A stretch of 54,015 nucleotides of DNA from Candidatus Taylorbacteria bacterium RIFCSPHIGHO2_12_FULL_45_16 (lineage in GTDB: Bacteria; Patescibacteriota; Minisyncoccia; Phycocordibacterales; PALSA-1337). The stretch covers positions 1 to 54,015 of the forward strand of contig MHRT01000010.1 in NCBI GenBank assembly GCA_001821055.1. Reading direction: 5' to 3'. Positions 1 through 54,015 of this stretch are shown in pieces; position 1 is the stretch's first letter; each line of letters opens with the position of its first letter. Under the pieces are notes generated by a model that did no database searches, had not been told where the DNA came from, and worked only from the letters and a program-made list of their open reading frames with translations. The position numbers were made by a program, and so were the translations under genes.

Positions 1-75
1 GAACCCTTTCGATTCTCGCGCGCGTCCGCGCAGGCGGACGCTTACCCGCACTTTCACTCACTTCGTTCGTTCAAG

Positions 76-146
76 TGCGGGTAGCGAGAATCGAACTCGC
101 GTCTCAACCTTGGGAAGGTCGCATTCTACCACTAAACCATACCCGC
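76..146 (-). tRNA. tRNA-Gly (anticodon CCC)
   Basis: The reverse complement folds by hand into a 71-nt cloverleaf. Acceptor GCGGGTA/TACCCGC, anticodon arm CGACC-TTCCCAA-GGTTG, T arm GCGAG-TTCGATT-CTCGC. No CCA is encoded. Confidence 0.9.
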
Positions 147-207
147 TTTGCATTGTCGGTCATGATAACTCGCCAAAAACCGTACTTCCATAAAATATAT
201 ATTAACC

Positions 208-603
208 TCAAAATCGCAATCGGCGCAACAGTCTTGCCCAAAATCCAAGCGGAGGTGTTGCTACCACACTTGAGGTCGCCTGAATGGTTTTGGCTGATTG
301 GGGATCATCCACGACGACCGCCACTTCTTCGCCGTCTTTGACGGCATGATACTTGGTACGTATCTCCGTCTCTATGCCCTGATCAGTGGACAAATAGCCA
401 ACTTTGCGGGAAATATCCGCTTGGTATTCGATAATCTTGGCTAAATTTGTCTGAGCCTGATTTAACTTCGCGGCACTCGTCTCAACCTTGCCATAAATAT
501 TGAAACTCGCGCGCGCCAACACGAAAACCACAATCACCATGGCAATCACGGAGAATGGAGACGATACAAGTTTCTGCCAGAGCGAACGGTTGCCGTATTT
601 CAT
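208..603 (-). CDS. FtsB/DivIC-like septum formation initiator (single-pass membrane, coiled coil)
   Basis: 131 aa with an N-terminal TM helix (FSVIAMVIVVFVLA), a coiled-coil stretch, and a conserved-looking IETEIRTKYHAVKDGEEV tail typical of this family. Confidence 0.55.
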   Translation of the reverse strand: MKYGNRSLWQKLVSSPFSVIAMVIVVFVLARASFNIYGKVETSAAKLNQAQTNLAKIIEYQADISRKVGYLSTDQGIETEIRTKYHAVKDGEEVAVVVDDPQSAKTIQATSSVVATPPLGFWARLLRRLRF

Positions 604-841
604 ACTTCACAGTATACTAGATTCACTATGTTATTTCACCAAAGCTCGCAAAAAATCATGCGCAAAGCGATGATTGTCGTCGGTATACTCATGATTATTA
701 GCATGGTATTGCTTTATATACCGATTTGGAATTATTGATTACTCTTCTCTTCACAACCGTCCCACTGCGTATAGAGTCTCCTAGGTAAGAAAAAGAGATT
801 GGTAAATCCATCCAGCATCTACCCAGACAAGCCTTTTCGCC

Positions 842-2758
842 TTACTCCCCCGCCCTCATCATCTTGACGAAAACATCCTGCGGGATGATCACTGAACCGT
901 GCTCTTTGAGCCGTTTGCGACCTTCTTTCTGCTTCTCACGAAGTTTCATCTTTCGGGTGATATCTCCACCGGAGAGCGTGCCGGCGGCGTCTTTTTTCCT
1001 GCCGGAAATTGATCGCGAGGAGATGATCCGGCCTAGTGCCCTGGATTGGATCTTGTAGGTGAATAATTCACGCGGCATTATTTCATATAATTTTTCCACT
1101 ACCGTTTCCGCATCCTGTTCGACCCGCCGACGCGAGACCACTCGAGAAAAAGCCGGGACGACTTCATCAGCCACTAAAACATCCAGACGAACCACATCTG
1201 CCGGGCGATTTTCAGTAATATCATACGAAATCGAAGCGTATCCCGATGAAATGCTTTTGACTTCATCAAAGAAATTACGCATCAATTCGCGGAGTGGCAT
1301 GAGCATAGTGAGCATCGTCCGATTATCCCCGAAATTTTCAGTCCCAATAACTTCAGCTTCATGTTCGTAGAGAGACTTCATCAGGCCACTCAGATAGGCC
1401 GGCGGAGTGATTATCTTCATTGTCACAATCGGTTCTGAAACGCCAACCACATCGTGTTCATCGGGAAAAAGCGACGGTGAATAGACAGTCTTCTTCGTGC
1501 CACCTTTTAGCTCGACGTCGTAGGTTATGCTTGGATGCGTGACGATCAATTCAAGATCAAATTCGCGACGCAGGCGTTCTGTGACTATTTCCATATGCAA
1601 CATTCCCAAGAAACCACAGCGATATCCTTTTCCAAGAGTTCCCGACGCTTCTTCCTCATAGGTAAAAGAAGAATCTGACAGACGCAGACGGCCGAGTGCT
1701 TGGCGAAGGAGCGCCAGATCATCCTGGCTTTCAGGATAAATTGACGCCCAGACGACCGGACTGGGGCTCCTGTAGCCGGCAAGAGGTGGCAATTCATCCT
1801 TCAACGAAGAAATGGTGTCACCAACCGAGGCGATGCCTGGTTCTTTTATTCCGGTGACAATATAGCCAATTTCGCCGGCACCCAATGATTGCGTCGGCGT
1901 ATTGTCTGGGGCGAAGATGCCGACCTCGATTGGTTCGAATATTTTGGCGGCTATTTTGAATTTTAATTTTTGATGACGACCGACACTGCCATTCATGACC
2001 CGGGTATAGACGATAACTCCGGTATGATTTGAATATTGAAAATCAAAAATAAGTGAACGAAATTCCTTGGTGTCATCCGGTGAGCTTGGGGCCGGAACAC
2101 GACGAATGACTTCATTCAATAGATGTTCAACTCCTTCACCTGTTTTGCCGGAAACTTTCAAGACGTCTCCTGATTTGCAATCAAGCAATTGACAAACCTC
2201 GGCAATAACTTCTTCGGTACGCGCCAGTGGTGAATCAATCTTGCTGACTGTCGGAATAATCTTCAATCCGGCTTCACGCGCCATATTCAAGGTCGTTAGC
2301 GTCTGCGCTTGCACGCCTTGGGTGGCATCAACGAGAAGAATGGAACCTTCGACAGCTCGAAGCGAGCGTGAGACTTCATAAGAAAAATCGATGTGGCCCG
2401 GAGTGTCGATGAGGTTTAGGATGTATTCCTCGCTTTCACCTTCCGCAAACACCTGATCCGGAGACACGGATATTTTTCTGCTAGAAAATTCCTTCGCTCG
2501 CGCCGTCGCGCTTCGCATAGTCTCCTCACCGGTATTTGCATCAGGCTTGGCAGAATTGAATCGCCACTTCATCCTGACCGGTTGCATCTTTATGGTGATG
2601 CCCCGTTCACGCTCCAATTCCATGCTATCCAGCACTTGTTCCTGCATTTTGCGTTTTTCGATAGTGCCGGTTGTCTCAAGCAAACGATCGGCAAGAGTTG
2701 ATTTGCCGTGATCAATGTGGGCGATGATGGAAAAATTACGGATATTGGCTGGACTCAT
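842..2758 (-). CDS. lepA: Translation elongation factor 4 (LepA)
   Basis: N terminus NIRNFSIIAHIDHGKSTLADRLL, G3 motif LIDTPGHIDF, and a characteristic LepA C-terminal domain. It carries a ~44-aa insertion in the G domain. Confidence 0.95.
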   Translation of the reverse strand: MSPANIRNFSIIAHIDHGKSTLADRLLETTGTIEKRKMQEQVLDSMELERERGITIKMQPVRMKWRFNSAKPDANTGEETMRSATARAKEFSSRKISVSPDQVFAEGESEEYILNLIDTPGHIDFSYEVSRSLRAVEGSILLVDATQGVQAQTLTTLNMAREAGLKIIPTVSKIDSPLARTEEVIAEVCQLLDCKSGDVLKVSGKTGEGVEHLLNEVIRRVPAPSSPDDTKEFRSLIFDFQYSNHTGVIVYTRVMNGSVGRHQKLKFKIAAKIFEPIEVGIFAPDNTPTQSLGAGEIGYIVTGIKEPGIASVGDTISSLKDELPPLAGYRSPSPVVWASIYPESQDDLALLRQALGRLRLSDSSFTYEEEASGTLGKGYRCGFLGMLHMEIVTERLRREFDLELIVTHPSITYDVELKGGTKKTVYSPSLFPDEHDVVGVSEPIVTMKIITPPAYLSGLMKSLYEHEAEVIGTENFGDNRTMLTMLMPLRELMRNFFDEVKSISSGYASISYDITENRPADVVRLDVLVADEVVPAFSRVVSRRRVEQDAETVVEKLYEIMPRELFTYKIQSRALGRIISSRSISGRKKDAAGTLSGGDITRKMKLREKQKEGRKRLKEHGSVIIPQDVFVKMMRAGE

Positions 2759-2796
2759 TGCCTAGAGAATATAGCAGAAAAAGAAGGAATTACCAA

Positions 2797-4476
2797 TTAT
2801 ATATGCTCCACTTCCGCCGGAGGAACCTTCGCCTTCCAGATCTTACGGTGAAGCGTGACCCAGACCTCTTGCAGTTCCGGATTCTTCAAAATGCGAAGCA
2901 CAATAACCCCGACCACCAATCCGACCAAGCCGGCGCAAAAACCTTGGAGGAACACCCCCCAGACTTTGGTCAAAGGAAATACCAAAACGAACAAACGCAA
3001 ACTCAAAAACGCCGCGTAACCCATGATGATCGAAGCCGAAAAAATGTGAAAAAGGGTGGAGAAAACTGGACGTGAAAAAAGAGGAAACTTCTTATGGAAG
3101 ATCCACCAATGCAACACCGTATTCAACATCACCCCAATCGAATAGGCTGTGGCCAAAACTAAGGCGCTAGTTCCCTGTTGGCCACTGACTTTCAACAAAT
3201 CTTCCAAGAAAAATCTGAATATCGGATAAGCGAAAAACAATTTGGTCAGAACATAACCGAGTATGACGATGACGGCGGCGGATATAATATTGATCAACAA
3301 AGGTTTGGTGGTTTTGCCCTCGGCGTAGAACGCGCGAACAAAAAGCACGATCAAACTTTGGCCGATGACCGAAATCATAAAAATCGCCAACGAAGCGGCA
3401 GTCAGACGTGTGTCAGCCCAATCAAAAGCACCTGCACCCAAGACAGTACGGACAATCTGAGCACGGAGCACAATGAATAGAACCATTATCGGCGTTGACC
3501 AAAATATGATATGTCGCGCCGCCGCAATCATTTTCTCCAAAAATTCTTGACGGTTACCTTGCACATACAATCGCGACAGATCGGGAAAAATCGCGGACGA
3601 ATAGCTCGAGCCGATTATGGTCAATGGCACCGATTGCAAGTTGAAAGAAAGGCTAAAAACAGCGATAGAACCCTTGCTCATCAAAGACGCGAGCGCGGTC
3701 AAAAAAAATGTGGCCAGTTGGCTCGCCGATAAGGTGATTGTTCGTGGTAAAGAAAGAAAAATGACTTTTTTGACATTGGGCCACTGGATTGTCCGGGTAA
3801 ATCTCGGCAGAAGACGGGTCTCAGTCATGAACGGTATTTGGATAGCCATGTGGAAGAATGCCCCCAAAGCCACCCCGACAGCCAAACCGGCAATGCCAAA
3901 AATCGGGTAAAGAGCCACGATACCAACGATGATGCTGATGTTATAAAACAACGGGCTAGCGGCATAGACCAAAAATCTCCGGTGCATTTGCGTCACACTT
4001 GAAAATAAATTTGACAGACCGAGCAAAAACGGTGACAAGAGCATAATGCGTGAGGAAAGGATCAGGTCGGGCAATGATGAATCGTCCGCAAAACCGGGTA
4101 ATAAAAATGGAATAAGATACGGTACCAAGAAAAACGCGATAGCGCTGGCGACAATCATCAAACCAAAAAACACTGTAAAGATGGAGTTGGAAAATTTTTT
4201 ACCTTCGTCGCGCCCTTTTTCGAATCGTTCAATAAAGAACGGTAGAAGGATTGACGCGGAAACAAGAGAACCAACCGAGACGAATATCAAATCCGGTATA
4301 CGGAATGCCGCATAATATATATCCAAGTCATGTCCAGCGCCGAAGTTATAGGCCAGCAGTTTATCACGCACTAGCGCCAATAACTGCGACAAAAGCGCAA
4401 AACCAGCCAAAAGATATGCAGCCTCATGAAGACCGTTTATCTCTCTACCAATAACCGCAAACAGCCTTTTAACCAT
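2797..4476 (-). CDS. murJ: Lipid II flippase MurJ/MviN family
   Basis: 559-aa polytopic membrane protein. The N-terminal LSQLLALVRDKLLAYNFGAG is the MurJ signature region. Confidence 0.85.
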   Translation of the reverse strand: MVKRLFAVIGREINGLHEAAYLLAGFALLSQLLALVRDKLLAYNFGAGHDLDIYYAAFRIPDLIFVSVGSLVSASILLPFFIERFEKGRDEGKKFSNSIFTVFFGLMIVASAIAFFLVPYLIPFLLPGFADDSSLPDLILSSRIMLLSPFLLGLSNLFSSVTQMHRRFLVYAASPLFYNISIIVGIVALYPIFGIAGLAVGVALGAFFHMAIQIPFMTETRLLPRFTRTIQWPNVKKVIFLSLPRTITLSASQLATFFLTALASLMSKGSIAVFSLSFNLQSVPLTIIGSSYSSAIFPDLSRLYVQGNRQEFLEKMIAAARHIIFWSTPIMVLFIVLRAQIVRTVLGAGAFDWADTRLTAASLAIFMISVIGQSLIVLFVRAFYAEGKTTKPLLINIISAAVIVILGYVLTKLFFAYPIFRFFLEDLLKVSGQQGTSALVLATAYSIGVMLNTVLHWWIFHKKFPLFSRPVFSTLFHIFSASIIMGYAAFLSLRLFVLVFPLTKVWGVFLQGFCAGLVGLVVGVIVLRILKNPELQEVWVTLHRKIWKAKVPPAEVEHI

Positions 4477-4498
4477 TGAATATCTGTGTGTAAACTAA

Positions 4499-7093
4499 TT
4501 ACTTCTTTTTTTCGTTGATAGGAAGTGAAGGCCGTTTTTCTGGAGATGGCGTTACTGGGGGTTCCGCGTCCGCAAATGGAGATTTGCCCGCCTCCAGATT
4601 GTTCAGAATGAAGGCTATTTCTTGATTGTCCGGATTGGTCTTTGCCAATGACCTGAACTGGGTAATCGCCTCGGATACATTGTCGAGACGCGTATACGAG
4701 AGGCCGAGGAAATACTGAGCGTTGGCGTAATCAGGTTGAAGCTGAACAGCCGTCTCAAGTGATTTCGCGGCAACAGCATAGTCTTTATTGTTATATTGCA
4801 ACAGGCCTAGTTGGAAGAACAGAACGGGGTTCTGCGGATTGAGCTGTGTGGCGACTTGGGCGGCGATAATGGCGTCTTTCAGATTGCCTTGGGCGGCAGT
4901 CACTTGTGAAAGCACGAATATGGCATCAAGATAATTATTCTTGATTTGCAAGGCCAGACCAAGGGTTTTTAGGGCATCATCAAGTTTATTTTGGGACGCT
5001 TGCAGTCTTGCCAGATTAAGATACAAAGCTGGATTCAATGAGTTGCGCTTGATTGCTTCAGTGTAGGAATTGACAGCATTATCATACGCTTTGTCCATAC
5101 GCATATTCGTCGCTAATTCCGAGACTCGAGCTTCAGAGACAAAGTTGTAATAATTGGTAGGGTCGTAGGTAATCGCAGCTTGAGAATATTTGATGGTGGA
5201 ATTGATGACCTCAAATACATTGGAGACAATCTCCTGCGAAGTGGAGGCCGACATGCCTGATTGGACAGTCGAGATGATCTTATTGGCTTTCGCCAACCCA
5301 GCTTCCGCACGAGCCTGTAAATACACATCGGATTTGTTCAATGAATACGCGCTAGAAAACGCGGAATCGGCAACATCGGCGTCACCGCCAGCCGTCAGGA
5401 TTTTGACTCCTGAACCAAAATATGTAAGAGCGATATAGTCTTTCACATACAACACTCCCCACACTACGCCGACAATAACTAAAATCACGGTAACAATGGA
5501 GAGGACAGTGCGTGAACGAAGACCGATACGCGGCGCTATAGTGTACGGAGCGACAATGCCATATTTGACTATAACGGCAACGGCAATAGCAGTCACGATA
5601 AAGGTATAGAAAATCATCGCGTGGGACGGAACCGACAGGGCGGACATAACCCACATGAACGCAGAAATGAACACTGAAGAAGTAATCGCGAACCGGGCTT
5701 GAGAATCATTTGGTAATCGACGGAGCGCGCGAACCGACAAAATACTGAAAAAGATCAGGAAAAGTATCCAGGCAATGACGCCGAATATTCCTTGGGTCGC
5801 GACGAATGTGCTCAGCAAACTGAACGCGTAGTTGAATTCGGCATTCCACGCGTATGTCTGGTTGACAATAACCGGCTTATAGGAAATATACGCCTGTCCA
5901 AAATGATTGGGTCCAACTCCAAACACTGGAGCGCCTTTTATAACATCAGCGTCAACATCCAGCGTAAGTTGCCATGGTAGCGTAAGCGCGCTGTATGAGG
6001 CGTTAAATTTTTCAATAACTGGTTTTGCGATTGGCGTACCCCAGAATACAAACACTCCGGCTATGATGAACAATGCTAGAGGCAACCATGCAACGCGTTT
6101 TAAGAAACCAGAAAAACCAGCCGACATTGGTCGTGGACGAGCGATACTGGTAGCTATCGTGAATGCAAGCATTGTCAAGGCGCCAATTGTCCAAACTAAT
6201 AAACTGTTGATAATGAAAGTCCCAAGAAAAGAGACAATCAACACTGCCCAATAAAGTATCTTCGCGCGGCGGGATAGTGGGAGAAAAACAAGTGCGGCCA
6301 AACTGATGATTGCGATAACCATGGCATACGCAGCCAAGTCATACCATGTACCCACGAGCGTATTGGTGACTTCTGACAAAATCCCAAGGGACATAAATGA
6401 TGGTCCAGCAAGAAATCGCGCTCCATGTAATATTGCCAAAATGATAAACGGTATAATCATGCTGACATATATGAGGGAAACTCGTTCAATTTTACGGTAT
6501 ACGACGGTGAACACGACTAAAGCCGCAAGAAACAATATCAATGTAAAGCTTGCCGTCGTGAGTTCAAAACCTTGACCAAAGAATGATTTGCCGATATGTA
6601 CGCTGGTAAATGAAGAAATAACCAGTGAAAGCCCGACAAGAATGCTCGTCCGAATTATGCTTCGTGGCGGAAGAATAATCGAGTGTTCTTTGTATGCCAC
6701 AAGGCCATATAAAATAGCCGTGATAAGAATGCCGAGAGAAATTAATATTGATTTGGTGGCATCAAGTATAATATAAGGCGTCGGCAAAAATGCCAATGGA
6801 GCCAAGAAGACGGTTATTAAAAGAACATAGAAAGCGGCCGATTCTAGTCGCGACACACCATGTTTCGGAGATGTCTTGATTGGCGCCTGCGGCGTGGCTA
6901 TTGCGGTCGGTGGAATTGGCGTTGGCTTTACGGCTTGTTTTTGTTGCATCGTCGGCATAGCTGGCTTCGCTTGCGCGACCAAGACAGACGGCGGTGTTGG
7001 CGATGGATTTGAAGCTGTATTCGTACGAATATTGATAGGAAAAGAATTTTGATTCATGAAAATAAAACTTATGATTAATATGACACTTCCCAT
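4499..7093 (-). CDS. Wzy/O-antigen-ligase-like polytopic membrane protein with C-terminal TPR repeats
   Basis: 864 aa. About 12 hydrophobic segments are followed by about 6 TPR-like repeats (e.g. AYDNAVNSYTEAIKRNSLNPALYLNLARL, DYANAQYFLGLSY). The true start may be an internal Met. Confidence 0.6.
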   Translation of the reverse strand: MGSVILIISFIFMNQNSFPINIRTNTASNPSPTPPSVLVAQAKPAMPTMQQKQAVKPTPIPPTAIATPQAPIKTSPKHGVSRLESAAFYVLLITVFLAPLAFLPTPYIILDATKSILISLGILITAILYGLVAYKEHSIILPPRSIIRTSILVGLSLVISSFTSVHIGKSFFGQGFELTTASFTLILFLAALVVFTVVYRKIERVSLIYVSMIIPFIILAILHGARFLAGPSFMSLGILSEVTNTLVGTWYDLAAYAMVIAIISLAALVFLPLSRRAKILYWAVLIVSFLGTFIINSLLVWTIGALTMLAFTIATSIARPRPMSAGFSGFLKRVAWLPLALFIIAGVFVFWGTPIAKPVIEKFNASYSALTLPWQLTLDVDADVIKGAPVFGVGPNHFGQAYISYKPVIVNQTYAWNAEFNYAFSLLSTFVATQGIFGVIAWILFLIFFSILSVRALRRLPNDSQARFAITSSVFISAFMWVMSALSVPSHAMIFYTFIVTAIAVAVIVKYGIVAPYTIAPRIGLRSRTVLSIVTVILVIVGVVWGVLYVKDYIALTYFGSGVKILTAGGDADVADSAFSSAYSLNKSDVYLQARAEAGLAKANKIISTVQSGMSASTSQEIVSNVFEVINSTIKYSQAAITYDPTNYYNFVSEARVSELATNMRMDKAYDNAVNSYTEAIKRNSLNPALYLNLARLQASQNKLDDALKTLGLALQIKNNYLDAIFVLSQVTAAQGNLKDAIIAAQVATQLNPQNPVLFFQLGLLQYNNKDYAVAAKSLETAVQLQPDYANAQYFLGLSYTRLDNVSEAITQFRSLAKTNPDNQEIAFILNNLEAGKSPFADAEPPVTPSPEKRPSLPINEKKK

Positions 7094-7247
7094 TATAACA
7101 ACTGTGCAAAAAATGCCAATCTGTTCATAATTTCAAAATCGTGCTGTTTAATACCGCAAAACATCCAACTATGACTCCGCCAGATGAGCGCTTCAAAAAT
7201 CATTTTTATAAGAAAATGCCCCCGGTTTTCCGAGAGCATTTTCTTTT

Positions 7248-7700
7248 GCCGTACCGTAAGCCGAATTCTGTATCACCCGTCATGGCTTGCAAAACAAGCA
7301 ACGATGGGCTTGACAACCATTTATCTGGGATGCGCATCACTGCACACCTCGAGCGACTCAAACTGGTAACTGGTGACTGGTAACTGGTTAATCGCAGATG
7401 CGACTACAAGTTACTAGTTATCTAGTTACTAGAATACGGTCTTGCACTGAAGTAAGGATTTTGCCGTTGCACCCTCATGTTGCCATGAGATTCATCCCTT
7501 TATTCCTCATGGAATGTTCGGGATGCCTCTACCTTTCGGCTCGGGCGTCACTGTTCGCACCTCTGGGCGTTACCCTGGCAGGCGTTACCTGCTACCTGTC
7601 TCCCGTCATGAAAGCGATCGCTCATTCTCACGACTGGCAGTGTTCGGACTTTCCTCCCCTCCCTTTGTGGACAAAGGTGGAGCGATTGTCTGGTACAACT
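7248..7700 (-). ncRNA. rnpB: RNase P RNA (bacterial type)
   Basis: In the minus sense it carries GAGGAAAGUCCG (7644-7655) and ACAGAAUUCGGCUUAC (around 7256-7271). The P1-like ends GUACC/GGUAC sit near 7696 and 7251. It lies in a 670-nt gap with no credible ORF. The ends are approximate. Confidence 0.85.
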
Positions 7701-7769
7701 CTCTATAATATACACCAATTGACCTGTCTTGACAAGTAGCGAATTTTGGTATGTTTAGATGCCCATCTA

Positions 7770-10097
7770 TTACAACACCTCACAAACCCCACTGGCACAA
7801 GCCAACTCTTTTTTGAGATCCGTCTCATTTTGTTTCTCATAAGTGATGATCTTTGAATAATCAATATGCTCAAGCCGTTTGGAGAGTTCTTTGTATTTTT
7901 TCTCATCAATCGCTTCGTATGGAGCCAACTTGTAAATATGGTCCTCGCGCGGCAAGAATGACAGACCGCCAACGATATCCCAGTTGGCGTAAACCCAATT
8001 GGCGACCGCGATCCATTCGTCGTTACCAATCGAAATAGTCACGGACGGATTGTGCTCGGTAAAATTAACTTTAACCATCTTCCAATACTCAAGCTGTTCG
8101 ATGGCACTCAAATCATTTTTGAAAGTCTTTGTCCCGTCTGGAGCTTTGACCGGAAACTCCAGGACGAAAGTCGTGGCGTTCTCCATGGTTTGTCCGACTT
8201 CAGGAAAATATGGCACGCCCTGATCTTTGAGCATCCGAAACAATGAATCAGTAGAGGCGATGCGCGCGCGGCGAATATAATACTGTGAGTGGCGTGGATG
8301 CATGCCCGATGAACAATCAAATGTCTGCGAACCGTTGCCGGAAGGTTTGACGCATGTAACCGCGGTGGATTCGCCGATGCCAAATCTTTTGGCGAATTCT
8401 TTGTTTACTTTGACAGCTTCATCACGGAGTTTTCTCATGACTGATTCATTGCGAACTGCCGGACAATCCCACTGACCGGTGATGGATACGCCCAAAAGAC
8501 GCTCACGATCGCAATGTTCCCGCCATTCTTTGGAAAGATATTGAAAATTGGTGAGCATGGACTGATATGTTCCGAGGATGGTCGCCACGCGAATCTTTTT
8601 CATCAAAGTTTTTTCGGTGTCTTCAGATCTGGCGACAACTTCAGATAGATTGCAAAATTGTTTTGATTGCAAGATAATCTCGCCACAAGGATTGACCCCA
8701 ATCATCCCGATTACATGCTCTCCAGATGGATCCAAGTAACCCTTGTACTCCTTCAAAACTTTGACGCGGCGCTCCGGAAGTGACTTGGCCAACGAGCCAC
8801 GATTGAAGATGCCTCTCTCGCCGGAACGACTCTCAATCAAAGCCATCCATTCCCTCAAAAACTCTTCGTTTGTCGGCTTGTTTATGTATACAGCGGAATT
8901 GTTGGCTAAAGAACGGTGCGGGTGGGTCATATAAAAAGCGCCCTTCTTGGCATCCCGGATTTCCTGATCATCGAGGTCCGAGAGAGAAATGAGGGCGCTA
9001 CGACGGACGCCGCCGGCGACGATGCATTCGCCAATCATGCAGATAATATCGTGGATATCAATGTTGCGCAGGCGTTTGCCTTGACGATCCATCATGACCC
9101 GGCGGGTAAATTCCAAGAGACGCTGGAGAGGAGCCGGACCGGAGGCCTTACCGCCCATGACTTTGAGACGAGAACCGAGTGGACGGATGAGTGAGAAATC
9201 AAAATCTATATCTTTGCCACTAGCCCAAGTCGTGGCGCCTTTGACAAAGGCCTCACACCAGCCTTCTTTGGAATCGGCGACGGTGTGCGTCTTGATTTTT
9301 TCTCCGATCTGCATCAGAATCTGTGGAAATTTCTGGACATTGGCACTCTCGGCAGAAAAACCGACGCCAACACCGTTCATGGATATGTACATAATTTCGG
9401 AAATATCTTGGAAAGATTCTGGAGCGATATATGAACAGTTGTAAGCGCAGACATTGGTTCGGCGAGCGGCCGCTCCAGCGAACTGCAAGAGGCGCATAGA
9501 TGGAATCGAGCTCTGAGTCAAGATGGATTCACGGATTTCTTTGTATTCGCTTTCTTTGAGTTTACTGCCGAGGTTCTCGCGCATGAAACCGATATAACGA
9601 TCGACGGTCTCAATCCAAGTCTCGCGACGATTTTCTTGTTCAATCCAGCGTGAATATGTCCGATAGTAGACAAATTCACCCAAAGCATTCCGAAAATATT
9701 TTTTGGAATCAGTAGAAAGTTTGCGAACATGTTGAGGCACTTCAAAACCGATGGCACGGAGCTTGGCGCGCTCTTCACGATATAGGACATAGTGCTTGGC
9801 AGTTTTGACATAGTCGGCGCGCATCAGTTCCTGTTCGACAATATCTTGCACGCCTTCAACTGTGGGCAAAAAGTTGGAAAATTTACGCTTAATCCGAATC
9901 AGTTCGGCAAAAACCTGTTTGGCTACCAGCTCCGCCTCATCCATAGTCCCTTCTTTGACTGTATTCATCCCCTTCCAGACAGCATTGGTGATCTTGGATA
10001 AATCAAAAGGCACGATCCGACCATCGCGTTTAATAATCGTGGGGATGGAAACGGCCTTAGCCGCCGTTTTTGTGGCAGTCTTTTTATTTTTTGGCAT
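7770..10097 (-). CDS. nrdJ: Adenosylcobalamin-dependent (class II) ribonucleotide reductase with N-terminal ATP-cone
   Basis: 775 aa. ATP-cone (IIKRDGRIVPFDLSKI), active-site region GVNPCGEI...FCNLSEV, and a C-terminal Cys pair CASGVCEV. Confidence 0.85.
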   Translation of the reverse strand: MPKNKKTATKTAAKAVSIPTIIKRDGRIVPFDLSKITNAVWKGMNTVKEGTMDEAELVAKQVFAELIRIKRKFSNFLPTVEGVQDIVEQELMRADYVKTAKHYVLYREERAKLRAIGFEVPQHVRKLSTDSKKYFRNALGEFVYYRTYSRWIEQENRRETWIETVDRYIGFMRENLGSKLKESEYKEIRESILTQSSIPSMRLLQFAGAAARRTNVCAYNCSYIAPESFQDISEIMYISMNGVGVGFSAESANVQKFPQILMQIGEKIKTHTVADSKEGWCEAFVKGATTWASGKDIDFDFSLIRPLGSRLKVMGGKASGPAPLQRLLEFTRRVMMDRQGKRLRNIDIHDIICMIGECIVAGGVRRSALISLSDLDDQEIRDAKKGAFYMTHPHRSLANNSAVYINKPTNEEFLREWMALIESRSGERGIFNRGSLAKSLPERRVKVLKEYKGYLDPSGEHVIGMIGVNPCGEIILQSKQFCNLSEVVARSEDTEKTLMKKIRVATILGTYQSMLTNFQYLSKEWREHCDRERLLGVSITGQWDCPAVRNESVMRKLRDEAVKVNKEFAKRFGIGESTAVTCVKPSGNGSQTFDCSSGMHPRHSQYYIRRARIASTDSLFRMLKDQGVPYFPEVGQTMENATTFVLEFPVKAPDGTKTFKNDLSAIEQLEYWKMVKVNFTEHNPSVTISIGNDEWIAVANWVYANWDIVGGLSFLPREDHIYKLAPYEAIDEKKYKELSKRLEHIDYSKIITYEKQNETDLKKELACASGVCEVL

Positions 10098-10289
10098 ACT
10101 GATATGTAAACAGCTTTTTGCTGGTAAATATTTTTAATAATCTAATGGTGTGCTGTCATTCTTAACTGAAAATATTCCCCCGAGTAGTCAAGAAGTTATT
10201 GTTTCGTTTCATTGTACATCCTACTGGCCAATAAAAAAAGCTGTGGATAATGATTTAGAGCACAAAATTTATTCTTGTCTATGAATATC

Positions 10290-10979
10290 CTAGAAAACGA
10301 CCCTGATTCCAGTCTTTAGACCGAGCTTTTCCGCGACCCCGGCATTAACCTCAAGCACAAATTGGATTTCTGCCGGCGGGGCGAAGGTTTTTGGGTATGT
10401 CTTTTGGGAAACATCGGAATCTACTCCAATGATTTTTCTATCGCTGTTGATCCAGACAATATCTATGGGAAAATTCATGTCTTTCATCCAGAAATCCGGC
10501 GTCTGAGGAGTTGGAAATATAAAAAGCATACCTTGATCATCATCCAGCGCCTCATGTCCACTTAAACCACGTTGGCGCGTAGCCGGAGTCTTGGCCACAA
10601 TGGCGTAAATGATTCCTTTAGGAGTTTTGATCGGCATCAGAGAGGAAGTATTTTTCACGGCTAAGTCAGATTGGGTGTTTTTTGTGATTGTCTGAGTTGT
10701 CTTTGTTGACGAGGCGACATTTTTTGCAGAAGAAACTGTCGATTCACCCAACAACAATGAATCTAGAATAGTTGAAGACGCTAACCATGCCACCGAAGCT
10801 TGATTGTCTACGGGGCGCGAAATCTTGATGGTGGTTGAAGCGACATATTCCTGTAATGTCGGAACCGCGTCGACTGACATGCCTTTGCGTGCGACATACC
10901 AGAGTACGCCGATACCGATAATGATGGCACAAATTGTGATAATAAAGCGCATTGTAAAATTTACTCCTTGTGTTAGCAT
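10290..10979 (-). CDS. DUF192 family protein with N-terminal membrane anchor
   Basis: The C-terminal half GMLFIFP...DFWMKDMNFPIDIVWIN...IGV matches the DUF192 pattern. The N-terminal TM helix is followed by a Ser/Thr-rich linker. Confidence 0.6.
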   Translation of the reverse strand: MLTQGVNFTMRFIITICAIIIGIGVLWYVARKGMSVDAVPTLQEYVASTTIKISRPVDNQASVAWLASSTILDSLLLGESTVSSAKNVASSTKTTQTITKNTQSDLAVKNTSSLMPIKTPKGIIYAIVAKTPATRQRGLSGHEALDDDQGMLFIFPTPQTPDFWMKDMNFPIDIVWINSDRKIIGVDSDVSQKTYPKTFAPPAEIQFVLEVNAGVAEKLGLKTGIRVVF

Positions 10980-11010
10980 TCTAGCATATTAATCTAATTA
11001 TATTTAGCTT

Positions 11011-11418
11011 ATGGAAATCAATATTTGGTCTGTAGTCGTCGCGACGGTTGTCGCGTTTATCATAGGAGCGATCTGGTATTCGCCGATTCTTTTCGGCAAA
11101 GAATGGGCCAATCTCATCGGATATAATGACAAAGAGATAGACGAGACCAAAAGAAAAGGCATCGTCAAATTTTACATCATTCAGCTTGTCGTCACATTCA
11201 TAACATTCTGTATCCTCGGTTTCGCCATGAGCGCCATCGAAACACAAACCGCCAGTGATGGAGCTATTGTCGGGGTTCTGGCTTGGTTAGGTTTCATCTT
11301 CCCTATAAGCGTCGGAGTGGTTATCTGGGAACGACAACCGTTCAAACTGGTCCTCATAAACACCGTCAACATGCTTTTGAGTCTCGTGGTCGGCGGAGCA
11401 ATCATTGGCGCTTGGTAG
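11011..11418 (+). CDS. DUF1761 family membrane protein
   Basis: 135 aa with 4 hydrophobic segments. The N terminus VVATVVAFIIGAIWYSPILFGKEW is typical of DUF1761. Confidence 0.6.
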   Translation: MEINIWSVVVATVVAFIIGAIWYSPILFGKEWANLIGYNDKEIDETKRKGIVKFYIIQLVVTFITFCILGFAMSAIETQTASDGAIVGVLAWLGFIFPISVGVVIWERQPFKLVLINTVNMLLSLVVGGAIIGAW

Positions 11419-11466
11419 AAACGCATGGGATTATGAGTAGATTCGCCTGCACAACACGCGTATTGC

Positions 11467-12228
11467 TCATTTTTTGCTCTGAACATCCCTAGCCGCTTTG
11501 CGGTAAGCACAATAATCGCACTCCTTCACGACCGCTGGTGCTTTTTCATTCATCAAACATGCCCTGATGTCGGCCAACGCCTTGGGAATCCAACCGTCAT
11601 CTCCGGTATACGGAATAATGTCTATGTCAAACTCAAGTTTGGCATCAAAAGCTTCACGATCAGTCTTGCCGTTACAATAGACGAAGTAGCTTGTATGAGA
11701 AACTTTGAATCCGTTTTGCCTGAACAACCACTGATACACCTCCATCTGGCGCTTGTAGCCAATCTGCCACTCTTTGTCCAACGAAACTTTCTCTTCCTTG
11801 CTGGTTGATTTGTAGTCAACAACAATTATTTCGCCCTTACTCGTCACCCAGACATCATCTATAGCTCCAGTCACCAATAAATTACTTGACTCATGAATGT
11901 ACCTGATGCCTTTGAAATTGCTTCGCCAGATGTCCAGATCTTCATGCTGAAATGGCACCACATCTTTGAGTCCGTAAGCATGCATCAACGGATGAGGTCG
12001 CTTCTTGGCACGGTGAATGTCAAATTCTTTTTTGAGTAATGCGTCCACGGCGGAATTGAGTGTGAAAGGATACCCAGGCGGTCTGGCAACACCAAGCCGA
12101 CAATCCAGATAGAAGCAGAGTGGGCAATTCAAAAACAAATCAATCTTTGAACGACTGATCTTGAATGGTTCAGCGTTTTTTGGGTCAAAAATATTTCGGG
12201 TTCGGCGGGAATTGTAGTAGTCGGACAT
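11467..12228 (-). CDS. PD-(D/E)XK nuclease, Cas4/RecB-like with Cys cluster
   Basis: GAIDDVWV ... IVVDYKST core motifs, plus one N-terminal Cys (CPLCFYLDC) and C-terminal C-x-x-C (CDYCAY), as in Fe-S Cas4-type nucleases. Confidence 0.65.
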   Translation of the reverse strand: MSDYYNSRRTRNIFDPKNAEPFKISRSKIDLFLNCPLCFYLDCRLGVARPPGYPFTLNSAVDALLKKEFDIHRAKKRPHPLMHAYGLKDVVPFQHEDLDIWRSNFKGIRYIHESSNLLVTGAIDDVWVTSKGEIIVVDYKSTSKEEKVSLDKEWQIGYKRQMEVYQWLFRQNGFKVSHTSYFVYCNGKTDREAFDAKLEFDIDIIPYTGDDGWIPKALADIRACLMNEKAPAVVKECDYCAYRKAARDVQSKK

Positions 12229-12400
12229 GAATCAAGTTTACAGCGAAAAGAGCATCACTGCAAAGGTAAATGCTAGACATTTTTATTTATTGAAAATATT
12301 TTCTGAAAAAGGCAATCGTCGCTATGTCCCGATCTTTGAAATTTATCTAATCTATGCTTAGATGTTAGCAGATACCAGGCAACATTGACTCACATAACTT

Positions 12401-12856
12401 ATGCAAACAAATAACATCCATGGTCCGGACCCGAAAAATACATTTGCGCCTTACTTTTCTCCAGAATTGAAAAAAGCCTGCAAAAGAGATATGGAATTAG
12501 TTCTGGCACACTTTCCGAACCAAACAATCAGTGAATTGATTGTCGCGATCAGACGACGGGCCTGTGACGGAGCCTTCGCGGAAAGCGACTTGCTCGGCAC
12601 GATAGTCAAGATCAACGGATCGACAGGGAAGGATAACATCCTAAGAAAGCGCACGGAACTGTATCAATTAGTGGGACGCACACCGGGAAATCACAATCAT
12701 TTCCAATATTGGTTTTTTCAAGTTTCCGGAAGACCATCTCTCGGTACAAGAACGGCAAGTAGCCATTGCGTCTTTGGAGAGATTACCATTTCCTGGTGCC
12801 ATGAATTTCTTACGAAACGAATCCATCAAAAACTTGTATGGGTTCCGGAAATATGA
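12401..12856 (+). CDS. Hypothetical protein (uncertain; competing overlapping ORFs)
   Basis: Only the first ~90 aa look protein-like. ORFs 12774..13136(+) and 12668..13000(-) overlap it, so it may be a frameshifted or decaying gene. Confidence 0.3.
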   Translation: MQTNNIHGPDPKNTFAPYFSPELKKACKRDMELVLAHFPNQTISELIVAIRRRACDGAFAESDLLGTIVKINGSTGKDNILRKRTELYQLVGRTPGNHNHFQYWFFQVSGRPSLGTRTASSHCVFGEITISWCHEFLTKRIHQKLVWVPEI

Positions 12857-13003
12857 AAACACGACCCACTTTTTTTGGTATTCTGGGCGCTCCGTCTTTC
12901 GTTGGGCGCTTTTTATTTGCACATATAACAAAAAGCCGGTTCCGAATCTCGTACCAATCAGAGTTTCCCGCCAACTACCGTCAAGAAGATTGGGCGACAA
13001 ATC

Positions 13004-13741
13004 TTATGGTCTTTCGGTCACAATCACATTCTTGATAATCATATTCTCAGTCGGCTTGTCTCCCGGGCCGACTAGAGAAGTAGCAATAGCGTCAACGGTT
13101 TCCATCCCCTTCACAACTTTTCCGAATATCGTGTAGTTATGCGGCAGAGGCGTATCCTTGTGCATAATGAAAAACTGACTGCCATTTGTATTCGGTCCGG
13201 CATTGGCCATAGCCACGATGCCGCGGACATATCCAGCCTTGTATGACTCGGTGTTTGGGTTCAATTCATCGGCAAATTTATATCCCGGGCCACCCATACC
13301 ATTGCCGCTCGGATCGCCACCCTGGATCATAAAGCCTTCAATCACGCGATGAAAGATGAGGTTATCATAGAAACCCTTACTGGCGAGAGTAATGAAATTT
13401 TCTACGGTCTTCGGCGCGTCGGCATCATAGGTCTCAAAGACAATCGTTCCTTTATTCGTCTCAAGTGTGATGATATGCATAAGATTTTTGGTTAATGTTG
13501 TTGATGAATTATTGGTTGTGGTCTGATTATTTGCCAAATCCGGTGAATCGGTCACTGGACTGGTAGAAATCGACGATGTTTCATCAGTCGAAGTTTCGGC
13601 TGAATCTGTCGGCACTTTGGTCAGCCACCAGTGCAGGCCGGCAGCAACGATCAATATTGCGATAATGACGATCAGCCACGGAAATTTTCTTTCTTGGACA
13701 TTTTCCATACGAAATTTTTGATTAATAAGATTAAGATGCAC
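13004..13741 (-). CDS. Cyclophilin-type peptidyl-prolyl isomerase, membrane-anchored
   Basis: FHRVIEGFMIQGGDP and GIVAMANAGPNTNGSQFFI motifs. N-terminal TM helix plus a Ser/Thr-rich linker. Confidence 0.9.
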   Translation of the reverse strand: MHLNLINQKFRMENVQERKFPWLIVIIAILIVAAGLHWWLTKVPTDSAETSTDETSSISTSPVTDSPDLANNQTTTNNSSTTLTKNLMHIITLETNKGTIVFETYDADAPKTVENFITLASKGFYDNLIFHRVIEGFMIQGGDPSGNGMGGPGYKFADELNPNTESYKAGYVRGIVAMANAGPNTNGSQFFIMHKDTPLPHNYTIFGKVVKGMETVDAIATSLVGPGDKPTENMIIKNVIVTERP

Positions 13742-13756
13742 TTAAAAAATAAGGCG

Positions 13757-14776
13757 TCATAGATTATACAACTCTTTGGCCTTTTCAACCACCAATTTTT
13801 TTGCGTCAGTCATTGACATTTTGAGTACAGCCGCGGCGGCGGCTCGATGTCCTCCGCCCCCAAGCACGGCGGCCAATCTTGAAACATCAAATATATCCTT
13901 GTCGCGAGTGCGTAAACTAACCTTAATCTCGTGCGGTTGACGTTCGATCAATGAAATTCCGACATTCCATCCGACGACCGATTTGAGGATGTCCGAAATA
14001 CTTATCCCACGAATACATTCTTCGGGTATTTTTTTGTCGACAAGATTTCTATACGAAACCGTGGCAATAGCAATATTATCCTCCAGAAAAGTTTCAATCG
14101 AACTCAATGCCATTGCCTGGAAATATAATGCCTCTTTAGTACGACTATTCTCCATTGAAAATATTACTTCAGTAAAATTAGGGGCCAGTCTGGCTAACTC
14201 GGCGGCCGCGCCAATGACACGATAATCAGTTGGAGCATATTTGAATCCTCCAGTATCCGTATATATCCCCATAAATAGGTTAACGGCCATATCGTAAGTA
14301 ATCGAAACATCCCACATATCAAACAGTTGGAACAAAATGAACGCCGCTGCCGGCGCTGAGACGTCGACAAGATTTATGTCTCCATACTGATCGTTTGTGG
14401 CATGATGATCGATCACAATCGTCTCAATCGGCATGGGAAGATTCGGGGGATGTTCTTGAGAAATCATATTCAGTGAACCGCTGTCGATGCTTATGAAAAG
14501 ATCGAAATCCTTAAGATCAACCTCCGAAAATTTTTTCTTGACAATACCCAAAACTCCCGGAAAATGTTGGAAAGCTCGTGGAATAGCCGAATCGCCTTGT
14601 ATAACAGTCGCTTTTTTACCCATCTGTTCAAGCGCAAATTTCATCGCCATGGCTGATCCTGTACTATCAGGATCCGGTAGTGGATGACAGTGCAAAAGGA
14701 CAGACGTCGCCTTTTTGATTTCAGCCAAAATAAGAGGCGCTTTTTCTTTTGTAATAGGGGAAATGTCGGCGTTCAT
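13757..14776 (-). CDS. DHH/DHHA1 phosphoesterase (NrnA-like)
   Basis: Motifs DPDSTGS, IDSG, VIDHH and GGGGH in canonical order. 339 aa. Confidence 0.8.
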   Translation of the reverse strand: MNADISPITKEKAPLILAEIKKATSVLLHCHPLPDPDSTGSAMAMKFALEQMGKKATVIQGDSAIPRAFQHFPGVLGIVKKKFSEVDLKDFDLFISIDSGSLNMISQEHPPNLPMPIETIVIDHHATNDQYGDINLVDVSAPAAAFILFQLFDMWDVSITYDMAVNLFMGIYTDTGGFKYAPTDYRVIGAAAELARLAPNFTEVIFSMENSRTKEALYFQAMALSSIETFLEDNIAIATVSYRNLVDKKIPEECIRGISISDILKSVVGWNVGISLIERQPHEIKVSLRTRDKDIFDVSRLAAVLGGGGHRAAAAAVLKMSMTDAKKLVVEKAKELYNL

Positions 14777-14791
14777 GGAGTTATGACTATA

Positions 14792-15532
14792 TCATATTTT
14801 TGCCATATTCAAATACTTCTGCCTTTGTCGCGTATCAAACTTCTCTATAGCATATCGCAACATCGTCCTTGGCATGACCATGGCATATTTTTGCAAAAAA
14901 CCAATTAAAACTTTCTTGTCCCGCTTCCCCACTTCACGGAGCATCCAGCCCGCGGCTTTATGGATCAAGTCGTGTTCATCTTGCAAGATGATTTTGGTGA
15001 TTTTGATGGATTTTCTGAAATCGTCTCTGGCGATAAAGTAAAATGTTGAAACGATGGCAATGCGTCGTTCCCAAAGATTGTCAGAATGTGCCAGTTTATA
15101 TAAAATTGCCGGGCTTTTTTTGAATTCAGCTAAATAAGCGCCGAGAATGTACGGGGCTGAGGCATCAACCAGATCCCAGTTATTTATATACTTTGTATGA
15201 GAAAGGTAAAAGTCAATGATTCCATCACATAGAATTTTATTATCGTTTTTCAGAGCTTCTTCAAATCGGTCAACCAAAATTTCCAGAGCCGTAAAACGAC
15301 ATTCATGAATGGGTTCTTTGAGAAGACGGCCAATTTCTTTCAATTGAATCCGCTTGAATCTATGAGCAATCCTTCTCTGCGTCGGCACCATAATACCCAA
15401 AAAAGAATCTCCCTCGCCATATTGACCCTTTCCGGTTTTGAAAAAACCGGCCAGTAGTTTGGCCTTGACTGGATTGGCATGTCTCAGTAATTCTCGTCTG
15501 ATCGAGTGAGCAGTCGGTACATAAGAGCCCAT
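14792..15532 (-). CDS. DNA alkylation repair protein (AlkD-like HEAT-repeat)
   Basis: 246-aa all-helical repeat protein. NNWDLVD and LWERRIAIVSTFYFI resemble the AlkD/PF08713 family. Confidence 0.65.
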   Translation of the reverse strand: MGSYVPTAHSIRRELLRHANPVKAKLLAGFFKTGKGQYGEGDSFLGIMVPTQRRIAHRFKRIQLKEIGRLLKEPIHECRFTALEILVDRFEEALKNDNKILCDGIIDFYLSHTKYINNWDLVDASAPYILGAYLAEFKKSPAILYKLAHSDNLWERRIAIVSTFYFIARDDFRKSIKITKIILQDEHDLIHKAAGWMLREVGKRDKKVLIGFLQKYAMVMPRTMLRYAIEKFDTRQRQKYLNMAKI

Positions 15533-15687
15533 TTTTATAAAAATTTTAACTATTCACGTACCACAAAAAGCTCAAAAACAGAGCAACGACAATAAGTAAT
15601 AATAGAAAATTATTGGCTCGCATATAGTAAATAATACCATAAAAGAGAGTTAGCGCGTGCCAAAAAATATGTTATAGTTTACGAATC

Positions 15688-17097
15688 ATGAACCGCACCT
15701 ATATCCGCGACCTCAAAGACCACATAGGCAAAGAAATCAGCATTTCCGGCTGGGTAGACATCCGTCGCGATCATGGCAAACTTATTTTTATTGACATCCG
15801 AGATATGACGGGAAAAGTTCAGACAGTCGCTCTGCCAAATAATATAGGGGCCCACGAAGCTGCCGGCAAAGTTCGTCCAGAATGGGTCGTGCACGCCACT
15901 GGTATGGTCAACAAAAGACCAGATAAAATGATCTCCAAGAATAAGGAAACTGGTGAAATCGAGCCAAATGGCGAGATTGAACTGGAATTGAAAAAATTGG
16001 AAATATTGAATGAAGCCGAAACGCCTCCATTTGATGTTCGTAGTGAAGGATTGGATATCAGCGAAGAAGTTCGTCTAAAGTATCGCTACTTGGATTTGCG
16101 CCGTCCAAGAATGCAAAATAACATCCGCAATCGTGACAAGATAATTTCCTTCTTCAGAGATTATATGCACAAAAACAATTTCGTGGAGATCGAAACGCCA
16201 ATCATGATGAGAGGCACGCCCGAAGGTTCGCGCGAATACGTCATTCCGTCCCGATTGGAGAATGGTAAATTTTACGTACTTCCGCAATCGCCCCAGCAGT
16301 TCAAACAGCTTTCCATGGTCGCCGGTTTTGAAAAATATTTCCAGATTGCCCGATGTTTCCGCGACGAAGACACCCGCGGCGACCGCCAGCCGGAATTCAC
16401 CCAATTGGATTATGAAATGTCGTTCGTGACACAAGAAGATGTCCTGAAGTACACTGAGACCATGTTCATAAATCTGATCAGGACTTTGTATCCCGGAAAA
16501 TCCATCACGACGATACCGTTTCCGCGGTTGACGCATGGAGAGTGTCTGAAAAAGTACGGGTCCGACAAACCAGATATGCGCAAGGACAAAAGCAATCTAA
16601 ATGAGCTCGCCTTTGCCTGGGTCACTGACTTTCCGATGTTTGAAAAGAACGAAGACGGGACTTTGGCCGCAGCCCATCATCCATTCTGTTCCATCAAAGA
16701 AGAGGACGTGGAAAAATTCATGTCCGGTAAGGATCTACTATCGATTCGCGCCAATTCGTATGATCTTGTACTAAATGGATATGAATTGAGCTCTGGCAGT
16801 ATCCGTATTCACAAAGCTGAAATGCAAAAAAAGGTTTTTGAATATCTAGGGATTTCCCCTGAGGAACAAATAACCAAGTTCGGCCATATGCTTGAGGCGT
16901 TCAGATATGGTACGCCTCCTCACGGCGGATTTGCCCCGGGTATCGATCGTATCGTCATGATATTGCAAAACGAGCCGAACATCCGTGAAGTCATCGCTTT
17001 TGCCAAAACCGGTGAAGGCAAAGACTTGATGATGGGGGCACCGAGCGATGTCTCCGAAAAACAACTCAGGGAATTGGGATTGGTAGAAAAAAAATAA
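15688..17097 (+). CDS. aspS: Aspartyl-tRNA synthetase, bacterial-type core lacking the GAD insertion domain
   Basis: OB-fold N terminus, QSPQQFKQL, motif 2 FRDEDTRGDRQPEFTQLD, HHPF, and motif 3 GFAPGIDR. Only 469 aa. Confidence 0.9.
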   Translation: MNRTYIRDLKDHIGKEISISGWVDIRRDHGKLIFIDIRDMTGKVQTVALPNNIGAHEAAGKVRPEWVVHATGMVNKRPDKMISKNKETGEIEPNGEIELELKKLEILNEAETPPFDVRSEGLDISEEVRLKYRYLDLRRPRMQNNIRNRDKIISFFRDYMHKNNFVEIETPIMMRGTPEGSREYVIPSRLENGKFYVLPQSPQQFKQLSMVAGFEKYFQIARCFRDEDTRGDRQPEFTQLDYEMSFVTQEDVLKYTETMFINLIRTLYPGKSITTIPFPRLTHGECLKKYGSDKPDMRKDKSNLNELAFAWVTDFPMFEKNEDGTLAAAHHPFCSIKEEDVEKFMSGKDLLSIRANSYDLVLNGYELSSGSIRIHKAEMQKKVFEYLGISPEEQITKFGHMLEAFRYGTPPHGGFAPGIDRIVMILQNEPNIREVIAFAKTGEGKDLMMGAPSDVSEKQLRELGLVEKK

Positions 17098-17152
17098 AAA
17101 AGCCGCGAGTCGGCGCGGCGCAAAGTTTCTTGTCTTGCTTGAAAGATGATGT

Positions 17153-17599
17153 TCAGCGTCGTCCAATATACGCCTGTATTTGCGTCAACCTCGCAAGAAA
17201 ATCTTGACCTACGGTTCGGTCTAGATTGCCCAAAAAATCATAGGGTAAAGAAATAGCAATCATCTCCGCGTAACCATCGCCCACATTTTTGGCAGCGTAG
17301 ACATCATATGGGAATATTGTCGTCACACGACTGGACCCAGACATTGTGTGTCTGTTCAACACACCATGCCTGTCGATCTTATTCAATTGAAGATTTCCAC
17401 TGACCAAAGTAAAAATAAGCGTGGAGCATTGTACGCGCGGATTGATCTCATTGACCAATAACGCGTAAACACCAATCGAATAGTCAGGCGGATGGTGAAG
17501 TTTGATGATGACGAGGTCTCCCACCGCACTTTTGGGATAAACTCTTACCCCACCTCTATGTTTACGCCAAAATTCCAATACTGCTTCAGTTTCTATCAT
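17153..17599 (-). CDS. Hypothetical protein
   Basis: 148-aa ORF with ordinary composition. No family recognised by eye. Confidence 0.4.
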   Translation of the reverse strand: MIETEAVLEFWRKHRGGVRVYPKSAVGDLVIIKLHHPPDYSIGVYALLVNEINPRVQCSTLIFTLVSGNLQLNKIDRHGVLNRHTMSGSSRVTTIFPYDVYAAKNVGDGYAEMIAISLPYDFLGNLDRTVGQDFLARLTQIQAYIGRR

Positions 17600-17926
17600 A
17601 GAACGGTTTTCCTTTCATCCAAGTCAAAGACTACATCAAACTCTAGATAAGTCAAACTTTCTCGTCAGCGATGGTAGACCTCGTTATTTTATCGTCGACG
17701 CTTTTTGCCCGCTCTTCGCGCACGCTTTGCCGCGAGACGCTTCCTCGTCTTTCTTGATCGTGAAGCTTTCTTTTGCACTGATGCTCTTTTTGCCATTGGA
17801 GTGTTGAGCTTGGAGTTACTGCTACCAAAATTGCTCGACCAATGCTCATTATAGAACATGTGTGTGTAATAGCGAGAATAATTTTCACAAAACTGTGTAT
17901 AACCTTTATATGTTATTATACTAGTC

Positions 17927-18625
17927 ATGAAGACCGCCCTCATCACCGGCATCAGTCGTGGCATTGGCAAAGCTTTGGCTGAAAAATTTTTGACTGAAGG
18001 TCATGTCGTAATCGGAACTTCTCTCTCAGGAACTGTTGATTTTTCTCATGAAAAACTGACAGTGCATCAACTTGACTTAACTTCTTCTCAATCAATACGG
18101 GTCTGCACGGAAGCAATCAAAAAATCCGACACCAAAATAGATATCCTCGTCAATAACGCCGGCGCTCTTTTTGATGAAGAAGAAACGAATGTCATCATTG
18201 ACAAATTACGTCAAACGCTTGAGGTCAATCTTATCGGCACGATTGATTTTACCGAGCACATCATCCATGCCATAAACAAAGATGGGCACATCGTAAATGT
18301 GTCTTCGTCAGCCGGATCACTCGGCGGGAAATCTTTGACGGAAATTGAATTTGCTAAATCATCCCATTTTCCTTTCCACTATCCAGCCTACAAGATTTCA
18401 AAAGCGGCGCTCAATATGTATACGCGGACTTTGGCGGCACGGTTCATAAACGAAAAAACGCCCGTTGTAGTATCCTCAGTCCACCCCGGCTGGGTCAAGA
18501 CCAGCATGGGCGGAGATGGCGCACCGATGCTTCCAGTCGAAGCAGCCGAAGACATTTATAGACTCGCCATTTCACAACCCGAAACCGGGCAGTTCTGGTT
18601 CAAGGGAGAAAAGCATCCGTGGTAG
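17927..18625 (+). CDS. Short-chain dehydrogenase/reductase (SDR)
   Basis: TGISRGIGKA (TGxxxGxG), NNAG, and the catalytic YKISK. Confidence 0.85.
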   Translation: MKTALITGISRGIGKALAEKFLTEGHVVIGTSLSGTVDFSHEKLTVHQLDLTSSQSIRVCTEAIKKSDTKIDILVNNAGALFDEEETNVIIDKLRQTLEVNLIGTIDFTEHIIHAINKDGHIVNVSSSAGSLGGKSLTEIEFAKSSHFPFHYPAYKISKAALNMYTRTLAARFINEKTPVVVSSVHPGWVKTSMGGDGAPMLPVEAAEDIYRLAISQPETGQFWFKGEKHPW

Positions 18626-18634
18626 CATCAGTAT

Positions 18635-18988
18635 TTACCGACTTTGCAACGAAACATCAACTACATTGTCCTTAAGCGACCTGTGAGTAAAACGTCGCGC
18701 ACCAATAAGTATCATGAGCGACCCGATGATATAAAGTATATAGAAAAGCACCTGTAGAGGAAGGCCATAGAAGATCAGTTCAAAGCCAAGCTTGGCTTCG
18801 TAAGAGATGAAGGCCGCCATCAAAACGCCGATCGCAATTATGAACATGCCCGCGGCAATCCATTTGAGAGGGCGCTGGAGAAGGTTTAGGCGATCAAACA
18901 CCCCGGCAGAAATATAGAAGTATGAAGCTGAAACGACGCCGATAATCACTGACGCAAAAATGAAAATGAGTTCGTATTGGTTGGACAT
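18635..18988 (-). CDS. Small membrane protein (4 TM), unknown function
   Basis: 117 aa with four hydrophobic segments. Confidence 0.5.
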   Translation of the reverse strand: MSNQYELIFIFASVIIGVVSASYFYISAGVFDRLNLLQRPLKWIAAGMFIIAIGVLMAAFISYEAKLGFELIFYGLPLQVLFYILYIIGSLMILIGARRFTHRSLKDNVVDVSLQSR

Positions 18989-19057
18989 GGAAATATTATT
19001 TTATAGACTTATTTTAGCACTTGTGCCAAAAAACACAAAACAGACCCAGCTAACGCG

Positions 19058-20341
19058 CTACACGAAAGTCAGCGCCTGACCTTTCTTGCCGGCACGGCCG
19101 GTACGACCAATACGATGGACATAATCTTCATAGGTCGCTGGGACATCATAATTGATGACATGGGTTATGCCGGAAATATCCAAACCGCGAGCCGCCACAT
19201 CGGTCGCCACCAGGACCTTCACTTTATGATCTTTGAATGATTTGAGAGCACGCACGCGTTGACTTTGACTTTTGTTTCCATGAATAGCTTCGGAGATGAT
19301 TCCACGACGAGAAAGGTCTTCGGCAAGCCTCTGCACGCCATGTTTGGTCTTGCCAAAAATGAGAACTTTGGTGAATCCCGGCTGGCCGAGCAGTTCTTGC
19401 AAAACATCAAGCTTGTTCTTGCCAAGAGGAACACGGACTATATCTTGATCGACGCCTTGAGCCGTATCGCCGGTCTTGACTGAAATCATGACCGGATCAG
19501 TTAGAAATTGTTTGATGAGGACTTCAATCTCACGAGATATGGTCGCGGAAAAGAAAAGCGTATGGCGCTGTTTGGCCATGGCGCCAACCATGAATTTGAC
19601 GTCATTGATGAATCCCATGTCGAGCATGCGGTCGGCTTCGTCGATCACCACGGTCGAATATTCATTCAAACGAATTTTGTTACGCTCAATCAGATCACGC
19701 AAGCGTCCAGGCGTACCGATAAGAAAATTGAAAGGGCGAGCCAGCGCCTTCATTTGCGACACAATGCTTGCGCCACCGACACAACAGACGGCCCACATGG
19801 CCAGATGTTTCGCGAAGCCCACAAATTCCTGTTCAATCTGTTGGGCAAGTTCGCGAGTCGGCACGATAATCAGTATTTTTTCTTTTTGATTCAGTAAAAC
19901 TTTATTGATAAGCGGAATAAGGAACGCAGCCGTTTTACCGGTACCGGTGTTCGCTATGCCGACTAGGTCAGCCCCGCGAATTATGTGCGGGATGGCTTTG
20001 TCCTGAATAGGGGTTGGCACAAAATATCCCTTGGTGGCGATATTTGTTTTGAGACGTGTATCCACCTGAAAATCGGTAAAAGTATGATCCGGCACAAAGT
20101 GTTCTGTCTTTTCCGTGATCACGGCCTTATTGATGAATTTGGAGACGTCAATATGCTTGGCAAATCCGCCTCCCGGTCCGCGACCGCCTCCTCTACCGCC
20201 ACGACTTCCACCACTGTTACCACGAAAACCGCCCCGTGAGCCACCAACATGAGAAGTTCCATGACGACCGGCCGGTTTACGGTAATTGAATTGTCTGGAG
20301 ACACTGCTATGGCTTCCGCCCCTAAAATGCTTTTGATACAT
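19058..20341 (-). CDS. DEAD-box RNA helicase with N-terminal RGG-rich tail
   Basis: Q-motif region, ANTGTGKTAAF, VIDEADRML, FSAT and HRIGRTGRAG. The N-terminal low-complexity stretch is GGSRGGFRGNSGGSRGGRGGGRG. Confidence 0.9.
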   Translation of the reverse strand: MYQKHFRGGSHSSVSRQFNYRKPAGRHGTSHVGGSRGGFRGNSGGSRGGRGGGRGPGGGFAKHIDVSKFINKAVITEKTEHFVPDHTFTDFQVDTRLKTNIATKGYFVPTPIQDKAIPHIIRGADLVGIANTGTGKTAAFLIPLINKVLLNQKEKILIIVPTRELAQQIEQEFVGFAKHLAMWAVCCVGGASIVSQMKALARPFNFLIGTPGRLRDLIERNKIRLNEYSTVVIDEADRMLDMGFINDVKFMVGAMAKQRHTLFFSATISREIEVLIKQFLTDPVMISVKTGDTAQGVDQDIVRVPLGKNKLDVLQELLGQPGFTKVLIFGKTKHGVQRLAEDLSRRGIISEAIHGNKSQSQRVRALKSFKDHKVKVLVATDVAARGLDISGITHVINYDVPATYEDYVHRIGRTGRAGKKGQALTFV

Positions 20342-20520
20342 GACTTATTGTCTATACGACGGCCCAATGGGCATTATCCCATCAGAAGGCCTATAGATTT
20401 CAAAGGCGAACAATGAGAGTTAATAGATAAACACTATATACTATTTGATGAAATAAGTCAATTTTTTTGCGGATTTAGTCTATAAAAATTTGGAGGTGCC
20501 AGCTCGACAATATAGATGAT

Positions 20521-22329
20521 TTATTTTTTTGACTTTCTCCTAACATACCCAAGCAACACCCTTGCCAATTGAATATCCCTAAACGAAATGTTGGGCCCCA
20601 CCTTGCTCTTAACCGGCGAAAGTAGCGGCGGTTTATAATCTCTATCCTCGGCCGACTCCACCATTTTTGATCGTTGAAATTCATCGGCGACCGCGACTTC
20701 TTCCAGTGCTTTTTCAATTTTGAGAAAATGAATCGGGGAAATCTCTTTTTTAAGATAGATGATTTCGTCAAGCGCAATCCCACCCGACTCCGGACCCATT
20801 TCAATAAGTTCTTCAATATGATTGATAATTGTCTCAATTGCCTTGTTCCTTTCTTTAGCCATTTCGAGTATTGATTTTTGTTTTCCAATCAAAGCCGCTG
20901 TGCCTTGAAAAGTCAAGCCCACGGATCGTCCAGCCTTGTTGCTTTGCTTTTTACCTTTGCCCATATTGTGCAATGGAGCGATCTTTGCCAAAAATCGTTC
21001 CTGAACGGCGATGATTTTCTTTCTATCAGTGTATTCAATGATACTTTCCGCCTTGTCCGATAATTCCCGTAAATGGCGATCATATTCCAGAACTTCCGGA
21101 TGCACCTGCAGAGCGTTTTCATTCATGCCTATGATGGAAAGTCCGGCCAAAGTGCGTACGCGGGATAATGCCACATAGCCCATGCCCGGCTCAAATGCTT
21201 TGGAAAGATCGACTTCAATAGCGTCCAATGACATGCCTTGACTCTTGTGCACGGTAATGGCCCATGCCAAACGCAACGGGTATTGGGTAATTTGAGCCAA
21301 GACCTTATCGTCATCTTCAATGGTCCAATCGGCAAGTCCAATCGTCACCCTCCGACCATTGGGAAAATCTGGCGTACCGGCGGTATGAATAACTGGATCA
21401 ATGCCAAAACCGCATGACACGACAACACCCAGCGTACCATTGACATATCCTTCGTCAAAATTATTCTTGACGCACATTACTCGTGCGCCTTTTTTTAATC
21501 GCAACCTTTCAGGCGCTAGGCAAGATTTTTTCAGGACTTCAATTAGCGACTTGCGACCCTTGAAAGTCATTTCGTACGCTGATTCGTAACCGACGATTTT
21601 ATCAAGCTCCGTTTCATTGACCGAATCGACATCAATGTTATGAGTGTAGAGACGGGTGGGCGAAACAAAATCAAGATCAGACCTTAAATCTTGATTTTGT
21701 TTCGCCTGATACCTACTTTTCAACTGTCCTCGCGCCTCCGCTGAGACTTCCCCACTCCTAATCTCATTCAGGACCGAAAGAATCGGGTCTGAGATTTGCC
21801 GAAAATTTTCATGCAAATAGCAAACTGTGAACTTCCCGTCACGCCAAGCTTCCGATCTATAGATAAAATGCGTATCCGGCTCGCCGTATTTTGAGACCGG
21901 CGGAAGTTGGAAAAAATCACCGCACAAAACTATCTGCAGACCACCAAACGGTTCTTCATTTTTTCGAAGATATTGCGTGATTGTATTCAATGTGTCCAGA
22001 CGGAAATGGTGAAGCATAGAGACTTCATCAATAATCAAAACCGACGCTTCTTTGACACGCCGTGCCGCCTTTGATTTTTCCGCGAGTTGCGACAAATCAT
22101 ATCGGCTTAGATTATTTTTTATCCCCATGCCGGACCATGAATGTATCGTCACGCCGCCCATATGCGTCGCCGCGATTCCGGTTGAAGCGGTAATACCGAC
22201 CGAGACGCGGTGGTATTTCAAATAATTAATATACTGATTGAGAACATGCGTCTTGCCTGAACCAGCCGGTCCGGTGATGAATACATTCCGACCCATTTTT
22301 AGGATATCTAGGGCTTGAGTTTGGGTCAT
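20521..22329 (-). CDS. PIF1/RecD-like superfamily 1 DNA helicase
   Basis: Walker A GPAGSGKTH, Walker B LIIDEVSM, QLPPV, and TVHKSQG near the C-terminal core, followed by an extra helical tail. Confidence 0.75.
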   Translation of the reverse strand: MTQTQALDILKMGRNVFITGPAGSGKTHVLNQYINYLKYHRVSVGITASTGIAATHMGGVTIHSWSGMGIKNNLSRYDLSQLAEKSKAARRVKEASVLIIDEVSMLHHFRLDTLNTITQYLRKNEEPFGGLQIVLCGDFFQLPPVSKYGEPDTHFIYRSEAWRDGKFTVCYLHENFRQISDPILSVLNEIRSGEVSAEARGQLKSRYQAKQNQDLRSDLDFVSPTRLYTHNIDVDSVNETELDKIVGYESAYEMTFKGRKSLIEVLKKSCLAPERLRLKKGARVMCVKNNFDEGYVNGTLGVVVSCGFGIDPVIHTAGTPDFPNGRRVTIGLADWTIEDDDKVLAQITQYPLRLAWAITVHKSQGMSLDAIEVDLSKAFEPGMGYVALSRVRTLAGLSIIGMNENALQVHPEVLEYDRHLRELSDKAESIIEYTDRKKIIAVQERFLAKIAPLHNMGKGKKQSNKAGRSVGLTFQGTAALIGKQKSILEMAKERNKAIETIINHIEELIEMGPESGGIALDEIIYLKKEISPIHFLKIEKALEEVAVADEFQRSKMVESAEDRDYKPPLLSPVKSKVGPNISFRDIQLARVLLGYVRRKSKK

Positions 22330-22539
22330 AAATCAGAGTATAGCAGAAAAAAGTATGTGACCTATCCAAAAACCGCGGATGGATTGTGGATAGAAGGTTG
22401 ATTATGAGCCAGGTGATAAACATTCAGAGCGAATTATACATCACGACTCAACAACAATGTCCATATTAGACAAGGATGCCAATTGCGTTACTATTATGTC
22501 TGAAGTTTTCAGTTCCAACACAGTTCACGAAAAAGAAAT

Positions 22540-23454
22540 ATGAAACCACATCGGACGGCGAATCACCCTTGCGTGGTGGCATGCCTAATCATAGCCATGC
22601 TTTTCGAAGTAATGACAGTTTTGGGGGCGGGCACAAACACAAACGACACGGTAAGGTTGGCAGCTCCAATCAAAGCCCTGCGGTATATGGACAATCCTCT
22701 GGAACCGCAATCCTCGTTTTGGGAACGATTCAAGTCGGAGATTGGACGGAATGGTCCACGTATTACGATTCAAAAATTCGGATACCCTTCGACATTCAAG
22801 TGGGCGCGACAATCAATGCATGAAGGATATGGCCGGCGGAAAATTGAATCAGAAGGTGAGGACTTATTTGGTAGCATTTTCTCCGACAGTGCACTTGACG
22901 CTCTCACCGCCGGGATTGATTTCCATGGCCTGAAAGAAGACAGAAAGACGGCTCTGGCATTTGGTGCCAAATTCGTCGAAGGTTCATTGAATACGACCGA
23001 ACCGCATCTTGGACAAAGTTCAGTCGAACCAGTCGAGATTGGTTGGTTCCATGAATGGATTCACGGCTTCGTGAAAAAAGACCGTACTAGGTATGGTCTA
23101 AAACTATTAAATTCCAATCCATATGGATATCTCTCGGTAGCATTCGGCAGAAATAGAAATCACATGCCGTTTTTGGTCTCAAACACTAGGGCCAGAGTGA
23201 TGCTCTCGTCATCAAAGATCGGCACGCCACGAATCGACGAGGAGTTGCTGTTTCCGGTCAATCCCGAAACTCAATTTTCGATCGGTTGTAGATTTTACCC
23301 GACGATGATGGACGAATCGGATTCACAGCCAGCGCTTACCACCAGATTCACGCGTGAAATCGGTTATGCCAATAGCGGGAATGTCCTATACGCCTCGGCA
23401 TACATAAATGGGTATGAACGATTAGGTATTATCGGGATATCATTCAACTGGTGA
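22540..23454 (+). CDS. Secreted hypothetical protein with beta-barrel-like C-terminal signature
   Basis: N-terminal hydrophobic signal-like segment. The C terminus LGIIGISFNW has alternating hydrophobic residues and a terminal aromatic residue. Confidence 0.5.
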   Translation: MKPHRTANHPCVVACLIIAMLFEVMTVLGAGTNTNDTVRLAAPIKALRYMDNPLEPQSSFWERFKSEIGRNGPRITIQKFGYPSTFKWARQSMHEGYGRRKIESEGEDLFGSIFSDSALDALTAGIDFHGLKEDRKTALAFGAKFVEGSLNTTEPHLGQSSVEPVEIGWFHEWIHGFVKKDRTRYGLKLLNSNPYGYLSVAFGRNRNHMPFLVSNTRARVMLSSSKIGTPRIDEELLFPVNPETQFSIGCRFYPTMMDESDSQPALTTRFTREIGYANSGNVLYASAYINGYERLGIIGISFNW

Positions 23455-23496
23455 CCGGCATTTGACAGCCGGAATTGAACATCATTTTGTGGGGCG

Positions 23497-23527
23497 AGCG
23501 CGGGACATCTAGTTCCGCGCTTTTTTG
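23497..23527. terminator. Bidirectional hairpin terminator between convergent genes
   Basis: agcgcgg (23497-23503) pairs with ccgcgct (23515-23521), followed by tttttt. Confidence 0.5.
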
Positions 23528-23528
23528 C

Positions 23529-24839
23529 TCAAGTCAATTTCGTCATATCCCTCTGAAAAAATATGTTCAATGTCCACTCAAAGACAATATGAACACGCTT
23601 TTTCCATGAAGCAAATTTGAACAGATAAATCGTGCGCCATAACCACCATGTTAAACGGCCGGAAAGAAATAAAGAGAAGATCTCGCCCACGGCGAATCGT
23701 TGCCCCACCGATACCATATTACCTTTTGAATGATAGTGAAATTCCACGAGTTTTTTACCGCGAATTGAAGAAATCACATTCCGGGCCAAAATTTTGGCTT
23801 GGCCTTCGGCTACTTGCGCCAATAACGGAAGCGTCAAGGTTTTGGTCGGATCCTTATTTAAAATATCTCGATTGACATATCCGGCCGCGTCACCCAAAGC
23901 AAAAACACATGAATCATGATTGACCCGAAAATATTCGTCAACCGCCAATCTCCCGGTCGTCAACGTCGGCATGTCCCCTTCAAAATGAGGTATGACCGGT
24001 TTTACTCCAGCGGTCCAGATAATAGTGGCGGACGCGACTGAGATCCCAGAAGAAAGCTTTATGCCTCGTCCAGTCACTTCGGAAACAGTACTGTTCAGTC
24101 TGACAATAATGTTATTATCTCGCAACCGCTTTTCTGCGGCCGCGCGCAGAGATGGTCCAAATGTTTGGAGCAATTCCGGACCGGCATGTATCAGAGTTAC
24201 TGATGATTCTTGCGGTTTACAAATCCGATAATCATTCAAATCGCAATCTTTCGTCTGACTATAGTAACGACCAATTATTTCTTGAATAAATCCGGCGAGT
24301 TCGGCGGCTGTCTCAACACCGGTCGCGCCGCCTCCGACGACAATGAAAGAAAGCAGTCTGACACGTTCGTCTTTGTCTAGGGTCAAAAACGCGCGTTCCA
24401 GTGAGTCGACAATCACCGAGCGGATGCGCGCCGCGTCCGAAAGATTCTTCAAAGGATAGGTGAACTTCTCCGCTCCTAGAATGTCATAATAATTTGTCTC
24501 AGCACCCGTGGCTATAACAAGATAATCATACGAAATCGTGCTCAAAGAGCCTTGGTTGGAGATTTTGACGGTTTTCGCGCTTCTGTTTATGGATTCAACG
24601 ATTCCTTGAACGATTCGTATTCCCGAATCAACGAATATCTCGCGGAGTGGTTCGGCTATGCTGGTCGGCGTCAATGAACCGGTGGCAACTTCATGTAAAA
24701 GAGGTGTGAAGAGAAAATAATTAGTGCGATTTATGATGGTAATTTCAATTCTGCCCTTCTTCACATGCTTTGCCAGTTTTTTGGCGACATAGGTACCGCC
24801 AAACCCTGCGCCCAAAATAACAATGTGGGGTTTCAACAT
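23529..24839 (-). CDS. Type II NADH dehydrogenase (NDH-2)-like FAD/NAD oxidoreductase
   Basis: Two dinucleotide-binding motifs, IVILGAGFGG and VVGGGATGVETAAEL. 436 aa with a C-terminal amphipathic/hydrophobic tail. Confidence 0.8.
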   Translation of the reverse strand: MLKPHIVILGAGFGGTYVAKKLAKHVKKGRIEITIINRTNYFLFTPLLHEVATGSLTPTSIAEPLREIFVDSGIRIVQGIVESINRSAKTVKISNQGSLSTISYDYLVIATGAETNYYDILGAEKFTYPLKNLSDAARIRSVIVDSLERAFLTLDKDERVRLLSFIVVGGGATGVETAAELAGFIQEIIGRYYSQTKDCDLNDYRICKPQESSVTLIHAGPELLQTFGPSLRAAAEKRLRDNNIIVRLNSTVSEVTGRGIKLSSGISVASATIIWTAGVKPVIPHFEGDMPTLTTGRLAVDEYFRVNHDSCVFALGDAAGYVNRDILNKDPTKTLTLPLLAQVAEGQAKILARNVISSIRGKKLVEFHYHSKGNMVSVGQRFAVGEIFSLFLSGRLTWWLWRTIYLFKFASWKKRVHIVFEWTLNIFFQRDMTKLT

Positions 24840-24854
24840 GTCATTATTTTAACA

Positions 24855-25607
24855 TTAAATAGCGACGACATTCACGATGATATATAAAATTACCGCTCCA
24901 AGAATAGTCATAATCGTGGTAAGCGTCTTTGAGTGGCTGTGATGACCTTCGGGAATAAGATCGCTGGCGCTAATATAAAGAAAGAAGCCAGCGAAAATCG
25001 CCAGAATTACGGCAATTATGTTGTTGGAAACGGAGATGGTAAATGTGAGGGCGGTGCCGACAATCGGCGCCAAAGCTACGGCGGTAAGCCAACTAAAGGC
25101 GTATTTATGATCACCGTGATATTTGAGGATAATTCCTATGGTATTTATTCCATCGGAAAATCTGTGCGCAATGACGGCGATAGTGACAACCGCCCCTATC
25201 GCCACTGAAGCTTGAAATGCCAAACCGATAACAAAACCGTCAATCAGGCTATGGAGGCAAAAACTGGCCGCGCCGAATGATCCTCGTCTGCAGTAGAGAG
25301 ATGAGCTAGGGTAGTCGTGAATATTTTCCGTTGAATGATGTTCAATTGTATGGACGTGGAATGAAAATAGCCTGTCCAGAATAAGATAACTGAGAAAACC
25401 GACGGCGGTAAGCGCAGTAATTTGTTCCGGTTGAAATACAGATGAGCCGAGCTTGATTGCTTCTGGTATGAGATCAAAAAGTGCCGCCCCTATGACGGCA
25501 CCGGCTGAGAGTCCGAGAATGATATGAAGCTTATCGCGAAATCTAAGAGCAATCACACCGCCAGCAAACGCGGCGACTGAAGCGAGAATTGAGATGAGTA
25601 TGGGCAT
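24855..25607 (-). CDS. ZIP family metal transporter
   Basis: About 8 TM segments, a His-rich central loop (HVHTIEHHSTENIH), and the conserved HRFSDGI and IPEGHHSH. Confidence 0.75.
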   Translation of the reverse strand: MPILISILASVAAFAGGVIALRFRDKLHIILGLSAGAVIGAALFDLIPEAIKLGSSVFQPEQITALTAVGFLSYLILDRLFSFHVHTIEHHSTENIHDYPSSSLYCRRGSFGAASFCLHSLIDGFVIGLAFQASVAIGAVVTIAVIAHRFSDGINTIGIILKYHGDHKYAFSWLTAVALAPIVGTALTFTISVSNNIIAVILAIFAGFFLYISASDLIPEGHHSHSKTLTTIMTILGAVILYIIVNVVAI

Positions 25608-25661
25608 GAATGTAAGTCTATCATACTACTATGTGATAAAAGTAGCTGGGGAAAATATCGG

Positions 25662-27461
25662 CTATCTATGTAACCCAATCTGCAGTTCATATAGCCGACG
25701 ATATTCGCCGCCTTCAATTTTCAGGAGTTCATCGTGTTTTCCTGATTCAATGATTTTTCCATCTTTGAAGACAAGGATAGAATCGGCCCTGCGGACAGTG
25801 CTCAATCTGTGTGCAATAATGAAAGTCGTCCTGCCTTTCATCAATTCGTTCAGAGATTGCGTGATGATTTTTTCCGAACCGGCATCCAGCGCCGATGTCG
25901 GCTCGTCAAGTATCAAAATGCGCGGGTTGCGCAAAATAGCCCGAGCAATAGCCACACGTTGTTTTTGTCCGACCGAAAGTTTAACCCCGCGTTCACCGAC
26001 GATCTGTTCCCATTTGTCAGGAAATTTTTCTATGAAATCGGCGGCGTGAGCCTTGCGTGCGGCTTCTTTCATTTCAATATCAGTGGCGTGAAAATTGCCA
26101 TATTTTATATTGGTCATAATTTTGTCATTAAACAAAACAACCTCTTGTGGCACGACTGCGATTTGTTGGCGAAATCTTTTCAAGTCCAGTCGTTGAATCA
26201 GGTGCCCATCGATCAGAACTTCGCCTGCGGTCGGAAAATTATAAGCTGAAATAAGATCAATGAGCGTGCTTTTGCCGACACCCGATTCACCGACCAGCGC
26301 GACGACATCGCCGGCGCGGACCTCAAATGAAATATTCTGCAGAACCGGTTTGCCTTCGTCATAATGAAAAGACACATCTTTGAATGTAATATCACCTTTT
26401 ATTGGCTCCGAGATGGCGTTTTCTGGCAGATACTTTTCCGTTTCGGTACGCAATACTTTCTCCGTCTGCTGAATATTGACGATGCCATTTTGAATGGTCT
26501 GCCACTGTCGAGCGATGGTCACAAATGGGCCAAAAATCATGGCTGCGTAGGCGTTGAAGGCTAGAAGCTCGCCCAGAGTCATCGAACCATTTTGGATATA
26601 GACGACCGAAAGGATAAAAATTACCACCTGCGTGCCGAGAATGATAAAACGCTGATATAGTGTAAGCGATCCCCAAATATTGGTCATTTTCATCCAAAGC
26701 GGTATTGCCTGTCGACTATTCTTGAATAGTTTCTCGCGTTCATATTCTTCGGCGGTTGCCTGCTTCACCGCCAGAGCATTGCCGATAGCGTCGTAACTAT
26801 CACCCCAAAATCCTTTCATCAAGACATTCCAATATTTTTTTTGAATCTCGCCGAGCGGGCTAACTTTCCGCAAAAGCACGAAAATATAGATGACCAATCC
26901 AATCACGAGAAAAAGGGCGAGGAACGGTTTGACATAGAACGCAATGCCAAGGGCGATCAAGATGGAGAGAATCTGCGGCGCAAGATCAATGACAATTCTG
27001 CCAGCAATCGTTTCCAGAGATCCCGCAGCCGTGTTGATGTTGTTTCCGATTTCGCCAATCTTGTTCTTTTTGTGGAATGACATCGGCAACATGAGCAAGT
27101 AACTAAAACCGTTCGCCAGATAATCCAGCCAAATCGTGTTGGAGAGATACTCGCTCAAAATAGTGCTGCGCCAATCCAAGATGTATGTGACACTTTGAAC
27201 AATCGCCCACAAAATGAGCAACCCCATATAAAGCGGTAAAATATATCCAAATACTTCAAGTGTGCCCGGACTGATGATGGAGTCAAAAAAACGTCCGGCA
27301 ATGTACGGGATGACGCCGTTACCAACGGCCGAAAATATTCCCATCACGCTCAAAACAACTATAGATCGGCGATACTGGCCAAGATATTTTAACAATACCT
27401 TGAATCCAGTGTAAAGACCATCCTTTGTTATTTTACTTTCTTCCTTTGGATCCCCTTCCAT
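25662..27461 (-). CDS. ABC exporter, fused permease/ATPase (MsbA-like)
   Basis: Six-TM N-terminal half. Walker A GESGVGKST, signature LSVGQKQR, Walker B ILILDEPTSALD. Confidence 0.9.
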   Translation of the reverse strand: MEGDPKEESKITKDGLYTGFKVLLKYLGQYRRSIVVLSVMGIFSAVGNGVIPYIAGRFFDSIISPGTLEVFGYILPLYMGLLILWAIVQSVTYILDWRSTILSEYLSNTIWLDYLANGFSYLLMLPMSFHKKNKIGEIGNNINTAAGSLETIAGRIVIDLAPQILSILIALGIAFYVKPFLALFLVIGLVIYIFVLLRKVSPLGEIQKKYWNVLMKGFWGDSYDAIGNALAVKQATAEEYEREKLFKNSRQAIPLWMKMTNIWGSLTLYQRFIILGTQVVIFILSVVYIQNGSMTLGELLAFNAYAAMIFGPFVTIARQWQTIQNGIVNIQQTEKVLRTETEKYLPENAISEPIKGDITFKDVSFHYDEGKPVLQNISFEVRAGDVVALVGESGVGKSTLIDLISAYNFPTAGEVLIDGHLIQRLDLKRFRQQIAVVPQEVVLFNDKIMTNIKYGNFHATDIEMKEAARKAHAADFIEKFPDKWEQIVGERGVKLSVGQKQRVAIARAILRNPRILILDEPTSALDAGSEKIITQSLNELMKGRTTFIIAHRLSTVRRADSILVFKDGKIIESGKHDELLKIEGGEYRRLYELQIGLHR

Positions 27462-27530
27462 AAGCCATAGCCTACCATAACAGCTTTCAATCTGTATACT
27501 ATATTTTCGTCAATTGCGTTATACTTGTGA

Positions 27531-28493
27531 ATGATAATGAACGTCTTTTATAAAAAAATACCAAAAGTAATGATCCCATTTCTAAAATCTGGACATCGCG
27601 CCATGATTATTGCCTTTGTTTTGATCGTATTGGCTTTGATCGCCGGCGCGTGGTACACAGGCAACCAATTTAGCGCCATTTCGGATGATGTGGGAGACCT
27701 TTCTCAACGCCTCACTGTCCTAGAAATTATCCTGGCCTCAACCACCGCCGATCTCAAAGAAAACATCACGAGGACGCGCGATTCTCTTTCTGACGCCCTC
27801 AATCAGGAAAAACAGAACTCCGCGACAATCGCGCAACGACTCGGGAACTACCAACAACAAGTCAGCACCGTGTCCGGAACGGTCGAGACTCTGCAAAAAC
27901 TGAGCAAAACAGATCCGCAATTGTTGCAGAAATATTCAAAAGTTTTTTTCCTCAATGAATACTATGCTCCGGCCAGGCTCGTCGAAATACCGACTGATTA
28001 TTCGTATAGCGACTCAAAAACGCTAAAACTCCAGACCGATATCTGGTTGCACTTGAAACAAATGCTTGATGACGCCAAAGACGCCGGCATAACCATGTAT
28101 GTCTTTTCGGCCTATCGTTCATTCAACGAACAAAGCACTCTCAAAAAAGATTACGAGATTATTTATGGCGCGGGTTCGGCAAATTCTTTCTCCGCTGATC
28201 AAGGATATTCCGAACATCAACTGGGCACAACCGTCGATTTGATCACTACCGGACTTGGAGGCATATTGGATGGTTTTGACAAAACCAAAGCATACACATG
28301 GCTCTTGAGCAATGCCTATCAATACGGCTTCGTCATTTCATATCCGAAAGATAATGCGTTTTATGTCTTTGAGCCATGGCACTGGCGCTTCGTCGGAGTA
28401 AAGTTGGCGACTGACCTCCACAATCAGAACAAAATTTTTTATGATCTTGACCAAAGAAAGATCGATGAGTATCTGGTCAATTTCTTCGAATAA
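27531..28493 (+). CDS. VanY/M15B-type D-alanyl-D-alanine carboxypeptidase, membrane-anchored
   Basis: SAYRSFNEQ, SEHQLGTTVDL and EPWHWRF motifs. N-terminal TM helix plus a coiled coil. Confidence 0.75.
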   Translation: MIMNVFYKKIPKVMIPFLKSGHRAMIIAFVLIVLALIAGAWYTGNQFSAISDDVGDLSQRLTVLEIILASTTADLKENITRTRDSLSDALNQEKQNSATIAQRLGNYQQQVSTVSGTVETLQKLSKTDPQLLQKYSKVFFLNEYYAPARLVEIPTDYSYSDSKTLKLQTDIWLHLKQMLDDAKDAGITMYVFSAYRSFNEQSTLKKDYEIIYGAGSANSFSADQGYSEHQLGTTVDLITTGLGGILDGFDKTKAYTWLLSNAYQYGFVISYPKDNAFYVFEPWHWRFVGVKLATDLHNQNKIFYDLDQRKIDEYLVNFFE

Positions 28494-28502
28494 CAAACCA
28501 AT

Positions 28503-28526
28503 AAAACGGGCCTGAAGACCGTTTTT
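28503..28526. terminator. Hairpin between convergent genes
   Basis: aaaacgg ... ccgtttt stem with T and A runs on both sides. Confidence 0.4.
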
Positions 28527-28543
28527 GATGCCGAAGCAAGATG

Positions 28544-28801
28544 CTAAGATAAATGCTTGCTTACAAGCTTGGTCATCTCGAACATGTTGACCACATCCTT
28601 GCCCCCGAAAACCTTCTTCAGAGCTTCATCAGCGTTGATATTGCGTTTATTTTTTGGATCTTGAAGATTTTTGCCTTTGATGTAGACCCAAAGTTTCTTG
28701 ACGACTTCTGAACGAGGGAGCGGACCGGCACCCACTACTGCAGCGAGATCTGCACTGACTGCGAGTGGTTTCATAAATGCGGAATTTGGTTTTGATGCCA
28801 T
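28544..28801 (-). CDS. SWIB/MDM2 domain protein
   Basis: 85 aa. PLPRSEVVKKLWVYIKGKNLQDP...INADEALKKVFG is the SWIB pattern. Confidence 0.7.
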   Translation of the reverse strand: MASKPNSAFMKPLAVSADLAAVVGAGPLPRSEVVKKLWVYIKGKNLQDPKNKRNINADEALKKVFGGKDVVNMFEMTKLVSKHLS

Positions 28802-29041
28802 ATGTATAAATTATATCTAATAACGCTAGCAGTATAGCATCTTACGAGTTAGAGAGGAATAGGGGGGTGCAAATGACGGTCGCCATTCACACCACCTGCT
28901 ATAGAAATCTTTGCAGGAGATATTTTTCTCCAGAAAATTATTTTTTGATTTTAAGATTTATTATATGTGCTATCATAGGACGTGGAACAAAAATGGTCTC
29001 ACAATTGATGATCTGACCAACCAAAATGACCGAAAAGGTTT

Positions 29042-30553
29042 TTGACAAAGGAAGCCGAAGTTATGAAAGACAAAACAAATGATCTTCCTTTCCCCTCGGT
29101 TATCCAAGGCGGAATGGGAGTAGCAGTATCAAATTGGTCCTTGGCCCGTGCAGTCTCTATGCTCGGCATGCTCGGGACAGTCTCCGGAGTGGCACTTGAA
29201 AGAATCCTAGTGATAATTCTCCAGAATGGAGATCCTGGAGGTCATTTTCGACGAGCTCTCGCTCATTTTCCTTACCAACAGGCCGTAGAAAGGATCATGA
29301 AAGAGTTTTATGTCGAAGGCGGGGTGTCAAAGAGGAGTCCGCTGCGTCCATGCCCAATGTTCACCCTGCAACCATCACGTATTCTCATAGACCTGACAGT
29401 TTGCGCCGATTTTGCGGCAATCTGGCTGGCTAAAGAGAAACATAACGGATTGGTGAGCATCAACTTTCTGGAAAAGCTCCAAATGCCCCATCCATACGCT
29501 CTTTTTGGAGCAATGCTAGCGGGAGTTGATGTCCTGACAGTAGGCGCCGGCATACCTCTTCCATTCCCTCAAATGTTAGAGGACATCGTCGCCGAGAGAC
29601 CTGTGAGATATAAAGTGGACGTTGTTCCTGATCACTCATCACAAGGTCCAAACTATCGAGAGATCGTATTTGATCCGAAAGAACATTTCGGCGAATATCC
29701 GAAAGGATTAATCGCCCCGAAATTTATACCCATCATCTCTTCTCTAGTCTTGGCAAAAGCTCTTTTGGAAAGACTGCCTGCCAGCAGTATATACGGCTTT
29801 GTAGTCGAAGAGGATACGGCTGGAGGACACAATGCACCACCGAGAAAAGTTGGTGGGCAAATACAATTCAACCATCTTGGGGAACCAATCTATGGTCCGA
29901 AAGATCATGTGGATTACCCAAAACTCGCGGAACTTTGCAGAAAAAACGGAGCTAGATTTTGGATAGGAGGATCAATGGCCTCACCGGAATGTCTGGCTTT
30001 CGCGAAATCTGTCGGTGCCGAGGGGATTCAAGCTGGATCAATATTCGCGTTGGCCAATGAGTCTGGTTTGGAGGTCAATATAAAGAGGACCGTCCGCCGG
30101 CTCGGCTATCTCGGACAATTAAAGATATTCAACAGTATGTGGTCACCAACGGGTTTTCCCTTCAAAGTAGTCAGCTTGCACGGCACGGTTTCCGATCGCG
30201 GTGTCTACGAATCTAGGGAGCGAATCTGTAATCAGGGAGCATTGGTGACTCTATATGAGAAAGCAAATGGCTCTATCGGATATCGTTGCTCTGCCGAACC
30301 GGAAACAGACTATGTCGCCAAGGGCGGTAAACTTGAGGACACCGTAAGTATGCGATGTCTTTGTAACGGGCTCCTGGCTACCGCTGGATTAAACCACGAC
30401 GGAAACAAGCCCGAACAGCCAATAGTTACTCTTGGGAACATGATGGAAGGCGCTAGTTTTCTTAAGCATCTTATGCGAGACGAAAATGGTCAATCAAGTG
30501 AGTTCGGCTCGTATTCAGTGGCCGATGTCAGGAGATATCTCCTGGGAAGCTGA
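29042..30553 (+). CDS. Nitronate monooxygenase (NMO/2-nitropropane dioxygenase)-like FMN oxidoreductase
   Basis: N-terminal PSVIQGGMGVAVSNWSLARAVS is typical of the NMO family. 503 aa. The real start may be the ATG at 29063. Confidence 0.6.
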   Translation: MTKEAEVMKDKTNDLPFPSVIQGGMGVAVSNWSLARAVSMLGMLGTVSGVALERILVIILQNGDPGGHFRRALAHFPYQQAVERIMKEFYVEGGVSKRSPLRPCPMFTLQPSRILIDLTVCADFAAIWLAKEKHNGLVSINFLEKLQMPHPYALFGAMLAGVDVLTVGAGIPLPFPQMLEDIVAERPVRYKVDVVPDHSSQGPNYREIVFDPKEHFGEYPKGLIAPKFIPIISSLVLAKALLERLPASSIYGFVVEEDTAGGHNAPPRKVGGQIQFNHLGEPIYGPKDHVDYPKLAELCRKNGARFWIGGSMASPECLAFAKSVGAEGIQAGSIFALANESGLEVNIKRTVRRLGYLGQLKIFNSMWSPTGFPFKVVSLHGTVSDRGVYESRERICNQGALVTLYEKANGSIGYRCSAEPETDYVAKGGKLEDTVSMRCLCNGLLATAGLNHDGNKPEQPIVTLGNMMEGASFLKHLMRDENGQSSEFGSYSVADVRRYLLGS

Positions 30554-30585
30554 ACGTCGTAACCTCGGAACAACATGCCTGTCAC

Positions 30586-30630
30586 ACCCGTCTCTTACGC
30601 ACTCGCGCGAACAGACGGGTTTTTATTTTT
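30586..30630 (+). terminator. Rho-independent terminator after the NMO-like gene
   Basis: Stem acccgtct (30586-30593) / agacgggt (30613-30620), followed by ttttattttt. Confidence 0.6.
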
Positions 30631-30732
30631 CAGCCACAATACTTCATCTTTTATCTCTCTAGCACACGCCTGCTTTGGTGATTCATTGTCATCGACCGCG
30701 CCACCTGGAATTGACCAGTGATCCTTGCTCAT
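30595..30732 (-). pseudogene. Nudix-box fragment (45 codons)
   Basis: Own translation: MSKDHWSIPGGAVDDNESPKQACAREIKDEVLWLKNK... contains G-x5-E-x7-REIKDE, a Nudix box, but nothing else of the fold. The tail reads through the terminator hairpin. Confidence 0.4.
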
Positions 30733-30733
30733 A

Positions 30734-31021
30734 TTATTTGATTAGTCCACCGTGAAATACTGCGTAGTAAATCAGCTTGCCATCCTTCTTAACTTCTTCC
30801 CGTCCCTCAAATCTTTCGATTTTGCCAGTGATTTTATTGATATATGTGTAATTTTCAATAACAAACTTCTTCGGTCCACGTACTGGAATAATATCGTCCG
30901 GTAACTGTTTCAATGCTCCGCGTAATGATTTATCTATCTCGGCTTCAGTAACTGTTGGATCTGTGACATAGCCATTGTAATTCGTCGTTAAGCATGTGAG
31001 TAAAATTACAATTTGTTTAAT
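30734..31021 (-). pseudogene. Start-less ~95-codon open frame (possible DUF5680-like C-terminal domain)
   Basis: Own translation: ...NYNGYVTDPTVTEAEIDKSLRGALKQLPDDIIPVRGPKKFVIENYTYINKITGKIERFEGREEVKKDGKLIYYAVFHGGLIK*. There is no ATG/GTG/TTG giving more than 56 aa, and its 5' end overlaps the upstream gene. Confidence 0.3.
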
Positions 31022-31542
31022 TCATATTTCCATCCCGGTTGCCACTTGAAATGAGTCGTGGTCAGCTTTTCAAGGGATACTCCGTTGATTAGATTTTCTA
31101 AGCCGTATTGCGTGGCACGATGACCGATAATCATTACTCGTTTACCAGCATAATTCTTGAGTAAATCTTCAAGAAACGATTTCATCCTAGCTGTTGTCTG
31201 GGTATAGCTCTCACCATTCGGAAATGGCACAGTAATTCTTTTTGGCTTTTCAACGTCAACTTTCTCGCTAGAAGCTTGTGTTAAATCACCATAATTACAT
31301 TCACGCAATCTAGCATCTTTGATTATTTGCCACTTATCTCCGAAGCCAATCTCCGCACTCTCATAAGCACGTTGCAAATCAGAACAGAAAACTGCATCAA
31401 AGTGATCATCCTTATAGCGTTCACCCATCTCTTTGGATTGCTGAATGCCAAGAGGCGAAAGAGCTACATCATTGTGACCAGACGACAAATGAGCTTCGTT
31501 ATCGGATGTAGTGCCGTGTGCTTCAAATACTATGGTTATCAT
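31006..31542 (-). CDS. Histidine phosphatase superfamily protein (variant AHG instead of RHG)
   Basis: IVFEAHGTTSDNE, CSDLQRA and MIIGHRATQ fit the branch-1 histidine phosphatase layout. The Arg that usually precedes the catalytic His is Ala. Confidence 0.65.
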   Translation of the reverse strand: MITIVFEAHGTTSDNEAHLSSGHNDVALSPLGIQQSKEMGERYKDDHFDAVFCSDLQRAYESAEIGFGDKWQIIKDARLRECNYGDLTQASSEKVDVEKPKRITVPFPNGESYTQTTARMKSFLEDLLKNYAGKRVMIIGHRATQYGLENLINGVSLEKLTTTHFKWQPGWKYELNKL

Positions 31543-31630
31543 ATGAACAGTTTAACCTAATTGCAACCTATAATAAACTTGGGTATTCGACCCTCCTCGG
31601 TCATACGATATCAAATTTTATTGGCTGGCC

Positions 31631-33049
31631 GTGTGGGACGATGAACGTATAGAAGCTGGAGAAGCCACCGGTATCTTAGCTTGGCACCCAGACAGGCTCG
31701 CTCGTAACTCGGTTGATGGTGGAAAGATAATCTATTTGGTTGATACAGGCATGATTACTGACTTAAAGTTTCCAACATTTTGGTTTGACGCAACTCCGCA
31801 GGGAAAATTCATGCTTTCGATTGCTTTTGGTCAGAGCAAATACTATGTGGACAATTTATCAGAAAATGTAAAGCGCGGTTTTCGTCAGAAATTGAAAAAT
31901 GGCATCTGGCCGCAGAAGGCTCCGATTGGATATCTGAATGACAAAAAGACAAAACTGATCACTATTGATCCAGAAAAAGCTCCACTCATCAAGAAAGCTT
32001 TCGAGGCTTATGCTACAGGCAACTATACCCTTTCCGGATTACGCAAGGCTATGGGTGAGCTTGGTTTAACCGGGCATAAAGGCAGAGATCTTTCCATTTC
32101 CAACTATCAGTATTTACTCAAAAATCATCTCTATTACGGACTCATATTTTTTCACAGCGAATTCTGGGAAGGTAAACATGAGCCGATTATTACGAAGAAA
32201 CTCTATGATCAAGTTCAGGAGGTCATGACGCGTAAAAGTAAACCACAACATGATGGTGGATTGAAACCATATGTATATCGTGGACTATTCAAGTGCGCCG
32301 AATGTGGCTGTTGTATTACGAACGAGACGAAGAAAGGTCATAACTATTTGCGATGTACAAAACGCAAAGGACCCTGCTCGCAGAAATATGTTCGTGAGGA
32401 AGCTATGACTACATTAATTCAAAAGGAGCTCAAGAAAGTATCACTTTCTGATGCTGTTGCGAATTGGTTAATTGCCGAGGTTGAAAAAGAAAAAGTAGAT
32501 GATAATAAATTATCGGGGATTCAAATTCAGAAAGTGAATGGTGAAATTGCTTCTGTTGATTCCAAACTTGATAAATTGATGACAGCATATCTTGAAAATG
32601 CCTTAACTTTGGAAGAATATCAACAAACCAAGAACAAACTGATTTCTGAAAAGCAGGTTTTAAAGGACAAACTCGCCTCCTTCGGTCGTGTCTCGACCAG
32701 TCGGTTCGAACCAGTCATAAATTTCTTTAACGACTGTAAACAAGCCGCTATTTTGGCAGACAGCACGGATACGACGAAAATTCGCTCATTCTTCCAAAAG
32801 GTCGGTTCGAACCCACTCGTCCGCGACCGCGCCCTCGTTTTTTCGCCCCGTGCGCCCTTTGCATTTGTGACAAAAATCCCAAAAAAATCCAGCAATGAAG
32901 CGGGCGGGGCGGAAGGGGGGTTTCAGGGGGGAATTCCGCCCCGCCCTCCACTTGTGGTTTGCGATGATGCGATTTCGGGCGATTTTGCGCTTTCTGCGAA
33001 ATTGCTGGCCGGATGGGACGCTGTGGGAACCGTTATTTTAGCGAGATAA
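31631..33049 (+). pseudogene. 5'-truncated large serine recombinase (catalytic Ser region missing)
   Basis: Matches the intact recombinase at 41022 from HPDRLARN onward (recombinase domain, zinc ribbon CAECGC...YLRC, coiled coil). It lacks the ~65-aa N terminus with the catalytic Ser. The 3' ~150 nt look like read-through. Confidence 0.7.
32902..32946. repeat. GC-rich 13-bp perfect inverted repeat at the island junction
   Basis: gggcggggcggaa (32902-32914) pairs with ttccgccccgccc (32934-32946). The loop is ggggggtttcaggggggaa. Confidence 0.7.
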
Positions 33050-33305
33050 CCTGAATCCCTTTACTATCGATGTCCTTTTTAGGCCAGAATTTCTCTAGCT
33101 CTTCGATTTTCCATTTACCTACATATCCAACCTCTTTTTCGATTTCCCGACCAGTATAACTCTTTGTTTTCGGATCCCACTCCTTTAGCACTAATGTATC
33201 TCCTTCTTCAATCTCAAAATCATTCAACCGAAGCTCAAAAGTCTTCTTGTTATCGACTATCTGCTGGAAATATTCAGGCCATACTTTCTTCTCAACTTTT
33301 TTCAT
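33033..33305 (-). CDS. ASCH/PUA-like small protein (DUF3850-like)
   Basis: 90 aa. KVWPEYFQQIVDNKKTFELRLNDFEIEEGDTLVLKEW...TGREI fits the DUF3850/ASCH pattern. Confidence 0.6.
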   Translation of the reverse strand: MKKVEKKVWPEYFQQIVDNKKTFELRLNDFEIEEGDTLVLKEWDPKTKSYTGREIEKEVGYVGKWKIEELEKFWPKKDIDSKGIQVISLK

Positions 33306-33316
33306 AGTTTATAAAT

Positions 33317-35398
33317 TTATTTACTTCCATTGTTAATTTTAACAGGAACACCTTTCTTACCATTTGCTAATTTACTATCAAAGAAATCGACAATTACAGG
33401 CTTATCGCAACTAGATCCTTTTCCAACAACAATCGCACGATACCTAGGCAAAATACTCATACTATCTAAATACTTTTGATTTATATATGCACTCATGAAG
33501 TTTTTAGATGTTTCGTCGAAAGACTGTAGAGCAATAATAGTGTGACACTGATAAAGGATCGTTTTTGTCACTAATGCTGTACGCTGAGTAATGATAAGAA
33601 ATCCAATATTATGTTTTCGACATTTTAGAACAACTTGAGATATTCTGCTCACTTTCTTTTGACCAAACCCCTGATCACCAAATGTACTCTCTGGAATAAA
33701 GTCATAGGCCTCCTCCATTGCAATACAGATTTTTTCGGCCTCATTCTTTGTTTGATAAGCTACTACCTTCTCAATAAGATTGGCCGTAATGTCACTCAAA
33801 TTTAATGTGCCTGTACTTTTGTCCTTATCGTCAGTCTGCCAATTTATGGAAATTACATTTTTCGTTGCCTTTGAAAGATCAAAAGTGTTGGAATCCTGCT
33901 CTTCTATAAGTGAAGAATCTATATATGTAGTAAGTGATTGCTTATGTTTCCTATCAACTTCCAGGATTACCACTTTGAAACAACTAGAAGCCATTTTTTC
34001 TAGGATACATGCTGCCATTCTAGATTTTCCCGTACCAGTCTTTCCTATTACGGCTATGTGATGGCTGACACTTTCCTCAAGGTCAATAAAAATCGGGTAC
34101 TGCGAACGTGGTACTGTCCCAACTTTGTAACAATTATTATTAGATATTTTTATCTCTTCTGTAGATGTTTCAATAAACACGGGAGAATTTATGCTAGGCA
34201 CCCAACCAGTATCGGTGAATTTCTGTTTATCACTCTGCCAATTACCGATTTGTTGTGCAGTTATGATCTTTGATCCAATCTTGCTATGTCCATCTACACT
34301 TTCTGAATCAGTCTCAACATTAATTATTTGATATTTCGTAGAAGTCTTGTAAAAACTTACGGCAATTAAATCACCTTCCTTCAGGTCCTTGCGTTCATCA
34401 ACCCCTTCAATCATTTTAACTTTGATAACATCAATATCTGAATTGGTATAAACAAAGCCTATTATATTATCACGATTTTTATAGACCTCTGAAGATTCAA
34501 TTTCTTTAGGTATACCTGAATCTGTACTAAAGACATATACCTGCTTTGCTATGTCAATAGCCCTAGCATTTATGCAATGAAAATGTAAATATTTCTTATT
34601 ATCCGCTTCAAGTTCATATATGAACATTGCGTAAATTAAATCAGCATCTGTGTGTAGATGTCTCACGTCATCAATGACTACAATATCCCCGGATTTTAAG
34701 ACTGGAGATCCTGGTAATTGCTCAACATAAATAACATCTGGGTTTAATCTCTTTACAATTTTACCAATCAATCTCGACTTATTTTTAGCCTTCATTTTTT
34801 CAAGCAATGGAGTAATCAGTTTTCTATCAATAGGCTCAATGAGAATCACCACACCCCAAAAAATAATGAGCAATATAACTGCTATTTGCTCATTATTTAT
34901 CAATGAACTGCTTTCAAGGGATGAGACAAAATAGTTAAAAATTGACAATATAAAAACAATTGAAAACAAAAGTCTTGAACTACCCAAAAAGCCAGATATA
35001 ACATTTAAGGAATAAGCAATTTTTTGTGATAGAACATTTCTGTCTTTCTCTTCGTCAACCAAGACAAAAGACACAAGGGCTATAACAGCCGTTAGTAGTG
35101 AATATGTAATGAGTGGCCAATAGAGGTGAAATTTACTTACATCGTTAAGTGTTAATAAGACGACAAACAGTGTTATTACATTCACTATTACATCTAGTGG
35201 TTTAGTGAAATATTTTTCTGTAACAAAGACACCAAGTATTATCAATAACAAGCCACTTGTGAACCAAATCTCTGAGTCCTTTCCTAGGCCTGTAAAGATC
35301 CTATCTATCAATAAAAATTTGAGAGCAAATAATCCTCCTGCAAATATGATCAAATAAGTGAGATTTTTTAATTTATTGCTCTTCATAAAATTATCCAA
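33317..35398 (-). CDS. Membrane-anchored HerA/FtsK-superfamily (DUF87-like) ATPase
   Basis: About 6 TM segments in the first ~200 aa, then a central domain. Walker A HHIAVIGKTGTGKS, Walker B CIAMEEAYDF, and IGFLIITQRTALVTKTILYQCHTIIALQ. Confidence 0.7.
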   Translation of the reverse strand: MDNFMKSNKLKNLTYLIIFAGGLFALKFLLIDRIFTGLGKDSEIWFTSGLLLIILGVFVTEKYFTKPLDVIVNVITLFVVLLTLNDVSKFHLYWPLITYSLLTAVIALVSFVLVDEEKDRNVLSQKIAYSLNVISGFLGSSRLLFSIVFILSIFNYFVSSLESSSLINNEQIAVILLIIFWGVVILIEPIDRKLITPLLEKMKAKNKSRLIGKIVKRLNPDVIYVEQLPGSPVLKSGDIVVIDDVRHLHTDADLIYAMFIYELEADNKKYLHFHCINARAIDIAKQVYVFSTDSGIPKEIESSEVYKNRDNIIGFVYTNSDIDVIKVKMIEGVDERKDLKEGDLIAVSFYKTSTKYQIINVETDSESVDGHSKIGSKIITAQQIGNWQSDKQKFTDTGWVPSINSPVFIETSTEEIKISNNNCYKVGTVPRSQYPIFIDLEESVSHHIAVIGKTGTGKSRMAACILEKMASSCFKVVILEVDRKHKQSLTTYIDSSLIEEQDSNTFDLSKATKNVISINWQTDDKDKSTGTLNLSDITANLIEKVVAYQTKNEAEKICIAMEEAYDFIPESTFGDQGFGQKKVSRISQVVLKCRKHNIGFLIITQRTALVTKTILYQCHTIIALQSFDETSKNFMSAYINQKYLDSMSILPRYRAIVVGKGSSCDKPVIVDFFDSKLANGKKGVPVKINNGSK

Positions 35399-36065
35399 TC
35401 TTTCTCATTATAAAGAGGTATTTGAATCCTCTTAGATAGAAATTATATTGTCTAGCCCTGCTATGCCAAATATCAGTGTTTGAGGTTTGATTATGTCTTG
35501 TAAGACACACAATATCAATAGGCTCAAAGTGTTTCTCAAGTCTTTGCCACATTAGAAATCCTGTAGCTGTAAACTTCTTTTTTATCCATTGATCGGCAAT
35601 AACCCAACCCATCGCCTTTCCTGGCTTTAGGATTCTCTTAATCTCTGCAGCAGTCTTATCTAATTCATCATAAAACTCTGTTTTCTCGCAGGAGATTTTT
35701 CCGATACACTGTTTATCATCGGAATATTTTATATTGTCTGAATATGGTGAGTCGATAAACACAAAATCTACACTATTCTCCTGCAGAGGAATTTTCCTAG
35801 AATCATTCTTAATGATATCTGGTCTAACTATATTCAAATCGTAGCCAATAACTTTTCTTTTCAATTCTTTGGCCACATCAATCGTGGTGCCACTTCCACA
35901 CATTGGATCTACAACTAGATCGCCCTCTTTGGTGTATCGTTGCAACAAATTCCATATGACAAAAGCCGGCGTAACGCCGTTATATTTGTTATTTCCGTGG
36001 GGTGTATCTCCATAATTTTGTTTTGGAAAATCCCACAATGTTGTGGATTCAATCTGTGATAACAT
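35391..36065 (-). CDS. N4/N6-type DNA methyltransferase (small)
   Basis: AdoMet motif DLVVDPMCGSGTT is followed by the catalytic-type motif FIDSPY. Its stop overlaps the HerA-like start by 8 nt. Confidence 0.75.
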   Translation of the reverse strand: MLSQIESTTLWDFPKQNYGDTPHGNNKYNGVTPAFVIWNLLQRYTKEGDLVVDPMCGSGTTIDVAKELKRKVIGYDLNIVRPDIIKNDSRKIPLQENSVDFVFIDSPYSDNIKYSDDKQCIGKISCEKTEFYDELDKTAAEIKRILKPGKAMGWVIADQWIKKKFTATGFLMWQRLEKHFEPIDIVCLTRHNQTSNTDIWHSRARQYNFYLRGFKYLFIMRKIG

Positions 36066-36068
36066 AAC

Positions 36069-36737
36069 TTATTTTAGTAATTTCTTCAGATCGTCAATGA
36101 ACTTATCGAACATTTTAACCTTATCACTTTCCTCAATATTGGTTTCACTCAAAACATAACTGCCATCTGTATCAACTTCAACGATAGCTCTGCCTTTCTT
36201 TGTCGGCTTCTTCATTGTAAGTGTCCCATCTTCGTCTGGTGTTACGAAATATACCTTGATATGCTTTGTTGCTTTATCAGATGCCAATTTCATTTTCCAG
36301 TAACCTGTTTGAGCAATCCTCTCTCGTAGAGTGACTTTACTGGATAAAACAGCAACAACTTTACTCGTCTTTGGATCGAATATAATCAGGTCAACATCTG
36401 GTAAATGCAAGCCAAACTCACCATAATCAACAGTAAGATTTCTTTTAAGTTCGCTTAATTCTTTGGACAAATTTGAGCCATTTGTTCGTTCAAGAGTATT
36501 TCCATTTACTACCTGCAAACTAAGAGCGTGAACTTCATCTGTAATAATGTACTCAATCAATTTTTCCAGATTCTTTCCCTTGAATGCTCGCCAAGATTGC
36601 TCATGGTCATCACCTGTAAAATCTTTCCCGTGTTGTTCTTTGGCCTCGCGCAAAACATTCGATATGTGCCGATACGCCTCTACTCCATATTGGCTCTTTT
36701 TCGTATCATAAATTTTGATCAGATCCTTGATTGTCAT
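36069..36737 (-). CDS. Probable type II restriction endonuclease (PD-(D/E)XK-like)
   Basis: LPDVDLIIFD ... AVLSSKVTLRERIAQ resembles a PD...(S/E)xK core. It sits between two methyltransferases with 3- and 4-nt gaps. Confidence 0.5.
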   Translation of the reverse strand: MTIKDLIKIYDTKKSQYGVEAYRHISNVLREAKEQHGKDFTGDDHEQSWRAFKGKNLEKLIEYIITDEVHALSLQVVNGNTLERTNGSNLSKELSELKRNLTVDYGEFGLHLPDVDLIIFDPKTSKVVAVLSSKVTLRERIAQTGYWKMKLASDKATKHIKVYFVTPDEDGTLTMKKPTKKGRAIVEVDTDGSYVLSETNIEESDKVKMFDKFIDDLKKLLK

Positions 36738-36741
36738 TGTT

Positions 36742-38013
36742 TTATTTTTCCATTACTAGTATATATTCGGTTGGATAAGCCGAAACTTTATTCTTATCAG
36801 TTATGCTTGCAAACTTACCTGTCTTTTTATCTCTAACAGATGGCAAATTCTTTGACGGTATTTCTCTTTTTATAATATCGGCAACTTTTAGTCCTAGGTT
36901 TTGTAATTGTTCAACAAAAACTTCTGCATTGAGTATTTTTACACCCTGCAAACTGGTATTCCCGACAACAATACACGTTTTCCCTCCTTTTTTCAACATT
37001 CGTTTCATTTCAGTAAATACCTGATTCATCTCACTGAAATATGTTGAAACTTCCTCCGCCGTCTTTCGATCTATAACCAATAATTCTTTTCTAATATTCT
37101 CTGCAATTGAGCTATTCAATGTCAGATTTTTCTTGCTGTGATATGAGGTGCCAATAAATCGCTTTCGAAAATCACTTATATCCTTCGTATATTCTAACCA
37201 CAAGGCAGTCAACTGATGTAAATCAGCATATTCGTACGAAGTTACATATGGCGGCGAAGTAACAATCAAATTTACACTGTTATCCCTTGTTGGAATCGTC
37301 CTTGCGTCAGTACAGACAACTTTACTTGGCACCTTCAGATATTTCCTTTCAGATAACATTTCAAACAATCTCTCATTGCCGCGCAACATCATCTTTATTT
37401 GCTTCAAAAATGTTTTAACCGGATCTGATGGCTTTTTCTCAAAATCTCTCGTTGGTTTATTACTTTTTTGTAGCCATATCGAACAATTTTTCAATATATT
37501 AGAAAATCCGCAGAAGAAAAAATCTTGAACATCTTGATCTTTAATTCTTGAGATTTCAGCAAATATAAACGCTAACTTTCTCTTTTCTTCGGGCTTAAAC
37601 CAGTAGTCAATTCTCTCATGTTCCGGAGCTTTTACTTTTGTCTTTTCATTATAAGCCTCTAATCTAATTTTGATATTTTCAAACTCTTTTTCAATCTTTG
37701 CTGGATTGATCGGGGTAATCTTGGCTTTCGTTATTAAAACGGCAACAGGGTTGATATCAACCGCAACTGATGATCTTCCCATAACCTTAGATTCGACGAG
37801 GGTCGTACCACAACCACCAAAAGGGTCAACAACCAAATCTCCCAATTTTGTATATCTTTCTACCAGACGAGAAACAACTTGTGGAATAAACTTTGCGGGA
37901 TAACGATGATAGCCATGAGTAATATACGCAGTGTCTTTGCGTGTCTTATCAGAGAAAGACCATGACGGATCAATCTTAGTTTTATCAAAATGTGAAGTAA
38001 TATTATTGGTCAT
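36742..38013 (-). CDS. N4/N6-type DNA methyltransferase (SPPY motif)
   Basis: HRYPAKFIP...DLVVDPFGGCGTT...DINP, then about 190 aa later NLIVTSPPY. Confidence 0.8.
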   Translation of the reverse strand: MTNNITSHFDKTKIDPSWSFSDKTRKDTAYITHGYHRYPAKFIPQVVSRLVERYTKLGDLVVDPFGGCGTTLVESKVMGRSSVAVDINPVAVLITKAKITPINPAKIEKEFENIKIRLEAYNEKTKVKAPEHERIDYWFKPEEKRKLAFIFAEISRIKDQDVQDFFFCGFSNILKNCSIWLQKSNKPTRDFEKKPSDPVKTFLKQIKMMLRGNERLFEMLSERKYLKVPSKVVCTDARTIPTRDNSVNLIVTSPPYVTSYEYADLHQLTALWLEYTKDISDFRKRFIGTSYHSKKNLTLNSSIAENIRKELLVIDRKTAEEVSTYFSEMNQVFTEMKRMLKKGGKTCIVVGNTSLQGVKILNAEVFVEQLQNLGLKVADIIKREIPSKNLPSVRDKKTGKFASITDKNKVSAYPTEYILVMEK

Positions 38014-38022
38014 CGTGTTTCG

Positions 38023-38031
38023 ATTATATCA
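38023..38031 (-). promoter_or_regulatory. Candidate extended -10 (TGATATAAT) for the RM operon
   Basis: The reverse complement of 38023-38031 reads tgatataat and ends 9 nt before the MTase ATG, which implies a very short leader. Confidence 0.35.
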
Positions 38032-38056
38032 TTTCTTTAGCAAACAAGGGTAATCC

Positions 38057-38062
38057 TATAAT
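38057..38062 (+). promoter_or_regulatory. Candidate -10 box (TATAAT) facing the structured element
   Basis: Perfect tataat 19 nt upstream of the first helix strand at 38082. No convincing -35 box. Confidence 0.3.
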
Positions 38063-38081
38063 TTTCGCCACAGATATTATT

Positions 38082-38388
38082 CGCCTCCCGTTCTACCGAC
38101 TTTGGAGGGTAGGTGGTGTGCGAGACGCTTGGCAGATAAGGGCGCGTTGACCTCCGCCCGTCACCACAGAATCTATTCGCGACTAACCCGCACCGGTATG
38201 TCGAGAGCGGCCGACTGTCTGTGCGTTACAGACTGTCGGGTAAGCGGAGACATACGGGTGTGGGTGTAAGTCGCGCCACATACTCCATTAGGGCGGAGGT
38301 GTATGCGCCCGTACGCTCTCCTACCATGCGCTCAAGTACAAGCGGCCGCGCACGACCTGCCCGTAAAAGGCGGTTGGAGCGGGAGGCG
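38082..38388 (+). ncRNA. Unclassified ~307-nt GC-rich nested-helix element (candidate structured RNA, or single-strand origin of the RCR element)
   Basis: Hand-folded. A closing helix at 38082-38090/38380-38388 encloses a series of nested long-range helices (listed in the findings). G-U pairs occur only in the plus sense. No ORF. Confidence 0.55.
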
Positions 38389-38392
38389 CCTC

Positions 38393-39466
38393 TTACCACT
38401 TTTTACGCTTTATCTTTACCTTCCCCACTGCCGGAAGCAATTGAGTGGCGAATTGCGCGATAGGATCAGTATTCATAAAATCAAGCACCTGTAGTGTGGC
38501 GGCCTGAATGTCTTCAGGGCTACCTTTCATAGCATTGATTACGCCTCTAAGGATTTCAAATAGTTTAGACAATGAATCGACATCCAGCCAGTTCATAACT
38601 TCCTGGAAATTTGATCCTTTAAAAGCTCTTACGGCTTCACTGATTTCAAGCTCGGTAATCTCATCATATCCATTTGAAATAATCACTCCCTGCTCTTTTA
38701 GATTGTTCAGATAATTCGGAAACCTTCTATCAAAATACTTCATGATGTACCAGCCCCATCGCTCAAATTCTATTTTCAAGATTTTGCCATCATTTGATAT
38801 GTAAATTTTCTTCGAAATAAGTGCCAATCCTCTTCCAAGATATTTGGCATAATTCGGATCTGACAGTGTTTTCAGATAACTCAAGAGTACAGCGAACAAA
38901 TGTTGTGGCAAAATCTCTTTCTGCTTGGCGAGAAACGCATCTTCAAACGTTTTTATATCCTCTTTTGAAATCTTACCTCCACCTTTGAATTTACCAGTTT
39001 CATAATATTCATCCTCGGCTTTAACAGACTTTATATTCTTCAAGTCCTCAGCCATAGCTCGTATCGTTGTGTCCAAAACTTCCTGCTTCCCCTCGATATC
39101 TGGATCAGTAAGTAGATCAATAAGATATTTCCTCATCAACTCATCGCTAATTTTGCCGGCATCTTTCTGTTCTAGTCTGAATTTCTGAACATAATAGGTA
39201 AAATTCTTCTCCAGATTTTCAGCTTTGATCTGCTTCTCGCCGATATCAGCTTTGCAATGCTCAGCACATCGGTAATAGCCATCTGACAGCTCCAATCCAT
39301 GCCCTGATTTCTCATACACAAGACTGCCTTTCTTGAAGAATGGTAGGGGTTCAATTTTAATCGGGTTGTTAATAGTTTTCTCCTTCATTTTGATGAAAAA
39401 TCCGCACACAAAATCCTTTATTTGAGCCATCCGCGATCTATGCCTGACTGATTCCGCGAAACTCAC
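38393..39466 (-). CDS. Hypothetical protein (orphan)
   Basis: 357-aa helical, charged protein. Only a weak local resemblance (GYYRCAEHCK...) to the zinc-ribbon region of the neighbouring recombinases. The start is uncertain, with internal Met at residues 13 and 27. Confidence 0.5.
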   Translation of the reverse strand: MSFAESVRHRSRMAQIKDFVCGFFIKMKEKTINNPIKIEPLPFFKKGSLVYEKSGHGLELSDGYYRCAEHCKADIGEKQIKAENLEKNFTYYVQKFRLEQKDAGKISDELMRKYLIDLLTDPDIEGKQEVLDTTIRAMAEDLKNIKSVKAEDEYYETGKFKGGGKISKEDIKTFEDAFLAKQKEILPQHLFAVLLSYLKTLSDPNYAKYLGRGLALISKKIYISNDGKILKIEFERWGWYIMKYFDRRFPNYLNNLKEQGVIISNGYDEITELEISEAVRAFKGSNFQEVMNWLDVDSLSKLFEILRGVINAMKGSPEDIQAATLQVLDFMNTDPIAQFATQLLPAVGKVKIKRKKW

Positions 39467-39482
39467 CCTCTACGATACACCC

Positions 39483-39656
39483 ATGCAACAGTTTAGCCAA
39501 TTACTAGAGCAGAGGGTCGTCGATTATTTCAAGCATAAATATGGCTTGGAAATTTCGCCTGCTACAGCACAAGAATATCTTAACTCTTTTGCCGAATTGT
39601 TTCTAACCTGTGCAAAGGTCGAGGAGAGGAAGCGTCCCGTCCAGCCAACGCTTTAG
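39483..39656 (+). CDS. Possible small ORF upstream of rep (57 aa)
   Basis: Own translation: MQQFSQLLEQRVVDYFKHKYGLEISPATAQEYLNSFAELFLTCAKVEERKRPVQPTL*. It is below the ORF-track cutoff and ends inside the GC hairpin. Confidence 0.3.
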   Translation: MQQFSQLLEQRVVDYFKHKYGLEISPATAQEYLNSFAELFLTCAKVEERKRPVQPTL

Positions 39657-39672
39657 CGCGGCGGACGGGACG
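39633..39672. repeat. GC-rich hairpin 43 nt upstream of rep (candidate double-strand origin or terminator)
   Basis: cgtcccgtcc (39633-39642) pairs with ggacgggacg (39663-39672). The inner gcc/ggc and cgc-ttta-gcg extend the stem. Confidence 0.6.
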
Positions 39673-39714
39673 CCGTATGACTTGCTAGTTAACTAACATA
39701 ATCATAATGAAGAA

Positions 39715-40500
39715 ATGGGATACAACAAATTTATCAAATCCGGTAACACATTAGAAATATACTCATATGAACGATCTATCCAAATTCGTGAAGGACAACG
39801 CAGGGGTCATAAAGGCAGAAATGGTCTGTCGGGTGTGGCTTCTGGTGGAAGCAATTCACTATCACCCCAAGAATTCGAAGGAAAGCGCAAAGATAACGCG
39901 TCCCGCGCATCTATGGCTTTTAGACGGCTTATCCTATCTAACCTTGGAGGATCTGAATTACCTATACTCGTTACTTGTACATACAAAGAGAACCAAATTG
40001 ACATCAAGCAAGGATACGCGGATTTCACAGCTTTTGTCCAAGCTCTCCGCTATAAATACGGACCACTTTTCCGGTACATCGCAGTACCAGAATTTCAAAA
40101 GCGTGGAGCCGTTCATTTCCACGCTCTGTTCTGGGGGTTACCCGAAACCACGGCTGAAACAGAGAGACATACCAGATTGGTTGCGGGGATGTGGGGACAT
40201 GGATTCGTCTATGTCAAAATGACAGATGGTAATGAAAAGCTCTCGTCATACCTCGCAAAATACATGGCTAAATCATTCATAGATTATCGTTTGAAAAATC
40301 AGAAAGCTTACACCTGCTCACGCAACCTTTTAAGACCGCAGATTGTCGGCGGCATGAATAACTTTACTCTCGATGTAATTGCTCAAGAGCTTGGAGCAAC
40401 CGGAGAGCCTACTGTAGACAAAACTTATGACACACATTGGCTCGGCAAGGCACGGTATCGTGTTTATAATCTCGATGAAGATGACAAAAATTTGTCTTAA
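39715..40500 (+). CDS. Rolling-circle replication initiator (HUH endonuclease, two-tyrosine type)
   Basis: HUH motif AVHFHALFWG and Y-x-x-x-Y motif SSYLAKYMAK, in the order expected for superfamily I (phiX174 gpA/pC194-like) Reps. Confidence 0.75.
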   Translation: MGYNKFIKSGNTLEIYSYERSIQIREGQRRGHKGRNGLSGVASGGSNSLSPQEFEGKRKDNASRASMAFRRLILSNLGGSELPILVTCTYKENQIDIKQGYADFTAFVQALRYKYGPLFRYIAVPEFQKRGAVHFHALFWGLPETTAETERHTRLVAGMWGHGFVYVKMTDGNEKLSSYLAKYMAKSFIDYRLKNQKAYTCSRNLLRPQIVGGMNNFTLDVIAQELGATGEPTVDKTYDTHWLGKARYRVYNLDEDDKNLS

Positions 40501-40506
40501 ATATAT

Positions 40507-40974
40507 TTGAGGAGTACAATTTCAAAACGTATGATTCACGAAAACACTTTCAAAAAAATTGAATTCAATGGCGCCAAAGGATTGATTTATCTTGGTGATA
40601 AGATTCTGGTTTATAGACGAGATCTTAAAACCAAAAAATCACCTGGATGTCTCGATATGATTGGTGGCGGAAAAGATGGAGATGAGTCGCCATTTGAGAC
40701 ATTCAAGCGCGAAGTTAAAGAAGAAGTCGGCCTTGATATACAGGCCAGTGATATTCAGTTTTCGTGCCCATTTCCAAGCTATGATGATCCAAATATGATT
40801 TCTTTCTTTTTTGTTACAAAGCCACTGAATTATCTTAAGTCTGATGTAAAGTTTGGCAATGAAGGCACAGAGTGGTTGACCATGACACCTCAAGAATTTG
40901 TAAACCGGCCAGATGCGATCGAACGACAGCAGAAAAGGGTCAGTGACTACTTAACTGGAAAATTGTTTGTCTAA
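40507..40974 (+). CDS. Nudix hydrolase
   Basis: Nudix box GGGKDGDESPFETFKREVKEEVGL. The start may be the ATG at 40531. Confidence 0.8.
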   Translation: MRSTISKRMIHENTFKKIEFNGAKGLIYLGDKILVYRRDLKTKKSPGCLDMIGGGKDGDESPFETFKREVKEEVGLDIQASDIQFSCPFPSYDDPNMISFFFVTKPLNYLKSDVKFGNEGTEWLTMTPQEFVNRPDAIERQQKRVSDYLTGKLFV

Positions 40975-41021
40975 TAGTATTTCTGTAAGAGCCTCATTAT
41001 CGCCTAATTTATTTTAACTTC

Positions 41022-42638
41022 ATGAAATATATTCTCTACTGTCGAAAATCCACTGATACCGAAGATCGCCAAGTCCTTTCTCTTGATTCCCAAGAAAAAG
41101 AGCTTTTGGCTATCGCTGAAAAGCTGAATCTGAAGATCGTAAAGGTATTCAAGGAAAGCCGGACAGCCAAAGAAGCAGGTCGTCCCATTTTCAATGAAGT
41201 TATCCAAATGATCAACGCCGGCAAAGCTGATGCTATTCTCTGTTGGAAACTGGATCGTCTGGCTCGTAATTTTATTGACGGCGGTTTAGTCATGGACATG
41301 CTTCAAAAAGGCACAATCAAAGAAATACACACTTACGAGGCTATACATTTACCTAACGAGACTTCATTCATCCTAGCCATGCAATTCGGTATGGCCAACC
41401 AATACAGCCGAGATCTAAGCGTCAATGTGAAGCGTGGTAATCGCGAGAAGCTAGCTCGTGGTGAATGGCCAAATCATGCACCATTTGGATATTTGAATGA
41501 CAAACCCACAAAGACGATCACTATTGACCCTATTCGCTCGAAGTATGTCGTGCGTGCCTTTCAACTCTACGCTACTGGTCGCTATGGCTTCAATGAGATT
41601 GCCAAAATCCTTTACGAGGAAGGCCTACGAACATCATCCGGTAAGAAAGTATATCGCGGACACATTCATCGCTTCATCAGCCAACCATTTTACTGTGGCC
41701 TCATGCTTCGTGAGGGTAAATACTATCCGGGCAAGCATCAACCCTTAATTTCCAAACAATTATTCGATGACGCCCAAAAAGTTTTACATAACAGGAACCG
41801 CCCAAGACTTCAAAAGAAATTCTTTGCTCTCCGGGGATTCTTGAAATGCGAAAACTGTGGCTGTGCCTATACTGCTTCAATCAAGAAAGGCCATGATTAC
41901 TATTACTGCACAAACGGCAAAGGTCACTGTGAGGCTCATTTGAAATATATGCGTGAAGCCAAGATATACGAATTGATCGCTCCAGTCCTCGATAAGATCA
42001 AATTCGATGAAGAAATTATTGACATCATGTACAACGCCGCCAAAGAGCGTCAACTTCACGACAACAGCTATGTAGAATCGATCGTAACTTCATGCCAAAG
42101 CCGTCTAGAATCGCTCAAGGCAAAAGAAACTCGCCTACTCGATACATTTCTCGATGGACAAATCTCAAAGGAAATCTACGACGCTAAAGTCCTTGAAATA
42201 CATAACGAAAAGATCTGCGCTGAAAAACAAATGAGCGAAGCCAAAACCAAGAATGACATTTTAACTTTGGAACCGACCAGAGAAGCATTTCTGCTTGGAA
42301 ACAGAGCCATGAAAAATTTTGTTGACGGAAATGATGACGAAAAGCGTACCATTGCTTCAAAGATACTTTGGAACCTTTCGATGAAAGACGGAAATATCGC
42401 TCAAGTAAGCTACAGAAGTCCGTATGACATCATGGCAAAAGCACCCAAAACAGGTGATATTAATACTTTGCTGCGGGACTTGGATTCGAACCAAAATTTT
42501 CGCTTTCAGAGAGCGACGTGCTACCATTACACCATCCCGCAAGGAATTCTATTATTCAGTTGTATCCTTACAAAATACGCTATTTTAGGCGATTATTCAA
42601 GATCAGCGAAGTATATCGTCAATCATTTCTTTTGCTGA
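41022..42638 (+). CDS. Large serine recombinase (intact)
   Basis: N-terminal YCRKSTDTEDRQ catalytic-Ser region, LDRLARN, recombinase domain, zinc ribbon CENCGC...YYYC and coiled coil. The last ~55 codons are antisense to tRNA-Gln. Confidence 0.85.
   Translation: MKYILYCRKSTDTEDRQVLSLDSQEKELLAIAEKLNLKIVKVFKESRTAKEAGRPIFNEVIQMINAGKADAILCWKLDRLARNFIDGGLVMDMLQKGTIKEIHTYEAIHLPNETSFILAMQFGMANQYSRDLSVNVKRGNREKLARGEWPNHAPFGYLNDKPTKTITIDPIRSKYVVRAFQLYATGRYGFNEIAKILYEEGLRTSSGKKVYRGHIHRFISQPFYCGLMLREGKYYPGKHQPLISKQLFDDAQKVLHNRNRPRLQKKFFALRGFLKCENCGCAYTASIKKGHDYYYCTNGKGHCEAHLKYMREAKIYELIAPVLDKIKFDEEIIDIMYNAAKERQLHDNSYVESIVTSCQSRLESLKAKETRLLDTFLDGQISKEIYDAKVLEIHNEKICAEKQMSEAKTKNDILTLEPTREAFLLGNRAMKNFVDGNDDEKRTIASKILWNLSMKDGNIAQVSYRSPYDIMAKAPKTGDINTLLRDLDSNQNFRFQRATCYHYTIPQGILLFSCILTKYAILGDYSRSAKYIVNHFFC
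42471..42541 (-). tRNA. tRNA-Gln (anticodon CUG)
   Basis: 71-nt cloverleaf. Acceptor TGCGGGA/TCCCGCA (U1-A72), D arm GTGT-AATGGTA-GCAC, anticodon arm TCGCT-CTCTGAA-AGCGA, T arm TTTGG-TTCGAAT-CCAAG. Confidence 0.85.
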
Positions 42639-43098
42639 AGAAAATCTCTTCCCATGCTTTTTAGCCCACTCTGCTTCCTTGAGAATCTCTCTTTCTATCT
42701 TCTCTGAATACCCATTCGCCGTCCTCCCTTTGTGAATTCCCTTGCGACAGAACATCCCTTCAAATTTGCACTCCTCGCAGGTGATGAAATGCCTGTGACG
42801 TTCGTCATCCGCGCAATTGACATAGATCTCTGATGGCGCGCCACAACACTCACAGACCCCGATAACCTCGCGTTCGGTAGGCGCAGCATAAGCCATTGTC
42901 ACACGTTCATCGAAGACGTAGAGTGAACCGAGGATCCACATCATGCTTGGCCGGCAAGCCCAGACTGACGATCTCTTTGCGGACTTTGATTGACAGCTTC
43001 GGGAAGGCTTTGCCCGTGCCGGATCTCTTCTTGAACTGGATGCCGGCAAATCGTCGGTCCGCGTTCAATCCCCCGCAATATGCCTCTATAAAATGCAC
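42603..43098 (-). pseudogene. Remnant of trhO (UPF0176 rhodanese-domain tRNA hydroxylase) lacking the rhodanese domain
   Basis: Two frames. 42907..43098 encodes the region before the rhodanese domain (FKKRSGTGKAFPKLSIKVRKEIVSLG). 42603..~42900 encodes the C-terminal YVFDERV...CECCGAP...C..C Cys-rich tail. No CxGGxR active-site loop lies between them. Confidence 0.55.
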
Positions 43099-43152
43099 AA
43101 TTTCGCGACTTGCGTAATGAAAGGAAAAGGAGTATAAAACTCCCAGAAACCT

Positions 43153-43746
43153 ATGAAAAGTGATTCAAGTCCTGAGTTAAAAATCCATGTATTACCAGGT
43201 GGAAAGATGCCTAAACGACAGACATTAGGAGCTATCGGCTATGATGTGCACGTGAGGGGTATAGTTTCACCTTGGGAAATGGAGCCAAAAAATCAACATT
43301 TGAGAAAAATGCTTTTCAATTTTGGTGATGTTGTCGACCAGTCAGTGGAAAGATTCATTGACAAGCGTGTCTGTGAAAAACGCTGTCGAGCAGAGCCTGT
43401 ATATCGTCTTGAACCTGGAAGAAGGGTTCTGTGCGGAATCGGTTTTGCTACCGAGATGCCCTTTCCTCTCTGCTATCTGACCTTGTGTCGAAGCGGATTA
43501 GCGTCAAAACATGACATCATGGTCGCCAATGGACCAGGAACGATTGATCCAGATTACCGCGGTGAAGCAGGGATAATTTTATTTAATACAGGCGATGAGT
43601 CGTTCTATCTCTACCGCAATATGCGTATAGCCCAGATTTTGTTCATCTATGCTGTCATACCTCAAATCAAGCGAGTTAAAAGATATGACCACCTTGACCT
43701 GACGCCCCGAGGACCTGGCGGATTTGGGTCAACTGGATTACGCTGA
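43153..43746 (+). CDS. dut: dUTPase with internal insertion
   Basis: GAIGYDV, SGLASKH, GTIDPDYRGE and the C-terminal RGPGGFGSTG motifs. About 50 extra residues follow motif 1. Confidence 0.75.
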   Translation: MKSDSSPELKIHVLPGGKMPKRQTLGAIGYDVHVRGIVSPWEMEPKNQHLRKMLFNFGDVVDQSVERFIDKRVCEKRCRAEPVYRLEPGRRVLCGIGFATEMPFPLCYLTLCRSGLASKHDIMVANGPGTIDPDYRGEAGIILFNTGDESFYLYRNMRIAQILFIYAVIPQIKRVKRYDHLDLTPRGPGGFGSTGLR

Positions 43747-43800
43747 TTCAAGGATTCTTTTGCTGCCGCCATGAACCCATTCCTCGGTGGAATGGGATTT

Positions 43801-44337
43801 TTATTCCCGATTTACCATCTCCTTAGTCATCTTGAAGATTACTTTTCCCTTCAATCTTCCGGGATTTTTCGAGGATTCGAGCAAGGCGACGACTTCGTGG
43901 AGGCCTTCTATCTTTTCAGGCGACGCGGCCAAAGTTCGCTGGTTTAGCGCGTGACCATTCACCAAGTAATCACGGAGAATGCCTGTGGCCCAGATACGAA
44001 ACTTCGTGGCTTTTTTGGAATTGACACGATAACCGACTGCTATGATGGCATCAAGGTTGTAGAATTTGACCTTGTATCTCTTGCCATCCGCGGCAGTTAT
44101 CCGGAAATTCCGGATAACTGAAACCTCTGTTAATTCTCGAGTTCTAAAAATATTTTTCAAATGTTCGTTAATAGTCCGTACATCAACTTGAAATACGGTT
44201 GCTATTTGTGTTTGAGAAGCCCACATTGTGTCTTTCTTGATGTCCGCGCGCAATTCAACCTTTCCGTTTTTATTTGCATAAAGAACGATATTATCTCCTG
44301 ACAACTTCTGCTGCTTATTTTTGTTGAGTTTTTTCAT
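43801..44337 (-). CDS. RhuM family protein
   Basis: IATVFQVDVRTINEHLKNIF ... YNLDAIIAVGYRVNSKKATKFRIWAT is the RhuM pattern. Confidence 0.7.
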   Translation of the reverse strand: MKKLNKNKQQKLSGDNIVLYANKNGKVELRADIKKDTMWASQTQIATVFQVDVRTINEHLKNIFRTRELTEVSVIRNFRITAADGKRYKVKFYNLDAIIAVGYRVNSKKATKFRIWATGILRDYLVNGHALNQRTLAASPEKIEGLHEVVALLESSKNPGRLKGKVIFKMTKEMVNRE

Positions 44338-44464
44338 TTCGGTTAAAAATTAAGGTAGTAAAAAATCTCGCAGGCGTATGCGACAAATATACAATGAAAT
44401 TGGTCACCGACAAAAAATGAAAGGTGATAAAGTTGGGAGTAGCGTGGGGATAAATTATCCCTTC

Positions 44465-45046
44465 TCATTCATTTCCCCTCTTCACCCACTCATCAAAAGT
44501 CATGGAAATGTAGTCTTTGTCCCGAATCCCATTCATCTCATAGATCTGCGTCGTCGAACACAGGAACGCGCCTTTCTTATCGATCCCCAGCCAGCTCATG
44601 GCTTCATAGACTTTTTTGTCACTGGCTGATTCGATTTCCAGATATGTTTTGAGCTTCGGCCAAGTGTCTAGATCAAACTCAACATCCCCCTTTTTCCATC
44701 TGGTTCTCTTTTTCTCCTGTTCAAACTTCACAATCATCCCAATTTTCATCAAGAAATGCTTGGTAGTTTCGAAATCGCTAACTTCAACCTCAACTTCCTC
44801 GGTCCCATCGTCATCACCTTTATTGGACTTCACTCCCAGACGACGCTTATAAGCCATCATGACTTTATTCCCTTCATCGCGTACTCTGACCCAAGCCGCC
44901 TGCTTGTCCAGGGTGAATCCTGGGTAATCAAAAGCGCACGAGCGGTACAAATAGTCCCCTTCTTTGACCGCGCCGAGTTTCTTCAGTTTCTCTTCGATTT
45001 TCGCGGCGTCGATATTCAAAATTTTTACTTCAAATTCATGGTGCAT
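44465..45046 (-). CDS. CYTH domain protein (class IV adenylate cyclase / triphosphate tunnel enzyme family)
   Basis: N-terminal ExExK motif (HEFEVKI), about 190 aa, with alternating beta-strand charge pattern. Confidence 0.7.
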   Translation of the reverse strand: MHHEFEVKILNIDAAKIEEKLKKLGAVKEGDYLYRSCAFDYPGFTLDKQAAWVRVRDEGNKVMMAYKRRLGVKSNKGDDDGTEEVEVEVSDFETTKHFLMKIGMIVKFEQEKKRTRWKKGDVEFDLDTWPKLKTYLEIESASDKKVYEAMSWLGIDKKGAFLCSTTQIYEMNGIRDKDYISMTFDEWVKRGNE

Positions 45047-45077
45047 GTATTGAAATTATTACGGGAAAATCTCAGCC

Positions 45078-45671
45078 TCATGAAAGCTTCGTAAATAGGG
45101 CTTCTTCGTTCTTTTTCAGAAAATTGACAAATTCCTTGAAAACTTTTTCAACGGGCGGAGATAGTTTGGCTTTGTCTATTTTAATGTCTACTAGCATCTT
45201 CAAAGTAACTTCTTTCTCATTCCACGTCCTACCACCATCAATAAATATCTGAATTACGGGCTGAACCTTATCAAGCGCGTAAACGAATTTGCTTTCTGCG
45301 TCGTTGCGGGCTTCATAGGCAGCAATGAGCTCATGCAATTCGTAAAATTCAGCAAACTCCTTTTGAATCCTTTCAGCCGCTTCTTTTTCTTTTTTATGTT
45401 TGTCTGCCTTTTTGGATGGATCGTTATCATATATATAGACATCACCTGCATATGCTTCCACCAGATCATGAACAAGCGCGTATTTGATAACTTTACTTAC
45501 ATCCAAAGCCAGCTTGTCTTTCTGGATGAAATACCAGGCGAGCATGGCCAGCATATAGCTGTGCTCAACATCGTTTTCCCAGCGATCTGATTTGAAGACG
45601 CGAATAACCCTCTCTGTTTTTTGCAACTTCGTTAACAGTTCGCTGAATTGGATGAGGTCTTTGATGGTCAT
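45078..45671 (-). CDS. HD-domain phosphohydrolase (YfbR-like)
   Basis: VEHSYMLAMLA and ALVHDLVEAYAGD motifs. 197 aa. Confidence 0.7.
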   Translation of the reverse strand: MTIKDLIQFSELLTKLQKTERVIRVFKSDRWENDVEHSYMLAMLAWYFIQKDKLALDVSKVIKYALVHDLVEAYAGDVYIYDNDPSKKADKHKKEKEAAERIQKEFAEFYELHELIAAYEARNDAESKFVYALDKVQPVIQIFIDGGRTWNEKEVTLKMLVDIKIDKAKLSPPVEKVFKEFVNFLKKNEEALFTKLS

Positions 45672-45697
45672 GCTAATTGTCGGAACATTGTAGCAGA

Positions 45698-47674
45698 CTA
45701 CTCGTCTTCCTCTACCATCCCCGCTGTGGAGATTTCCTCATCAATGATTTTCTCCCTTTCTTCTTTATTCTCCTCATCCTTCATATTCTTTTTATTCAAC
45801 TCATTCTTCTCATTCATTTTTCCCCTCCCCTTTGCCGCTTTCATAAACTCCGTGAACAATGGATGTGGCTGGAGTGGCCGTGCCAAAAATTCAGGATGGA
45901 ATTGCGTGCCTAGGAAGAATGGGTGTGTGGGTCTACCCCCAGAAAACGAAGACGATTCTGTTCGCTTCGCTTTCGAGTCGTCTTTCTCGAACTTCGCAGA
46001 AAATCTTGGCAATTCGGCGATTTCCATCAGCTTTCCGTCAGGTGATTTTCCGGAAAATACCAAGCCGGCCTTCTCCAATCGCTCGACATATTTCGGATTG
46101 ACCTCATAGCGATGACGATGTCGCTCTTCGATCAAGGTCGTCAGTTTCGGTAGCTTCTTCCCGGCAAAATATGAGTAAGCTTCTTGAGCAATAGATCCTT
46201 TCATCAGTCTGGCCAGATAAACTCCGAGACGCATTGAACCGCCATAATTACCTCCGGCAATCTTCTTTTTCTGATCAGGCATGACATCTATGACTGGGTG
46301 CGGCGACTTTGGATCTATCTCCGTCGTGTGCGCGTCCTTCAGGTCCACGATATTGCGCGCGTATTCAATAATCATGAGTTGCATGCCATAACATAATCCG
46401 AAGTATGGTATCTGATTCTCGCGAGCATAACGAATAACATTCAATTTACCTTCAATGCCCGATTCCCCAAATCCGCCTGGGACGATGATGCCATCCATCT
46501 CATCCAATTTTTTATAAAAAAGGAGGTCGGACCTTGAGGTCGAATCTTGATTCCCCTCAAAATCTCTTGAATTCACGGTATGTATAACCGGCTTCACACC
46601 CACAGCATATCCGGAAAATTTGATCGCCTCCAGCACCGATAAATACGAGTCAGTCAGCACGAAATCTCCGGTATTGAAATATTTACCGACAATGGCAATA
46701 TTCAGGGTTTTGCGTTCATGATTCTTGATGCCACGAGCCATCTTTCTCCAATCCGCGAGCGAAATAATCGGATGGGTCGATAGATGACGGGCAGTCTGTT
46801 TATCGACATGCAAGACTTCCAGAAGAATCTCCGTCAATTTGTCATGATCAAAATTTATTGGCACATCATAGATACTCTGGATATCAGGTGCTGAAATAAC
46901 ACGCTTAGACAAAATGTTACAAGCCGTGGCAATCTTTTCCTTACGTCGCTCGTCAAGCGACACTTCGGCGCGAGCGATGACGATGTCAGTCGTCACGCCA
47001 TATGAAGCCAGTTGGTGTACGGCATTCTGCGTCGGCCGAGTCTTCATCTCGCCCAAAGTCCCAGGGGTTGGCAAATACGAAACCATGATAAATGCTACAT
47101 CCTGTGGATGACGAATTTTGAGCACGCGGGCGGCTTCAATAAACATGATGTTCTGATAATCCCCGACTGTGCCGCCAATCTCTATAATTGAGACATCTGA
47201 CTTATTGACTCGCGCGGAGTGTTCAAAACGATGAACTATTTCATCGCGGATATGCGGAATCGCTTCGACGCATTTGCCGCCATAGCCAAGCGCCCGTTCT
47301 TTCTCTATGACATGTTTATAAACCATACCGCTGGTAATATAGTCGTCAGCGGTCAAATCGCGATTCAAAAATCGCTCGTAATTTCCCATGTCTTGATCCG
47401 TCTCCATGCCGGAATTGAGCACAAAGACCTCGCCGTGTTCAGTTGGATTCATTGTGCCCGCGTCCACATTCAGATATGGATCAACTTTGACCAAATTGAC
47501 TTTGAAGCCTTTGGTGGCAAGAAGGGTGCCGATGGAAGAAGTAGCAACACCCTTCCCCACACCCGACATGACACCGCCGATGACAAAGATATATTTGTGG
47601 TTCAAATTGACCTTGCGCGGCTTGGAAACCGTACTTCTTACAGCAATGGCTCTCTTCCCAGGCTTCCTTTTCAT
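45698..47674 (-). CDS. pyrG: CTP synthase with N- and C-terminal extensions
   Basis: GGVMSGVGKGVATSSIG, GATase GLCYGMQL and HRHRYEVN. At 658 aa it includes an insertion before FLGTQFHPEF and an acidic/Lys-rich tail. Confidence 0.9.
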   Translation of the reverse strand: MKRKPGKRAIAVRSTVSKPRKVNLNHKYIFVIGGVMSGVGKGVATSSIGTLLATKGFKVNLVKVDPYLNVDAGTMNPTEHGEVFVLNSGMETDQDMGNYERFLNRDLTADDYITSGMVYKHVIEKERALGYGGKCVEAIPHIRDEIVHRFEHSARVNKSDVSIIEIGGTVGDYQNIMFIEAARVLKIRHPQDVAFIMVSYLPTPGTLGEMKTRPTQNAVHQLASYGVTTDIVIARAEVSLDERRKEKIATACNILSKRVISAPDIQSIYDVPINFDHDKLTEILLEVLHVDKQTARHLSTHPIISLADWRKMARGIKNHERKTLNIAIVGKYFNTGDFVLTDSYLSVLEAIKFSGYAVGVKPVIHTVNSRDFEGNQDSTSRSDLLFYKKLDEMDGIIVPGGFGESGIEGKLNVIRYARENQIPYFGLCYGMQLMIIEYARNIVDLKDAHTTEIDPKSPHPVIDVMPDQKKKIAGGNYGGSMRLGVYLARLMKGSIAQEAYSYFAGKKLPKLTTLIEERHRHRYEVNPKYVERLEKAGLVFSGKSPDGKLMEIAELPRFSAKFEKDDSKAKRTESSSFSGGRPTHPFFLGTQFHPEFLARPLQPHPLFTEFMKAAKGRGKMNEKNELNKKNMKDEENKEEREKIIDEEISTAGMVEEDE

Positions 47675-47714
47675 AAAGCCATTCTAGTCAAGCACTATAA
47701 CTTTGTCCAGTTGA

Positions 47715-47752
47715 AAGACACCAAGAAAATGTGTCTTAATTAAAGAGACACA
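47715..47752 (-). promoter_or_regulatory. Three-segment alternative hairpin in the ftsX-pyrG spacer (terminator/antiterminator-like)
   Basis: gtgtctt (47731-47737) can pair either with aagacac (47715-47721) or with gagacac (47745-47751). In the minus sense the upstream hairpin is followed by AUUUUCUU. Confidence 0.35.
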
Positions 47753-47778
47753 ACACTCGTGACGCTTAACGGCAATCG

Positions 47779-48735
47779 TCACACTTTGAGATACCTCCGA
47801 GCCGCGATATAGCTGGAAACTCCCCCCAACACTATTCCGGCCGACATAATAATCACAAAAATCTGACCGAAGTTCTGCATGAAATAACGAGCTAAAATAT
47901 TGACTGCCAGTTCAAAATCGACCGCGACTTGCACGCCGGCAAACTTAAGCACGACCGTATCGCTCCAATAAGCAAATGCCGCCATAAGGATGAGAGTGAT
48001 AACGCCGGAGACAATACCATACATGATACCGGAAATGACCAGCGGACCGCGCACATAAATATTGCTCGCACCAACCAATTTCATCACCGAAATCTCGTCT
48101 TTGGAGGTGTAGACGACCAAGCGGATTGTATTCCAAATGACGATGATAGCCACGATTATGAAAATAACGCCGGCGACAAAACCCGCTTGTTCAACGGCCG
48201 GGATAATCCGTCCTAGGCGTTCAATAACCAACTTATTCTGCTGATAATTTATCTTCTCTATGAGCGGCGTGCCGTCGGCGGTCGTCGGCACTTTATTTTC
48301 AAGAAAATTAACCACGCTGGCATATTGTCCAGGATCTTTCGCTTTGACATTCAACGATGCCGGGAAAGGGTTGGTGCCTATCTCGTCCAATCCTCGCATG
48401 ATAAGCGCGTTGTCCTGCCACTTGGCCTTGAATTGCACAAGCGCTTGATCGCGCGACAAATATTCAACTCGGGATACTTCCATCAGACGCTCAACATCCT
48501 TTTTTAGGACCAAAATGTCAGCTTCCGGCGCCTCAAGCGTGAAATAAACATTGACATCGACTTTGTCCTTTACGTCAGCGATCAAACTACGTCCGAACGC
48601 GCCAGCAAATATAAGTGCGCCAAACGAACAAAGAGACAATGTGATGACGACAATGGCGGCAAACGACAAAAACCCATTTCGCCAGAAGTTGACGAAACCG
48701 GTGCGAGTTATTCTCTTGAAAGTAGTAAAAATCAT
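47779..48735 (-). CDS. ftsX: Cell division permease FtsX
   Basis: 318 aa. TM1, a large extracytoplasmic loop, then 3 TM. It lies 3 nt downstream of ftsE. Confidence 0.8.
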   Translation of the reverse strand: MIFTTFKRITRTGFVNFWRNGFLSFAAIVVITLSLCSFGALIFAGAFGRSLIADVKDKVDVNVYFTLEAPEADILVLKKDVERLMEVSRVEYLSRDQALVQFKAKWQDNALIMRGLDEIGTNPFPASLNVKAKDPGQYASVVNFLENKVPTTADGTPLIEKINYQQNKLVIERLGRIIPAVEQAGFVAGVIFIIVAIIVIWNTIRLVVYTSKDEISVMKLVGASNIYVRGPLVISGIMYGIVSGVITLILMAAFAYWSDTVVLKFAGVQVAVDFELAVNILARYFMQNFGQIFVIIMSAGIVLGGVSSYIAARRYLKV

Positions 48736-48738
48736 GTT

Positions 48739-49434
48739 TTACAAAATATATTTTCCTCCTTTATCATCCCGAATCACTTTCCCTTTCTCCATCGTAATAA
48801 CTCTCCCCTTGACCGTGTCCACCACCCCCTTGTTGTGAGTCGTCAATAGGATCGTCGTGCCAAGCTCATTAATTTTTTGTAAAATCCGAATAATTTCGTA
48901 AGTGTTGACCGGATCAAGATTGCCTGTCGGTTCATCGGCAATCACGATATCCGGTTGATTGACGATGGCTCGCGCTATAGCCACCCGTTGGCGTTCGCCG
49001 CCCGAGAGTTCATGCGGAAAATTCCAAATCTTGTGGCCAATGTCAACAAGCTCAAGCACATGAGGCACATCGGCGGCAATTTCGTTGTCTTTGCGGCCGG
49101 AAGCCTCCATGGCAAAAGCGATATTTTCATACACGGTCTTATTCGGTATGAGACGATAATCTTGGAAGACCGTGCCGATGCGCCGGCGCAACTTGCTCAT
49201 CTCGCGTTTATTGAGATGATTGATGTTTGTTGACTCAAAGAAAATCGCTCCTTCAGTCGGACGATCTTCGGCTATAAGCATTTTCATCAGCGTAGTCTTG
49301 CCAGCTCCGGAATGACCAACAATCGTCACAAACTCTTTGGGTTCCACGCCGAAACTGACCCCCTCAAGAGCAACAGATTTGTCAGGGTAGATTTTGGTGA
49401 CTTTGTCGTAGTAGATCATGGATTCATTATACAA
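48739..49434 (-). CDS. ftsE: Cell division ATPase FtsE
   Basis: GHSGAGKTT, LSGGERQRVAIARA and VIADEPTGNLD. Confidence 0.9.
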   Translation of the reverse strand: MYNESMIYYDKVTKIYPDKSVALEGVSFGVEPKEFVTIVGHSGAGKTTLMKMLIAEDRPTEGAIFFESTNINHLNKREMSKLRRRIGTVFQDYRLIPNKTVYENIAFAMEASGRKDNEIAADVPHVLELVDIGHKIWNFPHELSGGERQRVAIARAIVNQPDIVIADEPTGNLDPVNTYEIIRILQKINELGTTILLTTHNKGVVDTVKGRVITMEKGKVIRDDKGGKYIL

Positions 49435-49543
49435 AAATTGATCTAATTAACCTAATTGTATAATCATCAAGTTTTCAATGTTCAATGATCAATTTGAAAG
49501 GTGGAGCTTGATCCTTGAACACTGAACATTAGAAAATTTCTTT

Positions 49544-50470
49544 CTATAATTCCTTCTCCGCCTCTATAAATTCATCCAGATCCCCTTCCAAGACCTTATC
49601 AACCTGCGCCGTCTCAATGTCAGTCCGATGGTCTTTGATCATTTTGTATGGATGGAGGACATATGAACGAATCTGATTGCCCCATTCTATGGAAGTAGTC
49701 GAGGAAATCTGCATTCCACGCTCTTTGGCGACTCGCTCATCCTCCATCTTCTTCCAAAGTTTTCCGCGAAGAATATCCAAAGCTTTCTCGCGGTTCTGCG
49801 CTTGCGAGCGTTCGGAAGTCACATGAATGGAAATGTTCGTCGGCTTGTGAACCAACCGGACCGCTGTTTCGCGTTTGTTCACGTTTTGTCCACCGGGACC
49901 TCCGGATTTGGCGATTGAAATCTCCAGATCACTGTCGGATATGACCAGATCGCTTGCCGAAGTTTTCTCTAATTTTGGGATCACTTCAACAAGAGAAAAA
50001 GAAGTGTGGCGCTTCTTATTGGAATCAAAAGGTGAGATTCTGACCAGACGATGAACACCCGACTCATTCTTCAAAGTTCCATAAGCGCCCAGAGTTCCGC
50101 CGGCGCCTACCGAAACGCCACTATTTTTACCACTTATTTCCACGGTAATATTTCTATAACCACCATGATCGTTTTCATTGCTATGAATGACCAACCAACC
50201 CCAGCCTTTATTTTCCGCGTATTTTCTATACATCCGCAGAAGCATGGCCGAAAAATCTTCGGAATCATCCCCGCCGGCACCCGAAAGTATGGTCAAGATG
50301 GCGTCACCCTTATCGTATTTGCCGACCCCTTCCAGATCCGCCTTCAACCCCTGCAATTCTCTAATCGCTGTCTGTGCGCCGTCCCTATCATCCCAAAAGC
50401 CAACGACGTCCATAGCCGTCTCCAATTGCCGGATTCTTTTTTCGATTTCCTCTTTTCGATTGGTCGTCAT
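49544..50470 (-). CDS. prfB: Peptide chain release factor 2, short form without programmed frameshift
   Basis: SPF tripeptide (RISPFDS) and GGQ (GGPGGQNVN). 308 aa. The start is 1 nt from the upstream gene's stop. Confidence 0.85.
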
Positions 50471-50473
50471 ACT

Positions 50474-50875
50474 TCAAAACTGACGAGAGAGTCTTTCTCT
50501 GACTTTTTCCAAGATGTCCTCTATGGTCCAATCTGACTTTACTAAATAATACGCCGGTTCGTCTATAGCGATAGCTGTTATCTTCTCATCATCGGCGCTT
50601 AGATTCGTGAGCAGTATGACCGGAACGCCTTTGCCCCAGGAATTCTCGCGTCGCAGTTTTCTGAGCATCGTCATGCCGTCCATTTTGGGCATCACGATAT
50701 CCAGAAGAATGATGTCCGGCTTTTCCTTTAGGGCGATTTTGAGTCCTTCTTCGCCGTTTCCGGCCGTCAGAATACGAAATCCTTCACGAATAAATTTGTC
50801 TTCGAGAGCCTTCCGTTGGGACGACTCATCATCTATTATAAGTATTCTTTTGTTCATCAAATCCGCCATGATCAA
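50474..50875 (-). CDS. Single-domain response regulator (receiver only)
   Basis: ILIIDDE, DIILLDIVMPKMDG, and the conserved Lys region. 133 aa. Confidence 0.85.
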   Translation of the reverse strand: MIMADLMNKRILIIDDESSQRKALEDKFIREGFRILTAGNGEEGLKIALKEKPDIILLDIVMPKMDGMTMLRKLRRENSWGKGVPVILLTNLSADDEKITAIAIDEPAYYLVKSDWTIEDILEKVRERLSRQF

Positions 50876-50962
50876 AATAATATCACAAAGTGGTCTATCG
50901 GGAAATCCCCTTTTCGAGACGCTGAAATCACCGAGATTTCCTATTTGTCATTTTTTTGCGTA

Positions 50963-52678
50963 TCAAGATATGGGAATAGCCAGATAAAATGTGGTGCCTT
51001 TGTTCAGTTCAGATTCAAACCAAATATCCCCCTTGGCATGTTCAATGATGGATTTGGTGAGATATAGACCCAATCCGGTCCCGTCCGTGTCCTTGTCTTT
51101 GACATTGTCAGCACGAAACAGTTTCGTAAAAATCATTCCATATTGGGCCTTTGGGATGCCATAACCCGTGTCGGTCACCCGGACGAGCAGGTTTTTCGTT
51201 TTTAGTTCTCGGTTCCCGACAGACTCTCCCTCACGCACCAATGATATATCTATGCTGACGACTCCATTTTCCGGGGTATATTTCACGGCATTGGAGACAA
51301 TGTTCTGTATGGCGATGCGTAGAAGTTTGGGATCAATCATCAGCGGACGCAAATCTGGAGCAAAACTTTCTTTGATAATTATCTTCTTCTCCTGTATTTG
51401 TGTTTTGAACTCCTCCAATATGTCTTTCGTGAAGGCGGTCATCTCCATCAGTTCCGGATTTACGACAAACACTCCGAGTTCTATCCTGGATATGTCCAAA
51501 AGAGCATTGACTAGAGAGATTATCCTTTGGTTGTTCAGGTATATCTCATTGAAATATCCCCTCTGTTTTTCATTCAATGGACCGGCGTCTCCCGAAAGAA
51601 GCATCTCCAAAAACCACTTCATGCTCGTGGACGGCGTCCGCAACTGATGCGAAGCCAGCGAGACGAATTCACTTTTAGCATGGTCAATCTCCCTCTCTTT
51701 GGTGACATCGTGAAAGTTGTCAATAGCGCCGATGACTTTACCGTCAAGAATAACGGCAGCGGAGGTGATCACGACAGGAAAATTTGTTCCATCGTTTCTA
51801 GTGAAAAATGCGACCATGGTACTCATGCCGGCCGTCGCCAATGTTATATATATCGGCCTTTTCTCTTTCGGAATGGCCTTGCCATGATCATCCACAACCG
51901 GGATGGTTTCGTGCAGACTTCTGCCTTTTATCTCATCAAAGCGTTTTCCGAGCATCTTTTCGGCCACTCGGCTCATGGCAATGATTCGCCCAGCGTCATC
52001 GACCGCGACCATACCGTCGGCGATACTCTCTAGCATGGCCTTCTCTTTTGCCACCATCTCCTCGAGCTCTTCCACGACCGTCCTGACCCATGTGAGATTG
52101 ATCATAACGATGACAAAAAGCAAGATGGTCAGCGCCCCGATACCTATACTCAATCTTTCTTGTGTAGCGAATATTTCACCGCCGACTATGACTTCGAGCC
52201 GTTCGGCCTTTTCCGTCATTTCTGTCCTAGTGATGAGCAGTCGGCTTACCAGTTGCGCCTCAAGCTCACGCGACTCTAGCATCTCCGGATGTGTCGGAAA
52301 ATCTTTGAAGAGTTGTCCACTAATTTGTTTGGTAATGTCATTGTCTTTCTTTAACAGAACTAGAAGCTCGGCCTCGGCGGACTCATTGAGGTATTTTCCC
52401 ACCTTTTCAAACAACTCATCTATAGTCTGACTGGTCAAAATCCATTGTGCGTGAGAATTCTCGTCGCGATGCAACAGATATTCATCTACTAGATTTGCCT
52501 GATGAAAAATTTCGGCGCGGATATTGCTAGTTAACCCCAGTTCCAAAATATTTTCCTTAGTCTGCATCAAGGCGACAAAGATAAACACACCCGCCAGAAT
52601 GGAAGCGAGAAAAGAAACGACAAAAACTATGACGACCTTCTTTCGGATATTCATGGGACCACCAATCAAGTATATCAA
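50963..52678 (-). CDS. Sensor histidine kinase (2 TM, PAS, HisKA, HATPase_c)
   Basis: H-box SHQLRTP, N-box NAVKYT, G1 DTGYGI, G2 GTGLGL. A PAS-like segment precedes the H-box. Confidence 0.85.
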   Translation of the reverse strand: MIYLIGGPMNIRKKVVIVFVVSFLASILAGVFIFVALMQTKENILELGLTSNIRAEIFHQANLVDEYLLHRDENSHAQWILTSQTIDELFEKVGKYLNESAEAELLVLLKKDNDITKQISGQLFKDFPTHPEMLESRELEAQLVSRLLITRTEMTEKAERLEVIVGGEIFATQERLSIGIGALTILLFVIVMINLTWVRTVVEELEEMVAKEKAMLESIADGMVAVDDAGRIIAMSRVAEKMLGKRFDEIKGRSLHETIPVVDDHGKAIPKEKRPIYITLATAGMSTMVAFFTRNDGTNFPVVITSAAVILDGKVIGAIDNFHDVTKEREIDHAKSEFVSLASHQLRTPSTSMKWFLEMLLSGDAGPLNEKQRGYFNEIYLNNQRIISLVNALLDISRIELGVFVVNPELMEMTAFTKDILEEFKTQIQEKKIIIKESFAPDLRPLMIDPKLLRIAIQNIVSNAVKYTPENGVVSIDISLVREGESVGNRELKTKNLLVRVTDTGYGIPKAQYGMIFTKLFRADNVKDKDTDGTGLGLYLTKSIIEHAKGDIWFESELNKGTTFYLAIPIS

Positions 52679-52700
52679 TTTTCCGAGGAACCGACAAAAC

Positions 52701-52776
52701 TGGAGCCAAAGCCCGGGATCGAACCGGGGACCCTCGCTTTACGAAAGCGATGCTCTACCAACTGAGCTACTTTGGC
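52701..52776 (-). tRNA. tRNA-Thr (anticodon CGU), CCA encoded
   Basis: GCCAAAG-TA-GCTCAGTTGGTAGAGC-A-TCGCT-TTCGTAA-AGCGA-GGGTC-CCCGG-TTCGATC-CCGGG-CTTTGGC-T-CCA. Confidence 0.9.
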
Positions 52777-52868
52777 CCTACTTCGCTCTGTATACACAGA
52801 GCTTCGTAGGGCAAGCACAAAAAATAATAAGCCTGCACTTCGAAGCCTTGCGAAGCAAGGCGAAGTAG

Positions 52869-53124
52869 TGGAGCCGATGTCCGGGATTGAACCGGAGACC
52901 TCGCCATTCGTTTACACCTCTCCTTGCGGGAGGACTAGACTGTATCTTTCTCCATCATTCAATGGAGACCCTTGTCAGTCGTTCGGGCGCAAATAATATC
53001 GCGCCACGGTCTTATCCCTTAAGGACTTTAACCGTTATTCGGGATTCACATATGCGTTACCGCAGATGTGGGCAGGGTCTTACGACCTACCAATGGCGTG
53101 CTCTACCAACTGAGCTACATCGGC
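52869..53124 (-). tRNA. tRNA-Thr (anticodon GGU) interrupted by a 180-nt intron after U36; CCA encoded
   Basis: Exon 1 (53124-53089) is GCCGATGTAGCTCAGTTGGTAGAGCACGCCATTGGT. Exon 2 (52908-52869) is AATGGCGAGGTCTCCGGTTCAATCCCGGACATCGGCTCCA. Joined, they give a perfect 76-nt cloverleaf. Confidence 0.8.
52909..53088 (-). other. Group-I-like intron in the tRNA-Thr(GGU) anticodon loop
   Basis: The 5' exon ends in U paired to G in a P1-like helix, and the intron ends in G. Hand-folded helices occur in the order P1, P2, P4, P6, P7, P8, P7', P9, with GNRA (GUAA) loops on P1 and P2. Confidence 0.55.
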
Positions 53125-53195
53125 AAACTTGATCATGCATCAAGATAGCTCCATAAGAATAGACTATTTATCAGATATTTTCAATCGATTTGATG

Positions 53196-53270
53196 CGCGG
53201 TCGACGGGATTCGAACCCGCAACCTCTCCCGTGACAGGGGAGTGCTACTATCCAGTTGAGCTACGACCGC
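53196..53270 (-). tRNA. tRNA-Asp (anticodon GUC)
   Basis: Acceptor GCGGTCG/CGACCGC, anticodon arm CTCCC-CTGTCAC-GGGAG, T arm GCGGG-TTCGAAT-CCCGT. The D stem has one mismatch. No CCA is encoded. Confidence 0.85.
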
Positions 53271-53965
53271 ATTTGAATGAATTTTTCAAAAACAAGCTTT
53301 TTTCTAGAAAGAAAAAGCCTGTGTGGCTTATTATACATGATTTTGTATATTTTCAAAGAATCGAGAGTACTGAATGACAATCTTGCATAGGTGCCACTTT
53401 TCGATTTGTACAATGATCCGCCGACAACACCTAGTTCTTTTAACAACACAAAAAGACCTTTCAGAAAATCAAAGGAGGCGCTGACAAAAACAACAAGAAT
53501 TCCAGGTGTAGGAGTTTTTCTTTTTGGGTGAGTCATTCCTTGCCAAACACATCCATCTCCATCAAAATAGCCTCTGATAAAATCGTTGACATGTTTCTTA
53601 GGAATTTTTGGCAACTTCATACGCTTTGCCTTATTTGGGGTTAAGCCCAAAGTAATTAGATCAGCAAAAAGTTCCTTACTTCCGATTTGAATTTTATACA
53701 CAGGACCAGATTCATATATACAAGTTGAAATCTTATGATTTGATCTCATCGAAAGCGCCATTGAAACTAGAAGATCACGATCTGCCGTATATATAGCAAC
53801 AAAATGAGTGTTTCTATTTGTCTTAATGATGTTACCGTCAGCAAAAAGAAAGCCAAGAATATATGCCATATCAGATGACCACTTCTTAAAAAATGTTTTA
53901 TTGAATTCTTTGTGTATAGGCATGACAGTATTATACACTATACAAATAAATACAGAAACTACCAC
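53261..53965 (-). CDS. Double-motif LAGLIDADG homing endonuclease
   Basis: Two LAGLIDADG motifs, YILGFLFADGN and FIRGYFDGDGC. The likely start is Met15 (53923). The stop codon lies inside the first 10 nt of tRNA-Asp. Confidence 0.85.
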   Translation of the reverse strand: MVVSVFICIVYNTVMPIHKEFNKTFFKKWSSDMAYILGFLFADGNIIKTNRNTHFVAIYTADRDLLVSMALSMRSNHKISTCIYESGPVYKIQIGSKELFADLITLGLTPNKAKRMKLPKIPKKHVNDFIRGYFDGDGCVWQGMTHPKRKTPTPGILVVFVSASFDFLKGLFVLLKELGVVGGSLYKSKSGTYARLSFSTLDSLKIYKIMYNKPHRLFLSRKKLVFEKFIQMRS

Positions 53966-53984
53966 CCTTTCATACTCAAATCTG

Positions 53985-54015
53985 TGCCGACGCCTGGACT
54001 CGAACCAGGGACCTT
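53985..54015 (-). tRNA. Partial tRNA (3' part only, cut by the window end)
   Basis: The reverse complement gives ...AAGGTC-CCTGG-TTCGAGT-CCAGG-CGTCGGC-A. The anticodon lies outside the window. Confidence 0.6.

What the first reader, a model, noticed from the sequence alone, without database searches (positions are those of the whole stretch)
33033..38013. Five translationally coupled genes: MTase-REase-MTase plus membrane-anchored HerA/FtsK-like ATPase plus ASCH reader (candidate composite defence or DNA-handling system)
On the minus strand the gene order is MTase (SPPY), 4-nt gap, PD-(D/E)XK-like nuclease, 3-nt gap, second MTase (DSPY), 8-nt overlap, a 693-aa ATPase with about 6 TM helices and a HerA/DUF87 P-loop core, 11-nt gap, and a 90-aa ASCH/DUF3850 protein. 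A candidate extended -10 box sits just upstream of the first gene. An ordinary type II RM system needs neither a membrane HerA-type translocase nor a PUA-like domain. PUA-like domains (ASCH, EVE, SRA, YTH) are generally predicted to read modified nucleic acids. HerA-type ATPases are known partners in defence systems (for example Sir2-HerA and DUF4297-HerA), but I do not recognise this membrane-anchored, RM-coupled arrangement as a described system.
Basis: partly seen in the sequence, partly recalled or inferred. Interest (0 to 1): 0.8.

Follow-up and report, generated by a model that had tools for sequence, protein, structure and literature searches.

The report
Restriction operon with swappable membrane-HerA gene
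The five genes are real, but they are three separate things: an ordinary restriction-modification module, an undescribed membrane-anchored HerA ATPase that sits in the slot where related operons carry known single-gene phage-defence proteins, and an unrelated conserved host ASCH gene that merely lies next door.

Summary
All five minus-strand ORFs, their domains and their short gaps are confirmed. They are not one conserved system.

1. MT1, a BsaWI-family REase and MT2 form a conserved type II RM module. It recurs in other Patescibacteria at about 79% DNA identity, usually behind a C-protein gene.
2. DNA homology stops at the MT2 stop codon. In the next position, related operons carry bSEFIR, the PADLOC candidate PDC-S33 (RelA/SpoT-like) or unknown genes. 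The window carries a 689-aa protein with six TM helices, a HAS barrel and a HerA core.
3. That ATPase belongs to a coherent family with no name in the resources I could search: 436 relatives among one-genome-per-species representatives, and 416 clusters at 50% identity. It has no conserved partner. An RM gene lies immediately upstream in 27% of loci, against 2.6% six or more genes away. Orthologs 74–83% identical follow type I, IIS or III RM systems. The family is absent from phage records and rare on plasmids. PADLOC v2 gives only generic HerA matches.
4. The ASCH gene is 61–91% identical across Parcubacteria. No ATPase relative lies near it in the 83 other loci examined.

Best reading: an RM operon with an exchangeable 3' accessory slot, filled here by a candidate single-gene membrane-effector defence ATPase. 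The function is inferred, not shown.

The parts
36742..38013 (-). MT1: 423-aa DNA methyltransferase. Motif I (VVDPFGGCGTT) is N-terminal and motif IV is SPPY. First gene of the RM module.
   Evidence: Pfam N6_N4_Mtase 1.3e-21. PADLOC MTase_II 1.5e-59. Conserved with the REase and MT2 in L181-L187.
36069..36737 (-). Type II restriction endonuclease of the BsaWI (CCGG-family) Pfam family. The sequence contains PD...SSK...RER.
   Evidence: Pfam RE_BsaWI 5e-33, profile positions 2-105 of 105. The same family is found in L181. phmmer finds no relative with a solved structure.
35391..36065 (-). MT2: 224-aa small DNA methyltransferase with motif IV DSPY. Last gene of the RM module.
   Evidence: Pfam N6_N4_Mtase 3.1e-22. 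Its 90%-identity cluster has 678 members. It always follows the REase in L181-L187. RM-module DNA homology ends at 35401.
33317..35386 (-). Membrane-anchored HerA-family ATPase, 689 aa from the ATG at 35386 (alternative TTG at 35398). It occupies the exchangeable 3' accessory slot.
   Evidence: DUF87 3.5e-13. All top-50 Foldseek PDB matches are HerA. DNA homology to orthologs covers this gene only, 35389..33353. The family has 436 genomic relatives.
34784..35386 (-). N-terminal membrane domain of the ATPase (about aa 1-201; six TM helices; N-in/C-in by the positive-inside rule).
   Evidence: Hydropathy analysis. AF2 helices, pLDDT 76. No match to a solved fold; best E is 0.6. W45, F46, G139, S146 and W181 are conserved in at least 90% of 76 members.
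34139..34783 (-). Beta-rich HAS-barrel-like region of the ATPase (about aa 202-416).
   Evidence: AF2 strands at residues 210-409. HerA structures align over 395-600 columns. This region plus the TM domain retrieves 416 collinear cluster representatives.
33317..34138 (-). HerA RecA-like ATPase core. Walker A is GKTGTGKS, Walker B is MEEA, and the QRT motif is present.
   Evidence: G452, G455, G457, K458, E562, E563, R594, K595, Q605 and R606 are invariant in 76 of 76 members. phmmer matches HerA chains 9c1m, 8wiv, 8xau and 4d2i.
33033..33305 (-). ASCH/DUF3850 gene (90 aa). It is adjacent and probably co-transcribed, but is not a conserved part of the cassette.
   Evidence: DUF3850 1.6e-18. Homologs are 61-91% identical across Parcubacteria. 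Contexts elsewhere lack the RM genes and the ATPase. It lies outside both homology blocks.
38023..38031 (-). Extended -10 element TGATATAAT, 9 nt upstream of the MT1 ATG. This implies a near-leaderless transcript.
   Evidence: Read from the sequence. RM-module homology to L181-L183 begins at 38031. Not listed by the -35/-10 scanner.
35442..35469 (-). Best sigma-70-like match in the region (TTGGCA-16-TATAAT, 11 of 12), inside the 3' end of MT2 and 56 nt upstream of the ATPase ATG. A possible separate promoter for the accessory gene.
   Evidence: This is a consensus match only.
38081..38410 (.). GC-rich (about 60%), roughly 310-nt imperfect palindrome that folds as a rod. It lies where related RM modules carry their HTH controller gene.
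   Evidence: GC profile. Fold z-scores are -6.4 (minus strand) and -8.9 (plus strand). No Rfam match at E<=1.

Best explanation
The locus is a mosaic of two independent units, plus one neighbouring gene.

Unit 1 is a conventional type II RM module: MT1, a BsaWI-family REase and MT2. Here it has lost the HTH controller gene found in its relatives.

Unit 2 fills an exchangeable accessory slot directly after MT2. In the window the slot holds a member of an undescribed family of membrane-anchored HerA ATPases (6 TM helices, HAS barrel, HerA core).

I propose that this ATPase is a self-contained, single-gene anti-phage module of the second-line or abortive-infection kind. In this model a cytoplasmic HerA ring hangs from the membrane by its fused N-terminal domain. 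That domain attaches to the HAS-barrel end, the end that I recall (not tested here) docks the separate effectors Sir2, DUF4297 and NurA in solved HerA complexes. DNA- or infection-dependent ATPase activity would then drive a change in the membrane domain, such as permeabilisation or ion or solute export, that stops phage growth.

Shown here: the gene structures, the domain architecture, the module boundaries, the family's extent and its enrichment next to RM genes. Inferred: the defence function, from guilt by embedding and slot equivalence. Speculative: the membrane-effector mechanism.

The ASCH gene is a conserved Parcubacteria gene that happens to lie downstream.
For: Modularity:
- Window 38031..35401 is about 79% identical to L181-L183 across the RM genes only.
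- Window 35389..33353 is 72-78% identical to L084, L085, L174, L177, L001, L180 and L002 across the ATPase only. No upstream sequence is shared.

Slot equivalence. After the same RM trio come:
- bSEFIR (PADLOC 4.8e-112);
- PDC-S33, a RelA/SpoT-like candidate (2.4e-120);
- or a 71-aa plus 350-aa pair of unknown function.

RM linkage of the ATPase family:
- HsdM/HsdS, HsdR, AlwI, type III Res, C5 and N6_N4 MTases, MmeI, Eco57I and Mrr are its recurrent neighbours.
- An RM gene is at position -1 in 20 of 73 loci, against 9 of 348 genes six or more positions away (odds ratio 14, p=1.6e-10).
- The gap from the upstream RM gene to the ATPase is -25 to +21 nt in 18 of 19 cases.
- Orthologs 74-83% identical follow type IIS, type III and type I (L002) systems.
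- In the Arcobacter plasmid the gene lies inside a type I locus between hsdS and hsdR.
- Other neighbours include AbiE, reverse transcriptases, GmrSD/HNH, an AAA_21 ATPase, PIF1, PDC-S05, PDC-S11, PDC-S15 and PDC-S23.

HerA identity:
- All top-50 Foldseek matches are HerA chains.
- The catalytic motifs are invariant in 76 of 76 members, and every member has 3-6 N-terminal TM segments.

No conserved partner gene was found.

Not a virus or plasmid function: 0 phage records, 10 of 72,556 plasmids, and 2 partial matches in 2.9 million viral contigs.

The guilt-by-embedding rationale comes from Payne et al. 2024, bioRxiv 10.1101/2024.01.29.577857.
Against: - No experiment supports the model. The defence function rests on genomic context alone.
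- About two thirds of the 80 loci show no recognisable RM gene within three genes (26 of 80, a lower bound). RM linkage is therefore frequent but not obligatory.
- The 80 loci are not phylogenetically independent, so the p-value overstates the evidence.
- The TM domain matches no solved fold, so nothing supports pore or transporter activity directly.
- The 11-nt gap and the lack of a terminator before the ASCH gene leave co-transcription possible, so some local role for ASCH cannot be excluded.
- DefenseFinder, REBASE and papers outside the held library could not be searched. The family may already have a name.
Confidence: 0.6

Rival explanations
1. RM-coupled guard, on the PrrC model. The membrane HerA works with the neighbouring RM enzyme. 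Either it is held inactive by the enzyme and fires when a phage anti-restriction protein disables restriction, or it is activated by the DNA ends that restriction produces. On this reading RM plus ATPase is a two-layer system.
For: - In L018, L026, L038, L051 and the Arcobacter plasmid L086 the gene lies inside a type I locus between hsdS and hsdR. From my recollection of the PrrC literature, prrC sits in the same place. The review read here says only that prrC is embedded within the type IC locus ecoprrI (PMC12707154).
- Spacing to the upstream RM gene is tight.
- The gene follows four different RM types.
Against: - Nearly identical ATPases (74-83%) pair with unrelated RM enzymes, which makes a specific protein-protein interface unlikely.
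- About two thirds of the loci have no detectable RM gene nearby.
- The other slot occupants I could identify are one named stand-alone system (bSEFIR) and one single-gene candidate (PDC-S33).
Confidence: 0.2
2. DNA-translocation or mobility function. The membrane-anchored FtsK-HerA-type pump moves DNA across or along the membrane for the mobile element that carries it, as in conjugative coupling proteins, TraB or Ced, or in DNA uptake by CPR bacteria. It would not act in defence.
For: - Membrane-anchored pumps of this superfamily act in conjugation and DNA import (established knowledge).
- There is a weak NCBIfam CedD match at 1e-6.
- Some homologs carry precomputed TrwB/FtsK Pfam hits.
- The block lies in an integrated element with an RCR Rep and serine recombinases.
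- The roughly 7-kb RM-ATPase contigs L084 and L085 are bounded by long inverted repeats.
Against: - All best structural matches are HerA with a HAS barrel, not VirD4, FtsK or VirB4.
- Among the neighbours I annotated there is no relaxase, T4SS or competence gene.
- The gene is on 10 of 72,556 plasmids and in no phage record.
- It is inserted inside type I RM operons.
Confidence: 0.1
3. One reading: all five genes, including the ASCH protein as a reader of modified bases, make up one defence or DNA-handling system.
For: The five genes share a strand and have gaps of at most 11 nt. The whole block has low GC. [quoted passage not shown]
Against: - No ASCH or BsaWI gene lies near any of the 80 ATPase loci.
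- None of 80 ASCH loci contains the ATPase, and one of 80 contains an MTase fragment.
- ASCH homologs 80-91% identical lie among housekeeping or unrelated genes.
- The RM trio occurs with other 3' genes and without ASCH.
- The homology blocks exclude ASCH.
Confidence: 0.04

Closest known systems
HerA-based anti-phage systems (Sir2-HerA/Nezha, DUF4297-HerA) and archaeal HerA-NurA
   Same: It shares the HerA fold (HAS barrel plus RecA-like core) and invariant Walker A and B motifs. The top structural matches are 8woc, 4d2i, 8zit and 9x1m. It occurs in defence-island contexts.
   Different: There is no separate effector gene and no conserved partner at all. A six-helix membrane domain is fused to the N-terminus instead. 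PADLOC HerA models match only part of the protein, chiefly the C-terminal part of the ATPase core, at no more than 111 bits.
PrrC and other genes embedded in type I RM loci; guilt-by-embedding candidates (Payne et al. 2024)
   Same: It recurs inside or directly after RM operons, including inside type I loci between hsdS and hsdR. It is interchangeable with the named system bSEFIR and the candidate PDC-S33.
   Different: It is not an ABC ATPase fused to an anticodon nuclease. It matches no PDC or HEC model in PADLOC v2. The paper does not mention HerA, DUF87 or membrane proteins.
Tmn (transmembrane P-loop NTPase, single-gene defence; PMC13001434)
   Same: Both are single polypeptides that combine transmembrane helices with a P-loop NTPase. 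This makes Tmn a plausible functional analogue in which the membrane domain is the effector.
   Different: Tmn belongs to the YobI family of P-loop NTPases (abstract of PMC13001434). This protein is a FtsK-HerA-type ATPase with N-terminal helices. No Tmn model appears among the PADLOC hits.
Type II RM systems of the BsaWI / CCGG family with a C-protein
   Same: The REase matches Pfam RE_BsaWI at 5e-33. MTase genes flank it. Relatives have an upstream HTH controller gene.
   Different: The window copy lacks the HTH gene and has a GC-rich palindrome in its place. Two MTases are an integral part of the module. The recognition site and the methylated base are unknown.

Membership tests
Type II restriction-modification system (BsaWI/CCGG-family REase) | The REase matches the family profile above the curated threshold | tested here: met
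   Pfam RE_BsaWI scores 113.7 bits against a cutoff of 26.2, E=5e-33.
Type II restriction-modification system (BsaWI/CCGG-family REase) | A cognate DNA methyltransferase is adjacent and co-conserved with the REase | tested here: met
   MT1-REase-MT2 recurs in L181-L187, which come from independent samples, at about 79% DNA identity for L181-L183.
Type II restriction-modification system (BsaWI/CCGG-family REase) | Sequence-specific cleavage and protective methylation | not testable with these tools
   This needs enzymology or long-read methylome data. CCGG is not depleted in the window: 210 observed against 194 expected, which is uninformative.
HerA clade of the FtsK-HerA superfamily | HerA/DUF87 ATPase core with Walker A, Walker B and the conserved arginine and sensor residues | tested here: met
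   DUF87 scores 50.6 bits against a cutoff of 23.2. G452, G455, G457, K458, E562, E563, R594, K595, Q605 and R606 are invariant in 76 of 76 members.
HerA clade of the FtsK-HerA superfamily | A HAS-barrel domain N-terminal to the ATPase core | tested here: met
   The AF2 model has a beta-rich region at 210-409. HerA chains align over 395-600 columns, E down to 2.6e-16.
HerA clade of the FtsK-HerA superfamily | Hexameric ring that translocates DNA | not testable with these tools
   No oligomer modelling or biochemistry was available.
Sir2-HerA / DUF4297-HerA / HerA-NurA two-gene systems | An adjacent effector gene (Sir2, DUF4297 or NurA) co-conserved with HerA | tested here: not met
   No neighbour cluster is shared by more than 17 of 81 loci, and the most widely shared ones (17 and 16 loci) are RM subunits. 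Sir2, DUF4297 and NurA are not among the 25 most frequent families at the flanking positions.
Type IV coupling protein / FtsK / VirB4-type conjugative ATPase | Matches to TraG/VirD4/FtsK domains, and linkage to relaxase or T4SS genes | tested here: not met
   The window protein has no such Pfam hit. TraC scores 16 bits against a cutoff of 567. All 50 best structures are HerA. The gene is on 10 of 72,556 plasmids.
Tmn (transmembrane NTPase defence) | A match to the Tmn profile | tested here: not met
   No Tmn model appears among the PADLOC hits of the window protein or of 8 other family members.
Named or candidate system in PADLOC-DB v2.0.0 | A full-length, high-scoring match to a system-specific model | tested here: not met
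   The best hit is generic HerA PDLC04105, 79-111 bits, covering only part of the protein (best stretch in the C-terminal part of the ATPase core). By contrast bSEFIR scores 374 bits and PDC-S33 scores 400 bits for the other slot occupants.
Named system in DefenseFinder or REBASE | A match to their current models or entries | not tested
ASCH/PUA-like reader as a component of an RM or defence system | Co-occurrence of the ASCH gene with RM or defence genes across homologs | tested here: not met
   No ATPase relative occurs in 80 ASCH loci, and an MTase fragment occurs in one. Three further contexts are housekeeping or unrelated genes.

The most novel reading that the evidence does not exclude
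The 6TM-HAS-barrel-HerA family is a new, widespread single-gene anti-phage system. In it the HerA motor is fused to its own membrane effector, and DNA- or infection-triggered ATPase activity gates a membrane change. More broadly, Patescibacteria RM operons would carry a defined 3' plug-in slot in which stand-alone effectors (TIR/SEFIR, RelA/SpoT-like, membrane HerA) are exchanged by recombination at ORF boundaries, giving layered immunity.
Probability: 0.35. Interest if true: 0.7.

Novelty: new variant of a known kind. Interest (0 to 1): 0.55.

Why it matters
If the membrane HerA is a defence gene, it adds a third design to HerA-based immunity. In Sir2-HerA and DUF4297-HerA the motor recruits a soluble effector; here the motor is fused to a membrane domain. 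It would also give a compact single-gene system present in many phyla, including CPR bacteria, whose immune repertoires are poorly known.

The module boundaries found here are unusually clean: the same RM trio carries bSEFIR, PDC-S33, unknown genes or this ATPase. This is a natural experiment showing how RM operons pick up second-line effectors, and it offers a simple rule for finding more. The 71-aa plus 350-aa pair in L186 and L187 is a further untested candidate.

The analysis also removes a false lead: the ASCH gene is not part of the system.

Tried and rejected
- tblastn of the five window proteins against the 80 ATPase loci found no ASCH or BsaWI match. It found one MT2-like gene (L020, 28%) and weak MTase matches in L019, L031, L047 and L058. 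The conserved five-gene system was rejected.
- Neighbour clustering, and Pfam and PADLOC scans of the flanking positions, found no conserved partner for the ATPase.
- The TM domain was modelled alone (pLDDT 76) and searched against the PDB. The best hit had E=0.6 and TM-score of at most 0.31, so it gives no functional clue.
- phmmer of the REase against solved structures found nothing.
- An Rfam scan of the GC-rich element at 37900-38500 at E<=1 found nothing.
- A search for inverted repeats bounding the window block, like those of L084 and L085, found none. The two GC-rich flanks are unrelated to each other and to the L084/L085 repeats. GC-rich flanks are not general among orthologous loci.
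- CCGG site avoidance gave no signal.
- A phage, plasmid or virus origin for the ATPase was rejected. The L084/L085 repeat motif is absent from viral contigs.
- Seven full-text literature searches and several papers turned up no description of a membrane-anchored, RM-linked HerA. Iyer et al. 2004 on the FtsK-HerA superfamily was not held.
- The GC content of the ASCH gene (0.37; GC3 0.41) does not show whether it arrived with the block.

Full report
**Observation**

| Gene | Window coordinates | Length | Main family match |
|---|---|---|---|
| MT1 | 36742-38013 | 423 aa | N6_N4_Mtase 1.3e-21; motif SPPY |
| REase | 36069-36737 | 222 aa | RE_BsaWI 5e-33, covering the whole 105-position profile |
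| MT2 | 35391-36065 | 224 aa | N6_N4_Mtase 3.1e-22; motif DSPY |
| ATPase | 33317-35398 | 693 aa (TTG) or 689 aa (ATG) | DUF87/HerA 3.5e-13, residues 425-548 |
| ASCH | 33033-33305 | 90 aa | DUF3850 1.6e-18; ASCH 4.2e-05 |

- The gaps of 4, 3 and 11 nt are correct.
- The 8-nt overlap holds only for a TTG start. Orthologs and the deposited gene calls begin at the ATG at 35386, which gives 689 aa and a 4-nt gap.
- Hydropathy and two AlphaFold models show six transmembrane helices within residues 13-190.
- The extended -10 (TGATATAAT, 38031..38023) lies 9 nt before the MT1 start.
- The block has GC 0.34-0.37 against about 0.45 around it.
- The host is a Parcubacteria/Patescibacteria bacterium. 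Its ribonucleotide reductase clusters at 90% identity or more with a Candidatus Taylorbacteria protein.
- The same genomic context has been assembled repeatedly from several samples.

**The ATPase belongs to a coherent family with no match to any named system searched**

A protein search returned 76 relatives, 72 of them essentially full length at 41-89% identity. They come from Patescibacteria, Chloroherpetonaceae, Rhodospirillaceae, Margulisbacteria and Vicinamibacterales.

A scan of one genome per species found 436 relatives. The best 80 loci span CPR groups, Bacteroidota, Ignavibacteria, Pseudomonadota, Elusimicrobia, Acidobacteria, Bdellovibrionota and Desulfosporosinus.

The family-specific N-terminal 416 residues (membrane domain plus barrel) retrieve 416 cluster representatives at 50% identity. 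Nearly all are 650-760 aa and align collinearly.

In 76 full-length members:
- the first 230 residues hold 3-6 hydrophobic segments, and there are essentially none after that;
- Walker A (G452, G455, G457, K458), Walker B (E562, E563), R594/K595 and Q605-R606 are invariant.

The full-length model (pLDDT 75) matches only HerA structures among its 50 best PDB hits. These include Sir2-HerA 8woc, Sulfolobus HerA 4d2i, DUF4297-HerA 8zit and HerA-NurA 9x1m, aligned over 395-600 columns. Sequence search against solved structures agrees.

It is therefore a true HerA with a HAS barrel. It is not an FtsK, VirD4 or VirB4 type.

The membrane domain modelled alone (pLDDT 76) matches no solved fold. The lysine-rich N-terminus and the basic stretch after helix 6 indicate an N-in/C-in topology, which puts the motor in the cytoplasm (inferred from the positive-inside rule).

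**What travels with the ATPase**

- tblastn of the five window proteins against the 80 loci found the ATPase in all of them. It found no ASCH gene and no BsaWI-type REase. There was one MT2-like gene (L020, 28%) and weak MTase matches in four further loci.
- De novo clustering of neighbours found no universal partner.
- The recurrent neighbours are RM components, confirmed with Pfam: HsdM and HsdS, HsdR, C5 and N6_N4 methyltransferases, an AlwI REase and a type III Res. Fic and PIN proteins also recur.
- Among the 51 same-strand genes directly upstream, the commonest families are Methylase_S (8), N6_Mtase (5), Eco57I (5), ResIII (4), Mrr_cat (3) and MmeI (2).
- Downstream, the commonest are HsdR (4), RhuM, PIF1, Mrr and DUF4268 (PDC-S11).
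- By a conservative local profile search, an RM gene occupies position -1 in 20 of 73 loci. In the same loci the rate six or more genes away is 9 of 348 (odds ratio 14, p=1.6e-10). The loci are not independent, so this overstates the evidence.
- The gap between the upstream RM gene and the ATPase is -25 to +21 nt in 18 of 19 cases.
- Loci without RM genes still look like defence islands. They contain an EcoRI methylase with GmrSD/HNH and an AAA_21 ATPase, Mrr, PIF1, AbiE and reverse transcriptases.
- In an Arcobacter plasmid the gene lies inside a type I locus, after hsdS and a SLATT gene and two genes before hsdR.
- The family has no match in 50,697 phage records. It matches 10 of 72,556 plasmids and gives 2 partial matches in 2.9 million viral contigs.

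**The operon is a mosaic**

The closest ATPase orthologs (74-83% identical) follow quite different RM systems:

| Locus | Upstream genes |
|---|---|
| L084 (and L001) | HTH, two Dam-type methyltransferases, AlwI-type REase |
| L085, L174, L177 | HTH, type III Mod, type III Res |
| L002 | Type I system |

Conversely, MT2's 90% cluster has 678 members. In other contigs the RM trio (MT1 at 423-433 aa, BsaWI REase, MT2), usually with an HTH gene in front, is followed by other genes:

| Locus | Gene after MT2 |
|---|---|
| L181-L183 | 482-aa SEFIR/TIR protein; PADLOC bSEFIR 4.8e-112 |
| L184, L185 | 353-aa RelA/SpoT-like protein; PADLOC PDC-S33 2.4e-120 |
| L186, L187 | 71-aa and 350-aa proteins of unknown family |

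At the DNA level:
- window 38031..35401 is about 79% identical to L181-L183 and stops 10 nt before the MT2 stop codon;
- window 35389..33353 is 72-78% identical to the ATPase genes of L084, L085, L174, L177, L001, L180 and L002.

Similarity to the orthologs starts at the ATPase start codon, with nothing shared upstream.

The window therefore joins an RM module to an accessory-slot module at ORF boundaries. In relatives, the same slot holds a named single-gene defence system (bSEFIR) or a published candidate (PDC-S33).

**The ASCH gene is a bystander**

- Its homologs are 73-91% identical among the 120 listed of 693 matches. They come from Kaiser-, Taylor-, Zambryski- and Azambacteria and from Paceibacterota. 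This conservation fits a slowly evolving host gene better than mobile defence cargo.
- Three long contexts show unrelated or housekeeping neighbours such as alanyl-tRNA synthetase, ribosomal proteins, CTP synthase and a glycosyltransferase.
- In 80 metagenomic loci carrying homologs 61-90% identical (39 of them at least 5 kb long), none contains an ATPase relative. One contains an MTase-like fragment.
- The gene lies outside both homology blocks.
- Co-transcription with the ATPase remains likely, given the 11-nt gap and no detected terminator. I found no evidence for a shared function.
[quoted passage not shown] That association does not hold for this subfamily.

**How it most likely works**

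Shown: the architecture, the catalytic competence at the level of motifs, the modularity and the enrichment next to RM genes.

Inferred, with confidence about 0.6: the ATPase is a self-contained defence gene. The argument is guilt by embedding (Payne et al. 2024) together with its interchangeability with bSEFIR and PDC-S33.

Speculative, about 0.3: the mechanism. As I recall, in solved HerA defence complexes the effector docks on the HAS-barrel face. Here the membrane domain is fused at that end. A hexamer would therefore carry a ring of 36 helices, and DNA- or infection-dependent ATPase cycling could open or drive that ring. The result would be growth arrest, comparable in outcome to Tmn, a transmembrane P-loop NTPase that exports Mg2+ (PMC13001434).

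Rivals:
- a PrrC-like guard that depends on the RM enzyme (0.2);
- a DNA-transfer or DNA-uptake pump (0.1);
- the five-gene composite (0.04).

**Comparison with known systems, and novelty**

PADLOC v2 gives only generic, partial HerA hits for the window protein and for eight diverse family members. NCBIfam has no model that reaches its cutoff. Seven full-text searches found no description of the family. DefenseFinder and REBASE could not be consulted.

I classify this as a new variant of a known kind: a HerA-based defence candidate with a fused membrane domain, sitting in an RM-embedded slot. The RM trio itself is ordinary.

**Limits**

- Nothing here is experimental.
- The neighbourhood statistics rest on 80 of the 436 loci and on simple ORF calls.
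- The RM specificity and the methylated base are unknown.

Noticed in passing
window 38081-38410: A GC-rich (about 60%) imperfect palindrome of roughly 310 nt folds into one long rod (z = -6.4 on the minus strand, -8.9 on the plus strand) and has no Rfam match. It lies where related RM modules carry their HTH controller gene, about 1.3 kb from a rolling-circle Rep gene. It could be a single-strand origin or a recombination scar. This was not tested.
   Followed up: partly
window 32781-32990: A second GC-rich segment contains the hairpin GGGCGGGGCGGAA...TTCCGCCCCGCCC, just downstream of the ASCH gene. The 3' end of the recombinase ORF reads through it, so that ORF's C-terminal tail is probably not native.
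   Followed up: partly
window 31631-33049 (+), 41022-42638 (+), 39715-40500 (+): The RM block lies between two paralogous serine recombinase genes. The first lacks about 57 N-terminal residues of the resolvase domain. A rolling-circle Rep (REP_ORF2-G2P 1.5e-20), a NUDIX gene and a 357-aa gene with no family match lie alongside. Together they look like an integrated mobile element carrying the RM operon as cargo.
   Followed up: partly
window 42470-42541 (-): A tRNA-Gln gene lies on the opposite strand, inside the last 170 nt of the 538-aa serine recombinase ORF. This may mark an integration site or an over-long ORF call.
   Followed up: no
L084 1-105 and 6841-6945; L085 1-127 and 7487-7613; tails of L001, L174, L177: Contigs of about 7 kb consisting only of HTH, RM and ATPase genes end in long GC-rich inverted repeats (96 nt at 99% identity in L084, 127 nt at 100% in L085). 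The repeats contain the hairpin GCAGGCGGGCAAAAA...TTTTTGCCCGCCTGC. No transposase lies inside. The unit may be a discrete invertible or mobile element, or a cassette flanked by a dispersed palindromic repeat. The motif is absent from viral contigs.
   Followed up: partly
window 35442-35469 (-): The best sigma-70-like match in the region (TTGGCA-16-TATAAT, 11 of 12) lies inside the 3' end of MT2, 56 nt upstream of the ATPase start. It could let the accessory gene be transcribed independently of the RM genes.
   Followed up: no
L186 3007-4279; L187 3008-4280: In the same slot after the same RM trio lie a 71-aa and a 350-aa protein. Neither has a Pfam or PADLOC match. They form an untested candidate accessory pair.
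   Followed up: partly
window 35391-36065 (MT2): MT2's 90%-identity cluster has 678 members, whereas the MT1 and REase clusters each hold only the window's own sequence. The small methyltransferase is far more conserved or more widespread than its partners.
   Followed up: partly
window 33033-33305 and L088-L173: The 90-aa DUF3850/ASCH protein is 61-91% identical across many Parcubacteria lineages, yet its neighbours differ from genome to genome. Its best PHROG match is an 'RNA-binding protein' family (2.9e-20). Its function is unknown.
   Followed up: partly
L007 7185-8477; L088 5851-8208: Other FtsK/HerA-type ATPases turn up nearby in some loci. One is a 431-aa TrwB/DUF87-like protein two genes upstream of the family member in L007. 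The other is a 926-aa DUF8128-DUF87-TraG-like protein about 5 kb from an ASCH homolog in L088.
   Followed up: no

Follow-up and report, generated by a model that had tools for sequence, protein, structure and literature searches.

The window, that is the whole stretch of 54,015 nt that was analysed, contains an island of low GC and about 9.5 kb, and inside this island a structured element is located at 38082–38388 on the plus strand. As judged from fold, homologues, covariation and strand, its conserved flanks reach to about 38076 and 38392. An initial annotation had described a GC-rich element in AT-rich surroundings, and the GC content is indeed 0.61 at 38100–38399 and 0.31–0.41 in the flanks, the 300-nt stretch at the element being the GC maximum of the whole 54-kb window. 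The element lies between the stop codon of a minus strand gene (38393–39466) and the start of a minus strand methylase gene (36742–38013), and it is thus antisense to both flanking genes, as the same annotation had it. According to the gene tables the cargo at 33033–38013, all on the minus strand, encodes an ASCH protein, a HerA-like ATPase, a methylase, a BsaWI-like endonuclease and another methylase.

On the other side, the minus strand gene at 38393–39466, here called gene X, encodes a protein of 357 aa (p357), and its stop codon abuts the structured rod. Next come, on the plus strand, a conserved ORF of 57 aa upstream of Rep (sORF, 39483–39656) and a GC-rich inverted repeat with an 11-bp stem (39632–39673), directly before the nick-like motif ATGACTTGCTA at 39677–39687. 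This motif is found 28 nt before the Rep ATG and is a candidate nick site for Rep, that is, a candidate double-strand origin (dso). The Rep gene (39715–40500, plus) encodes a HUH rolling-circle initiator that matches PF23343 and has HUH and Y-x-x-K-Y motifs in the form of HFH and YLAKYMAK, and it is followed by a NUDIX gene (40507–40974, plus) and a gene for a large serine recombinase (41022–42638, plus), whose 3' end runs antisense across a tRNA-Gln gene (42470–42541).

The p357 protein belongs to no Pfam, PADLOC or NCBIfam family, and its AlphaFold model is mediocre (pLDDT 66) with no significant fold match in the PDB. Its conserved His and Cys residues (H56, C67, H70, C71) lie in a small beta region, behind which come long helices. 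A search of 5.8 billion proteins gave 21 homologues, the protein being confined to this element family. The 57-aa ORF has the motif ISPxTAxEYLNSxA and is present in nearly all loci with sequence at this place, locus L012 being an exception; it matches no Pfam family, its stop codon falls in the loop of the origin hairpin, and by inference it may encode a copy-control or DNA-binding protein. The last approximately 20 residues of the recombinase, aligned to the homologue in L004 (..LLRDLDSNQNFRFQRATCYH), are encoded antisense over the tRNA-Gln gene (window 42470–42638), and the recombinases of L004 and L033 share a terminal DSN(P/Q) peptide that looks like the T-arm of a tRNA read backwards. It seems from this that tRNA genes are the integration sites of the recombinase family and that the recombinase ORF extends into the tRNA.

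Fold and strand specificity of the element

In the minimum free energy (MFE) structure computed with ViennaRNA, the plus strand of 38082–38388 forms one closed rod of about 100–106 pairs. With RNA parameters the energy is -179.2 kcal/mol (z = -9.41) and none of 100 shuffled sequences equalled it (mean -121.6, sd 6.1), and the reverse complement folds more weakly (-154.3 kcal/mol, z -6.9). DNA parameters give the same architecture, with -94.8 kcal/mol (z -8.7) for the plus strand and -74.7 kcal/mol (z -4.6) for the minus strand. All ten helices listed in the initial annotation are present in the sequence where it had placed them and are contained in the computed MFE structure, and the three G-T (G-U) pairs that it pointed out, 38110/38359, 38119/38350 and 38190/38261, are real.

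The rod consists of a core, or apical, domain at 38136–38314, which is covered by the covariance model R1, and a basal domain with its 5' strand at 38082–38135 and its 3' strand at 38315–38388, all on the plus strand. The core helices are GGGCGC/GCGCCC, ACCTCCGCCC/GGGCGGAGGT, CGCGACT/AGTCGCG, ACCCGCACC/GGTGTGGGT and GTATGTC/GACATAC, and they are closed by an apical hairpin (38211–38239) whose 5+5 pairs flank a conserved mismatch in the middle, which is T.T (U.U in RNA) in the window and G.G in other subtypes according to the alignments. Beside the hairpin there is a symmetric loop formed by 38203–38210 and 38240–38248 that carries AGCGG on both strands, as initially annotated. The 5' strand of the basal domain contributes P1 CGCCTCCCG, P2 CTACCGACTTT, P3 GGGTAGGT, P4 GTGTGCG and P5 CGCTTG, and the 3' strand contains CAAGCG, CGCGCAC, ACCTGCCC, AAAAGGCGGTTGG and CGGGAGGCG together with a variable loop, about 28 nt long. 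This domain has a recurrent non-canonical G.G mismatch at 38115/38354, the wobble T38094.G38376 (U.G in RNA) is kept in 19 of the 21 sequences in the basal alignment, and tandem G.A pairs are present in P1 of many homologues. A switch had also been suggested, in which three CUNCC copies would alternately pair with GGUAGG. In the type-2 homologues GGGTAGGT is changed to GGAAAGT, and its 3' partner covaries, with ACTTTCC in place of ACCTGCCC. The loop copy CCTACC does not change with them, which means that the alternative pairing is not kept up, and the suggestion was abandoned.

A full-length model was too long to calibrate, and the core (R1, 179 positions) and a hand-joined construct of the basal half were therefore analysed separately. 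From 20 sequences in a plain MAFFT alignment, RNAalifold predicted 77 pairs, and in 42 of these both sides had changed in a compensatory way. In a model-fitted alignment of 30 sequences 97.6% of the cells in the core are paired and 46 of the 53 pairs have double-sided changes; none of 500 shuffles matched any of these measures, and when the 3' partner was slid by 1–3 columns the pairing was 30–51%. For the basal half the two strands were joined by a GAAA linker for folding, and in this construct every homologue forms the same closed stack. The basal statistics, taken from a MAFFT alignment with a hand-written structure, are 92.8% paired cells and double changes in 13 of 38 pairs, with 36–47% pairing in the slid controls.

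The strand preference, for which the initial annotation had argued from the sequence of the window, is equally visible in the homologues. The non-Watson-Crick cells of the core comprise 44 G-U, allowed on the plus strand only, versus 9 A-C, allowed on the minus strand only; the plus strand fold is the more stable one in 31 of 31 homologues with a mean advantage of 15.7 kcal/mol; and R1 scores about 206 bits on the plus strand versus about 56 on the minus strand. The structure is far beyond chance, since it is conserved in evolution, and it is specific to the plus strand. The covariation and the tolerance of G-U (G-T) pairs fit an RNA as well as a single-stranded DNA and do not tell the two apart.

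Homologues and the conserved replication module

Homologues were found by three routes. The homologues of p357 led to 16 loci, nearly all with the order recombinase, Rep, p357, gap and then variable cargo, and blastn of the element into these gaps found it with 80–90% nt identity. A scan of the metagenome collection with a DNA pattern, for which no context was required, gave 12 further true copies and 4 chance matches in GC-rich contigs. With a Rep profile, 62 Rep loci were found in the GTDB species genomes, all in CPR MAGs and often several in one MAG, the hosts being Ca. Saccharibacteria, Paceibacterota, Taylorbacteria and others. The total is about 30 distinct element sequences of several subtypes, from CPR (Saccharibacteria/Patescibacteria) metagenomes. 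The element, with its 80–90% nt identity, is the most conserved part of the replicon; the identity at the amino acid level is 58–65% for Rep, about 49% for the recombinase and down to 26% for gene X.

In searches with nhmmer and the R1 covariance model the element adjoins Reps that are at least about 56% identical to the Rep of the window, except in L057 and L064, and every match next to a Rep is on the Rep-sense strand. L046 and L056 have a shorter, divergent version, and in L057 nothing was found at the usual position of the element. L064 has a Rep relative of 60% identity and, where the element normally sits (4150–4300), two tandem copies of a unit of about 75 nt, which may be a different kind of origin region. 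Beside Reps of about 52% identity or less the element is absent, including IMG/VR contigs of 4–5 kb with Rep relatives (39–52% identity) and small plasmids with related Reps; pGTG5 and pHT926, tiny plasmids of Geobacillus/Brevibacillus, contain neither the element nor the CTTG[AC]TA motif. A search of IMG/VR with an 18-mer pattern gave only chance matches in contigs of 63–73% GC, and blastn of the element (word size 11) matched nothing among 72,556 plasmids and 50,697 phage records. Among the homologues found, no copy is located away from a rolling-circle replication (RCR) module.

When the whole window was compared to Rfam 15, four tRNAs were the only matches at the gathering score, and in a relaxed search of 37900–38600 the best match was P17 with 10.9 bits (E = 3). 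The element thus reaches no gathering threshold in Rfam 15, including those of 6S, RNase P, tmRNA, SRP, HEARO, ROOL, GOLLD and raiA. The initial annotation had called it unclassified and had named an Rfam search, shuffled controls and covariation among homologues as checks, and its description withstood all three. A conserved, strand-specific structured element, new to the databases, is real and well supported.

In the orientation of the element, every locus has the element (plus), gene X, the sORF (plus), Rep (plus) and the recombinase (plus). Architecture A, which is the commonest and that of the window, has p357 as gene X on the opposite strand. Architecture B (L033, L038 and L039) has in its place an unrelated gene of 227 aa (p227) and architecture C (L055 and relatives) an unrelated gene of 296 aa (X3), both on the same strand as the element, and p357 has no profile similarity to p227 and X3. 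Gene X thus differs in strand between the architectures, and therefore the element is antisense to p357 and the cargo in A and sense to p227 or X3 in B and C, and its orientation relative to Rep is invariant whatever the local direction of transcription. In A the gap has co-directional minus strand genes on both sides, with flanks of 38–91 nt to the element, and in B and C the element ends 30–50 nt before the co-directional gene that heads the sORF-Rep-recombinase string. The element is located about 1.3 kb upstream of the nick-like motif in the window, and 1.0–1.7 kb upstream of Rep and this motif among the approximately 27 distinct sequences with enough flank, and insertions raise the distance to as much as about 3 kb; L001, L016 and L065 contain extra DNA between the element and gene X.

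The motif ATGACTTGCTA is found without mismatch in 34 loci, always on the Rep-sense strand, and in its general form reads GACTTG(C/A)TA. The inverted repeat at 39632–39673 is a candidate for the bind/extrusion part of the dso, and a hairpin followed by GACTTG(C/A)TA precedes Rep in at least 34 loci, as expected of a replicon with a rolling-circle initiator and a dso. As written for oligonucleotides, the candidate nick sequence is GACTTGCTA, and we take the nick to fall between CTTG and ATA, as in the known pC194/phiX174 class of Reps. The variant GACTTGATA contains CTTGATA, as does the motif (C/G)TGACTTGATA of the more distant relatives, and this is the core of the pC194 origin, TTCTTTCTTATCTTGATAATAAGGG (PMC7072734). 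A sequence inside the element, GCTTGG(C/T)AGATAAGGG, was also considered as nick site and was dropped in favour of the invariant motif before Rep, which has the CTTGATA form. Judging from the motif, the plus strand is most likely the strand that is nicked and displaced.

Two loci with an altered initiator are informative. In L028 Rep is swapped for an initiator of 347 aa of the Phage_CRI/G2P type (PF05144, E 9.5e-16; 625–1668, minus), with the sORF and the recombinase kept and the element intact. In L033 the Rep gene is gone, and the dso hairpin, the motif GTGACTTGCTG and an intact element remain. The element has decayed only in L012, which lacks both Rep and a full recombinase. The Rep of the window is 32–36% identical to Reps of small RCR plasmids of Bacillales and to initiators of microviruses. 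Five IMG/VR contigs of 4.2–8.2 kb (L106–L110), probably microvirus-like, encode Rep relatives of 39–52% identity without the element, and these small viral contigs hint at an ancestry of the island Rep in ssDNA viruses or plasmids.

A candidate single-strand origin and competing readings

By our estimate the chances are about even that the element is a previously undescribed single-strand origin (sso, or lagging-strand origin), of a new type, that belongs to integrated rolling-circle replicons of CPR. In such a replicon the serine recombinase would excise the island of about 9.5 kb as a circle, the HUH Rep would nick the plus strand at the hairpin and between GACTTG and CTA just before its own gene, and leading-strand synthesis would displace the plus strand, as the Rep family and the motif suggest. 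With its position on this same strand, about 1.3 kb upstream of the nick, the element would be one of the last parts to turn single-stranded, and such a late-exposed position upstream of Rep is where an sso usually lies. The single-stranded element would then fold to a GC-rich rod that resists coating by SSB, and the priming machinery of the host, either RNA polymerase or DnaG primase, would recognise the rod via its conserved mismatches and internal loops. With the primer made, the single-stranded circle could be converted to dsDNA. Observed are the structure, its conservation and strand specificity, the constant orientation and place as seen from Rep and the nick-like motif, and the independence from what the neighbouring genes are; excision and replication of the island and a priming function of the element are predicted.

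The textbook traits of ssos are that they are orientation-specific, active only when single-stranded, used by host enzymes without Rep and extensively folded in hairpins (PMC4595007; PMC5714925; PMC8860593). The element is non-coding with extensive intrastrand pairing, according to DNA folding and covariation, and its orientation specificity was observed in silico, the fold being on the strand with the nick-like motif, which is probably the nicked strand as far as the motif tells. The context favours an sso over a structured RNA, since orientation and position are constant relative to Rep and the nick-like motif and independent of local transcription, and since the element is kept with another initiator or with none, and no positioned promoter or terminator is conserved. 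Ssos act in cis, independently of Rep, and are read by the host (PMC5714925), and the retention of the element in L028 and L033 is what such a site would be expected to show. On an unsystematic inspection of the core module, no other conserved non-coding segment was noticed as a rival candidate for the sso.

The ssos of plasmids (ssoA, ssoL, ssoT, ssoU as well as ssoW; pMV158/pLS1, pUB110, pBAA1) are, like the element, non-coding, about 150–300 nt long and extensively paired within the strand. They are active in one orientation, have their place on the displaced strand upstream of the dso, are used by enzymes of the host and not by Rep, and are shared as cassettes across different Reps, all of which matches the anatomy found here (PMC8860593; PMC5714925). 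Being conserved beyond the neighbouring proteins, the element resembles these cassette-like ssos. In contrast, it has no sequence similarity to plasmids, no RSB or CS-6 and no conserved promoter-like boxes; it exceeds them in length, in completeness of pairing and, by far, in GC content; and it belongs to CPR hosts and to a replicon that is chromosomally integrated via a serine recombinase. The signatures of ssoA are the RSB (TTATGCCGAGAAAATTT) and CS-6 (TAGCGT) in a hairpin (PMC4598088); in 31 element sequences the RSB is absent even when 5 mismatches are allowed, and TAGCG[TA] is found in only 3, inside a stem, so the ssoA type was rejected. The ssoT, ssoU, ssoW and ssoL types were rejected on the lack of blastn similarity to sequenced plasmids. 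TTGACC at 38147–38152 was considered as the -35 region of an ssDNA promoter and was rejected, since it reads TCTACC in L066, L053, L062, L051 and L059; no conserved -35/-10-like ssDNA promoter could be detected in the alignments of homologues.

ICEBs1 sso1 offers another parallel, as an orientation-specific sso in an integrated element with rolling-circle replication after excision, and it was first identified from predicted stem-loops, as was the case here (PMC4595007). It was recognised by its similarity to the sso of pBAA1 and is located downstream of the relaxase gene, whereas the present element has no known relative and is located upstream of Rep, and the gene tables of the island contain no conjugation genes. 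The minus-strand origin of the Ff phages (M13/f1) is a structured ssDNA in the intergenic region of the displaced viral strand, near the gene II nick site, and it mimics a -35/-10 promoter for RNA polymerase. The likeness to Ff extends to the initiators, the Rep of the window (PF23343, REP_ORF2-G2P) and that of L028 (PF05144, Phage_CRI) both being G2P-like, but the element has no conserved -35/-10 boxes and the island no capsid or assembly genes. The conserved U.G wobble, the tandem G.A pairs and the large, regular rod speak against an sso, since functional RNAs have such features more typically than the ssos described so far. Further points against it are the Rep relatives without the element (L057, L064 and all Reps of about 52% identity or less), the missing ssoA signatures and the lack of similarity to plasmid and phage records.

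The initial annotation had left the choice between a structured RNA and the sso of an RCR element. Its real, unclassified structure stood; as to the choice, the context favours the sso, and an RNA product is less likely, with the conserved wobble and the rod's size still speaking for it. Such a product would be a trans-acting structured ncRNA of about 310 nt, transcribed from the plus strand and carried by the mobile element, that might bind or titrate a protein of the host or the element via its symmetric loops, as rod-shaped RNAs like 6S do. The very strong covariation and the highly stable fold agree with this, as do G-U pairs tolerated about 5 times more often than A-C, the conserved U.G wobble and tandem G.A pairs, a high GC in an AT-rich genome as for other structured RNAs, and a primary sequence with better conservation than that of the neighbouring proteins; the ncRNA would be new, as it matches no Rfam family. 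The known large bacterial ncRNAs (6S RNA, HEARO, ROOL, GOLLD and mobile-element RNAs) share with the element a long, closed and conserved structure with conserved internal loops, are GC-rich in AT-rich genomes and are often found on mobile elements. The element differs from them in that it matches no Rfam model (6S included), has no conserved promoter or terminator and has its orientation tied to the replication origin and not to transcription. It was also never found away from the RCR module, and the alignments of homologues contain no GNRA or UNCG loops, which likewise tells against an ncRNA.

Transcription signals were searched for at the element, and the scan detected neither a full promoter of the sigma-70 type nor a terminator. 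TAAAAT-like boxes are seen by eye 10–14 nt upstream of the element in several unrelated flanks and would suit an ncRNA, but with a strict definition of the -10 region the matches in 27 upstream flanks are evenly spread (13 at 5–25 nt, 18 at 26–46 nt and 12 at 47–67 nt), and in view of this lack of positional enrichment the boxes were rejected as promoter. The TATAAT that the initial annotation reported 19 nt upstream does exist, at 38057–38062, but it is peculiar to the window and its position is not conserved, and its role as promoter was given up. In architecture A the element is in the gap between co-directional minus strand genes, so that a plus strand RNA must be made against the transcription of the p357-to-cargo string, with 38–91 nt to the next gene. 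An independent sRNA gene with a promoter at a fixed distance and a 3' terminator is thus not what was found, and processing from a longer transcript would be compatible with the data. It is possible, if doubtful, that the element is transcribed as a new class of rod-shaped ncRNA of about 310 nt from CPR mobile elements, in which the symmetric loops (AGCGG/AGCGG and CCAC/CCAC) and the U.U/G.G mismatches would bind a dimeric protein of the host or the element or drive self-assembly. Through such an ncRNA, replication or excision of the island might be linked to the state of the host.

It is very unlikely that the element is a cis-acting RNA leader of the replication operon (gene X, sORF, Rep and recombinase), serving as attenuator, antiterminator or sensor for the expression of Rep or the recombinase. 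The element is on the sense strand of the sORF-Rep-recombinase string in all loci, and in B and C its distance of 30–50 nt to the first co-directional gene would suit a leader. However, a constant and co-directional position upstream holds in B and C only, as the arrangement is convergent in A, where the element and the sORF are separated by a 1-kb gene of the other strand, and L001, L016 and L065 have extra DNA between element and operon. In B a promoter-like box (TTGATT..TGTGTAAAAT) is placed between the element and p227, and neither an expression platform nor a terminator was found. Most improbable of all is a boundary element, either a bidirectional terminator or insulator between core and cargo or an anchor for cargo swaps by homologous recombination, as the location exactly at the border between conserved core and variable cargo and the p357 stop codon abutting the rod could suggest, since neither strand has a U-tract and neither rod end the GC stem with U/T tract of an intrinsic terminator, 300 nt is far above the need of an anchor or terminator, and the selection seen here, for pairing in a single strand whose loops and mismatches are conserved, is not needed for an anchor or a simple terminator.

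A large share of bacterial diversity belongs to the poorly understood CPR/Patescibacteria, and very little is known of their mobile elements and of the way in which these replicate. The loci described here define a compact and recurrent integrative replicon with a serine recombinase, a HUH Rep, a small ORF, a dso and the structured element, which in Saccharibacteria and Paceibacteria seems to carry a cargo of defence genes (RM, CBASS-like, DGR, GmrSD) into tRNA genes. If the element is an sso, it would represent a new type and give a handle on ssDNA priming by CPR hosts, as well as a practical part for replicating vectors in these genetically difficult bacteria, and if it is an RNA, it would represent a new class of large structured RNA, excellently supported by covariation. 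Whichever of these is true, about 30 sequences are now available together with a covariance model and a consensus structure.

From locus to locus, different defence genes make up the cargo beside the element. In the window the cargo contains two N6/N4 methylases, the BsaWI-like endonuclease, the HerA-like ATPase and the ASCH protein, and elsewhere SMODS/AGS_C genes (CBASS-like; L004 and L016), a DGR reverse transcriptase with Avd (L013) or GmrSD with AAA_15 (L009). A second serine recombinase gene, at 31631–33049, abuts the cargo end of the island; its Resolvase match covers only positions 58–144 of the 145 in the profile and it is N-terminally truncated, and the gene may be the remnant of an earlier tandem insertion.

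Follow-up and report, generated by a model that had tools for sequence, protein, structure and literature searches.

The tRNA group I introns of bacteria have been mapped by Williams (bioRxiv 10.1101/2020.01.27.920355), who located 5292 of them in 21 tRNA/site settings. The accompanying seed alignment includes Rba53.Thr.5Ug, as well as Thr.3Ug and Thr.2Ug, and also represents the IC3 intron of Azoarcus sp. BH72 tRNA-Ile(CAU) (~205 nt; Aol6.Ile2.5Ug), which is inserted at site 36/37 and carries GACU/AGUC in P7. Lui et al. 2021 (PMC8172020) mention group I introns in CPR tRNAs, and the tRNAscan-SE 2.0 paper describes group I introns of this kind as a cause of 'missing' tRNAs. When the literature was searched for peer-reviewed work surveying the tRNA introns of CPR bacteria, or for a stated minimum size of a group I intron, only the Williams preprint and the remark in PMC8172020 came up.

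Here we describe a tRNA-Thr(GGU) gene of Candidatus Taylorbacteria that is interrupted at the same site as the Azoarcus gene, between U36 and A37. It lies in a stretch of 54,015 nt (contig MHRT01000010.1, hereafter the window). The insert is, in all likelihood, a compact Azoarcus-like (IC3-like) group I intron of the self-splicing type. It is one of a large family of tRNA introns in CPR bacteria, hosted mainly by tRNA-Thr(GGU) at the U36/A37 site. An initial annotation of the locus was not aware of tRNA-Thr as a described host, but the Williams alignment has three Thr entries.

Results

ARAGORN in its default mode without introns, together with Rfam, identified four tRNAs in the window (Gly, Gln, Thr-CGU and Asp) and no tRNA at 52869-53124. 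When intron detection was enabled, ARAGORN called a split tRNA-Thr(GGU) gene at 53124-52869 of the minus strand with an insert of 180 nt at 53088-52909 (i(37,180)), in agreement with the initial annotation, which had proposed the two halves of a perfect tRNA, separated by 180 nt between U36 and A37. The 5' exon comprises the acceptor and D arms, the 5' anticodon stem CGCCA, the loop bases UU and the anticodon GGU, of which U36 is the last base; the 3' exon comprises A37 and A38, the 3' anticodon stem UGGCG, the variable loop, the T arm, the acceptor strand and an encoded CCA. The spliced product of 76 nt forms a perfect cloverleaf by ARAGORN, with its CCA encoded, and the intron contains no ORF. 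The features of the locus are collected in Table 1.

Table 1. Features of the interrupted tRNA-Thr(GGU) gene; positions in the last column are tRNA positions for the exons and intron numbering otherwise.
Feature	Window coordinates	Strand	Details
5' exon of tRNA-Thr(GGU)	53089..53124	(-)	positions 1-36; ARAGORN -i
Group I intron (in all likelihood)	52909..53088	(-)	180 nt; A1 = 53088, terminal G180 = 52909; ARAGORN -i, fold, covariation, R1
3' exon of tRNA-Thr(GGU)	52869..52908	(-)	ARAGORN -i
P1	53071..53091	(-)	exon G34 G35 U36 + intron 1-5 / intron 10-18 (internal guide sequence); minimum-energy fold
P2	53047..53070	(-)	19-28/33-42, one C-U mismatch, GUAA tetraloop 29-32
P3 5' strand	53041..53043	(-)	C46-C48, pairs with G118-G120
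P4-P5 domain	53006..53035	(-)	P4 54-59/78-83, J4/5 AAA 60-62, P5 64-67/71-74, J5/4 UAA
P6 hairpin	52986..53005	(-)	84-90/97-103, loop UAUUAU; RNAalifold and minimum-energy fold
P7 5' strand	52976..52982	(-)	A107, bulged C108, G109 A110 C111 U112 G113
P3 3' strand	52969..52971	(-)	G118-G120; same bases in P3 by R1 alignment
P8 hairpin	52949..52968	(-)	121-128/133-140, loop GAAU
J8/7 and P7 3' strand	52937..52948	(-)	AAGAUA 141-146; C147 A148 G149 U150 C151 U152
P9 hairpin	52917..52933	(-)	156-159/169-172 and 160-161/166-167, A168 bulged, GCAA tetraloop

At the insertion point U36/A37 the 5' exon ends in U and the intron in G, and U36 forms a U-G wobble with G16 at the 5' splice site, all as had been recognized by eye; exon G34 and G35 pair with C18 and C17, respectively. 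The U-G pair is kept at the splice site in 42 of 43 aligned sequences. The terminal G is found in 39 of 42 Thr(GGU) homologues when the boundaries are taken from ARAGORN with no requirement for G yet imposed, and the remaining three boundaries are ARAGORN miscalls. In relatives hosted by Tyr, Asp and Asn tRNAs the exon ends in CUGU and the guide sequence reads GCAG, compared with GCC in hosts whose exon ends in GGU. Such a switch of the guide together with the host exon is the behavior expected of a group I internal guide sequence.

Folding of GGU plus the intron gave a minimum energy of -70.2 kcal/mol, compared with -46.5 +/- 4.1 kcal/mol for dinucleotide shuffles (z = -5.85), and none of 200 shuffles was as stable. 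The single-sequence minimum-energy fold shows P1, P2, P4, P5, P6, P7, P8 and P9. The window intron was then aligned with 42 other tRNA-Thr(GGU) introns by plain MAFFT, fitted to no structure (alignment A1), and the RNAalifold consensus of these 43 introns recovered the group I helices independently. Helices P1, P2, P4, P6, P7 and P8, originally drawn by hand, recur in both predictions, with some corrections to their extents: P4 has 6 bp, P6 has 7 bp and P8 reaches from 121-128 to 133-140 (Table 1). The hand-drawn P7 is real as well, and had overlooked an additional pair, A107-U152, beyond the bulged C108 (G-C instead in L094). A P9 hairpin is present where one had been proposed, although the pairing 156-160/166-171 was off-register and is replaced by that in Table 1.

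Pairing in A1 was counted over the whole structure, P3 and P7 being included as a pseudoknot. The pattern used to collect the sequences had prescribed P4, part of P6 and J8/7-P7, and invariance of A1 at these places carries no information. Overall, 94.9% of cells are paired, a value that falls to 30-48% when the partners are slid by 1-3 columns; compensatory changes occur in 25 of the 44 pairs, and the covariation score of 0.434 compares with a maximum of 0.118 for slid partners, with none of 500 shuffles reaching the observed values. Covariation is heavy in distal P1, P2, P5, P8 and P9, whereas no variation is seen in P4, at the base of P6 or in most of P7, parts of these helices having been prescribed by the pattern. 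P1, which includes one bulged C and a GUAA loop, has A/G-U in 42/43 sequences of A1, and the following two pairs covary between GC and AU (15 and 13 double changes). Compensatory changes were found in all eight counted pairs of P2, whose loop L2 is GNAA throughout A1 (G and last A invariant, third A at least 90% conserved). P5, closed by a minimal loop, covaries in 4/4 pairs, P8 in 4/4 counted pairs (19-26 double changes each) and P9 in 3/4 pairs, and the three basal pairs of P6 are conserved.

P3, which together with P7 makes up the core pseudoknot, had been described as weak, with 3 bp in the hand fold. This is confirmed: C46-C48 pair with G118-G120, 99.2% of the cells are paired, and all three pairs covary, with CG to UA double changes in 5, 3 and 2 sequences. 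A fourth pair, U45-U121, was rejected in favor of the covarying P8 pair U121-A140. Intron positions 10-15 (GACCCU, in the 3' strand of P1; 53074-53079) are perfectly complementary to 117-122 (AGGGUC; 52967-52972, both on the minus strand), the latter running from A117 across the 3' strand of P3 to the second base of P8. This complementarity is possibly an alternative pairing, or a coincidence of C/G runs; as an alternative pairing it was set aside because the bases are already engaged in covarying P1 and P3/P8.

Within P7, the GACU/AGUC strands are the same as in Azoarcus and other seeds, and G109-C151 corresponds to the pair that binds guanosine in the consensus G[A]GACU / AGUCC. J8/7-P7, likened at the outset to IC3 tRNA introns, fits the AAGAUAUAGUC consensus of RF00028 and the Williams seeds. 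More broadly, AAAGAUACAGUC, the G109-C151 pair beside the bulged C108 and the AAA of J4/5 align to the consensus in RF00028, in the model R1 described below, and in the Azoarcus and CPR seeds.

Rfam at the gathering threshold gave no intron match in the whole window. On the window intron, RF00028 (Intron_gpI) produced a match that spans the full length but is weak, at 12.2 bits (gathering score 50; E 0.7-2.1), and in which J8/7-P7 (AAGAUACAGUCUAG) and P9 were the best-aligned parts. According to the Williams preprint, none of the RF00028 seeds is bacterial, so that the score below gathering reflects the coverage of the model; the weak match alone is no evidence for group I identity. Intron_gpI (Rfam 15) likewise found none of 20 homologous loci at the gathering score, and the initial proposal to use the Rfam group I model as a refuting test was therefore misleading.

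For an independent comparison, 22 published group I introns of bacterial tRNAs served to build a covariance model (R1). They were taken from the Williams seed alignment of tRNA and tmRNA introns, leaving out the two tmRNA introns, the two seeds closest to the window intron and the window sequence itself, and keeping well-occupied columns. Seed gaps were padded with N, the alignment was trimmed and the calibration shortened, and the E-values of R1 are accordingly rough. N padding served to keep the curated columns because re-alignment of the trimmed seeds by MAFFT matched the published alignment to only 71%; adding the window intron onto the published seed alignment by MAFFT --add was also tried and rejected, as it came out misaligned. 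With filters off, R1 matched 52918-53087(-) over model positions 1-179 with a modest 16.9 bits (E = 8.2e-4 for the whole window; rough), the next best match in the window having 9.1 bits (E = 0.2); with default filters R1 gave no match in the window. The alignment assigns P2, P3 (CCC/GGG), P4, P5, P6, P8 and P9 as in the hand fold. R1 scores Thr(GGU) relatives at 11-30 bits and three other introns retrieved by the core pattern of the genome scan below, L008, L029 and L028, at 62-70 bits (E 1e-17 to 1e-20); ARAGORN calls the hosts of L029 and L028 as Thr(UGU) and gives no host for L008. Since the window intron shares core sequence with these three, it is linked to introns that score unambiguously as group I.

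Metagenomes were scanned for the predicted ligated sequence, 48 nt spanning the junction, and uninterrupted alleles with the exact junction (GGT followed directly by AA) were found on 37 metagenome contigs. L148 and L145 are syntenic relatives of the window: 944 nt of upstream flank are 79% identical at the nucleotide level and the gene order is the same (tRNA-Met, LAGLIDADG ORF, tRNA-Asp, tRNA-Thr(GGU), tRNA-Thr(CGU)). The intron is precisely missing from both. The uninterrupted tRNA-Thr(GGU) of L148 is identical to the spliced tRNA of the window at 74/76 positions, including 36/36 of the 5' exon. Nine listed genome loci also carry tRNA-Thr(GGU) genes without an intron. With uninterrupted genes in close relatives, the intron is optional. 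The reading of the insert as a group I-like intron, put forward in the initial annotation, is thus backed by the fold, the covariation, the independent model R1 and an intron-less syntenic allele.

A free-standing ORF of 234 aa (53965-53261, minus strand; Pfam LAGLIDADG_3, 1.4e-13) sits between tRNA-Met and tRNA-Asp, its final ~10 nt overlapping the 5' end of tRNA-Asp. The protein is 82% identical in L148/L145, and homologues (32-82% aa identity) that end at a tRNA gene occur in at least 11 genome loci and in 7 metagenome loci, adjoining intron-bearing and intron-less tRNA genes alike. The product could be a free-standing homing endonuclease or a maturase. The end of the window (53983-54015, minus strand) falls inside a tRNA gene, and its last 32 nt equal the 3' part of the L148 tRNA-Met(CAU) gene (6135-6209).

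The region otherwise holds ordinary bacterial genes (prfB, ftsE, ftsX and pyrG), and a neighboring histidine kinase has a counterpart with 100% identity in Candidatus Taylorbacteria RIFCSPHIGHO2_02_FULL. No phage record matched the region by BLAST. The pyrG (CTP synthase) ORF at 45698-47674 (minus strand) encodes 658 aa, compared with ~530 aa in family models, and its match to the GATase domain is broken into two segments, suggesting that about 100 aa have been inserted. Positions 33001-39000 have a G+C content of 0.35-0.39 against 0.43-0.48 elsewhere in the window, with a strongly negative GC skew, and may represent horizontally acquired DNA.

Species-representative genomes were scanned with the pattern ATAACGGT...ACCGTGG...AGATAYAGTC, composed of three blocks common to the window intron and the two nearest published seeds. 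An earlier, looser core pattern applied to viral contigs had given two matches, both chance occurrences within a phage coding region, and the pattern was tightened to three blocks for this reason. The scan returned at least 120 loci, nearly all labeled as CPR/Patescibacteria MAGs. Among the 121 matches listed, 110 fall within split tRNA genes called by ARAGORN, and 75 are tRNA-Thr(GGU) genes split at U36/A37 after correction of the host calls.

This correction concerned the ARAGORN hosts Arg(GCG), most His(GUG) and single Pro, Phe and Leu calls, all of which are really tRNA-Thr(GGU) with a misplaced intron boundary. With introns enabled, ARAGORN misnames ~30 tRNA-Thr(GGU) genes (L022, L030, L033, L040, L043 and others), which happens when the intron starts with G, as the boundary is then set two bases early. 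Where the host is called 'Thr(UGU)' or 'Ser(UGA)', the U-G wobble falls at +2 of the called splice site, and host and site may therefore be ambiguous there as well. An apparent 126-nt 'intron' in L025 was discarded as an artefact of the boundary regex.

The 75 listed Thr(GGU) introns range in length from 158 to 230 nt, with a median of 192. Identity between the window intron and the other 74 is 62-87% (median 73%); the window intron is compact because P5, P6 and P8 carry minimal loops and P9 is unextended. The initial annotation had stressed that 180 nt is less than the ~205 nt of the Azoarcus intron; this is correct, yet unexceptional, as 63 of the 75 listed introns are shorter than the latter and 12 have 180 nt or less (three of 176 nt and one of 158 nt). 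The intron of 158 nt (L036:5922-6082, plus strand) has intact exons and P1-P8, the P9 hairpin being absent (CUAGCCAAAAGCG up to the 3' splice site), and is a candidate for the natural minimum of this ribozyme type.

We define here a CPR tRNA-Thr(GGU) intron lineage, to which the window intron conforms in its U36/A37 site, UGCC guide, CCCGAACGACUGACAAGGG core block and 3-bp P3. The CCCGAACGACUGACAAGGG block is (near-)invariant in A1 although it lies outside the search pattern, and J6/7 reads CGA against a GUA consensus, within a flanking CCCGAACGACUG block that is almost invariant in A1. The 3-bp P3, the altered J6/7 and the invisibility to Rfam at the gathering score are properties of the whole lineage and not specific to the window.

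CPR-type introns were also seen in MAGs labeled Gammaproteobacteria (L031, L036, L044, L046, L060, L065, L109), Bdellovibrio/Bdellovibrionales (L024, L086, L090) and Pedobacter (L009). Most of these carriers with non-CPR labels are 'binchicken' or co-assembly bins, and the labels may reflect mis-binning, mislabeling or a genuinely wider host range.

Discussion

The exon/intron boundaries, the fold, its covariation, the homology to known group I introns and the presence or absence of the insert were determined directly; by analogy with characterized group I introns, catalysis and splicing in vivo would be expected, and the window intron is very probably splicing-competent. Autonomous catalytic competence is not guaranteed, given a P3 of 3 bp and a J6/7 of CGA that departs from the GUA consensus. 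In the mechanism that we propose, the 5' exon end GGU would pair with the guide G16 C17 C18 in P1, so that the U36-G16 wobble would come to lie at the cleavage site, and the P3-P7 pseudoknot core would form from P4-P6, P3-P8 and J8/7, braced by L2 (GUAA) and L9 (GCAA). The core would bind exogenous guanosine at G109-C151 of P7, and this guanosine would attack after U36. The terminal G180 would then take the guanosine-binding site, and the free 3'-OH of U36 would attack after G180, so that U36 and A37 would be ligated and a tRNA-Thr(GGU) of mature length released. In crystal structures of the Azoarcus-type arrangement, loops L2 and L9 dock on P8 and P5; the GNAA of L2 and the GCAA of L9 fit this arrangement.

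The insert might instead derive from a group I intron that no longer splices by itself. A protein, for instance a LAGLIDADG maturase of the kind that the free-standing ORF two genes upstream might encode, would then be needed to stabilize a core that is weak because P3 has 3 bp and the peripheral elements are minimal. LAGLIDADG proteins serve as group I maturases in organelles, and the location of the LAGLIDADG_3 ORF (53965-53261) in the same tRNA cluster, with homologues adjoining intron-bearing tRNA genes in at least 11 other loci, would agree with such a role, as would the 3-bp P3 across the whole Thr(GGU) lineage and the low scores from general group I models. However, the ORF is equally present in the intron-less syntenic L148 and L145, and most of the intron-bearing loci examined are without one. 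The fold is also very stable unaided (z = -5.85), and it has the two GNRA loops, L2 and L9, that typify self-sufficient introns of the Azoarcus type, with L2 conserved. We therefore regard dependence on a cofactor as improbable, and retain a self-splicing-type intron as the preferred reading.

A dead insertion, in which a decaying element sits in a tRNA-Thr(GGU) pseudogene and the tRNA is supplied by another copy, is more improbable still. A second tRNA-Thr(GGU) gene could lie outside the 54-kb window, but the exons are intact and 74/76 identical to the uninterrupted orthologue, the core is strongly constrained with helices kept by compensatory changes across 43 genomes, and the same arrangement recurs in 75 species-level genomes among the matches listed. 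Almost no weight attaches to a protein-spliced tRNA intron of the archaeal/eukaryotic bulge-helix-bulge type, which the position in the anticodon loop beside the canonical 37/38 site might bring to mind, or to a chance hand-fold of unrelated sequence. The site is 36/37 and not 37/38, the host is bacterial, and the insert has a group I core sequence, a covarying pseudoknot, U-1 and a terminal G; the more than 100 homologues, together with the shuffle controls, exclude a chance fold. Both are effectively refuted by the RNAalifold consensus, the R1 alignment and the covariation.

For group I introns in general, nothing that is known changes with a self-splicing-type intron at this locus, as the tRNA-Thr host and the site were already catalogued in the 2020 preprint. 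More tentatively, the CPR tRNA-Thr(GGU) introns could constitute a distinct, naturally miniaturized and experimentally uncharacterized branch of the Azoarcus type, splicing unaided or reliant on LAGLIDADG proteins as trans-acting maturase or mobility factor, a suggestion that we consider doubtful but worth stating. The traits that point to it are a median length of 192 nt, reaching down to 158 nt without P9 among the introns listed, the conserved 3-bp P3 and the altered J6/7. Unaided self-splicing, if true, would make such an intron smaller than any characterized self-splicing group I intron known to us. Natural variants of a minimal Azoarcus-type core (176-180 nt, one of 158 nt, with 3-bp P3) could help studies of ribozyme structure and folding.

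For annotation, the locus is an example of a real tRNA gene missed by standard tools (default ARAGORN and the Rfam tRNA model), and a small CPR genome whose tRNA-Thr(GGU) went missing in this way would seem to have a gap in decoding. The Intron_gpI model of Rfam has a blind spot here, an abundant CPR intron family remaining under its gathering score (20 loci tested).

Among known systems, the tRNA-Leu(UAA) and tRNA-fMet introns of cyanobacteria and plastids occupy other sites (Leu.3Ug between 34 and 35, and fMet.2Ug) and are longer, about 220-250 nt in the seeds; Phase I of the preprint's search, which was based on Rfam, found them, whereas Rfam misses the window lineage at the gathering score. 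The Azoarcus intron, the one of the two for which self-splicing has been shown, differs from the window intron in its tRNA-Ile host, its 6-bp P3 and its longer P5, P6 and P8, the window intron being 25 nt shorter. The two agree in the helix order P1-P2-P3-P4-P5-P6-P7-P3'-P8-P7'-P9, in GNRA loops on P2 and P9 and in having no ORF. The architecture of the window intron is IC3-like, with P2 but no P2.1, no P5abc, no P7.1/7.2, a simple P9 and GNRA loops on P2 and P9; it departs from all 26 preprint seeds, which have a P3 of ~6 bp and a J6/7 of GUAGA type, in its 3-bp P3 (CCC/GGG) and its CGA.

The CPR-type seeds Mba143.Tyr.4Ug and Pgr210.Thr.2Ug and the loci L008/L028/L029 share with the window intron GAUAACGGU, ACCGUGG, GACU(A/G) and AAAGAUA(U/C)AGUC, and they have the same P1-P9 layout without P2.1 or P7.1/7.2. 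They differ from it in hosts, sites and guides (CUGU at the exon end, GCAG in the guide) and, unlike the window intron, have a 6-bp P3, GUAGA in J6/7 and AGUCCA after P7. The Rba53.Thr.5Ug seed is larger (~257 nt against 180 nt), with a 6-bp P3, a long P8 insertion and extended P9/P9a/P9b where the window intron has a 3-bp P3 and a simple P9, and its core is of the classical type (P4 UCGGGG/UCCCGA, GUAGAGACC), compared with a P4 of ACGGUU/GACCGU in the window. Rba53.Thr.5Ug and the window intron nevertheless share the host tRNA, the anticodon GGU, the site 36/37 (position 5 of the anticodon loop), U-1, the terminal G and the P1 core ggUA...UGcc.
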